From NCBI GenBank assembly GCA_963708075.1, contig OY970194.1, forward strand, positions 6,560,001-6,624,000: a stretch of DNA of 64,000 nt, given 5' to 3'. The notes under the pieces are model-generated. The model saw only the letters and a list, made by a program, of their open reading frames with translations. It had not been told where the DNA came from and searched no databases. The position numbers were made by a program, and so were the translations under genes. Of the stretch, positions 1 to 64,000 are shown one piece after another. Position 1 is the first letter of the stretch; each line of letters opens with the position of its first letter. This DNA comes from Sedimentisphaerales bacterium (GTDB taxonomy: Bacteria; Planctomycetota; Phycisphaerae; Sedimentisphaerales; Anaerobacaceae).

Positions 1-189
1 AACCACTACCGGGGAGTCTCACTTGCCCAGGTGTCCGATGTGGCTTGGCAGTACTGATATTTGCGTTTTTTCTGTTGCAGAGCCGGGCAAAGGGTGGTAT
101 AATACTATCTTTTAGTATGTATTCGATCGTCGCCGCTTCACGAGATCGTGTGAAGGCGGATGGCTATAAAGGATCGGGGAGAAACGAAG

Positions 190-456
190 ATGAAGACGTT
201 GTGGGTCGCGCTGCTCGTGGTCTCGGTGGCTGCGGGCTGCGCCAGTACGGATCGCCAAGGGTTAATTTCCGCAGGATATAGTCCGCAATACGCAGACGGG
301 TACGTGGACGGCTACTCTGCCGGATGTCATTCCGTGGGTCACCCGTTCTGTCAGTTCGTCCGAGACGTCACGCGTTTCGAGCAGGACCACCAGTATAAGA
401 GGGGTTGGGAGGACGGCTTCTCCATCGGCAGGACGGACTACGCTGCCGTGTGGTAG
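190..456 (+). CDS. small lipoprotein, hypothetical
   Basis: ATG at 190 after GGGGAG. Signal MKTLWVALLVVSVAAG-C has a lipobox. Body has YADGYVDGY and YKRGWEDGF motifs. Confidence 0.75.
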   Translation: MKTLWVALLVVSVAAGCASTDRQGLISAGYSPQYADGYVDGYSAGCHSVGHPFCQFVRDVTRFEQDHQYKRGWEDGFSIGRTDYAAVW

Positions 457-629
457 TCCGGCCCGCGAGTCGTGAATGCCGCGACGGCATTCGCCGTCGT
501 GTCTCGCTGCCCGCGAGCGTGGTATGCAGCCGTGCCTGGCCACAGCACCACGCATGTGTCTATTGTCTTCCTCCGCGAACCGGATCCTCCCAGTCGCATA
601 GAACCTGCCTACACCCGGTATCCCTGCTT

Positions 630-1991
630 TCAGAAAACGATGGTGTATGACTGCGGGTCGTACGTCAGCACTCGCAGCAGATCGAATCCCGCGGGAATCT
701 CGACCATCTGCGCGCGATCGAAGTTCATCGAGATGTTGCCCTCTACACGGGTCGCGTTGGGCGAGTAGCTGATCAGTGTTCCTTTGACCACGGCACTGGC
801 ATTGCCCGAGAAGTACAGGCTGCTGGCCGCCAGGACGCCATTGACGGAGGAGAAGTTGCCCGTAAAGGACGCCCCAAAGCCCGGCGCCAGGATCGAGGAG
901 CCCTGCTCCTGCCGGATCGCGTCGAATTGCGAACCGATCGGGTATCCCCCGGAGGCGAAGTTGCCCTCGAAACTGAGCAGGTTTGAGCCCGGGTTCGACG
1001 CATCTCCATTGGCCACGATGATTCCCTGGAGGCTGACGTTGCGGGTGAATCGCACGACGTTGGGCGCCTGGATGAACAGGATGCCCTGAATCGTGACGTT
1101 GCCGAGGAAGGTGGGGTTCGTGCCCGCCTGGATGGAGGCATTGGCCAGCGTCATGCTGCTGCTCAGATCGGTGGTCAGGCCGACCACGGGGCCGGTCGCG
1201 TACGTCTGAAACGGCGCGGTCAGTGGGACCGGGAATTCGACCGGGTCAGCCCCGATGGTGACGTGATTGTCGATGGCCTGCTGCCCGGTTTCGCCGGCGA
1301 TCTTGACATCGCCTCCGAAGCTGACGGTGCCGAGCGGGTTGCCGATATCGATGTCGCCGTCGAAGTTGGTATTGCCTCCGACGGTGACGGCCAGGATGTC
1401 GTTGGCGCTCTCCACGTAGATATCCGCCTCCCAGTTCTCGGCCGCTCCCGTGAGCGTGGGGTTCTGGGGGAATTGCAGTGCGCCCTTGGTGGCCATGCCG
1501 TAGTTGAAGATCGGGAACTTGTACGGCTTGACGTGGAAACTCACGCGGAGGGTCCGGGCCGAACTGTGGCTGGTGCCGATGATGAGAAGCCGCAGCAGGG
1601 TGGGATCCGTGGAATCGACGGAGATCTGGCCCGAAAAACTCTGCCCCGCGAGTGCATGGACCACGACGGTCGGGATCGATCCGTCACCGTTGATATGGAG
1701 GTTCTCGATGCCGTTGGCCGCCAGCTCCGTCTGCAGGCGTGAAATCGCCGTACTGAGATAGTCTGCCACGGGTGTTGAGCTCGGCATTCGGACCCGGTCC
1801 ACCCAATATCGTACTACTTCCAAGCCGGATTCGGCACTGGCGAACGCCGCGTTCGCCTCTCGCTGGTTGTCGGACATCTGGAGATTGGCCCCGGACATCG
1901 TGGCCATGCCGACCGCCAGTGCTGTGAAGACCACCAGGAAAATCGTGCAGGTGATCAGCGCACTACCCTTGCGAAACGCACGGGACCGCAT
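630..1991 (-). CDS. PilX N-terminal-type minor pilin / pilus assembly protein (copy 1)
   Basis: ATG at 1991 after GGAGGGG. RKG|SALI-hydrophobic-...AFASAESGLE is the PilX-type N-terminus. C-terminus is beta-rich. Confidence 0.75.
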   Translation of the reverse strand: MRSRAFRKGSALITCTIFLVVFTALAVGMATMSGANLQMSDNQREANAAFASAESGLEVVRYWVDRVRMPSSTPVADYLSTAISRLQTELAANGIENLHINGDGSIPTVVVHALAGQSFSGQISVDSTDPTLLRLLIIGTSHSSARTLRVSFHVKPYKFPIFNYGMATKGALQFPQNPTLTGAAENWEADIYVESANDILAVTVGGNTNFDGDIDIGNPLGTVSFGGDVKIAGETGQQAIDNHVTIGADPVEFPVPLTAPFQTYATGPVVGLTTDLSSSMTLANASIQAGTNPTFLGNVTIQGILFIQAPNVVRFTRNVSLQGIIVANGDASNPGSNLLSFEGNFASGGYPIGSQFDAIRQEQGSSILAPGFGASFTGNFSSVNGVLAASSLYFSGNASAVVKGTLISYSPNATRVEGNISMNFDRAQMVEIPAGFDLLRVLTYDPQSYTIVF

Positions 1992-2245
1992 AGTGTCCCC
2001 TCCAAGAATAGAATCGATGGTGTGCGGTACTGTATGTACTTCTAATCCTATGCCCCAATAAACCATAGAAAACAAAATTGGGCCTCCAAGCGGGGTATGG
2101 AAATCTGTGTGAATCGTTTGCTGCCGCAATGGGAGGAGGGTGTCTGCCCGAATTCGAGGGGCGGGCGTTTGTGGGAAAGACGATCAGCGCAACTCTGGCG
2201 GACGTGCGGTCGCGCAGAGCCTGTTTGCCCTCGACCTCGCTGCGT

Positions 2246-3610
2246 TCAAAAAACGATGGTGTAGGACGCCGGCACGTACATCAGTACTCGGAGCAGATCG
2301 AATCCCGCCGGAATCTCGACCATGGCGGAGCGGTCAAAGGTCATGTTGATATTGCCATTGACGACGGTCGGCGACTCCGAATAGTTGATCAGAGTACCGC
2401 TGACAACAGCGCTGGCGTTCTTATCGAAACGCAGACCGCTGGCCGCGATGACGCCGTTAATTGCGGAGAAGTTTTTCCAGAACGATACCGCAAAGCCCGG
2501 CGCGAGAATGCACGAGCCGACCTCGCTGCGCAGGCCGTCGAACTCCGCGCCCGCCGGATAGGGTCCGGAGGAGAAGTTGCTTGGGGTCTTGGGCGTCGTC
2601 GGGTCACCAAGGTTAATCTGGTTGGTGCCCGGGTTGTTCACATCTCCGTCCGCGACGATCATGCCCTCGAGGACCGTGTTCTTCGAGAACGTCACGATAT
2701 TGGGGGCCTCGATGTAAAGGATGCCCCGGATGTTGACGCTGTCGGCCGTGAAGGTAGGGTTCGTGCCGGCTTCGATTACAGCGTTGGTAAATGTCGACTG
2801 GCTGAGGTCGGTGTCCGAGTCGATGACAGGTCCCGTGGCGTACCGGCGGAAGCGTTGCACGTCGGGCACGGGGAACTCCGGGCGGTCTTCCTCTTCGAGC
2901 ATGTTGACCTCGCCGCCGAGGTCCAGGGTACCACCGGTACTGACGCCGGCCAGCGGGTTGCCGATGTCAATGTCGCCGGCGAAGGTGGCATTTCCGCCGA
3001 TATCGACCGCGATCAGACTGTTGGCGCTCTCGACGTAAACGTCCGCCTCCCAGCCCTGGGTGGCTGCCAGGAACCTGGGATTCCCCGGGAGCACGAGCGG
3101 ACCCTTGGTTGCCATGCCGTAGTTGAAGATCGGGAATCGGTACGGCTTGATGCGGAAATTCACGCGGAGGGTCCGGGCGGCCTCATGGCTGGCGCCAACG
3201 ATGAGAAGCCGCAGCAAGGCGGGATCCGTGGGATCGACGGTGAACTGGCCCGAAAAACTCTGGCCGGCGAGTGCGTGGACCACAACGGTCGGGATCGATC
3301 CGTCACCGTCGACACGAAAATGCTCGACGCCGTTGGCTGCCAGCTCAGTTTGCAGGTGTGAGATCGCCGTACTGAGATAATCTTCCACGGCTGTTGAGCT
3401 CGGTATTCGGATCCGGCCCACCCAATATCGTACTACTTCCAGGCCGGATTCGGCACTGGCGAACGCCGAGTTCGCCTCTCGCTGGTTGTCGGACATCTGA
3501 AGATTGGCCCCGGACATCGTGGCCATGCCGACAGCCAGGGCTGTGAAGACGATCAGAAAGATCATGCAGACGATCAGCGCACTGCCTTCGCGAAACGCAC
3601 GGGACTTCAT
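2246..3610 (-). CDS. PilX N-terminal-type minor pilin (copy 2, tandem paralog)
   Basis: ATG at 3610 after GGAGGGGG. REG|SALI...AFASAESGLE. Colinear and highly similar to 630-1991. Confidence 0.75.
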   Translation of the reverse strand: MKSRAFREGSALIVCMIFLIVFTALAVGMATMSGANLQMSDNQREANSAFASAESGLEVVRYWVGRIRIPSSTAVEDYLSTAISHLQTELAANGVEHFRVDGDGSIPTVVVHALAGQSFSGQFTVDPTDPALLRLLIVGASHEAARTLRVNFRIKPYRFPIFNYGMATKGPLVLPGNPRFLAATQGWEADVYVESANSLIAVDIGGNATFAGDIDIGNPLAGVSTGGTLDLGGEVNMLEEEDRPEFPVPDVQRFRRYATGPVIDSDTDLSQSTFTNAVIEAGTNPTFTADSVNIRGILYIEAPNIVTFSKNTVLEGMIVADGDVNNPGTNQINLGDPTTPKTPSNFSSGPYPAGAEFDGLRSEVGSCILAPGFAVSFWKNFSAINGVIAASGLRFDKNASAVVSGTLINYSESPTVVNGNINMTFDRSAMVEIPAGFDLLRVLMYVPASYTIVF

Positions 3611-4215
3611 GGTGCCCCCTCCAAAAGGAAATTGATGGCGTGCGGTTCTGTATGTACTTCTAATGCCAGTATCCTGAATAAATGATAAAAAACAAAACAG
3701 GGCATCCAAACATGATTTGCGGACGATCCGCTGTCGCGCACAACCCCGCGCTTGCTCTGCCGCACTCTTGTCGTGGGCCCATCCGGCGCCGGAAAAGCGA
3801 ATCTGTGCGGATCGTTTGTCGCTGCGCGATATTATACGTATATTCTCAACGGAGCCTCACAGGCATGCCGTGAGGACGACAAATGGTTGTGAATCCGGCG
3901 AAGGCCGGACACAAGGATAGGTGACACGCGCTCTTCCGCCGCCTCAGGTGCGTGTCACTTTTTTTCTGCGCCGGTCCAGGTCGTGTCGGCAATCGTAGTC
4001 GTTATTACAGGTCCCTGAGGAAGGTGTCTGTGCGGATTTAGCGGGCGTTTGTAGGAGAGATGGTCGTACGGCATGGCGCACGTGCGGTCGTGCACGACGG
4101 TGGACCGCCATGGTGTAGCGGGAATCGGATCGTTCTCTTTGCCGCCGTCACGACCGCATGTGGTATAGTCAGTCACCGGCAGCGTGGCCTGTGGCCGGCG
4201 CTGTCGGTGCAACAG

Positions 4216-4548
4216 TTACAGGATCACCTCTCGCTCCTCTTGTGGCGGGGCGGGCTGCTCCTGGAACCGCTGCGAGGGTCGCTGCTGGAAGGGCTCCGAG
4301 GGCCGCTCTTGGAATGGCTGCGGGGGCCGCTCCTGGAACGGCTGCGAGGGTCGCTCCTGAAACGGTTCTGCCGGACGCGGGGATTCCTCCGGAGGATCAT
4401 ATGCTTCAAAGGGCGACCATCGGCTCCTCGCCTTATCGACGATCTCGATCAGCCGTTCGATCACAACCTCCGGCGTGTCGTCGAATGGATCGACGATGAA
4501 CCGCTTCAACTGCTCGTATAACTCATCCGATATCCTGAACGTCCTCAT
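4216..4548 (-). CDS. small protein with ribbon-helix-helix/SeqA-N-like N-terminus and PFQERP repeat tail
   Basis: MRTFRISDELYEQLKRF...DTPEVVIERLI fits a beta-alpha-alpha RHH pattern. GGAG RBS upstream. Confidence 0.65.
   Translation of the reverse strand: MRTFRISDELYEQLKRFIVDPFDDTPEVVIERLIEIVDKARSRWSPFEAYDPPEESPRPAEPFQERPSQPFQERPPQPFQERPSEPFQQRPSQRFQEQPAPPQEEREVIL
4258..4377. repeat. five 24-bp tandem units (coding VNTR)
   Basis: Units such as ctcctggaaccgctgcgagggtcg, ctgctggaagggctccgagggccg and ctcttggaatggctgcgggggccg. Confidence 0.9.
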
Positions 4549-4816
4549 GGATGTGCTCCAAAAACATGTTCCGTCGTTCTGTTGCCAAGGTGCTCAAACG
4601 TGCGCAAAGCACCCGATAAACAGTATGAAAGAATCCCCTGGACGCCAAAGTGTCCTGCGTCGCGTTCCAGGCGGGGCGCAGCCGGCGTTTGCGAATATGC
4701 CATGGCATTGACATACTTTATCAAGGGCCGGCTGCGCCCTCGTGGACGCCGGACCGTTTGACCCGGATGGAATTGAATCTCGAATGTAGAGCCAGGAACA
4801 AAGGGGAGAAAGAATC

Positions 4817-5224
4817 ATGTCTCACTCACAAGATGGGAAAAAGGGCCGCAGTACAAGAAGTCTCGCTCTGGTGCTGCTCGCCTGGGTCTTCATCGGCGGC
4901 CAGGCCTTGCTGGCGGCGGGAAACATCTACAACTACGCCAACACCAACGGTGACCCGAAAGCGAAAGCGGATACGGGGAATATGCCGTGGGAGCTCGCCG
5001 GGCAGGGGGCGCAGAAGATGCGTTTGATCGCCATGCAGGCCTGCCCGGATGTCGTCGGCGACGTCGCCATCTTCCTCGCGGTCGCTAACGCGCTGGGTCT
5101 GGTTGCACTGGTTTGCGGCCTGCTCGCGTGGTCGCGGTCAAACTATCGCAGCGGCAAGTTGACTATGGCGGTGGCCGTCGCGATCATCGTAGCCAACTCG
5201 ATCGTGAATCTGCCTTACGCGTAA
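4817..5224 (+). CDS. hypothetical membrane protein (about 3 TM segments)
   Basis: GGGGAG RBS and three hydrophobic stretches. Confidence 0.7.
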   Translation: MSHSQDGKKGRSTRSLALVLLAWVFIGGQALLAAGNIYNYANTNGDPKAKADTGNMPWELAGQGAQKMRLIAMQACPDVVGDVAIFLAVANALGLVALVCGLLAWSRSNYRSGKLTMAVAVAIIVANSIVNLPYA

Positions 5225-5310
5225 AATGATCGCGACGTTGGAGCAAGAACCTGCCGGTGCTGCGCGCTGTGCACGTTTCTTGATCCCTCGATAGCATATC
5301 CAAATCCGCG

Positions 5311-5387
5311 GTGGCAGCGGCAAGGACGAAGGCTTTGCCGATGGCGAAGAATCAAACCATCGGCGAGCCGGCACTTACCGCTGCCAC
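5311..5387. repeat. REP/REPIN-like nested inverted repeat (GTGGCAGCGGCAAG family)
   Basis: gtggcagcggcaag...ttgccgatgg...ccatcggcga...cttaccgctgccac. Related copies at 11376-11422 and 58733-58825. Confidence 0.7.
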
Positions 5388-5705
5388 TCGGGATCATATT
5401 CTTCCTGTCAACCCTGCGAGCAGCCTCGATCTCGCCTGATTACCCGAAAACCCCACGGGCAAACGGGTTTGTCCATGCCACGCATCGTGTTCCCCAGAAG
5501 GTCCCCACAGGCTCCACGGAACCAAACCGAGCCAAAATCTTAAGAAATCATGTAACGTTTCGCCGACATGGCGGACATATCAGTAGCGGAAAAGGGCATT
5601 GCTATCGGCTCGATTTGCCTCTATAATGGGTACAAACGAGGGATCGTTGGCGGATTCGTGACACACACAGGGAAAGCAGGTGGGATTCTGGAAAGGGAGA
5701 GCATC

Positions 5706-6969
5706 ATGAAACTCAGATCGTGCCTTATCGTCGTGCCGTTTCTGTTGGCCGTGATTATTGCGGCGGTGCCGCCGGAGCCGGTGAAGTGGGCATCGCTGGG
5801 CGGCGACTACCAGCGGAGTGGGCGGAGCCCGGACCCCGGACCCACGGGAGGGTGCATCGAGTGGCAATTCGAGGCGGATGCCGCCATCGTGGGCAGCCTT
5901 ACGGTGGGCTCCGATGGGCGAGTCCATGTGCCCTGCCAAGACGGCAAGCTGTACGCGCTCGATGCGGGCGGCAGGGTTCTCGTGGGTCTTCGATGCCAAT
6001 ACGCCGCTGTGGAGCGCCGCGAGCATCGGCCCGGACGGCAGCCTGTACGTTGGCGGCGAGAACGGGACGCTGTACGCGATCGATCCAAATGGCACGTTGC
6101 GATGGACCTACGACACGAACGATCTCATTTACTCCTCGCCCGCGGTTGCATCGAACGGCGACGTCTACGTGGGGTCGCGCGACGGGACGCTCTACGCGTT
6201 GACGCCGGACGGCGCCGAGTTGTGGCGGTTCACGACGGACGGTCCCGGGAAACTGCCGGCCGGCTCGATTTTCGCCTCGCCCGCCATCGGGCAGGACGGC
6301 ACGGTATATATCGGGGGGATGTACGACCCGAATCTGTACGCTCTGAACCCGTCGGATGGGAGCGTCAAGTGGGCGTGCAGCTTCAAGCCGGCAAGCGGCG
6401 AGGACGGCGGCTGGTCCTTCGCCTCGCCCGTGGTCGGCCAGGACGGCACGATCTACCAGACACTGCTCTACGATAGCCATCTGTACGCTATCGAGCCGGA
6501 CACCGGTGCGATTCTCTGGGCCACCGACCTGCTCGATCTGACGGAGTTCGGCATATCGAGCAAGGACCTCGACCCTGACGCCGCCGGATGGTCCGAGCCG
6601 GTCCTTGGCTTGGATGGGATCATCTACGTCTGCCTGGATGACCCCTATCTGCGAGCGGTGGGTCCGGACGGCACGATTCTCTGGGTGAGCAAGCTTGGCG
6701 ACCTCGGCGGCTTCACGCTCACTGTGGACAAGAATGACCTGATTTACGCGGCCTGCGAGGACGGCAACATCTATGTGGCCGATCCGTTCGGCCAGGACGT
6801 GACCCGGTTCGAGCTCGGCGGCTGGCCCGCCTTCCCGGTCATCGCCGGCGAAGACCTCCTCATCGCGGCTGATTCCAAGGACTACTCCGCCTACGAGGCC
6901 GGCGGAAAGAATAAGGTCTGGGCCATCTCCTCCCTGTGCCCCGAAGGCTCCCAGCCGGTCTCCAAATGA
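5706..6969 (+). CDS. PQQ-like/BamB-type beta-propeller repeat protein, secreted (frameshift near 5982)
   Basis: Signal peptide from ATG 5706. Repeated SPA(V/I)G.DG.(V/I)Y...LYAL...G...W motifs continue across two frames. There is an extra G in gttctc-g-tgggtc. Confidence 0.8.
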
Positions 6970-7027
6970 GCATGAACTCCGGCACGTCGAGGGATAGTCG
7001 ATCACGGCATTTGGCAGAGGAATCGCA

Positions 7028-7879
7028 ATGCGAGAGGCTGCATTTGCGTTAATTTCGGTCATTCTCCTTCTGGCGAACCTTGCGGCAATAAGCACCTCCG
7101 GCCGCGAGCGGGCCAAGCGGGTCGTCTGTCTGGCCAATCTGCGCCAATTGACGTCCGCCTGGAGCCTCTACGCCGACCAGAACGATGGCAAGATCGTCAA
7201 TGGTTCGGGCGGGATGCACTATGTCGGATCGAGTAGTCAGACAGCAGATGGTTCCACGCCTGACATTGTTGAGCGGGCCTGGGTGGGCAGGGGCTGGAGC
7301 GCCAACTGGAGCAGCTCAAAAGTGGCCGATACCGGCGTCACTGAGGCACAAGAGGAGTTGTTTATCCAGGAAGGGGCCCTTTGGCCGCTGATTGGAGATC
7401 GTCGTCCCTACAAGTGCCCGCTGGGAAGGCCCTACGAGTGGCTCAACTACTCGATTGTGGACGCCATGAACGGCATGTACCGCATGGGCACGGCGTGGGG
7501 GGCCAACCATACGACTGCTGTGGGCACACGGGTGGGCGATACGGTTCTATGGATCAAAAACCGGGCTGAAATCATCAGTCCGGGTCCGTCACAGCGGATG
7601 GTCTTCATCGACGAAGGAGCCATGACGCCGGACAGCTTCGGCGTTAATTACACGTACGGTCCCTGGTGGGACGGCCCGCCGGCTCGTCATAACGACGGCA
7701 CAATCCTGTCCTGGGCGGATGGCCATGGGAGCTATCTCCAATGGACAGATCCCGAGACGATTGCATACGGCAGGTACTACATCGATCGCCATGGCCCCGG
7801 TTTCATGCCAAAGACTCCGGAAGGCATCAAGGACCTGGAGGACTTTCGCCGGGCCGTCTGGGGCAAGCTTGGGTATTGA
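7028..7879 (+). CDS. DUF1559/H-X9-DG domain pilin-like protein (start uncertain)
   Basis: RERAKRVVCLANLRQL, Y.CP and RHNDGTILSWADGH motifs. Confidence 0.8.
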   Translation: MREAAFALISVILLLANLAAISTSGRERAKRVVCLANLRQLTSAWSLYADQNDGKIVNGSGGMHYVGSSSQTADGSTPDIVERAWVGRGWSANWSSSKVADTGVTEAQEELFIQEGALWPLIGDRRPYKCPLGRPYEWLNYSIVDAMNGMYRMGTAWGANHTTAVGTRVGDTVLWIKNRAEIISPGPSQRMVFIDEGAMTPDSFGVNYTYGPWWDGPPARHNDGTILSWADGHGSYLQWTDPETIAYGRYYIDRHGPGFMPKTPEGIKDLEDFRRAVWGKLGY

Positions 7880-7909
7880 CGATCCAACGAATAGGCTGAG
7901 GAATATTTT

Positions 7910-8782
7910 ATGAGTGCAGGATCGCAGCATTTGGGAAAGGGGGAATTGGGAGTCCTGATTTTGTGTGGGGCATTCGTACTCCTCACTGTCGGGGTTGTGG
8001 GAGAGGAGGGCCGGGAGCGGGCCAAGCGGGCCGTCTGCCTGGCCAACCTGCGCCAATTGACGTCGGCCTGGAGTCTGTACGCGGATCAGAACGATGGCAG
8101 GATTGTCAATGGCGACGCTGGGTCGTGGCGCAGACAGAATAGCACGATGCCGGATGGCTCCAAGGTCACTCTCGTGGAGCAACCCTGGGTGGGCATGACC
8201 TGGCGCAATCCCTACAATACACCCTACGTGCCGAACACGGGCCCCACGGATGCGGAAAAGAGGCGTGGAATCGAAGAAGGCGCTTTGTGGCCGCTGGTGG
8301 GTAGTACACGTGTCTACAAGTGCCCCGTCGGCAGGCCGTATGATTGGGTCCACTATGCGATTGTGGATGCCATGAACGGCATGTACCGAACCGGCACGGC
8401 GACGGGTGGTTTCTTGGCTGGTGTGGGCGTGCGCGTGGATAGAACGACGCTCTGGATCAAGAAGATGAGCGAGATCGACTTGCCCACCCCGGCCGAGCGG
8501 ATGGTGTTCATTGATCAGGGGGCGACGATGCCTAGCAGCTTCGCCGTGCATTACACGAAAGGGTCCTGGTGGGACGACCCGCCGGCTCGTCATAACGATG
8601 GCGCAACCGTGTCCTGGGCGGACGGCCACGGCAGCTATCTCCGGTGGAAGGCGGCGGAGACGATCGCGTACGGCAGGAAGTACCAGGACTACAGCGGCAT
8701 CGGCCTTACGCCACAGACTCCGGAAGGGATTAGAGACCTGCAGGATCTTCAGCGTGCCGTCTGGGGGCGGCTTGGATACTGA
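7910..8782 (+). CDS. DUF1559/H-X9-DG domain pilin-like protein, non-canonical N-terminus
   Basis: RERAKRAVCLANLRQL and RHNDGATVSWADGH motifs. GAGGA RBS. Confidence 0.85.
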   Translation: MSAGSQHLGKGELGVLILCGAFVLLTVGVVGEEGRERAKRAVCLANLRQLTSAWSLYADQNDGRIVNGDAGSWRRQNSTMPDGSKVTLVEQPWVGMTWRNPYNTPYVPNTGPTDAEKRRGIEEGALWPLVGSTRVYKCPVGRPYDWVHYAIVDAMNGMYRTGTATGGFLAGVGVRVDRTTLWIKKMSEIDLPTPAERMVFIDQGATMPSSFAVHYTKGSWWDDPPARHNDGATVSWADGHGSYLRWKAAETIAYGRKYQDYSGIGLTPQTPEGIRDLQDLQRAVWGRLGY

Positions 8783-8816
8783 CAATCTGATGAAGCGGTG
8801 AGTTGAGGAGAGACTC

Positions 8817-9656
8817 ATGAAGGCGAGAGCGGAGTACCTGGGAAAGTGGGAGTTGGGAGTCCTGATTTTGTGCGGGGCGTTCGTGCTTGTTACCATTGGC
8901 GCCGTCGGCGAGAGCGGCCGCGGGCGGGCGAAAGAGGCGGTTTGCCAGGCGAACCTGCACCAGTGGGGGAGGTACTTTCAGGACTACATCGAACAAAATG
9001 ACGGCAAGTTCTTCTCCGGCTGCAATGACCAGGGCTACTGGTGGCCTCTGCAGTTGCCGCAGGAATTGCAGGACTGGAGGAAGAACCGTACGTGGTTCTG
9101 CCCAGTGGCTACGAGGCCGGTCTTTGATGGACCCGGCGCGCCGGTGTCGCTGCGGAAGGACTCCGCTTGGGGTATTTACGACAGCCCAACGCATTACACG
9201 TACAAGGGCAAGACGTACACCATGAACCCCAACGGCCTCGCAGGCAGCTTTGGCCTGAATGGTTACTTGTTGGATATTCCTGACCGGAGTCAGTACGAAG
9301 GGGCAATGCCTGCGGCATACGGTTGGCGGGACCTTCCTCATGTGGCGAATGCGGATACTGTGCCGATGTCTCTGGACGCCTTGCGTTTCGACCTGTGGCC
9401 GAACCATGTGGATGCGCCGGCGTCGAGTGAAATGGGGCAGTTGGCAGGCGCTCGCATGACTCAGTGCTGTGTCAATCGCCATGACGGAGCGGTGAATTGC
9501 CTGTTTGTGGATGGGTCGGTTCGCAAAGTGGGTCTGAAAGAGCTTTGGACGTTGAAATGGCATCGAACGTTTCATACGACCGGGATGTGGACCAAGGCGG
9601 GTGGTGTGCTGCCCTACGACTGGCCGCCATGGATGAGGCCATTCAAGGAGTACTGA
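8817..9656 (+). CDS. DUF1559/H-X9-DG domain pilin-like protein, non-canonical N-terminus
   Basis: RAKEAVCQANLHQW, WFCP and RHDGAVNCLFVDGSV...LKELW.LKWH motifs. Confidence 0.85.
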   Translation: MKARAEYLGKWELGVLILCGAFVLVTIGAVGESGRGRAKEAVCQANLHQWGRYFQDYIEQNDGKFFSGCNDQGYWWPLQLPQELQDWRKNRTWFCPVATRPVFDGPGAPVSLRKDSAWGIYDSPTHYTYKGKTYTMNPNGLAGSFGLNGYLLDIPDRSQYEGAMPAAYGWRDLPHVANADTVPMSLDALRFDLWPNHVDAPASSEMGQLAGARMTQCCVNRHDGAVNCLFVDGSVRKVGLKELWTLKWHRTFHTTGMWTKAGGVLPYDWPPWMRPFKEY

Positions 9657-9679
9657 GTCGTTCGTTGCCCGCGGGCCTC

Positions 9680-9862
9680 TTAGAGGAGGTCTTCCAGGAG
9701 CCTGTCCACGACGACATCGAGCTTCTCGGCGATGTCATATCGCCCTTCGGCGAGCTGACGTTTGATGTCGAGGACTTTTTCCACCCGGAACGACGGCTCT
9801 TGTTCCGCCACCGCGGCCGCTGGACCCCGCTCATGATTGTCTGTGCACATCGTAGAATCCAT
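9680..9862 (-). CDS. FlgM-like anti-sigma-28 factor (C-terminal domain only)
   Basis: RVEKVLDIKRQLAEGRYDI.EKLD..VDRLL matches the FlgM C-terminal pattern. Confidence 0.65.
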   Translation of the reverse strand: MDSTMCTDNHERGPAAAVAEQEPSFRVEKVLDIKRQLAEGRYDIAEKLDVVVDRLLEDLL

Positions 9863-10278
9863 TCGTTACCCACCCCATAGCACGGCAAACCAAACACATC
9901 GCCCATAGAATGGAATATGGGACCCGATGTGCCAATAGGCAAAAGACCCATTATTCGATCAGGGAAAACCTGAATCGGCCATCGGGGGATAGGCGGAGGA
10001 GGCCGAGTGTCCGTGCTGCCGGCCTACACGCGAGGGGTTTTGTACTGAGCCATTCTGCGTGGATTTCCTGATGGGGAATCGCCACATCTGTCTGAGTTTG
10101 CGCGCATCCGCCCGAGCCATCTGACGGGTGAATCCCCGGCATTCAGCAGGGCTGGATGTGGCGAATACCCATCGCACCAGAACACCGCCCGAATGTATCC
10201 TACTTCATGGAAGGGGAGCGTGCCGCTCAGCGTGGGCGGGCCGATCAAGGCAGGACAGACAGATAAGGAGATCACACG

Positions 10279-11055
10279 ATGAACACGCGACATCTATCCA
10301 TCATCAGCGCCTGGCTCATGCTGCTGGCGTTGGTCTGGCCCGCGCAGGCAGTGGAGGTGACTGTCCAGGTGGAGAACCTGGCGCCCGAGGGCGGCGTTTA
10401 CCTTTCGCCAATGTGGGTCGGCTTCGATGGTCCGCAATTCAGGCTGTTCACGACAACCAATGCAGGTACTCCCAGCCCCGGGCTGACGCGGCTGGCTACG
10501 GACGGGGATGCATCGCTGCTCCAGCAGGAATTCCAAAACACCGTCCAGGATGGCGTGGAAGGGCTCATCGGCACCGGGCCGGACTCGCCGAACGCGCCGA
10601 ACTTCGCCCCGGGCACGACAGGCCAACGCACGTTCGATCTGGACCCGGGAACCAACCAATTCATGAACTTCGCCGCGAAAGTCTATCCCGGCGCAACCAC
10701 TTTCATCGCAAGCACAAGCCAGATCGATCTCTTCGATGACGAGGGCCGGTTCAACGGCAAGCAGATCATCACGATCCTCGGCACCGATGTCATGGAAGCG
10801 CCTGCGTCCGGCACAAGCACAACCCGCGCGGCGACAAATCGGTCGGGCCTCACGATCACCGGCGGCAATAACGGATCACCTGTCACCACTGCCAACCTGC
10901 CCGGCGTCGTCTTTGATCCCGTGGCGTCGAACCTCGAGCTGCCCGGCACGGTGGTCGCCAGGATCACGGTCGTGCCCGAGCCGGCCACCATCTTCCTGCT
11001 CGCCGGCGGCAGCCTGATCCTGCTTCGCAGACGCTCGCAGATAAGTCAGAAGTAG
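10279..11055 (+). CDS. spondin-N domain PEP-CTERM protein
   Basis: Signal peptide, V.VENLAP...LSP.WVGF and LA.DGD spondin motifs, C-terminal VPEPATIFLLAGGSLILLRRRS. Confidence 0.85.
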   Translation: MNTRHLSIISAWLMLLALVWPAQAVEVTVQVENLAPEGGVYLSPMWVGFDGPQFRLFTTTNAGTPSPGLTRLATDGDASLLQQEFQNTVQDGVEGLIGTGPDSPNAPNFAPGTTGQRTFDLDPGTNQFMNFAAKVYPGATTFIASTSQIDLFDDEGRFNGKQIITILGTDVMEAPASGTSTTRAATNRSGLTITGGNNGSPVTTANLPGVVFDPVASNLELPGTVVARITVVPEPATIFLLAGGSLILLRRRSQISQK

Positions 11056-11258
11056 TGGAGGATAACGACGACAACGATCTTGAACCTGTTTTGCGAGCCG
11101 GTGCGACGGGGCTACCCCCAACACATCGGCTCGCCGTATTTCCTGGGACCTCCAGCCGAATAAGCCCTGCTATGTCACCCCCCGCACGGGCGGGGGGCCA
11201 GGATCGTTCGATGGTGGCTGAATTTGCGCCTCCTCTGAAAAGAGCGTGGCGTCAACAT

Positions 11259-11331
11259 GTAGGGTGGGTTCTCAACCCACGCGTCAAGAAGGCTTCGCTT
11301 GGTGACCACGTGGGTCAAGGACCCACCCTGC
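11259..11331. repeat. GTAG-type REP doublet
   Basis: gtagggtgggttctcaacccacgcg with inverted partner cacgtgggtcaaggacccaccctgc. Further copies at 18246-18270 and 21350-21375. Confidence 0.75.
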
Positions 11332-11459
11332 GAGCTCGCAGGGTGGTTGGATGCGTCCAGAGGCTCTTGAGTTTCGGGTGGCATCGGCAGGCTCCGCAGG
11401 CTACAGCTTGCCGCTGCCAACCGTTGCTCTTTATCTTGACAGGGCAGGCCTCTGTGAAA

Positions 11460-14078
11460 TCACCGCTGTGCGACTTTGAACTGGACCTCCTGACCGGCCT
11501 GGAGTTGCAGGGGCTCTTTGAATTCGCGTGAGCCGTGATCGCTCAGGTTGAATCGGGACAAGCTGAGCGTGCCGCCCAGGACGGACAGCCCCACGTTCAT
11601 GCTCCTGCCGGCCTTCTTGAGCGAGCACGTGCCCCAGGCGTAGCCATTTGACCAGAAGCACGTGCCCTTGCCGGCGGCGAAGGTCATGGACTTATCCACG
11701 CCGGAATACCGGAATCCCGTGAGTGCGGGCACGGCGGCCCAGCTTGCCATCGCGCGGGCGTAGTGATGGCCGCACTCCGCCTCGTCGAAGGGGCTTCGCT
11801 TGCCTCCGTCGTAGCGATCGCGGATGTTCCGGATGCATTTGAGACCTTCGTCGGTCTGACCCTCGTACAGCATTCCGACGGCGGCGGTGTATTCGAAGCC
11901 GGTCATGACCTCGCTGAAATAGGGGAACGGGTTGGCCGGCCGGTCTTTCGGGTAATCGGCCATCAGCAGGACCGACTCGTCGCCCAGGGCGAAGCTCCGC
12001 ATGCAGTTGAAATGGCCGAAGAGGTTCCCCCGGTAGTTGTATTTCATGATGCTCTGGAGCGTCTTGCGGACGTGCTGCGGCTCGACGAGATAGCCCAGCC
12101 CGAGAACGTGAGCCATGTACTGGCCGACGAGCTGATCGACGAGGCAGCCGGACCCGAGCTGATAGTCCGGCTTAGTGGGGTCCTTGGCGCCCATGCCCAC
12201 CTGCAGAGCCGCGGCGACATCGGACTCACTCTTGGGCGGGCGAATGTGATGCTCGTAGTATTCGCCGTTGAACAGGTTGGCGTCGATCCACGCCTTGCCC
12301 TTTGTGAAGAGGTCGTGGCAGGTGTCCGCGAATTCTTTGTCGCCGATGTACCGGGCCATCTCTTCGGACGCCCGCAGCGCGCCGAGGTACCAGATTCCCA
12401 TCTGCGGATTTGGCCCGTAGTACTCCACGTCCATCGTGTTATGCTGGCAGCCCTCCATGACGCCGTCCTTGTCCGCGTCCCAGCCGCCGGGAATCCAGCA
12501 GAACTCGACCGCCTTCTTCACGTGCGGCCAGAGCGTCTTGAGCATCTGGTCGTCGCCCGAGAGCTGCCAGTCGCGATACATTTTCATGATGCAGCCCATC
12601 TGCCCGTCGGCGGCGGCCTTGCCGAACTCCTTCGCCCGCTCCAGCGGCAGGTTCACACGGAAAGCCATCATCCCATCGTCATTCGTGGCCTGGGCGAACT
12701 CGATCTCACGCATCGACTTTGCCAGGCTGCCGAACAGGAACGCCGTTGCCTGCTCGTAGTTCCACACGTGCGTGCATGAGCCGTGACAGCAGCCGCCCTT
12801 GTTGTTGCAGCCCTCGAACCCGTAGAATCGCCCGTCCTCCGTGCGGAAACACGTCTGCGTGCGCAGCGTGCTGATGTTGAAGAGCGCCGCCTCCTTGACT
12901 ACCTCGGGCAGATCGCTATCGCAGAACGCCCGAACGAAGCGGACGGTCTTCTCCTCCAGACTGCTCAGTTGCGGGGCCGTCTTCTCCGCGACCTCCCAGG
13001 CGTCCTTGTATTGAGTCGTGTAATAATTGCCGATCCGGTCCTGCTCGTTGTTCTTGGGCGTCCACGTCATGCGATTGGGGAAGTGCCAGGTGATCAGGAA
13101 CGTCACCGGCACGGCCCGCTTCGCCGGCAACTCGATGCTTGTCGCCAGCGACGCTATCGGCATGTCCTCGCCCGTGGCCGGCCGCTCGTCGAGTCTGCCG
13201 TCGGCGCTGAAGTCGTCCCAGAAGTCGAGCGCCGAGCTGCCCCAGCCGCCGGGAATCCACGAGATCCGATGCGTGATGCCGCCCCTGGCGGTAGTCGTCA
13301 AGGCGATCGTGCCCCATTGTTGCGCCTTCTGGGCGACGCCCTCAGAAGACATGAAGATGCCGCTGACAGCCTGTCCCTCGCGGAACTCATTGCGATTGGC
13401 CTTGGCCCCGCCTTGCCCCGCGCCGTCATTGCCGATGAAGTTGGGCAGGACGCCGCAGACGGAAGCCTGGAGAGGCTTATCCGTCCTGTTACGGAGCACA
13501 TATCGCAGGACCGCCACCGGAATACCGCTCGACTCCGGATCTGCCGGCACCAGTGGATTGAACGCCTGCAACGTGACATCGATGGGCATATCCGGATCGG
13601 CCAGCTTCACCTGCCCCAGCGGATAGGCCGCGGCGAAGCTGCACTGCCTGAATCGCGGCAACCCATGATTCACGGCCGCGCTGCCACTGGCGCCCTCATA
13701 GAGGGAGAGGGGAATGGGTCCCTCCAGCCCTCTCGCATACGTCCGCCCTGCGCCGTCCTTCACGAACACAACAAAGCACGGCCCGAACGATCTGACCGGC
13801 ACGAACCCTTTCGACGGCCGGTTCATGATCTCCCAATCGCGCAAATTCCCTCGCCCGCCCAGCGACACCGTCCCCGTCCCAATCCCCCCCAGCGGCAGCG
13901 CAATCGCCTCCAGATGCTGCTCGTCATACTTCTTCAAAATCGGCCAATCAGTCATGGCACGCTTATCGGCCTGCGCACCTCGAATCACAGGATCGTCCTG
14001 GGCGGATAGCGAGGTCAGTGGCGATACGCAGCAAAGAACTGCAGCCAACACGAAACAGAAAAGGAAATGCCGATTCAT
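11460..14078 (-). CDS. GH116 family glycoside hydrolase (non-lysosomal glucosylceramidase-like), secreted
   Basis: PLGGIGTG, W+IMNRP, GSCTHVWNY, AADGQ.G, QHNTMDVE, CL.DQL.GQ and EAECGHHYARAM motifs. Signal peptide. Confidence 0.9.
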   Translation of the reverse strand: MNRHFLFCFVLAAVLCCVSPLTSLSAQDDPVIRGAQADKRAMTDWPILKKYDEQHLEAIALPLGGIGTGTVSLGGRGNLRDWEIMNRPSKGFVPVRSFGPCFVVFVKDGAGRTYARGLEGPIPLSLYEGASGSAAVNHGLPRFRQCSFAAAYPLGQVKLADPDMPIDVTLQAFNPLVPADPESSGIPVAVLRYVLRNRTDKPLQASVCGVLPNFIGNDGAGQGGAKANRNEFREGQAVSGIFMSSEGVAQKAQQWGTIALTTTARGGITHRISWIPGGWGSSALDFWDDFSADGRLDERPATGEDMPIASLATSIELPAKRAVPVTFLITWHFPNRMTWTPKNNEQDRIGNYYTTQYKDAWEVAEKTAPQLSSLEEKTVRFVRAFCDSDLPEVVKEAALFNISTLRTQTCFRTEDGRFYGFEGCNNKGGCCHGSCTHVWNYEQATAFLFGSLAKSMREIEFAQATNDDGMMAFRVNLPLERAKEFGKAAADGQMGCIMKMYRDWQLSGDDQMLKTLWPHVKKAVEFCWIPGGWDADKDGVMEGCQHNTMDVEYYGPNPQMGIWYLGALRASEEMARYIGDKEFADTCHDLFTKGKAWIDANLFNGEYYEHHIRPPKSESDVAAALQVGMGAKDPTKPDYQLGSGCLVDQLVGQYMAHVLGLGYLVEPQHVRKTLQSIMKYNYRGNLFGHFNCMRSFALGDESVLLMADYPKDRPANPFPYFSEVMTGFEYTAAVGMLYEGQTDEGLKCIRNIRDRYDGGKRSPFDEAECGHHYARAMASWAAVPALTGFRYSGVDKSMTFAAGKGTCFWSNGYAWGTCSLKKAGRSMNVGLSVLGGTLSLSRFNLSDHGSREFKEPLQLQAGQEVQFKVAQR

Positions 14079-14466
14079 AGTGTCCTCCTGACAAGACGTC
14101 ACAACTCCTGAACACACAATCACTCGCTCGGCAATATATTCTTCCGCCATGATCATGGCAACCGAAATAGCTCCGTTGGAGTCTCTGCGCGCTCCAGGTG
14201 CGGTCGACGTGCGGTGGCGGCGTGTAGCCGCCGTGTGCGAACCGCCCTCTTTCGTCCCTTACGGGACTGGCTTTTATCCTTGGCTCCGGTTCCCCAGCGA
14301 TGAATCGCTGGGCTATTCTCTATCGCCCTGCGGGCTTGGACTGTACCATATTTGATCGTGCCAAGCCTAAGATCAAGCTGGGCTATTCTCTATCGCCCTG
14401 CGGGCTTGGACTGCACCCCAGTCCTCTTGCGTCGGCCCATCCGCCCCACAGGGGCGATCGACACTA

Positions 14467-15612
14467 AGTAGGTAGCCAAAAGTTTTCACAGGAACGATTC
14501 TCTTCGCGTGTATGATGGGGTACATGCGAAGAACGAAGAGCGCCTCAGAACGTGGTTTCGATCGATATGATAAACATCGTCTTACGCGGGCCTTACAGGG
14601 GGTCGCTGACATTCGCACCTACCGGCGTATCGAAGCGATCCTGTTGGTGGCCCAGGGTCGGACGGTTCCGGAAGCAGCGCAGATCACCGGGACCCGGCCG
14701 TGGAGCGTCTATCGCTGGGTGCGGGCCTATCTGCACACCCATTGTCCAGACCGCCTGCAGGACGCACCGCGTTCCGGACGGCCTCCGGTCGCCACGCCGA
14801 TCACGGACGCCCGTCTGGTACGCGAGTTCCGCCGGGACCCGATGCGTTTGGGCTATCGCGCCACGGGTTGGACGGTGTCCTTGCTGGCAGATCACCTCCA
14901 GCAAAGGTACGGGTGTGCAATCTCGCCTCGTACCCTGCGGCGGCGGATGCGGGACTTGGATCTGCGGTGGAAACGTCCCCGGTATGTCTATGCGACCAAG
15001 GACCCGAACCGAGCCCAGAAAAAGGGGGCCTGGTTCGCCGCCTGAAACGGATGCCGGCGCTGGCGGTGCTGTTGTTTTCGGATGCGACCATCCTCCGCTG
15101 GTTTCCGCCCTTGCGCTATGTGTGGGCGTTTCGCGGCGAACAGGCGCAGGTCAAGATCACGGGCCAAAACGACAAACGGGTTCTGTTCGGCACGATCAAT
15201 CCACGAACCGGACACCGGGTGGTCCTGCGTCGGCCCCGCCAGCGGCAAGAGGACTTTCAAGCCTTCCTGCGGGAGTTGCGGCGACGGTATCCCGGACGCC
15301 CGATTTGGCTGTTGCTGGACAAGGCCTCTTTTCATCAGGCGATCAAAAGCCAACGACTGGCCACCCACTTGGAGGTGACCCTCTTGTGGTTGCCGAAGCA
15401 GTGCCCGGAACTGAACTCTCAGGATCATCTCTGGAAGGAGTTGAAACGGTTGATTGCGGCCAATCGCCAGTTCCAAACGATTGATGATGAGGCGGCCTAC
15501 GCGGAACAGTGGCTCTTGGGACTAACTGCGACCCAGGGCCTCCGCAAAGCCGGTGTCTTGTCGGCGGATTTCTGGCTCAAGGCTTTTGTGTGAAGACTTT
15601 TGGCTACCTACT
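14467..15612 (+). mobile_element. IS630-family insertion sequence, 1146 bp, TA target duplication
   Basis: IRL AGTAGGTAGCCAAAAGTTTTCACA and IRR TGTGAAGACTTTTGGCTACCTACT (23/24 match). TA at 14465-66 and 15613-14. Empty homologous site gacac-TA-gccc at about 23093. Confidence 0.95.
14512..15593 (+). CDS. IS630 transposase (HTH ORF plus DDE ORF joined by -1 frameshift)
   Basis: ORF1 has winged-HTH motifs (DAPRSGRP, WT...L, LRWKRPR). ORF2 has FSDA, LDKA.FH and LP...PELN.QDH.W. Slippery AAAAAGGGGG at 15019-15028. Confidence 0.9.
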
Positions 15613-15751
15613 TAGCCCACCGTTTCAACGGTGGGTACCGATAGCCAATCATATCTCATAGCCCCGCAGGGGCGAAAGAAGACTGGGCTGCGCTCTTGTG
15701 TCGGGTGGAATCGCAACCCACCACCGTACGCCGGCCGCACCCCCGTGACAA

Positions 15752-15947
15752 GTGTGCGACTAAGTTTCGTGGGCCCCGATGGCTTCGCAGGGCGGGCGAG
15801 GACGCCCACCCTACACCCGGAGCCGTCGGCGCTCTTCGTAGGTCGTGCGTCCCCGCACGACCCTCTTGGCCCTAGGTGAATACGCGTCGAAACGCACGGT
15901 TTCTCACCCGGTCAGCGGAATCTGCCCCACGAGATTTAGTCGCACAC
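15752..15947. mobile_element. MITE copy 1 (196 bp, 8-bp TSD CGTGACAA)
   Basis: TIR gtgtgcgactaagtttcgtgg / ccacgagatttagtcgcacac. TSD at 15744-51 and 15948-55. Confidence 0.9.
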
Positions 15948-15973
15948 CGTGACAACCGGGCCGATTTTTTTTG

Positions 15974-16001
15974 TTGACATTCATCGGTGGGGGGATAGAA
16001 T
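15974..16001 (+). promoter_or_regulatory. sigma70-like promoter
   Basis: TTGACA-16 bp-TAGAAT upstream of the CDS at 16315. Confidence 0.55.
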
Positions 16002-16314
16002 CCTTACCTACAGGAGTGGTGGTGGGAAGTCGGCAGGACGGCCGTTCAAACCCTTCCCTTTTTCATCGTTGGTATTTGGCTGCGCAATTGCGGGCCCGGG
16101 CAGAACAGAGGTGGGCTGCGCCCAGGTACAGGAGCAATGTGGCCGGATGCCAGATCGTCCAATCAACATGGCGGGCGGAGAAGGGAGGTGGACGTACTAC
16201 ATGCGGAAGCGAGAGCGATCCAGGGATTAATGTAGAAGGACCAGGGAGATTTTGTGTCCATGATGGCTGGCGGTCCGCAGCAAATGAAAAAGCAGAAGTT
16301 TACAGGAGAAGAAA

Positions 16315-16869
16315 ATGAAAAAGTCAATGTTAGCAGTTGCAGCGTTTGGTCTGTTGATCCTCAGTGCACCGGCGTGGGCCGACATTACCGTCGATCTGAT
16401 CGCAGACGGCGGGGACGTGGGATTCGACGCCGGGGACGTGGTCGTCTCGTATGACGGCGCCAATATTGTCGTCACGATCACGTCCGCCGCACCCTGGCTA
16501 CTGGCCGAGACGCACGTGGACGTGGCGGCAACTGCCGCCGATGTGCCGCAGAAGAACGGCAACCCGACCCCGGGCCAGTTTGCCTATGATGAGGAGGACG
16601 CAACTAGCGTCACAGATACCGTGCACGTATATACAATCCCCTACACCTTGGCAGCCGGCCAGTCTGTTGTCATCGCTGTCCATGCCGCCATCGAATATGT
16701 GGAGATCGTTGGAGTACCGGACGATTCCCTGGACAGGCCGCTGGATGACCCCGCGGACATCCTCTACGAGGAAACCGGCTGGGGTAGCGGTACGGACTTC
16801 GATGGCAAGAACTGGGCCATGTATATCGAAGGAACGTATGAGCAGTTGATCCCGGTCATCGTTCCGTAG
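16315..16869 (+). CDS. acidic secreted hypothetical protein
   Basis: AGGAG RBS, signal ending AWA, NGNP.PGQF and EETGWG.GT.F.GKNWAMY motifs. Confidence 0.8.
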   Translation: MKKSMLAVAAFGLLILSAPAWADITVDLIADGGDVGFDAGDVVVSYDGANIVVTITSAAPWLLAETHVDVAATAADVPQKNGNPTPGQFAYDEEDATSVTDTVHVYTIPYTLAAGQSVVIAVHAAIEYVEIVGVPDDSLDRPLDDPADILYEETGWGSGTDFDGKNWAMYIEGTYEQLIPVIVP

Positions 16870-16927
16870 ATGGAACGGATCACGTCAGACACAGGGTCAT
16901 GAGACCCGGCGGATTTGGGTTGATTGC

Positions 16928-16960
16928 AGGGCCGCAGGCAAAACGCTTGCGGCCCTTTCT
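16928..16960 (+). terminator. probable intrinsic terminator
   Basis: agggccgcaggc-aaaac-gcttgcggccct followed by a short T tract. Confidence 0.5.
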
Positions 16961-17383
16961 CCCGCCTCTTTCCGACCACGGAGAACACAAGAAAGCGATC
17001 AACCGCGAACCACGCGAAAAACGTCCCACGTATGTCATTCCCGCGCAGACGGCAATCCACGTCCTTTTTCTTCGACACGGATTCACTTATCAACATGCTG
17101 CTTGGCCTCAAAGCGACACACTCCCGCCTCGCCAGAGGCGGCAGGAGCGTTGGATATTGCACATCCTCAGATCTATCGGCTTCGCGCGATGCCGGTGAGC
17201 GAGAAAACCGGCGCCGTTACTCCCGACGTCGTAAGGAGTTAAGAGCAGCGGTGAAAATATGTAGCTATTTTTGTGGACAAATAACGTTCCATGCATTACG
17301 ATTTGACCATAGTCGTGTGGCAAGCGTTTCGGGCCGGCGGGGCGCTGCCGGCGGAGGATGGACAAAGATCGAAGGGAGAAACC

Positions 17384-18115
17384 ATGGCGCAAGCGAGTTG
17401 TCACAACTGTATTTACTCCTGCTGGGATCCGTGCCAGGCGATGCACAGCATGTCCCTGGGCTGGGCGCACCGGCCGATGTGCGCGAACCACCCGGATACT
17501 CCCGGCTTGATGCGCCCGACGCCCGTCGGCAAGACCTGCCGGAACTACCGGGTCAGGCCCGCCACGCCCGAAGGGGACATCAGGCGCATCCCATTCGGCG
17601 GCGGGCTGTACGCCTACGTGGACGCCGCCGATTATGAGTGGCTCAGCCAGTACCATTGGAGCCGGTTCAGCGGTGGATACGCCGCCCGGCGCGACAAGAC
17701 GGGCAAGTGGATCCTCATGCACCGCGAGATCATGCAGCCGCCGGAAGGGAAGGACGTGGACCACCACGACGGCAATAAGGCCAACAACTGCCGGTTCAAT
17801 CTTCGCATCTGTACGGGCGACGAGAACCGGCACAACCAGGCCCTGCGCTCCGACTCGACCTCCGGGTTCAAGGGCGTGAGCCGTGATAAACGCTCCGGCA
17901 AGTACCGTGCCAAATTCACGCACCGCGCCCATCACTTCTGGCTGGGCTATTTCGAGGATCCGGTGGAGGCGGCCCGGGCCTATGATTACAAGGCGGTCCA
18001 GTGTTGCGGCCCGTTCGCCCGCGTGAATCTGCCCGAGGAATGGCCCCCCGAGCGAATCCAGGAGGTTCACGCCGCGCACCAGGCCGAGCAGTCACGAACA
18101 GACGCTGATCCATGA
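17384..18115 (+). CDS. HNH endonuclease-AP2 domain protein with Cys-rich N-terminus
   Basis: MHREIM...VDHHDGNKANN...NLR (HNH) and SGFKGV...LGYFEDPVEAARAYD..A (AP2). GGGAG RBS. Confidence 0.9.
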   Translation: MAQASCHNCIYSCWDPCQAMHSMSLGWAHRPMCANHPDTPGLMRPTPVGKTCRNYRVRPATPEGDIRRIPFGGGLYAYVDAADYEWLSQYHWSRFSGGYAARRDKTGKWILMHREIMQPPEGKDVDHHDGNKANNCRFNLRICTGDENRHNQALRSDSTSGFKGVSRDKRSGKYRAKFTHRAHHFWLGYFEDPVEAARAYDYKAVQCCGPFARVNLPEEWPPERIQEVHAAHQAEQSRTDADP

Positions 18116-18770
18116 CGAAGTGGAGAGAAGTCTGGCGAGATGGCTGAGGTGATCCGGACAAGGGGAACCGCAGACACCGTCCCTTCGACAGGCTCAGGGC
18201 AGGCTCTGAGCGGAGCCGAAGGATCAACGCTGATGAACGCCGATTGTAGGGTGGGTTCTCAACCCACGCGTTCAATTCCCTCCAACCGCGAACCACGCGA
18301 GAAGGTCGCTCACGCAGAGACAAGACCGCAAGAACCTCCGAATGCCTATAATCCCGCCTCCCAGTCAAGCAACATGTGGGCAGGATTTGTCTCGGATAAT
18401 TCAAATGCAAAACATGACCCTGTTGCCATCTGTTGCCCTCCGCCGTATGCTCGGCGTCTTACTTCAAACATCAAACTTCACACCTCAAACCTATCCCCTA
18501 TCACTTCTCGCTTGCGGGCTCCACCCTCCTTTGGCATAATGGTTCCCAGAGAGGCACCTTTGACAAAGCTGCGATCAATGACAGTCCCGGCCCGCCGTGG
18601 GCCGGAGCGATGCGGTTTGGCCGAAATTCCTTGCATGGCCATAGAGGTGCGATGGCCGAGGGAAAAATGAGACAAGAAGACAGGCACCTAAGGCCGAAGC
18701 CAGACCCCTTTTTCTGGCGTCGTAACCGTGTGGAACCTGTTAGATTCTTGAAGGTTTCTCAAAATTGTTC

Positions 18771-18799
18771 TTGACCGGACATCGCAAAATTGCGATAAT
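18771..18799 (+). promoter_or_regulatory. TA promoter with palindromic operator
   Basis: TTGACC-17 bp-GATAAT, overlapped by the palindrome ATCGCAA-AA-TTGCGAT (18781-18796). Confidence 0.7.
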
Positions 18800-18814
18800 T
18801 CAAGTGGAGCAGTG

Positions 18815-19183
18815 ATGCCCAGGACGCTCGTGCTTGTCTACCAGGAGGAGGGCTCGGTGCCATTGCTCGAATGGCTGGACGGCCTGCCTGAAAGGGCGCA
18901 GGACAAGATCACGGCCAGAATCGAGCTTCTCGCCGAGCGTGGCCATGAGCTTCGAAGGCCTCATTGTGATTATCTGGAGCAAGAGGTATACGAGCTTCGA
19001 GTGAGGCTCGGCCACGTGCAGTACAGAATCTTGTATGGTTTCGTCGGCCGCAACGTCGTGCTGCTTTCGCACGGCTGCACAAAGGAAGACGCAGTGCCGA
19101 AAAGTGAGATCGCCCGGGCGTTGAGGAACCTGGCCGCCTACAAGAGCGCTCCGGCCAAACACACGTACAGTGAGCAAGAGTAA
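18815..19183 (+). CDS. type II toxin, RelE/HigB (Gp49-like) family
   Basis: P..EWLD.L...ELL.E.G..L.RP....L...VYELRV.....YRILY.F......LL.HG..K pattern. Confidence 0.85.
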   Translation: MPRTLVLVYQEEGSVPLLEWLDGLPERAQDKITARIELLAERGHELRRPHCDYLEQEVYELRVRLGHVQYRILYGFVGRNVVLLSHGCTKEDAVPKSEIARALRNLAAYKSAPAKHTYSEQE

Positions 19184-19515
19184 TGGCTAACAACAAGAAG
19201 GCTACAGACGCCGTCAGAATCCTTCACCGGCGATACATCAAGGGCAGCGAGAAGCGCCTGGCGTCCCTGGCTCGCGAGCGGGAGAACCTGCGAATTGCCG
19301 AGCAGATCTACGAGCTTCGCACCTCGGCGGGCCTCAGCCAGAAGGACCTGGCTCGCCTGGTCGGGACGACCCAGTCCGTCGTCAGCCGACTGGAGGACGC
19401 CGACTACGACGGCCACAGCCTCACCATGCTCGAACGAATCGCCCACGCCCTCCATCATCGGGTGTGTATCCACTTCGTCCCCCAGGACAAACCCTGCGCC
19501 CTCTCACGCCGATGA
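19183..19515 (+). CDS. XRE/HigA-type HTH antitoxin
   Basis: LR..AGLSQKDLA.LVGTTQSVVSRLE...HSL.ML.RIA.AL. TAATG overlap with the toxin gene. Confidence 0.85.
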   Translation: MANNKKATDAVRILHRRYIKGSEKRLASLARERENLRIAEQIYELRTSAGLSQKDLARLVGTTQSVVSRLEDADYDGHSLTMLERIAHALHHRVCIHFVPQDKPCALSRR

Positions 19516-19658
19516 CGCGGACCCCGCTCGGGATAATAGGACAGCAACCTATTAAAGATGAAAACAATCGGCGACTGTCACTAGTAACAGTCCCTTGATA
19601 GAGTGGTGAGGTCAGATGGATACAGATTTCTAAATGCCGATGACGAAGGAGACTTTTC

Positions 19659-20333
19659 ATGTCAGCATGCGAGGTTTCGGGGCAGGAAGGCAAAGAGCCC
19701 AAGGCCCCCATAATGGGACCGGCGAAGTCAAGGGGTTTTCGCGTCACCTTCGTGGTACTATCCTTGATTGGAGTGCTGCTGGCGGTCTGGGCGATCCATG
19801 TCTTGCGCGGACCTTCGGCCTCGGCTCTTTTCCGATGGTATGTCATGGACCCTATCCCGCCGTCAGTGACCCATATAAAGGTCGATCAGCCAAAGGCACA
19901 TGGAGGTTTTGGGTACGTCTTCCGCTTTGCTGTCAGTCAGGGCGATATCGAACATATCCGCAAGTCCCGGTCATTGCGCAAAACCCTGACCAGTATCAGC
20001 TACAACGATGTCCTCGATCTTTCGTGGGTATTCGAGGACGCCCCGTCCATTGTGCGTGGGCTTACGCCGTACCGCCCGGGGCAGCGCAGACCTTCCTGGT
20101 TCGACTTGGCGACATGGAAGGACCCGGAAGCGTATGCGTTGGTGCAGGTGGACTGGTCTGACAACGAAGACACGCAGATTCTGGTATACAACAGTGACCT
20201 GAAACAAGCATTCTTCATGGTATTTGATTACAGAGGGACAATGAACTTTGATTTTTCGCCCTTCGGCAAATATAGGGGCGGGCGGTACAAGTGGAATGAG
20301 GATAAGCCGTTGGACAAAAAGGAAAGAGGGTAA
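19659..20333 (+). CDS. hypothetical single-TM protein (start 19659 or 19713)
   Basis: 224-aa ORF with one N-terminal TM segment and AT-richer codons than the core genes. Confidence 0.6.
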   Translation: MSACEVSGQEGKEPKAPIMGPAKSRGFRVTFVVLSLIGVLLAVWAIHVLRGPSASALFRWYVMDPIPPSVTHIKVDQPKAHGGFGYVFRFAVSQGDIEHIRKSRSLRKTLTSISYNDVLDLSWVFEDAPSIVRGLTPYRPGQRRPSWFDLATWKDPEAYALVQVDWSDNEDTQILVYNSDLKQAFFMVFDYRGTMNFDFSPFGKYRGGRYKWNEDKPLDKKERG

Positions 20334-20658
20334 ATCTTAGTTCCGGGGACACAATACTCTATTGAAGCTAACAAGGGCGAAGGTCAGATTGCCAGTGTAC
20401 AGACTGGATTTCCGCCTGCGCAGGAATGCGTTCCTGCGCGAGATCGATTTCTTTCACATGGGAGGGGGACGGGGCCGCATCTTTAATTATATAATTATTT
20501 GGGGAGAGGCGGCCGGGGAATGATGGGGACATTCTACTTCTCTCGGAGCCGGACGGCTTGAATTCGGGACGAGGAACCGAAAAGCGATACGTGACAAAGG
20601 GGGAAGTTTGAAGTGTGAAGTTTGATATTTGAAGTGTCAAGAGGGGCGTGCGGCGGGG

Positions 20659-20905
20659 CCGGGGCATCCACCAGATGACATCACCACCCTGCACTGTCCT
20701 CTTCAGACGCTAGGTTGCGGTGCAACCTAGCGCGTCTCAGAGTGGTCCCCCATGTGGCACCTCTTGTTTTCCTTTCTTCTTTCCTGGCTGCGTTCCTCCC
20801 ATCCATCCTCTGCGTCTCAGCGTCCCCATTCGACTGCGCTCAGAGCCCGCCCTGAGCTTCGCCGAAGGGGCAGGTTCTGCGTGAGAGAATCTATGCAGTT
20901 TTCGC
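20659..20905. repeat. ~245-bp direct repeat, copy A
   Basis: Near-identical to 22305-22549. Contains the hairpin cgctaggttgc-ggt-gcaacctagcg. Confidence 0.9.
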
Positions 20906-21610
20906 ACCGCTACTTGTCAGAATCTTGTCTTCCTGCGCACATTCTTGCGGAAGGGTAGCCTAAGTCGAGGCGACCAAACGGATTGTATCTCGCGCGGAGA
21001 CGCAGGGCCGCAGAGTTCAGGATGCGTTTTGACCGGGTTTTCTCTGCGCCTCCGCGTCTCTGCGCGAGTCGATTTTGGTTGCGGCCGAAGGCCGCGCTGC
21101 GTGGTTCGCGTGGTTCGCGGGTGAAGAGGCGGTTGTTGGTTGGTGGTTCTAAGTCGAGAACCCTTCGTGCAGTTCTTCGTGCTCTTCGTGGTGAAAATCT
21201 GCGGGCGAATAATGATTCGCCCCTACCGCGTTCGCGGGAATGACATAAGAGTTGATCTCTGCGTCCCTGCGTGAGATTGATCTTTTCGCATAGTTCGCGT
21301 CCCCCGATCGGGTCGACGGCGATGATTTCGCGGTTGAAGAGGAATACAACGCGTGGGTTGAAGAACCCACCCTACAATCTGCGTTCATCGATGTTCGTGA
21401 CGAACGGGGGTCGGGGATCAGGTGTCAGGGATCGGGTTGAAATCCGTTTCCATCCGTGGAATCCGTGTCGAAGGGGACATCATAGGGGAGAGTCTATTTC
21501 ATCCTCGTACGATGGAGTGTTATACTGGCAGGAAATCAGGACTTGGGGTCATCTGTGGACCCGTCTCATTACTGTTGGGCGGATGTGACCATGTACGCGT
21601 GGAAAGGGAG

Positions 21611-22159
21611 ATGATTCAGCCGACGATCCAGTTGAGAGGCCTTCGGCTGCGGCCGCTGCGCGTTGAAGACGCCGAGGCGTGGCACGGCTACCTGAGCGAT
21701 CCGCTGGTGATCGAACGGACGAGCTATCCGATCATGTCGCCGGCTGACGTCGTGTCGATGATCGAGAGGCGTCTGGCGGAGTACGCCGCGGGCACGTCGT
21801 GTATCTGGGCGATCACCGCGGAAGATGACCGTCTGCTGGGAACGTGCGGCTTCCGCCGGCTGTCGAGGGCCGAGGGTGTGGCGGAGTTAGCCTACGACCT
21901 CGCGAGGGCGTGGTGGGGTCGGGGGTACATGTCGCAGGCGGTTGGGGCGTGCGTCGATTGGGTCTTCGGGTGGCCGGAATTCGACCGGGTTGAGGCCTGC
22001 GTCGTGGTGGGCAACCGGAGGTCCGAGCGGGTGCTCGAGCGAGCGGGGTTCAGCCGAAAGGCGATGCTCAAGGCGTACAGGATGTGTCGAGGCGAGCCCC
22101 GGGACTATAGTCTATTCAGCCTGTCCCGGGCGGAGTGGGCTGACGCCGGGACGCCATGA
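21611..22159 (+). CDS. GNAT N-acetyltransferase, RimJ/RimL type
   Basis: LRLRPL..ED, AELAY.L...WWGRGYM..AV and N..S.RVLER.GF motifs. GGGAG RBS. Confidence 0.9.
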   Translation: MIQPTIQLRGLRLRPLRVEDAEAWHGYLSDPLVIERTSYPIMSPADVVSMIERRLAEYAAGTSCIWAITAEDDRLLGTCGFRRLSRAEGVAELAYDLARAWWGRGYMSQAVGACVDWVFGWPEFDRVEACVVVGNRRSERVLERAGFSRKAMLKAYRMCRGEPRDYSLFSLSRAEWADAGTP

Positions 22160-22304
22160 TTGCGGATTTCGGATTGTAGATTGCGGATTGGAAAGGCGGG
22201 CCAAGCTCCTACGTTCCTACCCTCTCACCTTCAGCCATCTTCTCTCCGTGGCCTCGGTGAGCTCCGTGGTGAAAAACATAGTGCTGGTTGTTTGTTGAGC
22301 GGGA

Positions 22305-22645
22305 CCGGGGCATCTACCAGATGGCATCACCACTCTGCACTGTCCTCTTCAGACGCTAGGTTGCGGTGCAACCTAGCGCCTCAGAGTGGTCCCCCATGTG
22401 GCACCTCTTGTTTTCCTTTCTTCTTTCCTGGCTGCGTTCCTCCCATCCATCCGCTGTGTCCTGGCGTCCCCATTCGACTGCGCTCAGAGCCGATCCTGCG
22501 CTTCGCCGAAGGGGCAGGTTCTGCGTGAGAGAATCTATGCAGTTTTCGCGTGGTTCGCGTCTTTCGCGGTTGAAAAATGGTTGTTGGTTGGTGGTTCTAA
22601 GTCGAGCACCCTTCGTGCAGTTCTTCGTGCTCTTCGTGGTGAAAG
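22305..22645. repeat. ~245-bp direct repeat, copy B, plus ~95-bp module shared with 21107-21196
   Basis: Direct sequence comparison within the window. Confidence 0.9.
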
Positions 22646-22764
22646 CCTTGAAGAAGCTCGGTGGGCGGAGCCCTGGTTGTTCTACACTGATGCCATAACG
22701 GAAGATTCGCAGAGCCCATTTTCCGAGCCAGAAACCAAGCTTCGGATTGGGTGTGGTCGGAATT

Positions 22765-23191
22765 CGGTGGCGGCGTGTAGCCGCCGTGTGCGGACTGCGC
22801 CTCTTTCGTCCCTTACGGGACTGGCTTGGCTCTCGTCCTTGGCCCCGGTTCCCCAGCGATCAATCGCTGGGCTATTCTCTATCGCCCTGCGGGCTTGGAC
22901 TGCGCCCGGACGGGTTGATCACTATCCCACAGGCGTTGCGGCTATTTTCTATCGCCCTCCGGGCGTCGACTGCGTCATGGCTGAGCTTCGTGATACTGCC
23001 AAATTGAAGGCTATTCTCTATTGCCCTGCGGGCTTGGACTTCGCTCCAGTCCTCTTGCGTCGGCCCGTCCGCCCCACGGGGGCGATCGACACTAGCCCAC
23101 CGTTTCAACGGTGGGTACGATAGTCAATCCTATCTCAAAGCCCCGTAGGGGCGAAAGAAGACCGGGCTGTGCTCTTGTGTCGGGTGGAATC
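22765..23191. repeat. composite palindromic repeat, uninterrupted copy (empty IS630 site)
   Basis: Aligns with the IS630 flanks and has a single TA in gacacTAgcccacc. Confidence 0.85.
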
Positions 23192-23370
23192 CGAATCCGC
23201 CACCGAATGCCGACCGCACCCCGCCGGGGCCGCTGCGCCGAGATGTGTAGAACAACCAGGGCGGAGCCCACCCTACCGGCTTCCGCCGAAGCCGTGCGCA
23301 GTTCAATCCCTCTGCGTGCCTCTGTGGCCTTCGCGGTTTCAATATCGGCGTTCATTGGGTGCGTCAGGGG

Positions 23371-24168
23371 CTATTTGATCCCCAGGACATCGGCCATGGA
23401 GTAGAGGGCGGGGGGCTTGTTGACCAGCCATTCGGCGGCTCGCAGGGCACCCCGGACGAAGGTGTCGCGGCTGTGGGCGGTGTGGTTCAGGGTGATCGTT
23501 TCGCCCAGGGCGCCGTAGATCACCGAGTGAACTCCTGTGATATCGCCGGCGCGGACGGCGTGCATGCCGATTGTGCCTTTCTTTCGCAGGGCGTCTTTAC
23601 CGGCCCGGCCGTGAGTGAGGCTGTCGGGGTAGGGCCGGCCGGTGGCTTGGCAGATCTTCTGGGCCAGGGTCAGGGCGCTGCCGCTGGGGGCATCCTTCTT
23701 GAAACGGTGGTGCTCCTCGATGATTTCGATGTCGTAGTCCTCGCCGAGCATGGCGGCGGCCTTGCCGACGAGCGAGAACAGGACGTTCATGCCGACGCTC
23801 ATGTTCGTGCCGTAGAGGATGGGGATCTTGCCGGCGGCGGCTTTGATCGCGTCCTGCTGGGCGTTGCTCAGGCCGGTCGTTCCCATGACCAGGGGGGTGC
23901 CATTTGCCGAGCATTTGGCTATGGTATCGTTGGCGGCCTCCGGCATGGAGAAGTCGATGGCTACGTCTGCCTTGGCGGGCCAGGCGCTGTTTATGGCGAG
24001 ATCGAGGCGTCCGATCCCCGCCAGAAGGCCCGCATCTTTGCCCGCGTCCGGGTGATCCGCCTTTTCGATAGCGCCAACGACGTTAAATCGTCCGGATTCC
24101 GCGGCCAAGGCAACAATTCGCCGGCCCATCCGGCCCGCCGCACCCACAACCACCAACTTTAGTCCCAT
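23371..24168 (-). CDS. dapB: 4-hydroxy-tetrahydrodipicolinate reductase
   Basis: GAAGRMG, IDFS, GTTG, NMSVG, EEHHRFKKDAPSGSAL and H.A.SRDTF..GAL.AA motifs. Confidence 0.97.
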   Translation of the reverse strand: MGLKLVVVGAAGRMGRRIVALAAESGRFNVVGAIEKADHPDAGKDAGLLAGIGRLDLAINSAWPAKADVAIDFSMPEAANDTIAKCSANGTPLVMGTTGLSNAQQDAIKAAAGKIPILYGTNMSVGMNVLFSLVGKAAAMLGEDYDIEIIEEHHRFKKDAPSGSALTLAQKICQATGRPYPDSLTHGRAGKDALRKKGTIGMHAVRAGDITGVHSVIYGALGETITLNHTAHSRDTFVRGALRAAEWLVNKPPALYSMADVLGIK

Positions 24169-25067
24169 CTGAGACTCCTTGTACCCATAACGGCTCACGT
24201 TTTGGCAGGAATATACCCTATATGTGCCGAGTTGACAAGCTTCAAGGGTGCGGCCGGAATACGGTGGCGATTGGCGCCACTCTTCGTAGGGTGAGCGTCC
24301 CCGCTCGCCCCTCCTGTCGTCTGGCCCCGCACCACACCCTGTCGATTGCAAGTCCCTACAATGGACGAGCGGGGACGCTCGTCCTACGCGGAGATCTGAA
24401 TTCGCCACCGAATGCCGGCCGCACCCAGCTTCAAGCGAAGTCCTGTCCAGGGAGAACAAGGCTGCCTGTAAACCGTACTATATATTGAGTTTTTGGCCGG
24501 TGAGCCCACAATTCACGAGATTGAGGTACTTTCTCGCGGTATCAGTATATATCACCGCTGCGGTGAGGTTTTCACCTGTTCGATTCTGTTCTTGCATCCC
24601 TCGGAGTGAAGATGGCAACCTGTCATCCTGCATCCTTGGGTGTTATGGGACGCAGTGGGTCTGAGGCCGGCAACTCAACGTGCTACTTGGGTGGTAGGCC
24701 AAAGCCGTCCCGAAAAGGGCAAAATCTGCAAAAAAGTTATTGCCACCGGCGGGTCGGACGATTAATATAATTGCTTTGATCAGTAGGACTAATGGCTGCC
24801 ACAGCCGTAGGCACGCTTCGAAAAGGTGCATGGAATGATTTTGACTGGACGTGTATAACGGTGCAGCGGCATAGGGATATAAAGTATGCAGAGTGCTGCA
24901 TTTGTGACCAGAGGATGGCTGTGGATCTGACGTTTCTGCTTGAGTATCGGAATGCCAGCGGGGTTGATGAGGTTTGGCTGGCTGAACAGGTGAAGGGCCA
25001 AACCAGCTATCGGAGGCGACAGATGTAGGCAAGAGGTAGATGACAACCTCGATTGGCAGGGGATACT

Positions 25068-25101
25068 GGAGTGGAAACGAGTTTGGTTTCCATTTTTTTT
25101 T
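25068..25101 (+). terminator. rimP-leader-type attenuator hairpin upstream of nusA
   Basis: ggagTGGAAAC-gagtttg-GTTTCCA-T9, about 75 nt before nusA. Confidence 0.7.
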
Positions 25102-25174
25102 GTATCGTGAAAAGCCGCCATCGGGCGGATAAGCGTCGGAGATGCGCTGTGTTGTAGGTAGAGAGAGCCAGATC

Positions 25175-26413
25175 ATGAACCAGGAACTGTTACGGATCGT
25201 CGAGAACATAGCCCGGGACAAGAACATCGACAAGGAGTCGATCTTCTCGGATTTGGAGGAAGCCATGGGCGCGGCAGTGCGGAAGCACTTCGGCGAACCG
25301 GACAGTGCGATTGTCGTTCAGATCGATCGAGCCACAGGAAAAGTCAGCGCAAGCAAGAACAGTGAGCCCATCGATATCAAGCGTCTGGGGCGCATCCCCG
25401 CGCAGACCGCCAAGCAGGTGATGATCCAGAAGATCCGCGCGGACGAGCGGGACAGCATCTTCAGCGAGTTTGCCCAGCGCAAAGGCCAGCTCATCAGCGG
25501 CAGCGTGGTTCGCTACGAGGGGGGAACGCTGATCGTCAGCCTGGACCACTGGACCGAGGGGTTCATGCCGAAGGGCGAGCAGATCATGGGCCAGACGCAT
25601 CGGCCCGGCGAGAGGATCCGCTGCCTGATCCTGGACGTGAAGGAAACCGCCAGTCAGGTGAAGATCATCCTGTCGCGGACGCACCCTGACTTTATCCGGC
25701 GGCTGTTCGAGTCGGAGGTCCCGGAGATCGCCGAGGGGATCATCGAGATTCGTGCCCTGGCCCGTGAGGCCGGGTATCGCAGTAAAGTGGCCGTCACATC
25801 GTACGACGATAAGGTGGACCCGGTCGGCGCCTGTGTAGGCGTCCGGGGAAGCCGGATCAAGAACATCGTCGACGAGCTTGGCGGCGAAAAGATAGATATC
25901 GTTCGGTGGAACGACTCGTCTCAGACTTTGGTGGCCAACGCACTGATGCCGGCCAAAGTCAGTGAAATTGCCTTATGCTTCGAGTTGGGTCGGGCCACAG
26001 TCGTAGTGGAGGAAGATCAACTCAGTCTGGCCATCGGCAAGCACGGCCAGAACGTTCGTTTGGCAGCACGGCTGACCGGGTGGGATATCGATATCCTGAC
26101 GCCTGACGAATACAACCAGGGCATCGAACGCCTGGCAACGTGTGTCAAGAGTGTGGAGGGAGCAGATGAAGTACTTGTGGACAAGCTCATCGCGCTGGGC
26201 ATTATCTCTGTCCTCGATCTGTCCGACGTGGGGTCCGAGCCCCTGGTCGGCGAATTGAAGCTGGACGCCGAGTTCGCCGAACGGCTGGTGGATGCCGCGG
26301 AAAAAGCGGCCAAAGCCGCCGCCGCCGCAGAATCCGAACGAAAGCAGGCGGAGCGGGAACCGGCCCAGCAGGGCAGGACATTGAATGCAGCGACTGAAGA
26401 GCGAGATGACTAG
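25175..26413 (+). CDS. nusA: transcription termination/antitermination factor NusA
   Basis: GRI.AQTAKQV..QKIR, S1 domain, KH domains (AREAGYRSKVAV, VGACVG.RGSRI, LAIGK.GQNVRLA). Confidence 0.98.
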   Translation: MNQELLRIVENIARDKNIDKESIFSDLEEAMGAAVRKHFGEPDSAIVVQIDRATGKVSASKNSEPIDIKRLGRIPAQTAKQVMIQKIRADERDSIFSEFAQRKGQLISGSVVRYEGGTLIVSLDHWTEGFMPKGEQIMGQTHRPGERIRCLILDVKETASQVKIILSRTHPDFIRRLFESEVPEIAEGIIEIRALAREAGYRSKVAVTSYDDKVDPVGACVGVRGSRIKNIVDELGGEKIDIVRWNDSSQTLVANALMPAKVSEIALCFELGRATVVVEEDQLSLAIGKHGQNVRLAARLTGWDIDILTPDEYNQGIERLATCVKSVEGADEVLVDKLIALGIISVLDLSDVGSEPLVGELKLDAEFAERLVDAAEKAAKAAAAAESERKQAEREPAQQGRTLNAATEERDD

Positions 26414-26427
26414 AACGTGGAGGTTCT

Positions 26428-29142
26428 TTGGCTACTACGAGAGTTTACATATTAGCGAAGGAGCTCGGAGTTAAGAGCGCCTCGATTGTGAAGAAGTGCC
26501 AGGACGAAGGCCTGGATGTAAGGAATCATATGGCCACCATTTCCGCGGGGTTGGCGGCCACGATTCGGGAGTGGTTCAGTGAGGGTGAGAATGTGACAAC
26601 CGTCGAGACGGCGGAAAAGGTGCACCTGGACGAGGTTCGCGTTCGAAAGCGACCGCAGCGTAAGAAGCTCCTCGACGGCGAGGAAGAGTTCGAAACCGAG
26701 GAGATCGAAGAGTCTGTGGCCGAGGTGGCCCAGGCGGTTGCGGAACCCCTGTCGCAGGTAGAAACGCCGACAGAGGAAACGACGGAAGCGGCGGAGATGG
26801 AGATTCCCCAGCCGGGGATAGAGGTGGTCGAGACGCCGCCGACCGCTCCTGTGGCGACGAGCGCCGTCATCGAGGAGTTGCCCGCTGAACCGCAAGTCAA
26901 GGCGCCTCCCAAGGTCGAGGAGAAGAAGATCGAGGTCAGGCCCGAGTTGGATGTCAAGCCGGCGGGCCCGATGCTCGAGAGGCCTACACCCGCAAAACTG
27001 AGTGGTCCGCAGATCGTTCGCGTGGAGGCGCCGGAAGTGATGGATCGTCCTCGCCCGCGGTTCAAGCCTCGGCATGAGAGAGCCGTTACGGAACCCTTGA
27101 TGTACGGCGGCGGTGCGAAAGCAAAAGCGGAACCAGCCACTGCCGGTGCCGCTGCCGCCGACAAGAAAAAGCACAAGGATCGGACGCACGGCCGCAGAAA
27201 AGATGAGACCGACGACGAAGCTCAGAAGAAGGCCAAGCTGCGGACGAAATGGCGGCAGAGGGATATTGAAGAGAGGCAGGCCCGGCTGACCGCCGCAGGT
27301 GGCGAGGGGCTTCGCATTCGTCCGTCGCGCAAGGTCACGTCGAAGGCCCAGCGTGAGGCCGCCGGCCCGGTCCGGCCCAAGAGAATCAACATCAATGAGC
27401 CGATCACGGCCAAGGACCTCGCTTTGGCTCTCGGCGTCAAGGCCACCGACGTCATCGGCAAGCTGATCCAGCAGGGCACGATGGCCACAGCCAATCAGAC
27501 GATCAGCAACGAAGTGGCCGAGTTGGTCGCCCTGGAGTTCGACACGGAACTCGTCGTCGAGCAGAGAACCACACTGGAGGAAGATATCCAAAAGGAATTC
27601 GAAGCCCGCGAGCGCAAGAATCTGACAAGACGGGCCGTGGTGGCCGCCATGCTCGGGCACGTGGACCACGGCAAAACGAGTTTGTTGGACCGGATCCGGC
27701 AGACCCATGTGGCCGCCGGAGAAGCCGGCGGCATCACGCAGCACATCGGCGCTTCCCAGGTCAGTTGGGACACCAAGACGGTCACGTTCCTCGACACGCC
27801 GGGCCACGAGGCATTCACCGCCATGCGGGCTCGGGGTGCGAACATGACGGATATCGTCGTCTTGACGGTCGCCGCGAACGACGGCGTGATGCCCCAGACC
27901 GTGGAGGCCATCGCGCACAGCAAGGCGGCGGGCGTGCCGATTGTCGTGGCTCTGAACAAGATCGATCTGCCGGGCCTCGACATCAATCGGATCTACGCGC
28001 AGTTGTCCGAGCACGGTCTGACTCCCACCGAGTGGGGCGGCGATACGGAAGTTGTCAAGACCAGCGCGGTCACCGGCCAGGGCATCAGCGATCTCCTGGA
28101 GGCGCTGGACTACGTGGCGGAACTGCGTGACCTGAAGGCGGACGACACCATCCCGGCGACCGGCTGGGTGGTGGAGGCCAAATTGTCATCCCAGCAGGGC
28201 CCGGTGGCGACGGTCCTGATCAAAGAAGGCCAGCTCAGCCGCGGCGACGTGATTCTGGCAGGCAAAACCTACGGCCGCGTGAAAGCGATGAGGGACAGTT
28301 ACGGCCGCGAGATCAAAGTGGCCACCAGTTCCATGCCCGTCGAGATCGTCGGGCTCAACGGTGTGCCCCAGGCGGGCGACCGGTTCTATTGCCTGGACGA
28401 CCTGAACCGGGCCAAGGCGGTCGCCGAAGAGGGCCGGCTTCTTCAGAGGGAGCGGTCCCTGGCCGAGCGAACCCAGGTCACCATGGAAAACCTGTTCAGC
28501 CAGATTGCGGCCGGCAAGGTCAAGGATCTGAATCTGATCATCCGGGCGGACGTGCAGGGGTCGGTGGACGTGCTGAAGAAGTACCTGTCCGAGCTCAGTA
28601 CGTCGGAAGTGAGGATCAATATCCTGCAGGCGATCACGGGCGGTATTACGGAAGGCGACGTGCTTCTGGCGGAGGCTTCCAACGCGATCATCATCGGCTT
28701 CAACGTCGTGGCGGATGAGCATGCCGCCAAGACGGCGGAGTCCGAAGGTGTCGATATTCGATTGTACAACATCATCTACCGGATCACCGAGGATCTGCAG
28801 AAATCCATGGTCGGGTTGCTGGAGCCGCAAGAGCAGGAGAGATCTCTCGGCCGAGTGGTTGTCCGGGCCACGTTCAAAGTCTCCCGAATCGGCACCGTGG
28901 CCGGCTGCTATGTCACCAGCGGCGTAGTGACCAAGAGTGCGAAGGCGCGGTTGATCCGCGACAATGTCATTGTCAGGGACGCTCTGACGATCGAGTCCTT
29001 GAAGCATGTCAAGGATGACGTCCGGGAGGTCAAGACAGGAATGGAATGCGGCATCAAGCTGGCCGGATTCGACGACATCAAAGTGGACGATGTGCTTGAT
29101 TTCTATGAGATCGTCAAGGTGGCCCGAACCCTTCAGGCATAA
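26428..29142 (+). CDS. infB: translation initiation factor IF-2
   Basis: [31 protein letters not shown] and NKID motifs. TTG start after GGAGG. Confidence 0.98.
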
Positions 29143-29181
29143 GGGATGCCAGGCCGCCAACGTCAGAGAAAGAATAGTCCT

Positions 29182-29598
29182 ATGCCGACCCGAAGACAGG
29201 AAAAAGTCGCTCGCCTGGTGAAAGAGGTGGTCAGTGAGGCCATCCTCAGCCATCTGAGCGACCCGCGGATCACGGGGATCGTCAGCGTCACTCGCGTGGC
29301 CGTGACGCCGGATCTGCGCAATGCCGACGTGTACTTGAGCGTCTTTGGGACCAGCGACAGCGAGAAGGAGAGAACCTTTGAGGCGATCACCCACGCCAGG
29401 GCGAGAATCCAATCCCTTCTGGCGGCGGCGATACAGAGCAAGTTCTGCCCGACGCTTCGCTTCCACAAAGACGAGCAGTTCCAGAAAATGCTCGAGACCA
29501 TGCGACTGATCGACCAGGTGGCCAGCGAGCATCGCGATGAGGGCGGCAAGCCGGATGAGCAACAAGATGAGTCTTCGCGAACTCCTGATGGGTCCTGA
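29182..29598 (+). CDS. rbfA: ribosome-binding factor A
   Basis: DPRI...VSVT.V.VTPDLR.A.VY.S...P.LRF..D motif. Follows infB. Confidence 0.95.
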   Translation: MPTRRQEKVARLVKEVVSEAILSHLSDPRITGIVSVTRVAVTPDLRNADVYLSVFGTSDSEKERTFEAITHARARIQSLLAAAIQSKFCPTLRFHKDEQFQKMLETMRLIDQVASEHRDEGGKPDEQQDESSRTPDGS

Positions 29599-29667
29599 TC
29601 TGCTTCATCCTGCTGACGTACCCTGGACCTGTGAGGCCGTTGTTATGCCGCAGCGTTTGGAAGGGCC

Positions 29668-30339
29668 ATGAGAAAAAGCAGGGAATATGCCCAACGACTA
29701 CAGAGGCTCTATCGCGGCCTCAAGCGTGTGCACGCGAAGATCGAGCCGGTGATCCACGACGATCCGGTGGACGCACTGATCTATGGCGTCGTCAGCGAGA
29801 GGATGAGTGCTTCGGCCGCCGAGGCGGCCATGAAAGCGATCCGTAGAACGTTTGTCAGTTGGAACGACCTGCGCGTCTCCCGTCCGGAGGAGATCGTGGA
29901 GGCGCTGGGACATGATACGGCGGCGGGCAGGGACACGGCGTCCGTGCTTACCGCGGCGCTGCGGGCCGTCTTCGACGTACATCATACCGTAAGCCTGGAA
30001 GCCCTGAAGAAGCTGGGAAAGCGACCCGCCAGGCAGGCGATCGAGAAACTGGGCATCAGCCGCTTCACCGCGAACTACTGCATGCTGACGTCCATGGAGG
30101 CCCATGCCATTCCGTTGACCGAGCCGATGCTCGGCTATCTCAAGCACCACAAAGTTGTCGATGCCCAGGCCGACATGGAGGATATCGAAGGCTTCCTGAC
30201 GAGGCAGGTGCCCGCGAAGAAGGCGTATGAATTCTATGCCCTCTTGCGCGAGGAATGTGAGCACTGTAAACCCGCCGCCAGGAGATCGCCCGGAAAGGCC
30301 CGGCGCAAGACCGGAAAAGCGACAAAGGGCAGGAAGTAG
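29668..30339 (+). CDS. HhH-GPD/endonuclease III-like protein, degenerate
   Basis: DP+D.L+, F..WNDLRVS..EEI...L and HAIP motifs. No Fe-S Cys cluster. Basic tail. Confidence 0.6.
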   Translation: MRKSREYAQRLQRLYRGLKRVHAKIEPVIHDDPVDALIYGVVSERMSASAAEAAMKAIRRTFVSWNDLRVSRPEEIVEALGHDTAAGRDTASVLTAALRAVFDVHHTVSLEALKKLGKRPARQAIEKLGISRFTANYCMLTSMEAHAIPLTEPMLGYLKHHKVVDAQADMEDIEGFLTRQVPAKKAYEFYALLREECEHCKPAARRSPGKARRKTGKATKGRK

Positions 30340-30386
30340 GTCCCCTACGGGCGACAGTGACGACACGAATCAGAGAAATGGAGACC

Positions 30387-31262
30387 ATGTCAGAACGAAT
30401 CCTGAAATTCGGCATCCCCGCCGGCAGTCTGCAGAAGGCCACGACCGACCTGTTCGAGAAGGCCGGGTTCAATATTTGCGACTCCAAACGGAACTATCAG
30501 CCGACGGTTGACGATGAGGAGATCCAACTGGTGTGTCTGCGCGCCCAGGAGATGGGGCGGTATGTGGGCGAAGGGGTCCTCGACGCGGGCATTACCGGGT
30601 ATGACTGGATCCGGGAGAATGCCTGTGAGGTCGTGGAGGTATGCGAGCTGCCGTACAGCAAGGCGACGAGCAATCCCACACGATGGGTGCTGGCCGTCCC
30701 GAACGAATCCCGCGTCACCCGGCCGGAGGACCTCCAGGGCGGTATCGTTGCCACCGAGCTGGTCAACGTGACCCGGCAATACTTCCAGGACCGCAAGATC
30801 GATGTGAAGATCGAGTTCAGTTGGGGGGCGACGGAAGTCAAAGCCCGCCTCATCGACGCCATCGTCGAGCTGACCGAGACGGGGACCTCGCTGCACGCCA
30901 ACAACCTGCGGGTCATCGATACCGTGGTCGTCTCCACGACGAGAATGATCGCCAATTGCACGGCCTGGCAGGACGCCTTCAAACACGAGAAGATCGAGAA
31001 CATTGCGATCCTGCTCCAGGCGGCGATCGAGGCGCGCCGCAAGGTCGGCCTGAAGATGAACATCCGCAAGGACAGCCTGGACACGATCCTCAAGATCCTG
31101 CCCGCCGAGAAGAGTCCCACGATCTCCAGTCTGGCCGACTCCAGGTATATTGCCATCGAGGTGATCGTGGACGATAATGTCGAGAGGACCCTGGTGCCCG
31201 CCCTCAAGAGGGCCGGAGCCAGCGGCATCATCACGTATCCGTTGAACAAGGTGATTCACTGA
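30387..31262 (+). CDS. hisG: ATP phosphoribosyltransferase (long form)
   Basis: GIPAGSL, DAGITG.DW..E and DAIVELTETGTSL.ANNL motifs, plus the C-terminal regulatory domain. Confidence 0.97.
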   Translation: MSERILKFGIPAGSLQKATTDLFEKAGFNICDSKRNYQPTVDDEEIQLVCLRAQEMGRYVGEGVLDAGITGYDWIRENACEVVEVCELPYSKATSNPTRWVLAVPNESRVTRPEDLQGGIVATELVNVTRQYFQDRKIDVKIEFSWGATEVKARLIDAIVELTETGTSLHANNLRVIDTVVVSTTRMIANCTAWQDAFKHEKIENIAILLQAAIEARRKVGLKMNIRKDSLDTILKILPAEKSPTISSLADSRYIAIEVIVDDNVERTLVPALKRAGASGIITYPLNKVIH

Positions 31263-31296
31263 TTCAAGCTTTGTTGTGTGAGTAGAGGAATATTCC

Positions 31297-33093
31297 ATGG
31301 GCAACCGTGTCCGTGTCGTGCACAGGTCTTTCGTCTTGCTCGTTCTCGCAGGGATCTTCATGGCAGCCGTCTCAGGGTGCAACTCGCCGGAGAAGCTGTC
31401 GCAGGTACCGGAGAATCCGCCGCAGCCGGTGCAGAAACCCGACGAGGGCTCGCCTGCCGCCGCTGTGAAGGAATCACCGGTGCAGAAGCCTGCTGACAGC
31501 ATGCCTGCCGTCGCTGTGAAAGAACCCCCAGTGCAGACGCCCGATGGCGGCTCGCCTGCCGCGGTGAAGGAAACATCGGCGCAGAAACCTGGTGACAGCG
31601 TGCCTGCCGTTGCTGTGAAGGAGCCGGCGGTACAAAAGCCGGATGACAGCTCGCCTGCTGCGGCTGTGAAGGAAGCGCCGGCACAGAAGCCCGAAAGCGA
31701 CTCGCCGGCCGCCACCGTGAAAGAACCGCCGGTGGGCGTGGTCGCCAGGATCGGCGAGCATGAGGTCACGAGGGACGAGTTGATTCAACAGCTTCTGCAG
31801 GAGATTCGGCCGCGCAGCGAAGAGTACATCGCTCCGCAGAAGCCGGTCACTGCCGAGGCGGTCCTGCTCGACCTGATTGCGGAGAAGGCCATGATGATGG
31901 AGGGACGCAAGCTCGGGTCTCTCAACGATCCGCTCCTGCAAGCCTACATTGAGCGACAGAAGAAACAGAAGCTCGGCAGCATGGTCGTGCTGGACTACGT
32001 TCGCAAGAACCTGTCCGTCAGCGAGGCCGAGATCGATGAGATGATGAAGAGCGACCCCAAGCTCACCCGCGAGCGAGCCGGCATGCTTGTACAGCGGACC
32101 AAGGGCATGGCGCTGCTGGAGCAGTTCTATAAGGATCTGCTTACGAAGTTCCATCTCAAGCAGGCGACGGAGAACCTCGCGAAAGCGTCGGAGATTCACG
32201 AGCGACTGCTGCGCAATCCGGCCAAGCCACGCAAGGAACCCTGGATCTTGAACAGCCAGGCGAGGGATGAGCTGACGCAGGAGGAAAAGGCGATGGTCCT
32301 GGCGGCCTACGACGGCGGCGAGGTCACCTTGCGGGACTGGATGGAGACGCTGTGCGAGATGGCTCCCCCGCGGCGGCCACAGGACCTGGCCACCGTGGAA
32401 GGGGTCGAGCGCCTGCTCGATAGAACGCTCCGATCCGCGATGCTCGTGGCGGAGGCGAAGGCCCGCGGGTACGACAAGGACCCCGAATACGTGCGCGAGA
32501 TCAAGGACCTCGAAGATCAGCAGATCCTCTACAAGGTCCAGAGCGACAAGATGAGGGATGTCCCTGAGCCGAACGAGGGGCAGGTTAAGGCATTCTATGA
32601 GAAGAACAAGGAGTGGTTCGCCGAGGGGCCCTTCCTGAAGGTCGATCCGATCTGGTGCAAGGATTTGGCGACGGCGCGGGAGGTGAAAGAGAAGCTTGAC
32701 GGTGGGGCGGACTTTCGTGCGATGAAAGACGCGCACTCGCTGCAGAAGGAGATCGAGCCCTACAGGATCTCCCGCAGCAGCGAGGGACCGCTCTGGGACG
32801 AGCTGTGGAAGGGCGAGCCCAACCAGGTGGTCGGGCCCGTGAAAGGGTTCTATGAGACAGGGCTTGCATGGCGCGTTGTGAAGATCCTGGAGAAGACGCC
32901 CGCTCAGGACAGGGCGTACTCCGAGCAGCTCCAAAGCATGGTCAAGGGGACGATGTTCATGGAGCAACGAAAGGCGCTCCTCGATCTCTACAGCAAAGAG
33001 CTTCGTGAGAAGTACAGCTACGAATTGTATGCGGATCGGATTCAGGGCATCGATCCTCTGGATCCGGCCCTTTACGAGCAGACAAAACAGTGA
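31297..33093 (+). CDS. SurA/PrsA-like peptidyl-prolyl isomerase lipoprotein with repeat linker
   Basis: Lipobox VSG-C, SurA-like helical region and parvulin-like C-terminus (GADF...A.S..., G..VVK+LE). Confidence 0.75.
   Translation: MGNRVRVVHRSFVLLVLAGIFMAAVSGCNSPEKLSQVPENPPQPVQKPDEGSPAAAVKESPVQKPADSMPAVAVKEPPVQTPDGGSPAAVKETSAQKPGDSVPAVAVKEPAVQKPDDSSPAAAVKEAPAQKPESDSPAATVKEPPVGVVARIGEHEVTRDELIQQLLQEIRPRSEEYIAPQKPVTAEAVLLDLIAEKAMMMEGRKLGSLNDPLLQAYIERQKKQKLGSMVVLDYVRKNLSVSEAEIDEMMKSDPKLTRERAGMLVQRTKGMALLEQFYKDLLTKFHLKQATENLAKASEIHERLLRNPAKPRKEPWILNSQARDELTQEEKAMVLAAYDGGEVTLRDWMETLCEMAPPRRPQDLATVEGVERLLDRTLRSAMLVAEAKARGYDKDPEYVREIKDLEDQQILYKVQSDKMRDVPEPNEGQVKAFYEKNKEWFAEGPFLKVDPIWCKDLATAREVKEKLDGGADFRAMKDAHSLQKEIEPYRISRSSEGPLWDELWKGEPNQVVGPVKGFYETGLAWRVVKILEKTPAQDRAYSEQLQSMVKGTMFMEQRKALLDLYSKELREKYSYELYADRIQGIDPLDPALYEQTKQ
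31426..31728. repeat. six ~51-bp tandem units encoding PVQKP.xSPA.AVKE
   Basis: Visible in both DNA and translation. Confidence 0.85.
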
Positions 33094-33159
33094 CCCTCGT
33101 GCCGAGCAGTGCCCTGGGACCACTGCCATAAACGGATTGTAGCAGGGACGGTTCTGGGT

Positions 33160-34756
33160 ATGGTCTTCACGCTGCAACGATACATATTTCGAGAGCTGTT
33201 CAAAATCTTCCTGTTGGCGACGATCGCGCTGACGCTGATTTTGAGCCTCGGCGGGATCCTGCGGCCGGTTCAGGAGTACGGGGTGGGCCTGCAGCAGGTC
33301 CTGCATATCCTGCTCTACTTCATGCCGATCACGCTGACGTTCGTCCTGCCGATGGCGGCGCTGTTCGCCTCGGCGCTGGCCTACGGCCGCTTCGCCAGCG
33401 ACAACGAGCTGGACGCCTGCCGGGCCAGCGGAATCGGGGTTTCCACGCTCGTGTATCCGGGGCTGACCCTGGCCGTTCTCGTGGCGATCGCGAATCTGCT
33501 GTTGAGTTTTCACGTCATGCCGTACTTCGTCCGGCTCGCCGAGCGGTCGTTGAAGGCGGATGCCAAGCAGATCCTTTTCCGCAACATTCAGCGGCACGGG
33601 TACTACAGCCTGCCGCCCGATGAGCGGTACCTCATCTACGCGGATTATGCCGATGCGAAGACCGATACTCTCTACGGCATCGTCGTGATTGAGTCGTCGC
33701 AGGAGGGGCTCAAGCGGATCATCACCTGTGAGTCCGCCCAGGTATACTTCAACCCCCATGACAGGTTCAACGAGGTCCAGTTGACCGCGCAACACGAGGC
33801 AATTGGGCGGCCTCGACGACATGTGGTTTGAGATCGAGGCGGCGTCGTTCCGGCAGGAGTTCGGTTCGCTCCTGGGCGATGATATCAAATTCAAGAAGAT
33901 CGATGAGATGAAGCAGATCCGCGTCAATCCGCTGCTATTCGATCCCGTGGCGAAGACAGCCCATGAGCTGTATATGCAGCTTGCAGCGGAACTGCTGTCG
34001 CAGGACATACAGGCGAGATTGGCCACGTCTCCTGCCGCCTTCTACGAGCTCGAAGGGAAATCGCAGAGGGTCCGGCTCTCCGCGATGGGATGCGTCCTGG
34101 AGGACGAGCCGGCCGTGTCGCTGCGGCCCCCGGTGACCGTGGAGGAGTATGCAAAGCAGGGCGACAAGCCGCCTCGAAAGTTCCTCAGTGAGAAGGCCAT
34201 CCTCTACCTCGACGACACCACGCCGGACCTGCAGGTCCACCTGCAACTTTCCAGCGCCGAGGTCATCGGGACGGGGCAGTCAGTGATCCATCATGCCGCC
34301 GGCGGCCTCGCCATGCCGGAATCCATCAGGCAGGCTCTCCGCCGGACGCAGGCCGGAGGGTTGAGACTCGGGGGAGATTTGAGTTCTGTGCTGCAAGGTC
34401 CGCCGAGTCCGAAGCTCGCGGGCCTCCAGGCAATATTGGAGCGGCAAATCCGCGGGACGCTGGTCGATATCACGGGCGAGATCCACTCGCGGCTGGTCTT
34501 TGGCGTCGGTTGCATTCCGATGATTCTCATCGGAATTGGCTTGGGAATCCTCAAGCGGGGTGGACACCTGCTCAGCGCATTCGGCGCCAGTTGCGTGCCC
34601 GGCGCCGTATTGATCGTGGCGATCATCAGCGGCAGGCAGGTCGCAGGGAACACCCGTTGGGCCGAGGCCACGCCCGGGATCCTCATCATGTGGGCCGGCC
34701 TGGCGTTCCTGCTGCTTCTGGCCGCCATCATCTACTCCCGGCTCCTGCGACATTAG
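33160..34756 (+). CDS. LptF/LptG family permease (frameshift near 33790)
   Basis: [12 protein letters not shown]......YGR..SDNEL.ACRASG and C-terminal TMs (EIHSR..., ..IG..LG). Confidence 0.85.
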
Positions 34757-36069
34757 GTGTCGGCACGCTGTTTGATGGCCTGGCGGACCTCGCGGTTGAT
34801 GCGGGCGCTGCACCAGTGCTGGCCGCACATGGAGCAGTAGTCGGCCGAATGCAGCTCCGATGCGCCCATTTCCTCGCACGCCTCGCGATGCATCCGGTCG
34901 GCGGTCTTCGGGTCGAGGGACTCCCCGAAATGCGTCTGCCAGTCGAGGTTGCTCCGGGCCGTGCTCAGCCTCCTGTCGCGTTCATCCGCGCCCTTGAGGC
35001 CGCGGGCGATATCCGCCGCATGGGCGGCGATCCGGGCGGCGACAACGCCGGCCCGTACGTCCTCGGCGTTCGGCAATCCGAGGTGTTCCCGGGGTGTGAC
35101 GTAGCACAGGAAGGAGGCTCCGTAGAATGCCGCCGCGCAGCCGCCAATGGCGGACGTGATGTGATCGTAGCCGGGTGCGATGTCCGTCACCAGGGGACCG
35201 AGCACGTAGAAGGGGGCCCCGTGGCAGATCTCCTGCTGGAGCTCCATATTGCGCTGAATCTGATTGAACGGCACATGGCCGGGACCTTCCACCATGACCT
35301 GGCAGCCGCGTTCCTGTGCCCTCTGGGTCAGCTCGCCCAGCGTCCGCAACTCGGCGAGCTGCGCCTCGTCGGTGGCGTCGGCGATGGCGCCGGGACGCAG
35401 GCCGTCGCCGAGAGAGAAACACACATCGTATTCGACCATGATGTCGCACAGGTCGTCGAACAGCTCGTACACGGGATTCTGCTTATTGTGATGGAGCATC
35501 CACTTGGCCAGCAGGGCGCCGCCCCGGCTGACGATGCCGGCGACGCGCTTCTCGATCAGCGGCAGGTGCTCCCTCAGCACACCGGCGTGGATCGTAAAGA
35601 AATCGACCCCTTGCTTCGCCTGCTTTTCAATCGTCCGCAGGATGATGTCGTTGTCGATGTCTTCGACGTTCCTGCCCTCGATCACCTGATAGATCGGGAC
35701 GGTGCCGAAGGGGACCGGGCAATGCGCAAGCAGCTCGCTGCGGATTTCGTCAAGATTGCCACCGGTGCTGAGGTCCATCACCGCATCGGCCCCGACCTCC
35801 AGCGCCGCCTCCAGCTTCTCGATCTCGGCGGCCACGGAAGAGCGGACGCTGCTTGTCCCGATATTGGCATTGACCTTCGTCCTGAGCGCTCTGCCGATCC
35901 CCGCCGGCTTGAGATTGGTCTTCAGGTGGAGTCCGTTGGCCGGGATCACCAGCCGTCCCGCCGCCACCTCCGCCCGGATGAGCTCGGCATCCACCGCCTC
36001 GTCCCGCGCCACAGCCTGCATGGCCTGCGTGATCTTTCCGGCTCGAGCGTGCTCCAGTTGCGTCGTCAT
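34753..36069 (-). CDS. thiC: phosphomethylpyrimidine synthase
   Basis: [45 protein letters not shown] and CSMCG..WC motifs. Confidence 0.98.
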
Positions 36070-36093
36070 GATTCTACACTCCTCGTTGCCAAT

Positions 36094-36121
36094 AAAAAAA
36101 TCGCTCCCGCAGGAAGCGATT
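36094..36121 (-). terminator. riboswitch expression-platform terminator
   Basis: Minus strand aatcgcttcc-tgc-gggagcgatt plus T tract, between the aptamer and thiC. Confidence 0.75.
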
Positions 36122-36151
36122 CGCCAACTCTCGATGCCTCGTTTGTCGCAT

Positions 36152-36276
36152 CGCTTTCCTACGCAGGCCTTCTCGCCCCCGCATCCGAGTTTCGGATGCG
36201 ATCCATGGAGCGATTATCCCGATCAGGTTCAAAGGGTTTTGTCTCAGACCCGCCTCACAGCAGGCCACCCCTAGCG
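36152..36276 (-). ncRNA. TPP riboswitch (with 44-nt L5 insertion)
   Basis: Minus strand GGGGTGGCCTG...GGTCTGAGA-CAAAACCC-TTTGAACCTGATCGGGATAAT[insert]GCCTGCGTAGGAAAG upstream of thiC. Confidence 0.92.
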
Positions 36277-36285
36277 ACCAAATCC

Positions 36286-36313
36286 ATTATACCGGACCGG
36301 CGGTACCGTTCAA
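36286..36313 (-). promoter_or_regulatory. sigma70-like promoter of the thiC leader
   Basis: TTGAAC-16 bp-TATAAT immediately upstream of the aptamer. Confidence 0.7.
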
Positions 36314-36339
36314 GCAATTCTTCCCGATCTGAACGCCAT

Positions 36340-36533
36340 GTGTGCGACTACATTTTGTGGGGAAGGAGGCTCATTCTGTCATCCCGAGCCCATTCGACTA
36401 CGCTCAGGGCAGGCTGCGCGAGGGATCTGGCCGAGATTGCACGGTGCGCCTTTGCGATGCCAGATGTCTCGGCTACGCTGCGCTTCGCTCGACATGACAA
36501 ACGGGGGCTTCACCACGAAAATTAGTCGCACAC
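36340..36533. mobile_element. MITE copy 3 (194 bp, 8-bp TSD AACGCCAT, different interior)
   Basis: TIR gtgtgcgactacattttgtgg / ccacgaaaattagtcgcacac. TSD at 36332-39 and 36534-41. Confidence 0.9.
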
Positions 36534-36577
36534 AACGCCATGTGCAGGAGCGTGCAGGAGAAACCTGAGCTTTCCAT

Positions 36578-36606
36578 TTGATCTCTCCGGAGCTTCGGGC
36601 TACAAT
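36578..36606 (+). promoter_or_regulatory. possible sigma70 promoter of the TIR-CHAT-STAND gene
   Basis: TTGATC-17 bp-TACAAT. Confidence 0.5.
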
Positions 36607-36700
36607 AAGGTCGATAGAAGCGGCGTGCGGCACGGGTGAGACAGTGCCGGCGAGTTTCCATCTGTTATTGCGGGCCAGATGTCTTGGAGGTCATGGAAGA

Positions 36701-39700
36701 ATGCGCGACGGTCGCAACGCCGCTGTGTTCATCAGTCATGCCAGCGCCGACGATGAATTCGTAAAGCAATTGCGAGAATCGCTCGAAGCCCACCATATAC
36801 CCGTTTGGGTGGACTCCCGCGGCCTGCGGGGCGGCAGCAAGCTCGCGCCGGAGATCGCGCAGGCCATCGGCAACGCCCGACACTTCATCGCTGTGCTCGG
36901 CCCAGAAACCGTGAACTCACGATGGGTTCGCCGGGAGATCGAGCGGGGGCTATTGGTCGAAAAGCGGCGCAAAGCCGACGGCTATCGCGTCATTCCGCTC
37001 CTGCTCCCCGGCCTTGAGCCCGCCGCCCTGGAAGCCTGGTTCGATGAGGAGCCGACAGGCATTTCAGTTGGGACCGGCCCGGACGGCCTTTCCGCGGCCA
37101 TGCCTGACATCCTCGCTGCTCTGGGGGAACGCCTGCCCACCGGCAGCCAAATGGCTGCCCAGGCCGATGGCAAGCCGCTGGCGGAGCTCGTCCTCACGCT
37201 CGCGGACGCGAAGATCGAGACTCAGGAAGGCAAAAGGCGTGCCAGTGCCGTCGCTATGCTCACCTATGAGCCGGCTGACTCCGCTGTCAAGGGCATCGAG
37301 AGCCGCCGCTTCGCGTTCACCGCGCCGCTCGGGCCCATTGAGGCCGACGACCTGCGATGGTACCTGGAGCAGTATTTCCTCTGGCCGGTCGGCGTGTTCG
37401 AGAACCCGCGCTAAGGGCATTGAGAAGAAGTTGCCGCAATGGGGTAACGATCTCTTCCAAGCTGTGCTGGGCATCGACACCGCTCGCGAGGCGTTCTCCG
37501 CCTGGCAACATGCCGCCGACGGTGCCGAACGGCGCTTCTCAGTGCAGGTGAACAGTGATCTGCCCGACGGCGCGCCCGCCGAAGCCCAAGCCGCCGCGCG
37601 TGAGGCGGCGACTGAGCTTCTCTCCCTTCCGTGGGAGCTTCTGCACGATGGTCACGACTGGCTCTTCCAGGGAGCGCATCCTGCTCGGGTTCGCCGTCGT
37701 CTGCCAAGCCGTCAGGAACAGAAGGCACGTCCTGCAACCCTGCCCATCCGCATCCTGCTCGTCAGCCCGCGTCCGGAGCATGATGGCAAAGGCAACGACA
37801 TCGGTTATATCGACCACCGTATCAGCGCCCGGCCGCTGGTCGATGCGGTGGAAAGCCTCGGCGAGTTGGCGAAGCTCACGATTCTCACGCCGCCCACCTA
37901 CGCTGCACTGGATGAGGCCCTGCAGGCCGCCGCCGACCGCAATGAGCCGTTCGATGTCGTCCACTTCGACGGCCACGGAGTCTATGACCGTCACCTTGGC
38001 TTGGGCGGATTGTGCTTTGAAGATGCCAAAGACGCCGGCTTGCCGGAAAAGCGTCAGATGGAGTTCGTCGACGCTGTCAAACTGGGCGGTCTGTTCCGTC
38101 AACACCGCGTCCCGTTGGTGTTCCTGGAGGCCTGCCAGACGGCGGTGGCCGAGGTGGACCCGACGACCTCCGTGGCCGCGAGGCTGCTTGAAGAAGGTGT
38201 CACGTCCGTCGTGGCAATGAGCCACAGCGTGCTGGTCGAGACGGCCAGACGATTCGTGCAGGCATTCTATAAGTCATTGGCACAAGGTGCCCGCGTGGGC
38301 AAGGCCATGCTCGCCGGCCAGCGAGCGCTCTTCGATGACACCTGGCGCGGCAAGATCATGGGCGCGGGCGACCTGCGATTGCAGGACTGGTTTGTGCCCG
38401 TCGTCTACCAGGAGAAGCACGACCCGCAACTCATCACGAGAACTCCGGCAAGGGAGGTGCGCCAGCTCGAAGCCAGGAGGCGAAGGCTCAGCCTCGGCGC
38501 GCTGCCGGAAGAGCCGCCACACAGGTTCCAGGGGCGCAGCCATGAGCTGCTCGCCCTCGAACGGCTCCTGCACGACGAGCCCTGGGCCGTCGTGCGTGGT
38601 ACCGGTGGCTCGGGCAAGACTACGCTTGCCGCCGAGTTGGCCCGCTGGCTCACTCGCACAGGACGCTTTGCGCGGGCCGCCTTCGTGAGCCTCGAACACC
38701 ACCGCGACGCGCGTGCCGTGCTCGACACCCTCGGCCATCAACTCCTGCCCGACGGCGACAAATACTCTGTAGCCCAGTTCCCGAGCTTTGACAAAGCCCT
38801 TCAACCCGTAGAGCGGGCACTGGCGGACCACGCCACCATTATCGTCCTGGACAACTGCGAGAGCATCCTGGATGCAGGCGACGCCCTCACGGCGTTGCTC
38901 GACCTGTGCAAGCGGCTCCTCGACGCGGACCCAAGGATCCGCCTCGTCTTCACCATGCGTGAGCCGCTGCCCGCACCGTTCGACCACGCAGGCCGCCAGC
39001 GGGAACTGGGCGACTTGGCCCGCCCCGACGCCATCGAGCTGGTGGGCAAGGTAATGAAACAGAACGGTTGGACGCCGCCCGCCACCGACCCGGGCGGCAC
39101 GCCGCAGGAGATCACCGACTTGGTGGAGGCGGTGCACTGCCATGCCCGCGCCCTGGTGCTCCTGGCGGGCGAGGTGGCCCGTCGTGGCGTGAAGGCCACC
39201 ACCGCCAATCTCCGCGCTCTCATGGCCGAGTTGGAGCGCAAACACCCTGGCGACCGCGAAAACTCACTCTACGCCAGCGTCGAACTCTCCCTCCGTCGCC
39301 TCTCCCCCGAATCGCGCCAGCACGTTAAGGTGCTCGGCGTCTGCCAGGGTGGAGCATGTCTTCCCATTCTCGCGCACCTCACAGGCTTGGAAGTAGACGC
39401 TGCTCGCCAACTGGCCATTGAACTGATCGACGTCGGCTTAGCCGAAGACATGGGCTATGCCCACCTGCGCCTGGACCCCGGCCTGCCGCCATATCTGCTA
39501 GGCGAGTTGACTGGTGACGAAGCTATCGCCACACGCGCCAAGTGGGCCGAGGCCATGGCCCAACTCACCGTCTACCTCTACGAGGAGCAGTTCAAAGATG
39601 CCCAACTCGCCGCGCAACTGACGCTGCTGGAGTTGCCTAACCTCCTTGCGATGCTGGAGTGGGTTTCGGCCTCCGACTGGCCGGCGGAAAGCGTCGTAGG

Positions 39701-41069
39701 TCTGGCCGACAGCGTGGAAAGGCTAGTCGCCAACCTAGGCCAGCCCCAAGCTCTGGCCGTGGCCACGCGCGTGCGCGAACAAGCCGCTCGGAAACTGGGC
39801 GACTGGAGCCACGCCCGTTTCCTGACCGGGTCTTCCAACATTGACCGGCTGCTGGAACGCGGCGACCTGCCGGCCGCGCACGAGTGCGCCCAGCAACTCC
39901 TCGCAAAGTGCCGTGCCGCCGGTGAGGCTGCCTATCCTGAAGCGGCTTACGATCTCGCATCGGCATTTATCCGGCTCGGGCGAGCGTTAGGGTATAGTGG
40001 AGCGGCTGAAGCCGCATTGGAGCCGCTGGCGGAAGCACAGCGCCGATTCCAGCAACTGGCAAATGCCGGCGATGCTGACGCCGAGCAGGTGGCCTCGGCT
40101 GCCATCACCGAGACTGGCGACTGCCTGCGCAACTTGGGCCGGTTGGATGAAGCCGCCGCCGCATATGAAAAGGCTATCGAGCTCGACCAAGCAGGCAATC
40201 GCATGAGGGATGTTGCTGCTGGTAAGGGTCAACTTGGCACCGTGCGGATGTTGCAGAAACGCTACGCTGAGGCGCTCAAGGCTCACGCCGAAGCACGCGA
40301 CACCTTCGAAGCATTGGGGGAACCGCAAAATGTGGGCGCAATGTGGCACCAGATCGGGATGGTACATGAGAGCACTCACCGATTGGAGCTCGCTGAGCAG
40401 GCCTATCGCCAAGGTTTAGCCATTTTTGTGCGAGAGAACGATGCCCCACACCAAGGTATGAGTCTTGGCCAACTGGGCAGTCTCTACGACGCGATGGGCC
40501 GGTTGGAGGAAGCGGTCACGTTCTATCGGCAGGCCATTGGCGTTCGTGCGCGGCTGAAAGACCTTGCTGGCGAAGGGAGAACCCGCAGCAACTTGGCTGA
40601 CACGCTGACCAAGTTGCTGCGCTACGACGAGGCCCGGCAGGAACTCCAACGGGCGATTGAGTGCAAGAAACCTTACGGCCACGCCGCCGAACCGTGGAAG
40701 GCATGGTCACATCTCGAAGACCTCGAGCGCGCCACCAACCACGGTGAAGCCGCTGCTGCGGCCCGGGAACAGGCGATCCAGACCTATCTGGCCTATCGTC
40801 GCGCCGGCGGCGTTAGCCAGAGCTCTCGCGCCCGACTCTTCGACCTCGTCTCCCAAGCGATCAAGGAGAACGCTCCTGCGGAGGCCCGCCAACTTCTGTC
40901 CCAGCTTGCTTCGCGTCCCGACTTACCTCACTTCGCGAAAGCGTTGATCGCGGAACTCCAGTCGGTGCTCGTCGGCGAACGCGATCCTGCCCTTGCCGCT
41001 GACCCCGAACTCACTCCAAGGGACGCTGCTGAACTTCAACTGCTCCTGGAGAAGCTGCCGCTTGGGTGA
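36701..41069 (+). CDS. TIR - CHAT (caspase-like) - STAND/NB-ARC-like NTPase - TPR protein (frameshift near 37403)
   Basis: TIR: VFISHAS.D, VWVD, S.WVRREI. CHAT: LPWELL, VHFDGHG, VFLEACQT. Walker A GTGGSGKTT, Walker B IIVLDN.E, multiple TPRs. Removing one A in gagaacccgcgctaag joins the two frames. Confidence 0.88.
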
Positions 41070-41084
41070 TCCGACGATTTTGTC

Positions 41085-43094
41085 TCACAGGATGCCGTTG
41101 ACGCTGGTGAAGAGGGTTTCGAATCTTTCGAAGGCTTCGTCGGCGCCGGGCAGTTTCTGGATTTTTCTGTGGTTGCTGCGGAACAGGAATTCGGCCGGGA
41201 TCATCGGGTCGAAGTTGACGGGTTTCACCTGGCCGGTGGCGAAGGCACTGTGCACGATCTTCAGGACAGGCTCGTCGGTGACGGCGGCCACCGTGCGCGA
41301 CAGCCTGTGCCTGCGAGGCAATCCAAAGGATTGGTCCGTCAGTGCCAGGTACATTCGCGGGCCGATCAGGTCCTCGACCGTGCTCGTGGCCGGTTCGGCG
41401 TACTTGTGCAGCGGGAAGACGTGGCACCGTTCGAGCATGCGGGAGACCTCTCGATGCTCGGTGATCTCCGGGCGAACCTCGGAAAGACTCAGCAGCACGG
41501 CAAAGCCCGAAGCGTCGTTGGCCAGCAGACCCGCCAGGGTCGCCAGCCGGACGAGATCGCCGCACGGGACGATGGTCCAGGCCGGGTGCAGACCGGTCCT
41601 GCCTCGCTCGTTCAGGCGCGCGGAGAACCACTGGAGGTACAGCACATCCGCGGGCTTTTCCACCAGCAGCAGTTTCTTCGCCGCCGTCAGGTCCTGCATG
41701 ATCCGATATCCCAGCGACGCCTGAAGCGGCAGCAGGGTGTCATGGTCCATGCTGAGGACTTCATCGCCCACCTTTGTGCCCAGATACTCCAGCCTGCCGT
41801 CCGGCGTCTGCCGAGTCACCTCCTCAACTGTGCGAACCCACTGCATCCTCTCCGGATCGATCATGAACGGAGAGTGCGTCGCGTAAAGCACCTGGTACTG
41901 AGAGACCAGTCGCTCGCGGATGTATCGAAGCAGGTCCCACTGCGCCTTGGCGTGCAGGCCGAGCCCGGGATCATCCAGGAGGATGATGAGGTTGTCGCCG
42001 TAACGCCTGCGGACGCCGGCGTACCAGACCAGGAAGGAGAAGAACCAGACGAACCCGGTGCTGCGCTCCGAAAAGTTGAGGGACAGATCGGTTCTCGTAT
42101 TGACGATGCGGGTCTCGAAGACCAGCCCGCGGTCCATGGGCGACGGATCGCCCGGGCGGGCGGGGTAGAGATGGAAGCTGACCCTCAGGTCCCGCTCCTG
42201 ACTCCAGTACTTGGCGATCTCGACGGTGATGGGCCGGGCGGCGTCTTCCAGGTCCGCGATGAGCTCCTCCGACCGCTCGATACTGGTCAGTGCCTCCACC
42301 GAGGTGCCCCCGAGTTCCAGCAGCGCGAGGAAGACCCGGTCCGGGCCCGTGAGGTCGCCCTTCTTTCGTCTCTCCAGCAGCGCATCGATCGAGATGCGTC
42401 CATCCATAATGTGCCATTCGGAGAAGTACAGGAGCTTGGGCAGCAGCGCTCCCACGTGCTGCTCAAAGCATGCATTGTCGGCAGGAACAGGGTCGGCAGG
42501 CGGCGTCGGCATTGTCCGCGACGGGCTCTCGATGGAGCTTCGCTCCTCCTCGACTTCCGGCGTCTCCGTCTCCTTGGCAACATCCTGGATCTGTCTCAGA
42601 CTCCTCACAGCCTCCTCCAACATCCGAGAGCGATCGTCCAGATCGTCCGCGGTCTGCGCCGGCTGCGGGTCATGCGGCACATTCATCGATCGGCTGACGG
42701 ATGCGTTCATCGCTGTGAGCGAGCCGGTCCATCGGCGCCCGGGATAGTACCCTTTCTCTACGACTATGGTGCGGGATTTGACCGCGCCGGGGCCGAGGAT
42801 GCTCTCCAGCTTCTCGACATCCTTGTCCTCCAGCTCCCACGTGGTGATCAGGGCATCATCCGGCTCGCGATTGGGCTGCTTCTGATACTCGCGGCGGCGG
42901 GCCCGCGGATACTCCATCAGGACGTCGAAATTGGCCAGTTCATCGACATCCGGATTCAGCTTATAGAGTGCTTCCAGAAGCGAGGTCTTGCCGGCGCCGT
43001 TCTTGCCGACAAAGGCCGTTACCGGGCTGACGCTGAATTCCGTGGAATCCTCGATACAACGAAAGTTCTTGACTTGCATCCGTCGCAGCTTCAT
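41085..43094 (-). CDS. OLD-family/AAA_15 ABC-type ATPase with degenerate TOPRIM
   Basis: NFRCIED, VGKNGAGKTS.LEAL, SERSTGF.WFFSF, LLDDPGLGLH, THSPFMI and LLVEKPAD motifs. Confidence 0.85.
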   Translation of the reverse strand: MKLRRMQVKNFRCIEDSTEFSVSPVTAFVGKNGAGKTSLLEALYKLNPDVDELANFDVLMEYPRARRREYQKQPNREPDDALITTWELEDKDVEKLESILGPGAVKSRTIVVEKGYYPGRRWTGSLTAMNASVSRSMNVPHDPQPAQTADDLDDRSRMLEEAVRSLRQIQDVAKETETPEVEEERSSIESPSRTMPTPPADPVPADNACFEQHVGALLPKLLYFSEWHIMDGRISIDALLERRKKGDLTGPDRVFLALLELGGTSVEALTSIERSEELIADLEDAARPITVEIAKYWSQERDLRVSFHLYPARPGDPSPMDRGLVFETRIVNTRTDLSLNFSERSTGFVWFFSFLVWYAGVRRRYGDNLIILLDDPGLGLHAKAQWDLLRYIRERLVSQYQVLYATHSPFMIDPERMQWVRTVEEVTRQTPDGRLEYLGTKVGDEVLSMDHDTLLPLQASLGYRIMQDLTAAKKLLLVEKPADVLYLQWFSARLNERGRTGLHPAWTIVPCGDLVRLATLAGLLANDASGFAVLLSLSEVRPEITEHREVSRMLERCHVFPLHKYAEPATSTVEDLIGPRMYLALTDQSFGLPRRHRLSRTVAAVTDEPVLKIVHSAFATGQVKPVNFDPMIPAEFLFRSNHRKIQKLPGADEAFERFETLFTSVNGIL

Positions 43095-43286
43095 GACTGC
43101 ATTCCTCCACTGAGGTGTATATTCGCCTTTCGCCCCAGCCGACTTGCCAATCGTTCGCTATCCTAACAGGGGCTTCCGCATCCGTCAAATGCATGTCATT
43201 CATATTTTACTCTATAGCGCCCGGATGACGGTGAAATCCGGGTGGCGAATGGGATGAAGTCAGCCGGTGATCGACGAACGCGGCGC

Positions 43287-44345
43287 CTACTGACCCTCGA
43301 ACGAGTGCTGATCGGCCACGTTCAGCCCGGCCAACTCGGCCATGGCTTCCCATGTCAGGGCCGGACTATCGCTCTCTTTGTGATCGGCTGTCATATGCGT
43401 GGGGATACACAGCACTTCCATTTCCATGCCCGCGGGGCTCTCGATGTCCGCGCCGTCGGCCGGGAGGCACGTGAGATAGAAAGTAGTATCGTGGGTCGTG
43501 CCTTGCGGATCTTTGTGTGTCAGTCTTACGGCCAGCTCATCGTCCTGCTCGACGATCTCGACCTGTGCCGGCTCACCTGGCCCCGTATCGCTCATCTTTT
43601 CGAGCCATTCGCCGAGCGACAGACCCAGGAGAGTGATCTGTCCATCGAGCTCTCTCGCCAGTTGCCGGTTTCGGAATTCCTCAAGCTCGTCCGATTCGCT
43701 CTGCTTGTCTTGAAACGGCGGCAGGGGTGCGATTCCGGGCAGGCCGGACTGCGTCTTGACCAGCACCGCGCCGTCCCGGAAAACGACGCAGATGTGCGAG
43801 TCGTCCGGATTGGCCCAAACGTACACCTGGTTCGCCGCCCCATCAAAATAGGAACTGCTGAGCTGTTCGCCCTGCGCGCCGAGAAGGTCGGCCACTTGGC
43901 GATAGGTCATGCCTTTTTGAATCTGAGTGTACATGGAGCTCGTGAAGGTCAGGTCCGCGGCAGGAGGCGTCTGAGGGGCTTCGGCCTCCTGCGACGCCGT
44001 GGTATCGACAGCGTTCGCGTCAGGCGCGGGCACGTCGTCAGGGGATTGGCCGGCGGGTTGGACCGGCGGCTTCAGCCTGGTAAACGTGTACGCAATATCC
44101 TGACCCGAGACTCGGACTTCAATGCTGCTTTGTATGCCGTTCAGCAGCAGGGCGAATCCTTCGTAGGTTCCATCCGCCCTTTCCATCAGCATCACGGACC
44201 GGCAGCAGTCGTACATGCGCTCATTGATGTGAGCTTTGACGCGCTCCTGCAACTCGGTTCTGCTGATGCCTTGTGCACAGGATGTATTGGCTCCGAGCCA
44301 GCCAACCAACGCTAACGCCATTGCGGTATACATGGGTCTACGCAT
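43287..44345 (-). CDS. secreted protein with DUF3862/BLIP-like domain
   Basis: Signal peptide and Y.QIQ.GMTY.QV..LLG..G......YVW.N.D.S...V.F.DG....K.QSGL motif. Confidence 0.7.
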   Translation of the reverse strand: MRRPMYTAMALALVGWLGANTSCAQGISRTELQERVKAHINERMYDCCRSVMLMERADGTYEGFALLLNGIQSSIEVRVSGQDIAYTFTRLKPPVQPAGQSPDDVPAPDANAVDTTASQEAEAPQTPPAADLTFTSSMYTQIQKGMTYRQVADLLGAQGEQLSSSYFDGAANQVYVWANPDDSHICVVFRDGAVLVKTQSGLPGIAPLPPFQDKQSESDELEEFRNRQLARELDGQITLLGLSLGEWLEKMSDTGPGEPAQVEIVEQDDELAVRLTHKDPQGTTHDTTFYLTCLPADGADIESPAGMEMEVLCIPTHMTADHKESDSPALTWEAMAELAGLNVADQHSFEGQ

Positions 44346-44504
44346 AGCACGTCATCCTATAACAAGTGAAATCATCCTGTCAGTTGCTGAATGGACCCCA
44401 TTATACCATCGGCCGACCTGTTCTTGTCTCGCAAGTGCATCGCTGGTATAGTGGCGCTATATTCCTCGTTCTTGTAGGCCGCAAATGCAAAGGAGGTTCA
44501 GATC

Positions 44505-45452
44505 ATGGGCAACGAGTACAGCATATCCCGGCGGAGTTTCTTGAAAACGTCAGTGGTCGGTGCAGTGGTCGCAGCAACAGTCGGCAGGAATTCCGCGATG
44601 GCTGCACAAGGCGGCACATTGCGGCTGGGCGGGCCGGTCTTTGAGAAGGTCCAGGACTCGCAGGGCTGGGTCGACGCGGTCAAGAAACTGGGCTATTCCG
44701 CCGCGTATTGCCCCGTTGGACCTGATGCCGGCGACGACGTGGTCCGGGCCTACGAGGAGGCCGCGGCTAAGGCGGGCATCATCATTGCCGAAGTCGGGGC
44801 GTGGAGCAATCCGATCAGCCCGGATGAGCCGACACGCAAGGCTGCTCTGGAGAAATGCCGCACGAGCTTGGCCCTGGCCGACCGTATCGGGGCCCGCTGC
44901 TGCGTCAATATCGCAGGCACCCGCAGCACGCAGTGGGATGGTCCCGATGCCGCCAATTTCACGCAGGGAACGTTCGATATGATTGTCGAAACGACGCGGT
45001 CGATCATCGATGCTGTCAAGCCGACGCGGACGTATTTCACCCTGGAGATGATGCCCTGGGCCTATCCCGACTCGCCGGACTCGTACGTGCAATTGCTCAA
45101 GGCAATCGACCGCAAGCAGTTCGCCGTGCACCTCGACCCCGTGAACCTCGTGTGCAGCCCGCAGCGATACTACGGCAACGGCCGGCTCATCCGCGAGTGT
45201 TTTGAGAAGCTCGGCCCTTACATCCGGAGCTGCCACGCAAAAGACATCCTCCTGCATCCGAAGCTCACAACGCATCTCGACGAGGCGCTGCCGGGCACAG
45301 GCGGTCTGGACTATGCCACATTTCTCAAGGAGCTGAACAAACTGCCCGGCACGCCTTTGATGCTGGAACACCTGTCCAAGGCCGAGGACTACGTCCAGGC
45401 CGCCGACTACATCCGACGTGTCGCGAAACAACTGGAGTTGTCATTCGCCTGA
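44505..45452 (+). CDS. sugar phosphate isomerase/epimerase (TIM barrel), Tat-exported
   Basis: SRRSFLK, LEMMPW, VHLDPVN, CHAKD, PG.G.LDY and MLEH motifs. Confidence 0.9.
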   Translation: MGNEYSISRRSFLKTSVVGAVVAATVGRNSAMAAQGGTLRLGGPVFEKVQDSQGWVDAVKKLGYSAAYCPVGPDAGDDVVRAYEEAAAKAGIIIAEVGAWSNPISPDEPTRKAALEKCRTSLALADRIGARCCVNIAGTRSTQWDGPDAANFTQGTFDMIVETTRSIIDAVKPTRTYFTLEMMPWAYPDSPDSYVQLLKAIDRKQFAVHLDPVNLVCSPQRYYGNGRLIRECFEKLGPYIRSCHAKDILLHPKLTTHLDEALPGTGGLDYATFLKELNKLPGTPLMLEHLSKAEDYVQAADYIRRVAKQLELSFA

Positions 45453-45475
45453 TGGCCACCCCGGGTCAGCGGCGC

Positions 45476-45671
45476 GGGTGCGACTACATTTCGTGGGCCC
45501 CGATGGCTTCGCAGGGCGGGCGAGGACGCCCACCCTGCGCCCGGAGCCGTCGGCGCTCTTCGTAGGTCGTGCGTCCCCGCACGACTCTTTTGGCATTGAG
45601 TGGATACAGGTCGAAACGCACGGTTTCTCACCCGGCCGGCAGAATCTCCCCCACGAAATTTAGTCGCACAC
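45476..45671. mobile_element. MITE copy 2 (196 bp, 8-bp TSD AGCGGCGC)
   Basis: TIR gggtgcgactacatttcgtgg / ccacgaaatttagtcgcacac. TSD at 45468-75 and 45672-79. Interior similar to copy 1. Confidence 0.9.
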
Positions 45672-45680
45672 AGCGGCGCC

Positions 45681-45758
45681 GGGCGCCATGTCTACGCTGC
45701 GTAGACATGTCCGACCAGATGCCCATAGCATGCTTACGCGAGCGTAAGCATGGCGCCC
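45681..45758. repeat. REP-like doublet (GGGCGCCATG...CATGGCGCCC)
   Basis: Two hairpins, catgtctacgc-t-gcgtagacatg and catgcttacgc-ga-gcgtaagcatg. Related copy at 55297-55375. Confidence 0.8.
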
Positions 45759-45761
45759 GGA

Positions 45762-46948
45762 TCAGGCAGTGCCGGGGTTCTCGTGGGTCGATCCGCCGCG
45801 GTGGGCGGCGTGCTTGCCGTAACGGTCGCGGATCTTGTCCACGACCTGGTCGAGGCGCTTGAGCTTCTCCTGTTCGGGGTCGCGAAAGAGCAGTTGCTGG
45901 CCGGCCTGCTCCGGCGTCAGGCCGGATACGCCGAAGCCAAGCAGACGCAGCGGACCGCCGGAGCGGGCGTGCCATTGGCGAAAGACGTGCTCCGCCGTTG
46001 CCCACAGGGTCTTGGTGACGTTTGTCGCCTCGCTCAAGGTATCGCTGCGCGTCACCGTGCGGAAGTCGCCATACCGCAGCTTCAGTGTGACCGTCCGAGC
46101 CTTGAGTCTCTCCTGGCGCAGCGCTGCGCGACCTCCTCCACCTGTTCAAGCAGCACGGCCAGCAGTATCGCCGCATCGCTGATGTCCGTCGCGAACGTCT
46201 GTTCGCTCGACAGGCTCTTGCACTGGCGGTCCGGCTCGACGTCCCTGTCGTCCTCGCCCCGGGCCAGCCGCTGCAGGTCGTCGGCTCCGTTGCCGACGAT
46301 CCTCTGGAGTTCCTCCAGGCTGCTTTGGCGAAGTTGGCCGATCGTGTGAATGCCGTGTGATTTCAGGGCCTTCTCCGTAACCTGGCCGACGCCCCAGATC
46401 TTGCCGACCGCAAGCGGATCGAGAATCTGCTGCTTGTTCTGTTCCGTAATCACCACGAAGCCATCGGGTTTCTTCAGGTCCGACGCCAGCTTGGCGAGGA
46501 ACTTGTTCGGCGCGATCCCGACCGAGGCGGTCAGATGCGTCTGCTCGAGGATTTCCTTTTTGATGGCTCGGCCGATTGTCTCTGTGCTGCCGAAGAGATC
46601 GGTGCTGTCGGTGACGTCGAGAAAGGCCTCATCGAGCGAGATCGGCTCCACGAGGGGCGTGTACTTCTCGAAGATCGCGCGGATGATATGCGAGACCTCC
46701 GCGTACCGGTCCATCCGGACGGGCAGCAGGACGGCATGGGGACAACATCGGATCGCCTGGGCCGTCGGCATGGCGCTGTGGACACCGAACTTGCGGGCCT
46801 CGTAGGACGCGGCGCTGACCACGCCCCGGCTGCGCGCGTCGCCGCCCACGATGACGGCTTTGCCCTTGAGCTCCGGGTGGTCGTGCTGCTCCACCGAAGC
46901 GTAAAACGCGTCCATATCGACGTGAATGATCTCACGGGCCTTGCTCAT
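45762..46948 (-). CDS. dinB: DNA polymerase IV (frameshift near 46120)
   Basis: HVDMDAFYASVE, SYEARKFGV.SAMP, SLDEAFLD and NKFLAKLASD..KPDG. The little-finger domain (TVTLKLRY.DF.T.TRS) is in the next frame. Confidence 0.95.
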
Positions 46949-47079
46949 GACTTCACCGGGATACCATCATTGCTGATCATTGTACCAAAGTTCAGGTCCC
47001 GCGGACAGACTGTTTGATGTTTCGTGGCCTGGGAGGTATGCTTGAGCCCGATTATGACCCGGATGTCTCGGAGAAACTG

Positions 47080-49221
47080 ATGAACCCGCAAACGCCGTAC
47101 AACATGTCCTTACGATTCAGAATTCATGCGATCTGCCTGCTGGTGGCACTCGGTCTGCTCTGCGTGGGGCGAGCGGGTGCCCAGTCCAGTCTGAAGGTCG
47201 TTCTGCCGGAATGCGGACACCCGCATCTGGCGTGTACGGCCGAGGAACTGGGGCGGTTGCGGCAGGCATATCGCGGCCAGGGCGCCGAGCATGACGTCGT
47301 CGCCGCTTATGTGACGGATGCGGAGCGATTCATCACCGACCCGATCAACTTCCCGCCGCGAGGTGGTCAGCACAATCAATGGTATCAATGCGACAAATGC
47401 CAGGTGGCGCTGCGGACGATTGACGCGACTCATCATGAGTGCCGCAAGTGCAAGAAGGTCTACTCCGGGCCGCCGTATGACGATGTGATCTTTGCGCACG
47501 AGCATAGCCGCAATCTTCAGCGGATGACGACTGCCGCCTGGGCGTATGCGATCTCGGGCGACAGGAAATTCGCCGGATACGCCGCCAGGGTCCTGCTTGG
47601 CTATGCGGAGCGATACTCGCAATACCCTTATCACGACAACTCGTTGAAAACGAACCCAGCCGAGATGGGCAAGTCGGGCGGACACCTGTTCGAGCAGACG
47701 CTGAACGAGGCGGCGAGCATGGCGACCAGCATCGGCCCGGCGTACGACCTGATCCACGACTGTAACGCGCTATCGGCATCCGATCACCGGAAGATTCGCG
47801 AGGGCCTGCTGCTGCCCGTGCTCAGGAACATCGACAAGCACAAGGCAGGCAAGAGCAACTGGCAGACGTGGCACAACGCCGCGATGCTCTGGGGCGGGGC
47901 GCTGGTGCACGATCCGAACTGGGTCCGGAAGGCGGTCGCGGACGAGCGGAACGGGTTCTATTACCAGATGGATGCCTCCGTCTCAAAGGAGGGGATGTGG
48001 TATGAGAATAGTTGGGGGTATCACTTCTACACGCTCAGTGCGTTGATTGAGATGGCTGAGACGGCCCGGCGGCTGAACATAGACTTGTGGGACCACGAGC
48101 GGCTCAAGAAGATGTTCACGCTGCCGGTCTACTATGCGATGGGCGACGGGATGCTCCCGCGGTTCGGGGACGATGTCAATTCATCCGTCAGGCGGGTCGG
48201 CCGCATGTTCGAGCCCGCCTACCACGTCTATCGAGACCCGCAGCTTCTGCCGCTGCTGAGCAACAGACCAGGTTTCGAGAGCGTCCTCCTGGGACGACCC
48301 ACCCAGGCATCCGCCGAGTTGCCCGCACTACAGAGTATGGTCTTTGAGGAGGCGGGACACGCAATTCTGAGGGGGCCGGGCCCGGCGGGACTGACGGCGG
48401 CGATGACATTCGGACCCTACGGCGGTTTTCATGGGCACTACGATAAGCTGAGCTTCGTCCTCTTTGGCTTCGGCAGGGAGCTTGGCGTCGATCCTGGCCG
48501 AGCCGCCAGCCAGGCCTACCGCCTGCCCATCCATTCGAATTGGTACAAGGCCACGATTTCGCACAACACCGTACTGGTGGACGGGCGAAGCCAGAAGCCG
48601 GCCGCCGGCAAGCTGGAGCTATTCGATCGCAAGGATGGTTACACCGCCGTGGCGGCAAGCTGCCTGGAGGCTTACCCCGGCGTGACACATAAACGCCTGC
48701 TCTTTATCACCGACGCCTACCTGCTCGTCCTTGATGAGCTGCGCTCGGATGCCGATCGCCGGTTCGACTGGCTGTACCACAGCAAGGGCGCTCGCGTGGT
48801 TTGTGACCAGGCTCAGGACAGCGCAGCCCCGGCGGCGGACTACGCGGGCGGCGAGTACATCCAGAATCCCAGGCGGGGCACAACCGGTGAGCCGGTTCGT
48901 GCGCGGTTTGAGGATGGGAACGTGACGACGTACCTGACCATGGCCGGCTCGGCCGACACGATGGTAACAACCGGCGATGGGGTGGGCGCTTCGGTGGATG
49001 ACCGGGTCCCCATGGTCATTGTCGGCAGAAACGGCCGGGACATGCGTTTCGCGGCGGTCCTGGAGCCCGTGCGGGCCGGGGTGCAGCCGCAGGTTGTCGG
49101 CGTTCGGCTTGAGGAAACCCCCGATGGCTTGGCGGTCGCTGTGCAGCTTGACGGCCGCACAGATACCGTCAAAACACGCCCGGAGGGTGGGATTTCCGCT
49201 ACCCTGTCGCAAAAACCGTGA
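47080..49221 (+). CDS. alginate lyase / heparinase II/III-family polysaccharide lyase, secreted
   Basis: F.Q.LNEA, NWQ.WHN, G.WYE.S.GYHFY, HGH.DKLS, DPG...Y and T.SHNT+.VD motifs. Confidence 0.85.
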   Translation: MNPQTPYNMSLRFRIHAICLLVALGLLCVGRAGAQSSLKVVLPECGHPHLACTAEELGRLRQAYRGQGAEHDVVAAYVTDAERFITDPINFPPRGGQHNQWYQCDKCQVALRTIDATHHECRKCKKVYSGPPYDDVIFAHEHSRNLQRMTTAAWAYAISGDRKFAGYAARVLLGYAERYSQYPYHDNSLKTNPAEMGKSGGHLFEQTLNEAASMATSIGPAYDLIHDCNALSASDHRKIREGLLLPVLRNIDKHKAGKSNWQTWHNAAMLWGGALVHDPNWVRKAVADERNGFYYQMDASVSKEGMWYENSWGYHFYTLSALIEMAETARRLNIDLWDHERLKKMFTLPVYYAMGDGMLPRFGDDVNSSVRRVGRMFEPAYHVYRDPQLLPLLSNRPGFESVLLGRPTQASAELPALQSMVFEEAGHAILRGPGPAGLTAAMTFGPYGGFHGHYDKLSFVLFGFGRELGVDPGRAASQAYRLPIHSNWYKATISHNTVLVDGRSQKPAAGKLELFDRKDGYTAVAASCLEAYPGVTHKRLLFITDAYLLVLDELRSDADRRFDWLYHSKGARVVCDQAQDSAAPAADYAGGEYIQNPRRGTTGEPVRARFEDGNVTTYLTMAGSADTMVTTGDGVGASVDDRVPMVIVGRNGRDMRFAAVLEPVRAGVQPQVVGVRLEETPDGLAVAVQLDGRTDTVKTRPEGGISATLSQKP

Positions 49222-49371
49222 TATTTCGCGTCCCGGACGTTGCAGCATTGGCATGGTCGCGGTAGAATATGGTAAGAATTTGGGAACATACGCCCATCCC
49301 TGTGCATCTTATACCTGACCAGGGAAAAGGTGCCGGACCTGGGAACACAGGGTCTTGAGAGGAGCATGGTT

Positions 49372-50187
49372 ATGAGCACGCGAAGAGCGTTCACGCTGAT
49401 TGAGCTGCTGGTTGTCATTGCCATTATCGCACTTCTCATGGCAATTCTCATGCCCTCGCTGCAGCGGGCGCGAGAGCAGGGCAAACGAGCCGCTTGTGAG
49501 AGCAACCTCAAGCAGTTGACGCTGGCTTGGATCATGTACGCCGATGAGAACGACGACAAGCTCGTCAACGGCGCCGCCGGAAACGGTTGGCAGGCATTCA
49601 GTGCGTATGACCCTCAGAAGCACACGAACGAGAACCCCTGGGTGTGGCAGTGCTGGGCTAGTGATTGGGCGTCGGGCGGACAGATGCCGGTGGAGGATCA
49701 GAAAAAAGCGATCATGGCGGGGGCCCTCTGGCCCATCGTGAAGCAGTATAATCTCTACAGTTGTCCCACGGGGACGCGGGGCGAGATGGTGACCTACGCC
49801 CTTATGTTCTCCATGAACGCCATTCACTACGATTGGATCAAGGGCGTGAAAGGTGCCTATGTCAAGAGACGCAGTGAAGTTCGTCCGAATCCGGCGTTGA
49901 GACTGGCGTACATTGACGAGGGCTGGGTGTCGCCCGATGCCTTTGCCGTCAACTATAATAGGGGGATATGGTGGGATGATGCGCCGGTGCGCCACGGTGA
50001 CGGAGTGACGGCCTCGTTTGTCGACGGCCACGTCGAATACAAGAAGTGGAGAGGCGCTCAGACTATAAAGACCGGTAGGGCCAGAGTACGCGGCTTCAGC
50101 GGCGGCCAGTGGGCTCCCACAACCGACCAGGAGTGGGACGATCTGCGCTGGATGCAGCGGGGCTGCTGGGGCCGCTTGGGCTATTGA
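49372..50187 (+). CDS. prepilin-type N-terminal cleavage/methylation, DUF1559/H-X9-DG protein
   Basis: [30 protein letters not shown] and [14 protein letters not shown] motifs. Confidence 0.93.
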
Positions 50188-50194
50188 CAGCCGC

Positions 50195-53100
50195 TTACAG
50201 GTTCGCCGAGCCGGGTGAGCCACCCTCCGTGGTGCTGGGGCGCCAGGCGCTCTTGCTGTCCAGCGTATTCGGGTTCGCGCGGGGGTCCTTCACTGTGAGG
50301 GAAAAGCCCATGCCGTCGGTGGTGTCGAACCAATCATCCTGGAAGCGGAAGCTGTGAATGACGGTGCCCACGGCGTCGAGCAATTCAAGTCGCTCGCCCG
50401 CGTTACTCAGACTGCCCGTGTACTGGCTGACGATGGGCAGGCCGGAACCGTACCTGGCTGTGAACGCCGCGGCGTCCTTGACCACAAGGCAATAGCCGCT
50501 CGGGGCCAGTTCATAGCTTGGGAAGATGAAACTCACGCCGTTGGTGAACTCCACGAGGCTCAAATCGATCGTTTCACTGCCGATATTAGTCAATTCGATG
50601 AATTCCGTGTTCGGATCGTCGGGGTTTCCGGTGTCGGCCGGATGATACATGATCTCGCTGATTCGCAGACTCTGCGCCACAGGCCCTACGGCAAAGACCG
50701 CCTCGTTCAATGCGCTCCAGATCGTGCCGCTCAATGTGCGCGCTTTGACCCGTGCGCTGTGGCTCAACTTGATCGGTCCGCTGTATCTGGCTCCTCCGGC
50801 CGGAGTGCTCCCGCCGCCGGGGTCGCTCCAGGTGGCGGAGAGTGTGACGCTGAACAGAAAGTCCGAGCTCGATGCCCCGGCATTCATGGCCTGAATCGCC
50901 AGGATATTCTGCCCGCGTTTCATCGCATTCTTTGCGTTCGGCGCGTTGATCTCCGCGAGAATCACGGCATCGACGTCCGGGTTCTGGGGGCTTGCCCCCG
51001 AGTTCCACGCCGGTTCGCCCGTGAGATTGGCCCGCGCGATTTCGATCCCGTTGATGTAGGCGACGAAGCCGTCATCATACCGGGCCCGTAATTGCACAGT
51101 GTCGGATGCGCCAAGGTCGCGGTCGAGCGTGAAGGGGATGCGAATGTAGCAGCTCGACTGTTTATTGTACATCTGGCCGACGGTATCAAAGGAGATGAAC
51201 TGCTCGTAGCCGGTGCTGCGTTCAAAGCCGACACCCCCGGGGCCGCCCGGCGAGACGGTCCAGGCGGCATCATCGAAGGGCTGGCCGCCTCGCCACGCGT
51301 CACTGATCGGGCCCGTTGGAACGAGCACACGCTTGGTGGCATTTTCCGCCACAATGACCCCCGCACCGTTCTGGCTCACGGCGCGAGGGTCGCTGCCATC
51401 GAGTGTATAGAAGACTGTGCCGGCGCCGGCTTGCATGGAGAGACTGTCGGTGGATGCCACGTGACCGCCATGCTTGTAGCCGCCATTGACGAAGAACACG
51501 GGCGCGTCCACGTTCGGGTAGAGTCCGGCGCTGCGGAACTGGCTCAGTACAATGCCCGTTCGCTGGGGAAGGTACGTGGTGAGAATCCAGTTGCGCTCGT
51601 TGAGCCAATCCTGTTGTGTGAGCGGCTGCACATGGCTCTGGTCGCCCCATCGCGCCGACTCGGCGATGATCGCCTTCTCGACGATTGCCGCAAGACCCTC
51701 ATAGCGGCTAATCAGCGGCGTGGGCGTCAGGACCGACTCGTTGAACATGAAGCGATGCACGCGGTCCGCAAAGAGCATCCTGTACTCCGGGTTCTGTTTG
51801 AGATTCTGGTGCGGCTCGCCTGCGGACGAGAAACTGTTGTTCAGGGCGTTCTTGTCCAGCGGGGATCGGTCCCGGTTGTTGCCCATCGTGTTCTCATAGT
51901 CCCAACAGAAGAACATGAAGCCCGTGCTGTCGGCCGTGCGGTCGCGGGCCGCGTACCAGTTCTTCCATGGCCAGTCCCAATTGCCGCCCCAGAGGTTGAC
52001 GATCAGGTAGTCGATGTAATTCGTCACATTCAGCAGAACTGGGTAAGCGGGGTTCGGTGTGCCGTCGGGATTGCGGCCTTGCAGCCGCTGGTAGGCATCG
52101 TTGGATGTCGCGGCCGCCCGGCACAGGCTGAGCGTTTGGCCCCAGGCGACCGTGTCCCCGGTCCCGGGTATCGCGTCGTGGAGTGAATCCCAGTCGCCCT
52201 CCTGGCCTCCATAGTAACTGGAGCAGAACGAGGCGTCCGGCCGCTCGCACGGGTTGTACAGGCCCCAGTACAGGCCGTTCACATAGAGATGCACGAATGT
52301 CCCGTGTGAGCCGAGGTTGCCGGTCGCCCGTTGCAGACTGCGCCCGAACTCATCTCGCGTATACTGCTCCGTATATCGGGCCGCATTCCATGAGTATCCG
52401 TCGTTGGCGCCGCGCGCAGGGTGATCGTGTTGAAGTGGTCCACGGCCGTGTCGCCGAACAGGGGATAGTGCAGCTCGGAAGGGCCGTAGATGCTCTTGAA
52501 CAGCAGCCGGAACGATTTCTTCGGCGTGAGGCCCCAATTGCGAAAGGCCCCGCCCTGGACGCGGACGCCGCAGTTGACTTGGAAACCCGGTGTGCCGTCC
52601 GGGTAGATCAGCTCGGCCGAGCACGGCCTTTCCCAGGCGACCCCGCTCTGGGTGGGATTGGCGTAGAAGCCTTTCTGCGCATCGAACAGGTCTGTCAGGC
52701 CGGCGACGATCGACATGGATGGAATGGACAGGAGCGATTCCTCCATCAGGGGAGCGTACCTTGCGTCCTTCACGATGTCGGGGTCCATCTCATAGTCCGC
52801 CGCCTTCGAACCCCACGTTGTGGGAAATCCGCCAGGCCTTGGTGGCTGCGTTAGAACGTTCGACAGAAAGAGGTACGTGTGAGTAATGCTTCTGCTGGAT
52901 AGCCAGCCTGACTTGAGGGCCATGGCCCGCAGGCAGGTCGTTCTCACGATGTGGATGGGGCCGGTATAGACCCGGGCGCTTGAAGGGCCATGTGAGCCCG
53001 GGGCCGGCTCGCTGCCATCGACAGTATAGTAAATCGTGGCTCCGGGCGTCTCGCACGCGAGGGCCACATCAAAGGGTGCATCATAGAAGCCGCGGTCGTG

Positions 53101-53658
53101 ACTGAATTCCACGTCCGCCACGGCGCCGATGTAGGCGAGGAAATTGGAGCTGCCCGGCGTTGGAAGCACCATGAACTGCCACGGCCCTCCATCGGGCAGC
53201 CGGCCGTAAGAGGTGTCGCTCGCCAAATCCGCAAATGCCATATAGTCAATCACTGTGGCCCCGTCTTTGTCGCAGAGAGCAATCTCCTCCCCCTCGACAC
53301 CGAGCTTGAAACTCGCGTGCAGCACGGCATCGGCCGTGTCGCCATCCGCCCAGATGACCAGAAAGCCCCCGGCCGCAATCGTGGTCGCCGCAGGCTTGCC
53401 CGTGGGAATTCGCCACCTCGTCGGGTCCGACAGATCGTCGGTCAGGTACATCCCCCCGATATCGATCGGTTGACCGCCGGCATTGTAGATCTCGATCCAG
53501 TCATCGTACTGGCCCTGCGGGTCCGACATGACGCTGCTGTTGGCCGCCATGACTTCGTTGATGAACAACGGGCCGGTTCCTTGCAGTGACAATTCACCGG
53601 CAACAGCGCCATCGACAAGCGCCAGAGCGAGCAGCACATATCGGACGCATTCGAGCAT
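50195..53658 (-). CDS. lamin-tail domain / CotH kinase / Fn3-associated secreted protein (frameshift near 52412)
   Basis: INEVMA.N...DWIEIYN, YYT.DGSEP, K.SFRL.FK..YG, LYVNG.YWGLY...ER, WDYE, ISEIMYHP...EFIEL.N motifs. Confidence 0.88.
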
Positions 53659-53938
53659 GTCACACCTCCGTCACCCAGATTCCCGCGGAGCAAGATGCTC
53701 CCTCCTGCAGTCCAGTCCCGGCACCGGGAAAGAACTCCGCAAAAACTACCCGATTATAGCCTACTCGGTCCGGCTCAGTCAATCGGGCCTCTGAATAGCA
53801 GGTGTACAGATGGCCGACTTGTTACGAGAAATCCACTGACGGGCATGGAGGCAACTGATTGTGGACCGGGCGGCGGGCGTGCTATAATCCGGCGTCTTGG
53901 TCTTTGACTTTCGAGGTCCCTTTGAAGGAGGAACTGCA

Positions 53939-55190
53939 ATGCAGAATTCCATGTCTCGGCGGGCAGTGTTGAAGGCAGGAGTGGGGGGCGGGGCCGCGCT
54001 GGCGTTTTCGGCGGCCAGCTATGCGCGGGTCATCGGCGCGAATGATCGGATTTCCATCGGGCAGATTGGGTGCGGCAGCCGGGGAGTCGGTGCCCATATG
54101 GCGGGGGTGGCTCCCTATGCCAAGGAACAGAACATCGAGGTCACGGCGGTCTGCGATCCCTGGCGGTTGCGGCGAGAGGAGGCTTCGGCCAAGGCGAATG
54201 AAACGTACGGCCGGCCGGCCCGGCAGTTCGTCTCCTATCGCGACCTGCTCGCGCTCAAGGACGTCGATGCCGTGATGATCGCCTCGCCCGACCACATGCA
54301 CACGACACACCTCAAGGCGGCGGCCGAGGCGGGCAAGGACGCCTACTGCGAGAAGCCCTTGGCGATGGATATGGAGAGACTCAAGGAGGCGTGCGACGCC
54401 GTGAAGAAGGCGAATATCGTCGTCCAGATCGGGACACAGTTACGCAGTCTGCCGAGCTTCACAGGCTGCCGGGAGCTGTACAAGACGGGAATTCTCGGCA
54501 CGGTGGGCCGGATCGAGCAATGCCGCAACAACGAGACGCCGTACTGGTATTCCTATGTGAAGGACGTCAAGCCGGAGGACGTGGATTGGAAGGAGTTCCT
54601 GGGGGATCGGCCCGCGCAGCCGTTCGATCCGGTGAAGTATTCCGGCTGGTACGGTTATCGCGAGTTCTCCGACGGACCCGTCTGCGGCTACGGCAGTCAC
54701 TTCCTCGATCTCGTTCACTACATCACCGGCGCCAAGTTCCCGACCAGTTGCGTTTGCTCTCGGCGGCACGTTCACCTACAAAGACGAGCACAAATTCACC
54801 TGTCCGGACCATGTGCAGGCCCTCTGGATCTATCCGGAAGGGTTCATGGTGAGCTACTCGACCCTCTGCGGCAACGGCGCCGGCAACAGCTTCAAAATCT
54901 TCGGCGACGAGGGCATCCTCGACATGGTGGAGTGGACCAAGCCGGTCCTGACCGCCGAGGGCGGCGCCAAACGGCAGGGCCAGATTCGGGGCAGGAACCC
55001 GGTGAAAGACGTTCCTCGGGCGGAGCACTTCCTCGACTGGCTCCAGTGCCTGCGCTCCCGCGGGACGCCGAACGCCCCCATCGAGGCCGGCTACCAGCAC
55101 GCCGTCGCTTGCCTGATGGCCGTCCGCTCGTTCGACACCGGCAAACGCATGATCTACGACGCAGAGAAACGCGAGATTCGCGAGGGATAG
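53939..55190 (+). CDS. Gfo/Idh/MocA oxidoreductase, Tat-exported (frameshift near 54758)
   Basis: SRR.VLK, IGANDRI, GCGSRG, DAV.IASPDH.H and YCEKP motifs. The C-terminus continues in the next frame. Confidence 0.9.
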
Positions 55191-55228
55191 TGTGACAGTA
55201 CCAATGCAAGGTATGAGGGAAGACGAAA

Positions 55229-57554
55229 ATGGACGCAAAGAAGCACCTTACGCGGCGTGAGTTTCTCGATAAGGCGACGAAAACAGGGGCCGGTCTGGGC
55301 GCCATGTCCACGCTTGCGTGGACATGCTCTCTCTCGCATTCAGAGCATGCCTACGCAGGCGTAGGCATGGCACCCGCGCAGGACACTTGGCAGATCGGGT
55401 GCTACACGCGGCCTTGGGCTGAGCAGGACTATCGCGTTGCACTCGACGCGATTGCCGAGGCCGGCTACAAGTACGTCGGCCTGATGACCACCAAGTCAAA
55501 GACCAACCTCGTGATCTCCGTGGAGACCACGCCGGAAGAGGCGGCCCAGATCGCGAGGAGGTCAGGAAACGCGGATCTGAAGGTCGCCTCCGTCTATGGC
55601 GGGCGGGATTCCGGTGGAGAAGTCGCTCGAAGCGGGCATCGAGGGCCTGCGCAAGCTGATCGACAACTGTGCCGCATGTGGGGCGACGAACCTCCTCATG
55701 GGCGGCATCGGCAACAAGGAGTTGTACGAGCCGTACTACAAGGCGATTGCCGCATGCTGCGATTACGCGGCGAGCAAGGGCATGGGCATCAGCGTCAAGC
55801 CGCACGGCGGTCTGAACGCGACCGGGCCCCAGTGCCGCAAGACGATTGAGTTCGTCGGGCACAAGAACTTTCGCATCTGGTACGATCCCGGCAACATCTT
55901 TTACTACTCTGACGGCAAGCTGAATCCGGTGGATGATGCACCGACAGTGGACGGGCTGGTCGTGGGAATGTCCGTCAAGGACTTTAAGCCGCCCAAGGAA
56001 GTGCTTGTGACGCCGGGAACGGGACAGGTGGATTTCCCCGCCGTATTTGCGAAGCTCAAAGCGGGCGGTTTCAAGGGCGGGCCGCTCATCGTCGAGTGCC
56101 TCGAACCGGGCGATCTGGAGCATACGATGGAAGAAGCGAAAAAGGCGCGTCGGTTCCTCGAAAATCTGACCGGGCAGAAGTCCCGTGGCGATGCAGATGC
56201 GGCTGCCAGTGCCGGACCCCTCCGGGCGGGCGTCGCTGTCACCGATATCACGCCGCCGATCGGCTATCGCATGAGCGGCTATTTCAGCGAGCGCCTGAGC
56301 ACGGGCGTTCTGAACCCGCTTCACGCCAAGGCCCTTGTGTTGCGGCAGGGGAGCACACGGGCGGCCATGGTGTTCTGCGATATCATCGGTTTGTCGCCCG
56401 ATGTTTCGAAGCGGGCTCGCGAGCAGGCCCAGCAAGAGACAGGTATTGCCGCCGAGAACATTTTGCTTGCCGCCACGCACACACATACCGGTCCGCTGTA
56501 CCATGATGCCTTGCGGGACTATCTGCACGAGCGGGCGGTGGCTAAGCAGGGAAAGGACCCTTGTGAGGATAAAGACTATCCTGCTCAGCTCGTAGCTGGA
56601 ATCGTCGAGGCGATCAAGCAGGCGGATGCCAAGGTACAGCCGGTGCGGCTGGAGGCTGGAGTGGCCCAGCAGCAGGGCCTGTCCTTCAACAGGCGATTCC
56701 ACATGAAGGACGGCACCGTGCGGTTCAATCCGGGCCCGCTGAATCCGGATATCGTTCGTGCCGCCGGACCCATTGACCCGAGCGTCGGCATCGTGATGCT
56801 TCGCGATGCAGACGGCAAGAATGCCCTGGCAGGCGTGGTCAACTTCCCGTTGCACCTCGATACGACTGGCGGAACACAGTACGGGGCGGACTACCCCTAC
56901 TTTGCGGAGCATACTCTGCGGCAGACGCTCGGCAACGACTTTGTGCTCCTGTTTAGCACGGGCACGTGCGGCGACATCAACCACATCGACATAACCACCA
57001 AGGAGCGGCTCAAAAGCGATACCATCGGCCGGACGCTGGCCGGCACGGTGGCGGCAAGTCTGCCCGAACTCAAGACCGTGGCCGCACCGGTGTTGGCGGT
57101 CCGCCGACAGATCGTGGATGCCCCGATGCAGAAGTTCACGCCTCAGGAGATCGAGCAGGCGAAGCAGGATATGCCCAAGGTCGGCACGAGCGGGTTGTCG
57201 TTCCTCGACCAGGTCCGCGCGTACAAGATCCTGGATGCGCAGTCGCGCCGCGGCCCGACGTTGCCGCTCGAGGTGCAGGTCTTTCGGCTCAGCGATCAGG
57301 TTGCCGTGGTTGGCCTGCCGGGCGAGGTCTTTGTCGATCTCGGCCTTGCCATCAAGCAGGCCAGCCCATTCCCGACAACGCTCGTGGTCGAGCTCTGCCA
57401 GGACGAGTGCGGCTACATCCCAACGCGAAAGGCCTTTGCCGAAGGCAGCTATGAGACCGTCAATTCCCGCATCGCCCCGGGCGGCGGCGAGATGATGGTC
57501 GAAGCGGCGGTCCGCTTGCTGAAAGAGCTTGCCCCCACGGGCAAGACCGGCTGA
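55229..57554 (+). CDS. Tat-exported fusion of sugar phosphate isomerase/epimerase and neutral/alkaline ceramidase-like domain (indels at about 55550-55605)
   Basis: TRREFL, KPHGG, YDPGNI, PGTG.VDF. Then AGVA..DITP, ATHTHTGP, NF..H.D, CGDIN and LPGEVF. Confidence 0.85.
55297..55375. repeat. REP-like doublet inside the coding sequence
   Basis: gggcgccatgtccacgc-tt-gcgtggacatg ... catgcctacgc-ag-gcgtaggcatggcaccc. Confidence 0.85.
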
Positions 57555-57738
57555 TCCGCCCACCGCCGTGCGGAATGCAGAATGTGGAGTATGGGTTGAG
57601 GATTGCCCGGCAGGCGAACTTGATCGCCGGCCAAGCCGTAAATCGTGTATAGGAACGGTTGCGCGGTGAGTCTATAAAGGTAGCGGAATTTACCGCGATA
57701 CCTGCATGAAACTGAAGACGAACAGGAGGTAAGAACGC

Positions 57739-58709
57739 ATGGGACTCCAGATGAGAATGTTGCTGCTCGTCGCCCTGATGTTCGGCATTCTCTACGGGAT
57801 CATCGTGGCCCTCGGAACCTACGCGGGCGTCAACGACCCCTTTGCCTACATCATCATGGCGGTGGTGATTGTCGGCCTGCAGTACCTGGTCGGCCCGAGC
57901 CTTGTCAGCGCGATGATGCGGGTCCGCTACGTCAGCGAGGATGAAGAGCCGGAGCTGCACCAGATGGTCGCGGAGCTGGCTGAGAAGGCCGGCATTCCGA
58001 AGCCTCGCGTCGGCATCTCGGAAGTCTCGATCCCGAACGCTTTCGCCTTCGGCCGCTCTATCCGTGACGGCCGGGTCTGCATCACCCGCGGCATCCAGCA
58101 ACTGCTCAATCGCAACGAGCTGCGCCTGTCCTCGGGCACGAGATCATGCACCTGAAGAGCCGCGATATGATCGTCATCACGTTCCTGTCGGTGATTCCGC
58201 TGGTGTGCTACTACGCGGCGTTGAGCCTGATGTTCCGTCCCAGCCGACGCGACGAGCATGGCGCAAATTACGCGGTCCTGGTCGGACTCGGGGCGTTTGC
58301 GATGTACTTTATCTCCAATTTGCTGGTCTTGTACGGCTCGCGCATCCGCGAGTACTATGCCGATGAGGGCAGCGTCAAGCTTGGCAATCCGCCAAACCAA
58401 CTGGCGACCGCGCTCTATAAGCTGGTCTATGGCTCCGCCCGGCTCAAGAACGATCCCCGCGCCCAGTATGATCTGCATCGTGCCGAAGGGATCAGAGCCT
58501 TCTTCGTCAACGACGTTGCCAACGCATCAAGGGAGATCGCCGACCTGCAGCAAGTGGATCGGGATTACTCCGGCACGATCAGTGAAAACGAATTGCTCAG
58601 CCTGCGTTCCCAATCTGTCCGCCTCAAGGGCGCTGAGCACATGATGGAGCTCTTCACGACACATCCCAACATGCTCAAGCGCATCAGGCGCCTGGCCACG
58701 CTGGCATAA
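57739..58709 (+). CDS. htpX: zinc metalloprotease HtpX (M48) (frameshift near 58125)
   Basis: PNAFAFG, restored ELRAVLGHEIMH, SR.REY.AD and F.THP...KRI motifs. Confidence 0.9.
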
Positions 58710-58732
58710 GTCCCATAGTATTGTCAAATCCC

Positions 58733-58825
58733 GGGTGGCAGCAGCTAACGCAGCCCGCGGAGCTTGCCGATGGCGTTCCGCAGCATGTGAGAGCCATCGG
58801 CAAGCTGCGCTTGCCGCTGCCACCC
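58733..58825. repeat. REP/REPIN-like nested inverted repeat
   Basis: gggtggcagc...agcttgccgatggc...gccatcggcaagct...gctgccaccc. Confidence 0.75.
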
Positions 58826-59041
58826 ATCCTTAATGTCCTGATGTCCTCACAGACACCATCCCAGGTACCCCCGCTCGTTTCCGGACTTTCGAATTGACAA
58901 ACCGGCTCTCCATATGGTAGCATAATAGGCAGTGGTGCGATTGAGACCCGCGTACCGCATAGATTGGGATCAGAGGAGGCCGGGCAGGAGGCCCGGAATG
59001 CCGCGCAAGTGCGGCCGCACGTGCTTATCGGAGGTCAAATC

Positions 59042-62000
59042 GTGGATTGTCCCGCCCGGAGAGAATCGCTGATTGTCATTGCGGCCGTTTCCCTGTTCCT
59101 GAGTTCCGCCCTGTTCGCCGAATCGGTGGACCTTTCTCAAGCTCGCGAAGCAGCGGATAGTTTTCTCAAGATGCGGGCTGCCCGTCCGGACAAATCGCGG
59201 AACACGCTATCGGTGGCCTCATCGGAGGGCATTACGGCTGCCGGCATCCGCGAAGTTCGTGACGATAACGGGACGGTCTTAGCCTATGTGACTGATCTGA
59301 CGCCTCGCGGCTTCATCGCCATGTCGGCGGACACAGATCTCGTGCCCATCATCGCGTACTCTTTCCGCAATTCTCTCCCCGCAGATCTGGACGAGAGCAA
59401 TCCCCTGTATCGCATGTTGCGCGAGGACCTGAGGCTCAGGACCATCGCGCTGGCGGAGCATCCTGAACTCAAGAGCGTTGAGACAAGCAAACTGTGGGAT
59501 TCATATATCAGCGCGCAGGCGGCCGAGCCGAACGATGCGACATTCGAGCAGTGGCCGGCGGAGGGCGCCACCTCCACGGGCGGCTGGCTGGAGACCGCCT
59601 GGGACCAGGACACACCCTATAACAAGTTCTGTCCTCTGGACCCCGTGGATCGTGCCAGATCCTATGTGGGCTGTGCGGCGACGGCACTTGCCCAATTGCT
59701 GAATTATCACCGGCACTGTGAGGCCAATTTCAGCGACGCCGATTCCTACATGGCATATAGCGGCATGAAGATCGATGCCGACAGCACTCTCTACGACTTT
59801 CCATCGTTTGGCGAGCTGAACGGGTATCTCGACGCGGCCCGGGCCAAGTACAGTGCAGGAGCCGATGTCAACGACACGGACGCCGCAGCGCTGAGCTTCG
59901 CCTGCGGAGTGGCCATGGGAATGGACTACTCCAGTGAAGGGTCGGGCGCTGCGCCGGTTGCCGTGCGAGACGGGTTGCTCGACAAGCTCGGCTTTCACGC
60001 GGCAGACATGTTCGGCGGGCTCTCCGCGGATACTTATCGCGCGCTGCAGGAGAACATGATCAACCAACTGCCCGCCCTGGTGGGCATCTGCACGCCGGAC
60101 GGGTACATGGGACATCTGGTCGTTTGCGACGGCTACAATACCAACGACGAATACCATCTCAACTTCGGCTGGGGCTCCGACTACCCGGACAAAATGACCG
60201 AGGTGTGGTACCGTCTGCCGACGGACCTCCTGTCGCACAAGAACGTGATCAGCGAGGTCATCCTGAACATACAGCCCACCAAGCCCGTCCTTGAGGTGGA
60301 CCCGGTGTCGATGAGCTTCCACAGTGCTCCGGGCCAGGAATCCGCACAGCAGAGCCTGCGCCTGGCCAATGACGTCGAGGGAGTTCATGTGCATTCTGTC
60401 TCTAGCCCGGACGGCTTTCTGATCGCCCGAGCCGGCGGTCAGTACTCGAATCGGCTTGACTCCTTCGCGATTCAGCGTGCGGGAGAGGGGGCGACAATCA
60501 ACGTCAAGTTCCGGCCGGAACGGGCGGGGGGATACCACGGGACGCTTGTCATTCAGTATGGCGATGGACGGGCGAAGTACGTCATTCTGAAAGGCTGGTC
60601 ATACGACGGCGGTACCCGGATCATGGCCGGGAACGTGTCGGGTGTGTGGTCGCAGGCGCAATCGCCATACTTCGTCATGGGGGATATCCAGGTGCCGCAA
60701 GGGAGGGAGTTGGGGATTGAGCCCGGCGTCAGAGTTTTCTTTGTCGGGCCGTATAGCATGACGGTCGGCAGGAATGCGCGATTGACGGCCCGTGGAAACG
60801 CCGCTCATCTCGTGGAGTTCACCGCCTGGAACAGAGACTGTGGTTGGACGGGCCTGCGTTTCGTGGACTCGGGCGACGATGACCTGTTGAGTCATTGCTC
60901 GATCACGTTTGCGAAGAAGGGCGCTGGAGCAATTCCGCAAGGCAACAGTACGGCAGGGACCTCTGCGGAGACCCGGGGCGGAGCCATCTACTGCGAGGGC
61001 TCCGATCCGACCATCGAGAATTGTAAAATCACAAATAACGTCGGGGACGTGGGTGGGGCGGTGTATTGCGTGGGAAGCTCGCCCGTGATCAGCAACACGT
61101 TGATTGCCAACAACACCTCGGCCGGGGGACGGCCGCGATCCGGCGGCGTCTGCTGCGATCAGTGGGGCGTGCCGGAGCTCAAGAACTGCACGATTGTGCA
61201 TAACTCGCCCGGCGGGATCTTCGCGACGTCCTGGGAAGGCACGAATGTGACGAACACCATCGTCTGGGGCAACGACGTATATCAAATCCAGACGGATGAA
61301 TGCTCGCCGACCGTGTCATTCTGCGACGTGCAGGGAGGCTATCGCGGGGAGGGCAATATGAACGTCGACCCATGCTTCTTCGACCCAAGCGCCGGAGCAG
61401 GGATCGACTACGATGGCTTAGCGGCCAGTTGGGCGTTGCGGACCCGCTCGCCATGCGTCAACGCGGGAACTCAGATCGCCGACCTTCCGTCAACCGACCT
61501 GGCGGGAGGCTCCAGGATTCAAAGTGACGTGGTTGACCTCGGCGCGTATGAGAACCAGTCGAGTGTGCCCTTAATGACGATTTCGCCTTCAGTCATTGCC
61601 GACGCAGGTTTCGTGCCCGTCGATGCAAATGCGGCTGTCCAATTGGATATCGAGAACACCGGGACGGGAGACTTCAAGATCGAGGGCCTGAGCATCGCCG
61701 ACGCGAACGGCATATTCTCTCTGCTGACCCCGGTCCAGGACCGTATTTTATCACCGGGGGATTCAGTACAGGTCAAGGCTGGCTTCCGGCCGCGGCAGGA
61801 GAAGAGCTACACCGCCACGATGGATGTTCACTCGACGGCTGATAACGGCGAGCACAGGCAGGTCACCCTGCGCGGCGTGGGCGTTTCCGGGACCATTGTC
61901 CCCGGCCCATCCGTCAGCGGCACCTGGAAGAAGGCACAGAGCCCTTACGTCATTACCGGTGACATTCGCATCCCCAAAAGCAAAACGCTGACGATTGAGC

Positions 62001-62977
62001 CCGGAGTCGTGGTTAAGTTCGCCGGACGATTCGGACTGACGGTCGTGTACAGGGCAACCCTGCGTGCCATCGGCGCCGAGCGGGATAAGATCGTCTTCAC
62101 CGCATCGGATACCGCGGAAGGCTGGTTCGGCATTCGCTTCCTCAATAGCGGAGCCGATGACACGCTAAGGCACTGCACAATCGAGTACGCAAAGAAGCCT
62201 TCCACCGGCGGGGGCGGCCTTCTGGATCTGTTTGGCGGCGCGATCCTCTGTTGCAGCCCGCCGGATGAAGAGCCGGGCTTCCCCATTGCTTCCAGCCCGA
62301 CAATCGATTCCTGCCTGATTGCGCACAATCTCGCCCGCACCGGCGGCGCGATCATGTGCACGGAAGAGTCCGAAGCCACAATCACCAACAACACCATCGT
62401 AGAGAATTCTGCCGAGATCGATGGCGCGGCCATCGCTCTCTATGATGCGTACTGCGAGGTGGCCAATAATGTGATCGCCCGCAATTCCTCCGACGTGGTC
62501 GGTGGCGGGATTATGAACTATCTCGGCTGTCCGTTGATCGCCAACAACACGATCGTTCATAACAGGCCCACTGCGATGCACCTTGAGGCGACGACCATGT
62601 ATGGCCTCGTCTTCGAGAGCTGTATCATTGTCAATAACATTGTCTGGGAGAACGAGGTATTCCTGTCCGAGGATGTCATGGATGACGAGTACGAGATCGA
62701 GTACAACGACATCCAGGGCGGCTGGCCGGGGAAAGGCAATATCGACGTAGATCCGCTCTTCGCAGACCCGGCGGCGGGAGATTACCATCTGAAGTCCAAG
62801 GCGGGCCGCTGGAAGGCCAGCACGCAAGGCTGGATAAAAGACAGCGTTACCAGTCCATGCATCGACGCCGGTGATCCGGGGGCCGATGTGGCGGATGAGC
62901 CACAGCCCAATGGACAGCGCATTGATATGGGCGCCTATGGCGGGACCGAGCAGGCCAGCAAGTCATCCGGCCAGTAA
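59042..62977 (+). CDS. peptidase C10 (streptopain-like) with prodomain, Ig-like and two beta-helix modules
   Basis: W.Q..PYN..CP, GCAATALAQ (catalytic Cys), GHLVVCDGY (catalytic His), H.NFGWG. Repeated SG.W....SPY...GDI and GGAI.C modules. GTG start after GGAGGT. Confidence 0.88.
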   Translation: MDCPARRESLIVIAAVSLFLSSALFAESVDLSQAREAADSFLKMRAARPDKSRNTLSVASSEGITAAGIREVRDDNGTVLAYVTDLTPRGFIAMSADTDLVPIIAYSFRNSLPADLDESNPLYRMLREDLRLRTIALAEHPELKSVETSKLWDSYISAQAAEPNDATFEQWPAEGATSTGGWLETAWDQDTPYNKFCPLDPVDRARSYVGCAATALAQLLNYHRHCEANFSDADSYMAYSGMKIDADSTLYDFPSFGELNGYLDAARAKYSAGADVNDTDAAALSFACGVAMGMDYSSEGSGAAPVAVRDGLLDKLGFHAADMFGGLSADTYRALQENMINQLPALVGICTPDGYMGHLVVCDGYNTNDEYHLNFGWGSDYPDKMTEVWYRLPTDLLSHKNVISEVILNIQPTKPVLEVDPVSMSFHSAPGQESAQQSLRLANDVEGVHVHSVSSPDGFLIARAGGQYSNRLDSFAIQRAGEGATINVKFRPERAGGYHGTLVIQYGDGRAKYVILKGWSYDGGTRIMAGNVSGVWSQAQSPYFVMGDIQVPQGRELGIEPGVRVFFVGPYSMTVGRNARLTARGNAAHLVEFTAWNRDCGWTGLRFVDSGDDDLLSHCSITFAKKGAGAIPQGNSTAGTSAETRGGAIYCEGSDPTIENCKITNNVGDVGGAVYCVGSSPVISNTLIANNTSAGGRPRSGGVCCDQWGVPELKNCTIVHNSPGGIFATSWEGTNVTNTIVWGNDVYQIQTDECSPTVSFCDVQGGYRGEGNMNVDPCFFDPSAGAGIDYDGLAASWALRTRSPCVNAGTQIADLPSTDLAGGSRIQSDVVDLGAYENQSSVPLMTISPSVIADAGFVPVDANAAVQLDIENTGTGDFKIEGLSIADANGIFSLLTPVQDRILSPGDSVQVKAGFRPRQEKSYTATMDVHSTADNGEHRQVTLRGVGVSGTIVPGPSVSGTWKKAQSPYVITGDIRIPKSKTLTIEPGVVVKFAGRFGLTVVYRATLRAIGAERDKIVFTASDTAEGWFGIRFLNSGADDTLRHCTIEYAKKPSTGGGGLLDLFGGAILCCSPPDEEPGFPIASSPTIDSCLIAHNLARTGGAIMCTEESEATITNNTIVENSAEIDGAAIALYDAYCEVANNVIARNSSDVVGGGIMNYLGCPLIANNTIVHNRPTAMHLEATTMYGLVFESCIIVNNIVWENEVFLSEDVMDDEYEIEYNDIQGGWPGKGNIDVDPLFADPAAGDYHLKSKAGRWKASTQGWIKDSVTSPCIDAGDPGADVADEPQPNGQRIDMGAYGGTEQASKSSGQ

Positions 62978-62988
62978 CGCGGGAGGTA

Positions 62989-63843
62989 TTAACGCTGGCT
63001 GACAGGCGCGTTTCTTACGCAGCGAAAGCCGTAGATGTCGTATCCGAAGCAGACGTCCACATAGCCGGGAGCTTCGTTGTAGCGATAGCCGGAACGGCAG
63101 TTGTCGCCGCTGAACTTCCAGGCGCCGCCGCGAACTACCTTGTTCTCGCCTTCCTTCGGCCCGCGAGGATTCTCCCGGGGTGATTGCTGATAGTAGTCCA
63201 CCTGGTAGAAGTCGTTACACCACTGCCATACATTGCCGATCATGTCGCATAGTCCCCACGGATTCGGCCGCTTCTGCGCCACGGGCTGAGGGTGTCCCCC
63301 GGAGTTCTTATCGAACCAGGCATGATCGCCCAGTTTGGAGACGTCGTTCCCGAAGAAGTAGGTTGTTTGAGTCCCTGCCCGGCAGGCGTATTCCCACTCC
63401 GCCTCCGTGGGCAGCCGGTACCCGTTGGCTTCAAAATCGCATTGCCATGTTTCCAGGTTATAGCAGGGTTGAAGCCCCTCCAGGCGGGAACGCGCGTTGC
63501 AGAACTTCACGGCATCGGACCAGCGCACTTGCTCCACGGGATTCTTGTCTGCCTTCCAGCGGGACGGATTGTCGCCCATGATGTTTTGATATTGCTCCTG
63601 GGTCACCAGGTGCTTGTCCATATAGACGGGGCTTACGACGACCTCGTGAGGTGGGGCATCGACCTCATCCTTGTCGCCCATCATGAACGCGCCCCCGGGA
63701 AGCTGGGCCATCTCGATCTCAGGTGTTTTGCTCGTCGCGCCGTCGGTTGCCTTGGTGTCATTGTCGGGAGTTTTGTGCTCGCAGCCTTGGATCAGGGACA
63801 GAGCCACGGCGAGGAAAAGCACAGTTGTCAGGGAGTATCTCAT
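62989..63843 (-). CDS. formylglycine-generating enzyme (SUMF1) family lipoprotein
   Basis: Lipobox IQG-C, G.F.MG, PVE.V.W.DA, YRLPTEAEWEYACRAG, RGGAW and GFRCV motifs. Confidence 0.92.
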   Translation of the reverse strand: MRYSLTTVLFLAVALSLIQGCEHKTPDNDTKATDGATSKTPEIEMAQLPGGAFMMGDKDEVDAPPHEVVVSPVYMDKHLVTQEQYQNIMGDNPSRWKADKNPVEQVRWSDAVKFCNARSRLEGLQPCYNLETWQCDFEANGYRLPTEAEWEYACRAGTQTTYFFGNDVSKLGDHAWFDKNSGGHPQPVAQKRPNPWGLCDMIGNVWQWCNDFYQVDYYQQSPRENPRGPKEGENKVVRGGAWKFSGDNCRSGYRYNEAPGYVDVCFGYDIYGFRCVRNAPVSQR

Positions 63844-63887
63844 GGTTCTCAGTTTCCAGTTCATGCTTGTCGACTTGGCGTTTCACA

Positions 63888-64000
63888 TCAATAATTCGGC
63901 CAGATTTCGTATCCGTCGGGATTCCGCAGGCACAGTCTGCAGCGCCTGCGGATTTCCTTCGCCACCTCCACGGCTTTGGGCTGAGTCAGGCAACCATAGC
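63888..64000 (-). CDS. 3' end of a CDS running off the window
   Basis: Open frame ...YGCLTQPKAVEVAKEIRRRCRLCLRNPDGYEIWPNY* ends just before the FGE gene. Confidence 0.5.
   Translation of the reverse strand, partial: YGCLTQPKAVEVAKEIRRRCRLCLRNPDGYEIWPNY

Follow-up and report, generated by a model that had tools for sequence, protein, structure and literature searches.

The 64,000-nt window contains a gene that encodes four modules in succession: a TIR domain, a CHAT protease, an NB-ARC-type STAND NTPase and a TPR array (Table 1). The motifs named for these modules in the initial annotation were all found and were accompanied by Pfam matches, which for the switch region comprised NB-ARC, AAA_16 and nSTAND1 (E about 1e-6 to 1e-7) and for the repeat region TPR_12 (E 1e-24). 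Walker A (GxxGxGKT) and Walker B (hhhhD) are both intact. The gene may have its own promoter, as had been proposed; the candidate site matches the sigma-70 consensus at 9 of 12 positions, and three such sites were found against 0.2 expected in shuffled sequences. The MITE reported just upstream is a real element with terminal inverted repeats, but the genome contains 11 such copies and the element is not specific to the receptor gene; because the family is genome-wide, it was ruled out as a component of the system.

Table 1. Features of the receptor locus (positions are those of the window).
Feature	Position	Strand	Basis or remark
TIR-CHAT-STAND-TPR single gene, 1455 aa as in the X2 contig	36701-41069	+	two frames in the assembly, one-base break at 37403
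TIR domain, catalytic-position Glu in WVRRE (36923-36937)	36719-37138	+	Pfam TIR_2 4.6e-23; Glu in 94/94 aligned relatives
Predicted pseudo-protease lobe, Csx29/separase-type	37172-37733	+	model of relative P0004; frame break inside
CHAT active-protease lobe, His (HFDGHG, 37962-37979) and Cys (LEACQ, 38124-38138)	37734-38432	+	Pfam CHAT 2.8e-23; His 93/94, Cys 94/94
STAND NTPase, NB-ARC/AP-ATPase type	38490-39500	+	Walker A (GTGGSGKTT) 38598-38624; Walker B (VLDN) 38844-38855; conserved TxR; helical and winged-helix region
TPR sensor, all-helical, near-fixed length, conserved C-terminal cap	39501-41066	+	
Sigma-70-like promoter candidate, TTGATC-17-TACAAT	36578-36606	+	consensus match only
MITE, 194 bp, 8-bp target duplication	36340-36533	.	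genome-wide family; incidental to the TIR-CHAT-STAND-TPR gene

In the assembly, the TIR frame ends at a stop codon (37412-37414) and the remainder of the gene lies in a different frame. Sequencing runs were consulted for base 37403, as had been recommended. A contig from run X2 (37101-37483, depth 3.2) is without this base and has no other differences over 382 matched bases; run X1 has no coverage at 37403, so that the read support consists of the one X2 contig. Runs X3 and X4, which have small shares, were left aside for questions of habitat or strain. Removal of base 37403 yields one open reading frame of 1455 aa, in agreement with the estimate of about 1450, and the join reads FETRAKG, a sequence shared with three of the closest relatives. 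The break site is read through in 94 full-length relatives and one intact paralogue. Frame breaks at 33785 and 46119 are also corrected by the same runs, and therefore the assembly carries indel errors. An error of assembly is the most likely cause of the break at 37403. It could instead be that the family is genuine while this copy is split or dead, leaving a TIR fragment and a separate CHAT-STAND-TPR open reading frame. Such a reading would account for the assembled stop codon, the correction draws on a single contig of depth 3.2, and broken copies are frequent in the family, with frame breaks or internal gaps in 15 of 64 loci. We nevertheless regard it as very improbable, since the X2 contig, otherwise identical, is without exactly the base whose removal restores the relatives' sequence, two further frame breaks within 15 kb are fixed by the same runs, the gene is free of any other stop or lesion, and the break falls inside the modelled pseudo-protease lobe, which would presumably be unable to fold as the product of two genes.

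Judged by comparison among homologues, both catalytic sites are under constraint. In addition to the TIR and CHAT residues, the Walker Lys and the Walker B Asp are each kept in 94 of 94 close relatives, and among family loci covering each site the TIR Glu is present in 47 of 47 and the His and Cys in 50 of 50. The 94 full-length relatives carry the modules, STAND included, on a single chain. Against one congener's copy, dN/dS is 0.09-0.21 across all parts, at a dS of about 1 or more. The sensor spans 487-516 aa in 61 of 63 members, a near-fixed length that fits a single conserved ligand. The distribution is patchy and accessory-like: the receptor was found in 1 of 23 congeners, and by record title the family spans more than 10 phyla. 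Phage- or plasmid-borne copies were not found beyond distant matches: IMG/VR gave three to the CHAT region (27-31% range) and a plasmid collection seven records, all below 31% identity, none of either set covering the TIR domain. No NCBIfam family reached its cut-off on the receptor, the best ESM Atlas score (0.87, under the tool's 0.9 line) provides leads only, and literature searches returned no named profile, experimental study or description of a TIR-CHAT-STAND-TPR family.

By structure prediction, the region that separates TIR from CHAT forms the pseudo-protease lobe of a protease of the Csx29/separase type, and an unknown third domain at this position was accordingly rejected. In the model of P0004, residues 157-575 align with Csx29 (Z 19.9, rmsd 4.3, 308 aligned) and separase (Z 18.6, rmsd 4.1, 311 aligned), and the predicted two-lobed fold gives Z scores of 16.6-19.9 against Csx29/TPR-CHAT, SAVED-CHAT, DdvA and separase. 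Among solved structures, those whose sequences most resemble the TIR domain are Cat1, AbTir and TcpB, which have an NADase role. The switch was modelled (pLDDT 89.3) as a nucleotide-binding domain followed by helical and winged-helix domains and then the repeat sensor; its best Foldseek matches were 6mfv (E 1.8e-11), Apaf-1 (2.3e-8) and CED-4, and as modelled it folds like PH0952/Apaf-1/CED-4.

We think it reasonably probable that the gene encodes a single-gene, NLR-like abortive-infection receptor whose two predicted enzymes, TIR and CHAT, act in parallel. By analogy with known STAND receptors, the resting switch would be ADP-bound and kept closed by the TPR array. Binding of a conserved ligand to the array, a phage protein fold being the likeliest, would permit ATP binding and oligomerization, whereupon TIR domains brought together in the oligomer would cleave NAD+ and the CHAT protease, likewise clustered or else unblocked, would cut host proteins encoded elsewhere, either activity arresting or killing the cell. 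On this inference the receptor would sense phage. The protease appears to be the ancestral core output and the TIR domain a second output added later, and dual outputs may hedge against phage inhibitors of either route.

Natural variants bear on the relationship between the two outputs. Among TIR-bearing representatives of at least 1000 aa (n = 54), 45 have both the Glu and the dyad, 8 have the Glu alone and 1 has the dyad alone, so that the catalytic-position Glu is kept in 53 of 54; the His/Cys dyad is kept in 15 of 17 members called TIR-less. For some database proteins, the lack of a TIR domain is an artefact of the called start (a cluster mate of P0081 is 1447 aa long), and 3 of the 17 start within or after the TIR domain. 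In-frame TIR deletions that retain the first TIR strand were found in two lineages (P0030/31/36/66 and P0198), and these keep the protease dyad. A metagenome scan for DNA of the TIR-less start returned a single N-terminally truncated copy. Forcing the TIR-less forms into one clade cost about 1490 log-likelihood units in a FastTree likelihood comparison, and TIR presence on the tree takes 15 changes versus 18.7 on average after shuffling, with 8 of 300 shuffles giving as few. The members that lack the dyad have long branches and may be undergoing decay. Because natural variants lose either output, two parallel outputs are favored over an obligate relay. Within such a relay, activated CHAT would cleave the linker that joins it to the TIR domain, thereby freeing or activating that domain, or a TIR-made ADP-ribose signal would switch on the protease. 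The TIR domain indeed occupies the position that MBL, Pepco and EACC1 have as latent effectors with respect to Avs proteases (PMC12642450), the linker carries a conserved LGxRLPxD motif, the TIR+CHAT model (pTM 0.84) is compatible with fixed docking, nearby genes encode no other substrate, and type IV Thoeris, as outlined in part of 10.1101/2024.10.24.620036, pairs a TIR with a caspase-like protease. However, TIR-deleted forms retain both His and Cys, dyad-less forms retain the Glu (in four cases at a TIR score of 164-167 bits, the median being 129), and no nucleotide-sensing domain was found in the predicted pseudo-protease stretch between TIR and CHAT; a relay is thus rather unlikely. Of the initial proposal that the receptor couples NAD cleavage or signalling with proteolysis, the union of two intact, conserved catalytic sites on one chain is retained, but coupling by relay is not, as relatives lose either part singly.

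The receptor stands alone, without a fixed partner gene: across 64 loci no neighbour gene family is conserved and no dedicated substrate gene lies next door. The OLD-like gene (41085-43094), previously put forward as a possible adjacent substrate, is not supported in this role, and it was also rejected as a partner, being present in 2 of 23 congeners and not beside the receptor; the sole congener with both has them on different contigs. The ATPase neighbour at a related locus, the only one of that sort compared, is barely alike to the OLD-like gene. Defence-island enrichment around the family is weak. Counting PADLOC matches among the three nearest ORFs on each side of a locus, 16 of 262 neighbour ORFs matched versus 1 of 120 controls (p 0.013), as did 13 of 52 loci versus 1 of 20 controls (p 0.048); the other 39 loci had no such match, at 4 of the 13 positive loci the matches are generic ones (kinase, ABC or RecQ), and in genome-matched pairs the difference was not significant (4/20 versus 1/20, p 0.17). 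Assignment to the Avs type, for which a PADLOC search had been recommended, was not upheld: PADLOC 2.0 gave no AVAST family among the receptor matches at E <= 0.001. The chain does carry immune effector domains (TIR and CHAT), one of the features by which Lee et al. define defence-associated STANDs. Lee et al. 2026 (PMC13581612) name Avs families 6-24 and distinguish 589 clades; five family accessions and a genus name had no match in seven of its supplements, a set to which the clade tables do not belong.

These surroundings are relevant to a different interpretation, namely that the protein is a stress or developmental switch: a host peptide or metabolite would be recognised by the TPR array, and proteolysis would be limited to a regulatory cleavage. 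Precedents exist among non-defence STANDs and among CHAT proteases with developmental roles, and defence and non-defence STAND clades are interspersed in section 5 of Lee et al. (PMC13581612). Most family neighbourhoods consist of housekeeping genes, the sensor resembles the peptide-binding TPRs of LGN, Rap and NprR, and there are weak matches to HetF, AfsR and FxSxx-system TPR profiles, all far under cut-offs. Yet we judge a switch of this kind to be quite unlikely: the sporadic occurrence among congeners yet across phyla fits a conflict gene better, no target operon is conserved, and the TIR Glu is invariant among the aligned relatives. One TIR-less member has a C-terminal PNP-family domain, for which the reading as an immune-type effector swap is supported, and this too is more in keeping with a conflict gene.

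The abortive-infection receptor that we favor shares features with several known systems. Like Avs/AVAST receptors as presented in the accessible part of Lee et al. 2026 (PMC13581612), where TIR-bearing and caspase-bearing members appear separately, it combines an N-terminal effector region, a STAND switch and a TPR sensor of more than 400 aa on one chain from a single gene; unlike them, it has two tandem effector domains, no PADLOC AVAST match and a weak defence-island link. Portions of Kaur et al. 2021 (PMC8195603) describe STAND-GT4 proteins with N-terminal TIR and caspase domains and an EACC2+caspase module fused to STANDs, and supplement file 1 annotates a Frankia neighbour gene, once, as TIR+CASPASE+APATPase+TPR+TPR; the likeness to these apoptosis-like conflict proteins of the Aravind group is one of annotation alone, the Frankia entry being incidental, with no family description or test in the parts consulted. 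With Csx29/TPR-CHAT (Craspase), SAVED-CHAT, DdvA and separase the receptor shares the predicted pseudo-protease and active-protease lobes and the His/Cys dyad, but its protease is N-terminal to the STAND switch, and it has no CRISPR, SAVED, sigma-factor partner or adjacent substrate. Type IV Thoeris (Rousset et al., 10.1101/2024.10.24.620036, in part) likewise unites a TIR and a caspase-like protease within one system, but as separate proteins encoded in one operon, linked by N7-cADPR and with no STAND, whereas the receptor is one chain whose parts are singly lost. Avs2-trypsin-MBL and EACC1-Avs12, from what the accessible parts of PMC12642450 and 10.64898/2026.08.25.746987 describe, similarly have a STAND-fused protease, a second effector just upstream and activation by oligomerization; their effector, however, is a latent substrate needing cleavage, a dependence against which the loss pattern of the receptor argues. 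The accessible text of PMC12642450 mentions neither TIR nor CHAT (0 hits).

Each part and the general logic are thus already known; the receptor is not a new class, and the gene at 36701-41069 is an ordinary family member. Characterised bacterial STAND receptors mostly carry a single effector, or else a protease by which another, separate effector is activated, whereas this family retains two catalytic sites per chain across its more than 10 phyla. It therefore allows a single gene to be used to ask whether having two outputs is a hedge against phage counter-defence, and likewise to examine STAND ATPase switching of a Csx29/separase-type protease and protease targets without a dedicated substrate gene. 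More tentatively, the protein may be a single-chain 'resistosome-apoptosome' hybrid, in which the binding of one conserved phage or danger ligand would trigger, within a single oligomer, both NAD cleavage by the TIR and a separase-type protease, the TIR being docked on the protease at rest. Were this so, plant-NLR and animal-apoptosome outputs would be joined in one protein, with natural single-output variants available for comparison. The Apaf-1/CED-4 apoptosome and the PH0952-type STAND-TPR (PDB 6mfv) are the best structural matches of the modelled switch; in the receptor, by contrast, the protease belongs to the same chain instead of being recruited, and a TIR domain is added.

As assembled, the region at window 36701-41069 consists of two overlapping reading frames. 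The first (36701-37414; 237 aa) encodes a TIR (TIR_2 in Pfam, E 4.6e-23). The second, ending at 41069, contains CHAT (Pfam, 2.8e-23), a P-loop region that matches NB-ARC, AAA_16 and nSTAND1 with E values of about 1e-6 to 1e-7, and a TPR region (1e-24); a sequence check found every motif of the initial annotation where it had been placed. Two public sequencing runs from one study, X1 and X2, contain more than half of the window; they may represent its source sample and do not support the organism independently. Their contigs were compared with the assembly over window 32500-47500. Inspection of base 37403 in the reads, which had been proposed, showed that an X2 contig covering 37101-37483 lacks this base and is otherwise identical to the assembly; this contig has a depth of 3.2 and is flagged as possibly erroneous, and X1 does not cover the position. 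Without the base, the frames join to give 1455 aa, close to the predicted chain of about 1450 aa, and the junction reads FETRAKG, the sequence also present in three of the four closest relatives compared. The runs also mend frame breaks at 33785 and 46119. Based on the X2 contig, the FETRAKG join and these two mended breaks, and despite the low depth, we read the gene as a single 1455-aa ORF carrying an assembly indel; that the break in the assembly reflects a truly broken copy is highly improbable. Since read contigs correct the two further breaks, no frameshift in this assembly should be taken at face value. These breaks split a membrane-protein gene (33109-34756), which we take to be LptF/G-like, and a gene at 45762-46948 that is presumably DinB-like. 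The same genome has an intact paralogue of about 50% identity (locus L067, G000:C1:4466260-4470789, minus strand; 1509 aa), with all catalytic residues present and on another branch of the family tree.

To survey the family, a search was run with the N-terminal 700 residues that the second frame encodes. Among the best 120 of 2825 passing proteins, the 119 other than the window's own entry show 62-81% identity and comprise 94 full-length relatives with a TIR, which were aligned, 10 TIR-bearing fragments and 15 proteins TIR-less as called. The architecture and catalytic residues are conserved: the TIR Glu, CHAT Cys, Walker A Lys and Walker B Asp are each present in 94/94 aligned relatives and the CHAT His in 93/94. 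A scan of GTDB genomes yielded 64 family loci from more than 10 phyla by record titles; where loci cover the sites, Glu is found in 47/47, His in 50/50, Cys in 50/50 and Lys in 52/53, and 15 of the 64 have frame breaks or internal gaps. With only 16 candidates scored per genome, the gene was detected in one of 23 congeners and in none of 17 more distant genomes; thiC, for comparison, was detected in 21 of the 23. Against the single congener's copy, dN/dS is 0.09-0.21 over the domains, near saturation (loci L066 and L001, whose values are identical, are treated as a single comparison). The studied gene is genuine and typical of a widespread, unnamed family, a putative variant of the STAND immune-receptor kind. 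Elsewhere, one locus (L004) has an additional TIR immediately upstream, another (L015) has two family copies side by side, one genome (G050) has 8 family matches, and two Actinoplanes paralogues (P0082/P0104) have consecutive accessions.

The two outputs are separable. Representatives at 50% identity were searched with a profile, and the best 150 included 78 of at least 1000 aa: 54 with a TIR, 17 TIR-less as called and 7 apparently truncated, the last omitted from the tree. The TIR-bearing proteins divide into 45 with both Glu and the CHAT His/Cys dyad, 8 with Glu alone and one with the dyad alone; 15 of the 17 TIR-less proteins retain the dyad. TIR-less forms do not group together: a FastTree of 77 rows shows 15 state changes, and constraining these forms to one clade costs about 1490 log-likelihood units. 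Some calls are artefactual: relative P0081 is TIR-less through a wrong start call only, three of the 17 start within or past the TIR, and the window's own database entry appears TIR-less owing to the frame error. Start-call errors cannot explain the in-frame deletions of two lineages (P0030/31/36/66; P0198), in which the first TIR strand is kept and joined to the protease. In P0019 an N-terminus without a Pfam match (residues 1-278), possibly akin to MoxR/vWA ternary-system proteins, takes the place of the TIR, and TIR-less P0255 has a C-terminal PNP-family domain (PNP_UDP_1, residues 1370-1618). Distant CHAT-STAND relatives (27-30% identity) match outside the TIR part. The simplest history, on a tree without an outgroup root, would be that an ancestral CHAT-STAND-TPR core gained the TIR and later repeatedly lost one output or the other. 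A relay between TIR and protease on the one chain is rather unlikely, given forms that keep a single output.

By sequence, the TIR is closest to Cat1, AbTir and TcpB. Residues 1-598 of relative P0004 were modelled (pLDDT 84.8, pTM 0.84), and the model aligns over residues 157-575 with Csx29 (Z 19.9, rmsd 4.3, 308 aligned), separase (Z 18.6), SAVED-CHAT (18.3) and DdvA (16.6); the stretch between TIR and Pfam CHAT is therefore predicted to be a pseudo-protease lobe, not a separate domain. The modelled C-terminal 870 residues of the window protein (pLDDT 89.3) match the archaeal STAND-TPR 6mfv, Apaf-1 and CED-4, and the sensor resembles TPRs that bind peptides, LGN and Rap among them, although helical repeats easily give high scores. 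Of 63 representatives, 61 have a sensor span of 487-516 aa, and the sensor's C-terminal cap has one invariant Arg and one invariant Glu, which suggests a single conserved ligand, not a diversifying repeat array.

By analogy with STAND receptors in the accessible parts of Lee et al. (PMC13581612) and of the Avs2-trypsin work, the protein is probably a receptor with TIR and protease as parallel outputs. Ligand binding to the TPR array would lift autoinhibition, ATP-driven oligomerisation would then bring the N-terminal domains together, and the TIR would cleave NAD+ and the protease host proteins. The protein would work like an Avs receptor, yet it has no AVAST profile match in PADLOC; no NCBIfam family was reached at cut-off. 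Single N-terminal TIR or CHAT domains in bacterial NLR-like proteins appear in the available portions of Dyrka et al. and a ParA preprint, as do caspase-NACHT/NB-ARC proteins in PMC3501461 and TIR-ATPase-TPR proteins in PMC11350192. The joint TIR, caspase, STAND and TPR architecture appears in a single neighbour annotation in the Kaur et al. 2021 supplement, of which 12 of 13 files were searched. Type IV Thoeris, as far as its accessible description goes, has the same two enzyme kinds but connects them via a diffusible signal. Full-text searches of a library made up mainly of non-subscription papers found no study of the TIR-CHAT-STAND-TPR family.

The family has no fixed partner: all-against-all ORF comparison over the 64 loci revealed no conserved neighbour, the largest clusters (two-component or ABC genes) reaching 8 loci. 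For defence genes, the 3 nearest ORFs per side were scanned at the 52 loci with usable flanks (PADLOC, E 1e-25). Matches, including type II RM, IetAS, HEC-01 and PDC-S01, were obtained for 16 of 262 ORFs in 13 loci, 4 of which had generic kinase, ABC or RecQ matches alone; control regions from 20 genomes, on the same contigs at a distance of 40 kb, had a match for 1/120 ORFs (Fisher p 0.013 by ORF, 0.048 by locus, 0.17 for 20 matched pairs). The gene is mostly a loner among housekeeping genes with a mild tilt to defence neighbours. A regulatory, non-phage switch strikes us as quite unlikely. At L059:7964-10211, the family gene is followed immediately downstream by two others, one for a TIR protein and one for a Peptidase_C14-TIR fusion.

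In the window, the putative receptor gene is flanked by thiC, with its riboswitch, and a convergent OLD-like gene. The latter had been raised as a possible protease substrate; it is not linked to the receptor gene elsewhere, occurs in 2 of 23 congeners and is a candidate stand-alone defence gene. The MITE annotated just upstream is indeed there, and is also one of 11 genome copies with target duplications (from 21 end-pairs examined), in a family whose ends are conserved, whose interiors vary and whose target duplications are 8 bp long.

Features around the putative receptor gene (window coordinates)
Feature	Position	Strand	Details
TPP riboswitch, upstream of thiC	36139-36282	-	Rfam RF00059, 55.6 bits
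Promoter match for thiC riboswitch region	36313-36286		10/12 positions
MITE copies	36340-36533 and 45476-45671		family 174-200 bp
OLD-like ABC ATPase gene	41085-43094	-	weak PADLOC Old/AriA/GajA matches

A 352-aa ORF at window 43287-44345 (minus strand) has a signal-peptide-like start and weak BLIP/BamE matches.
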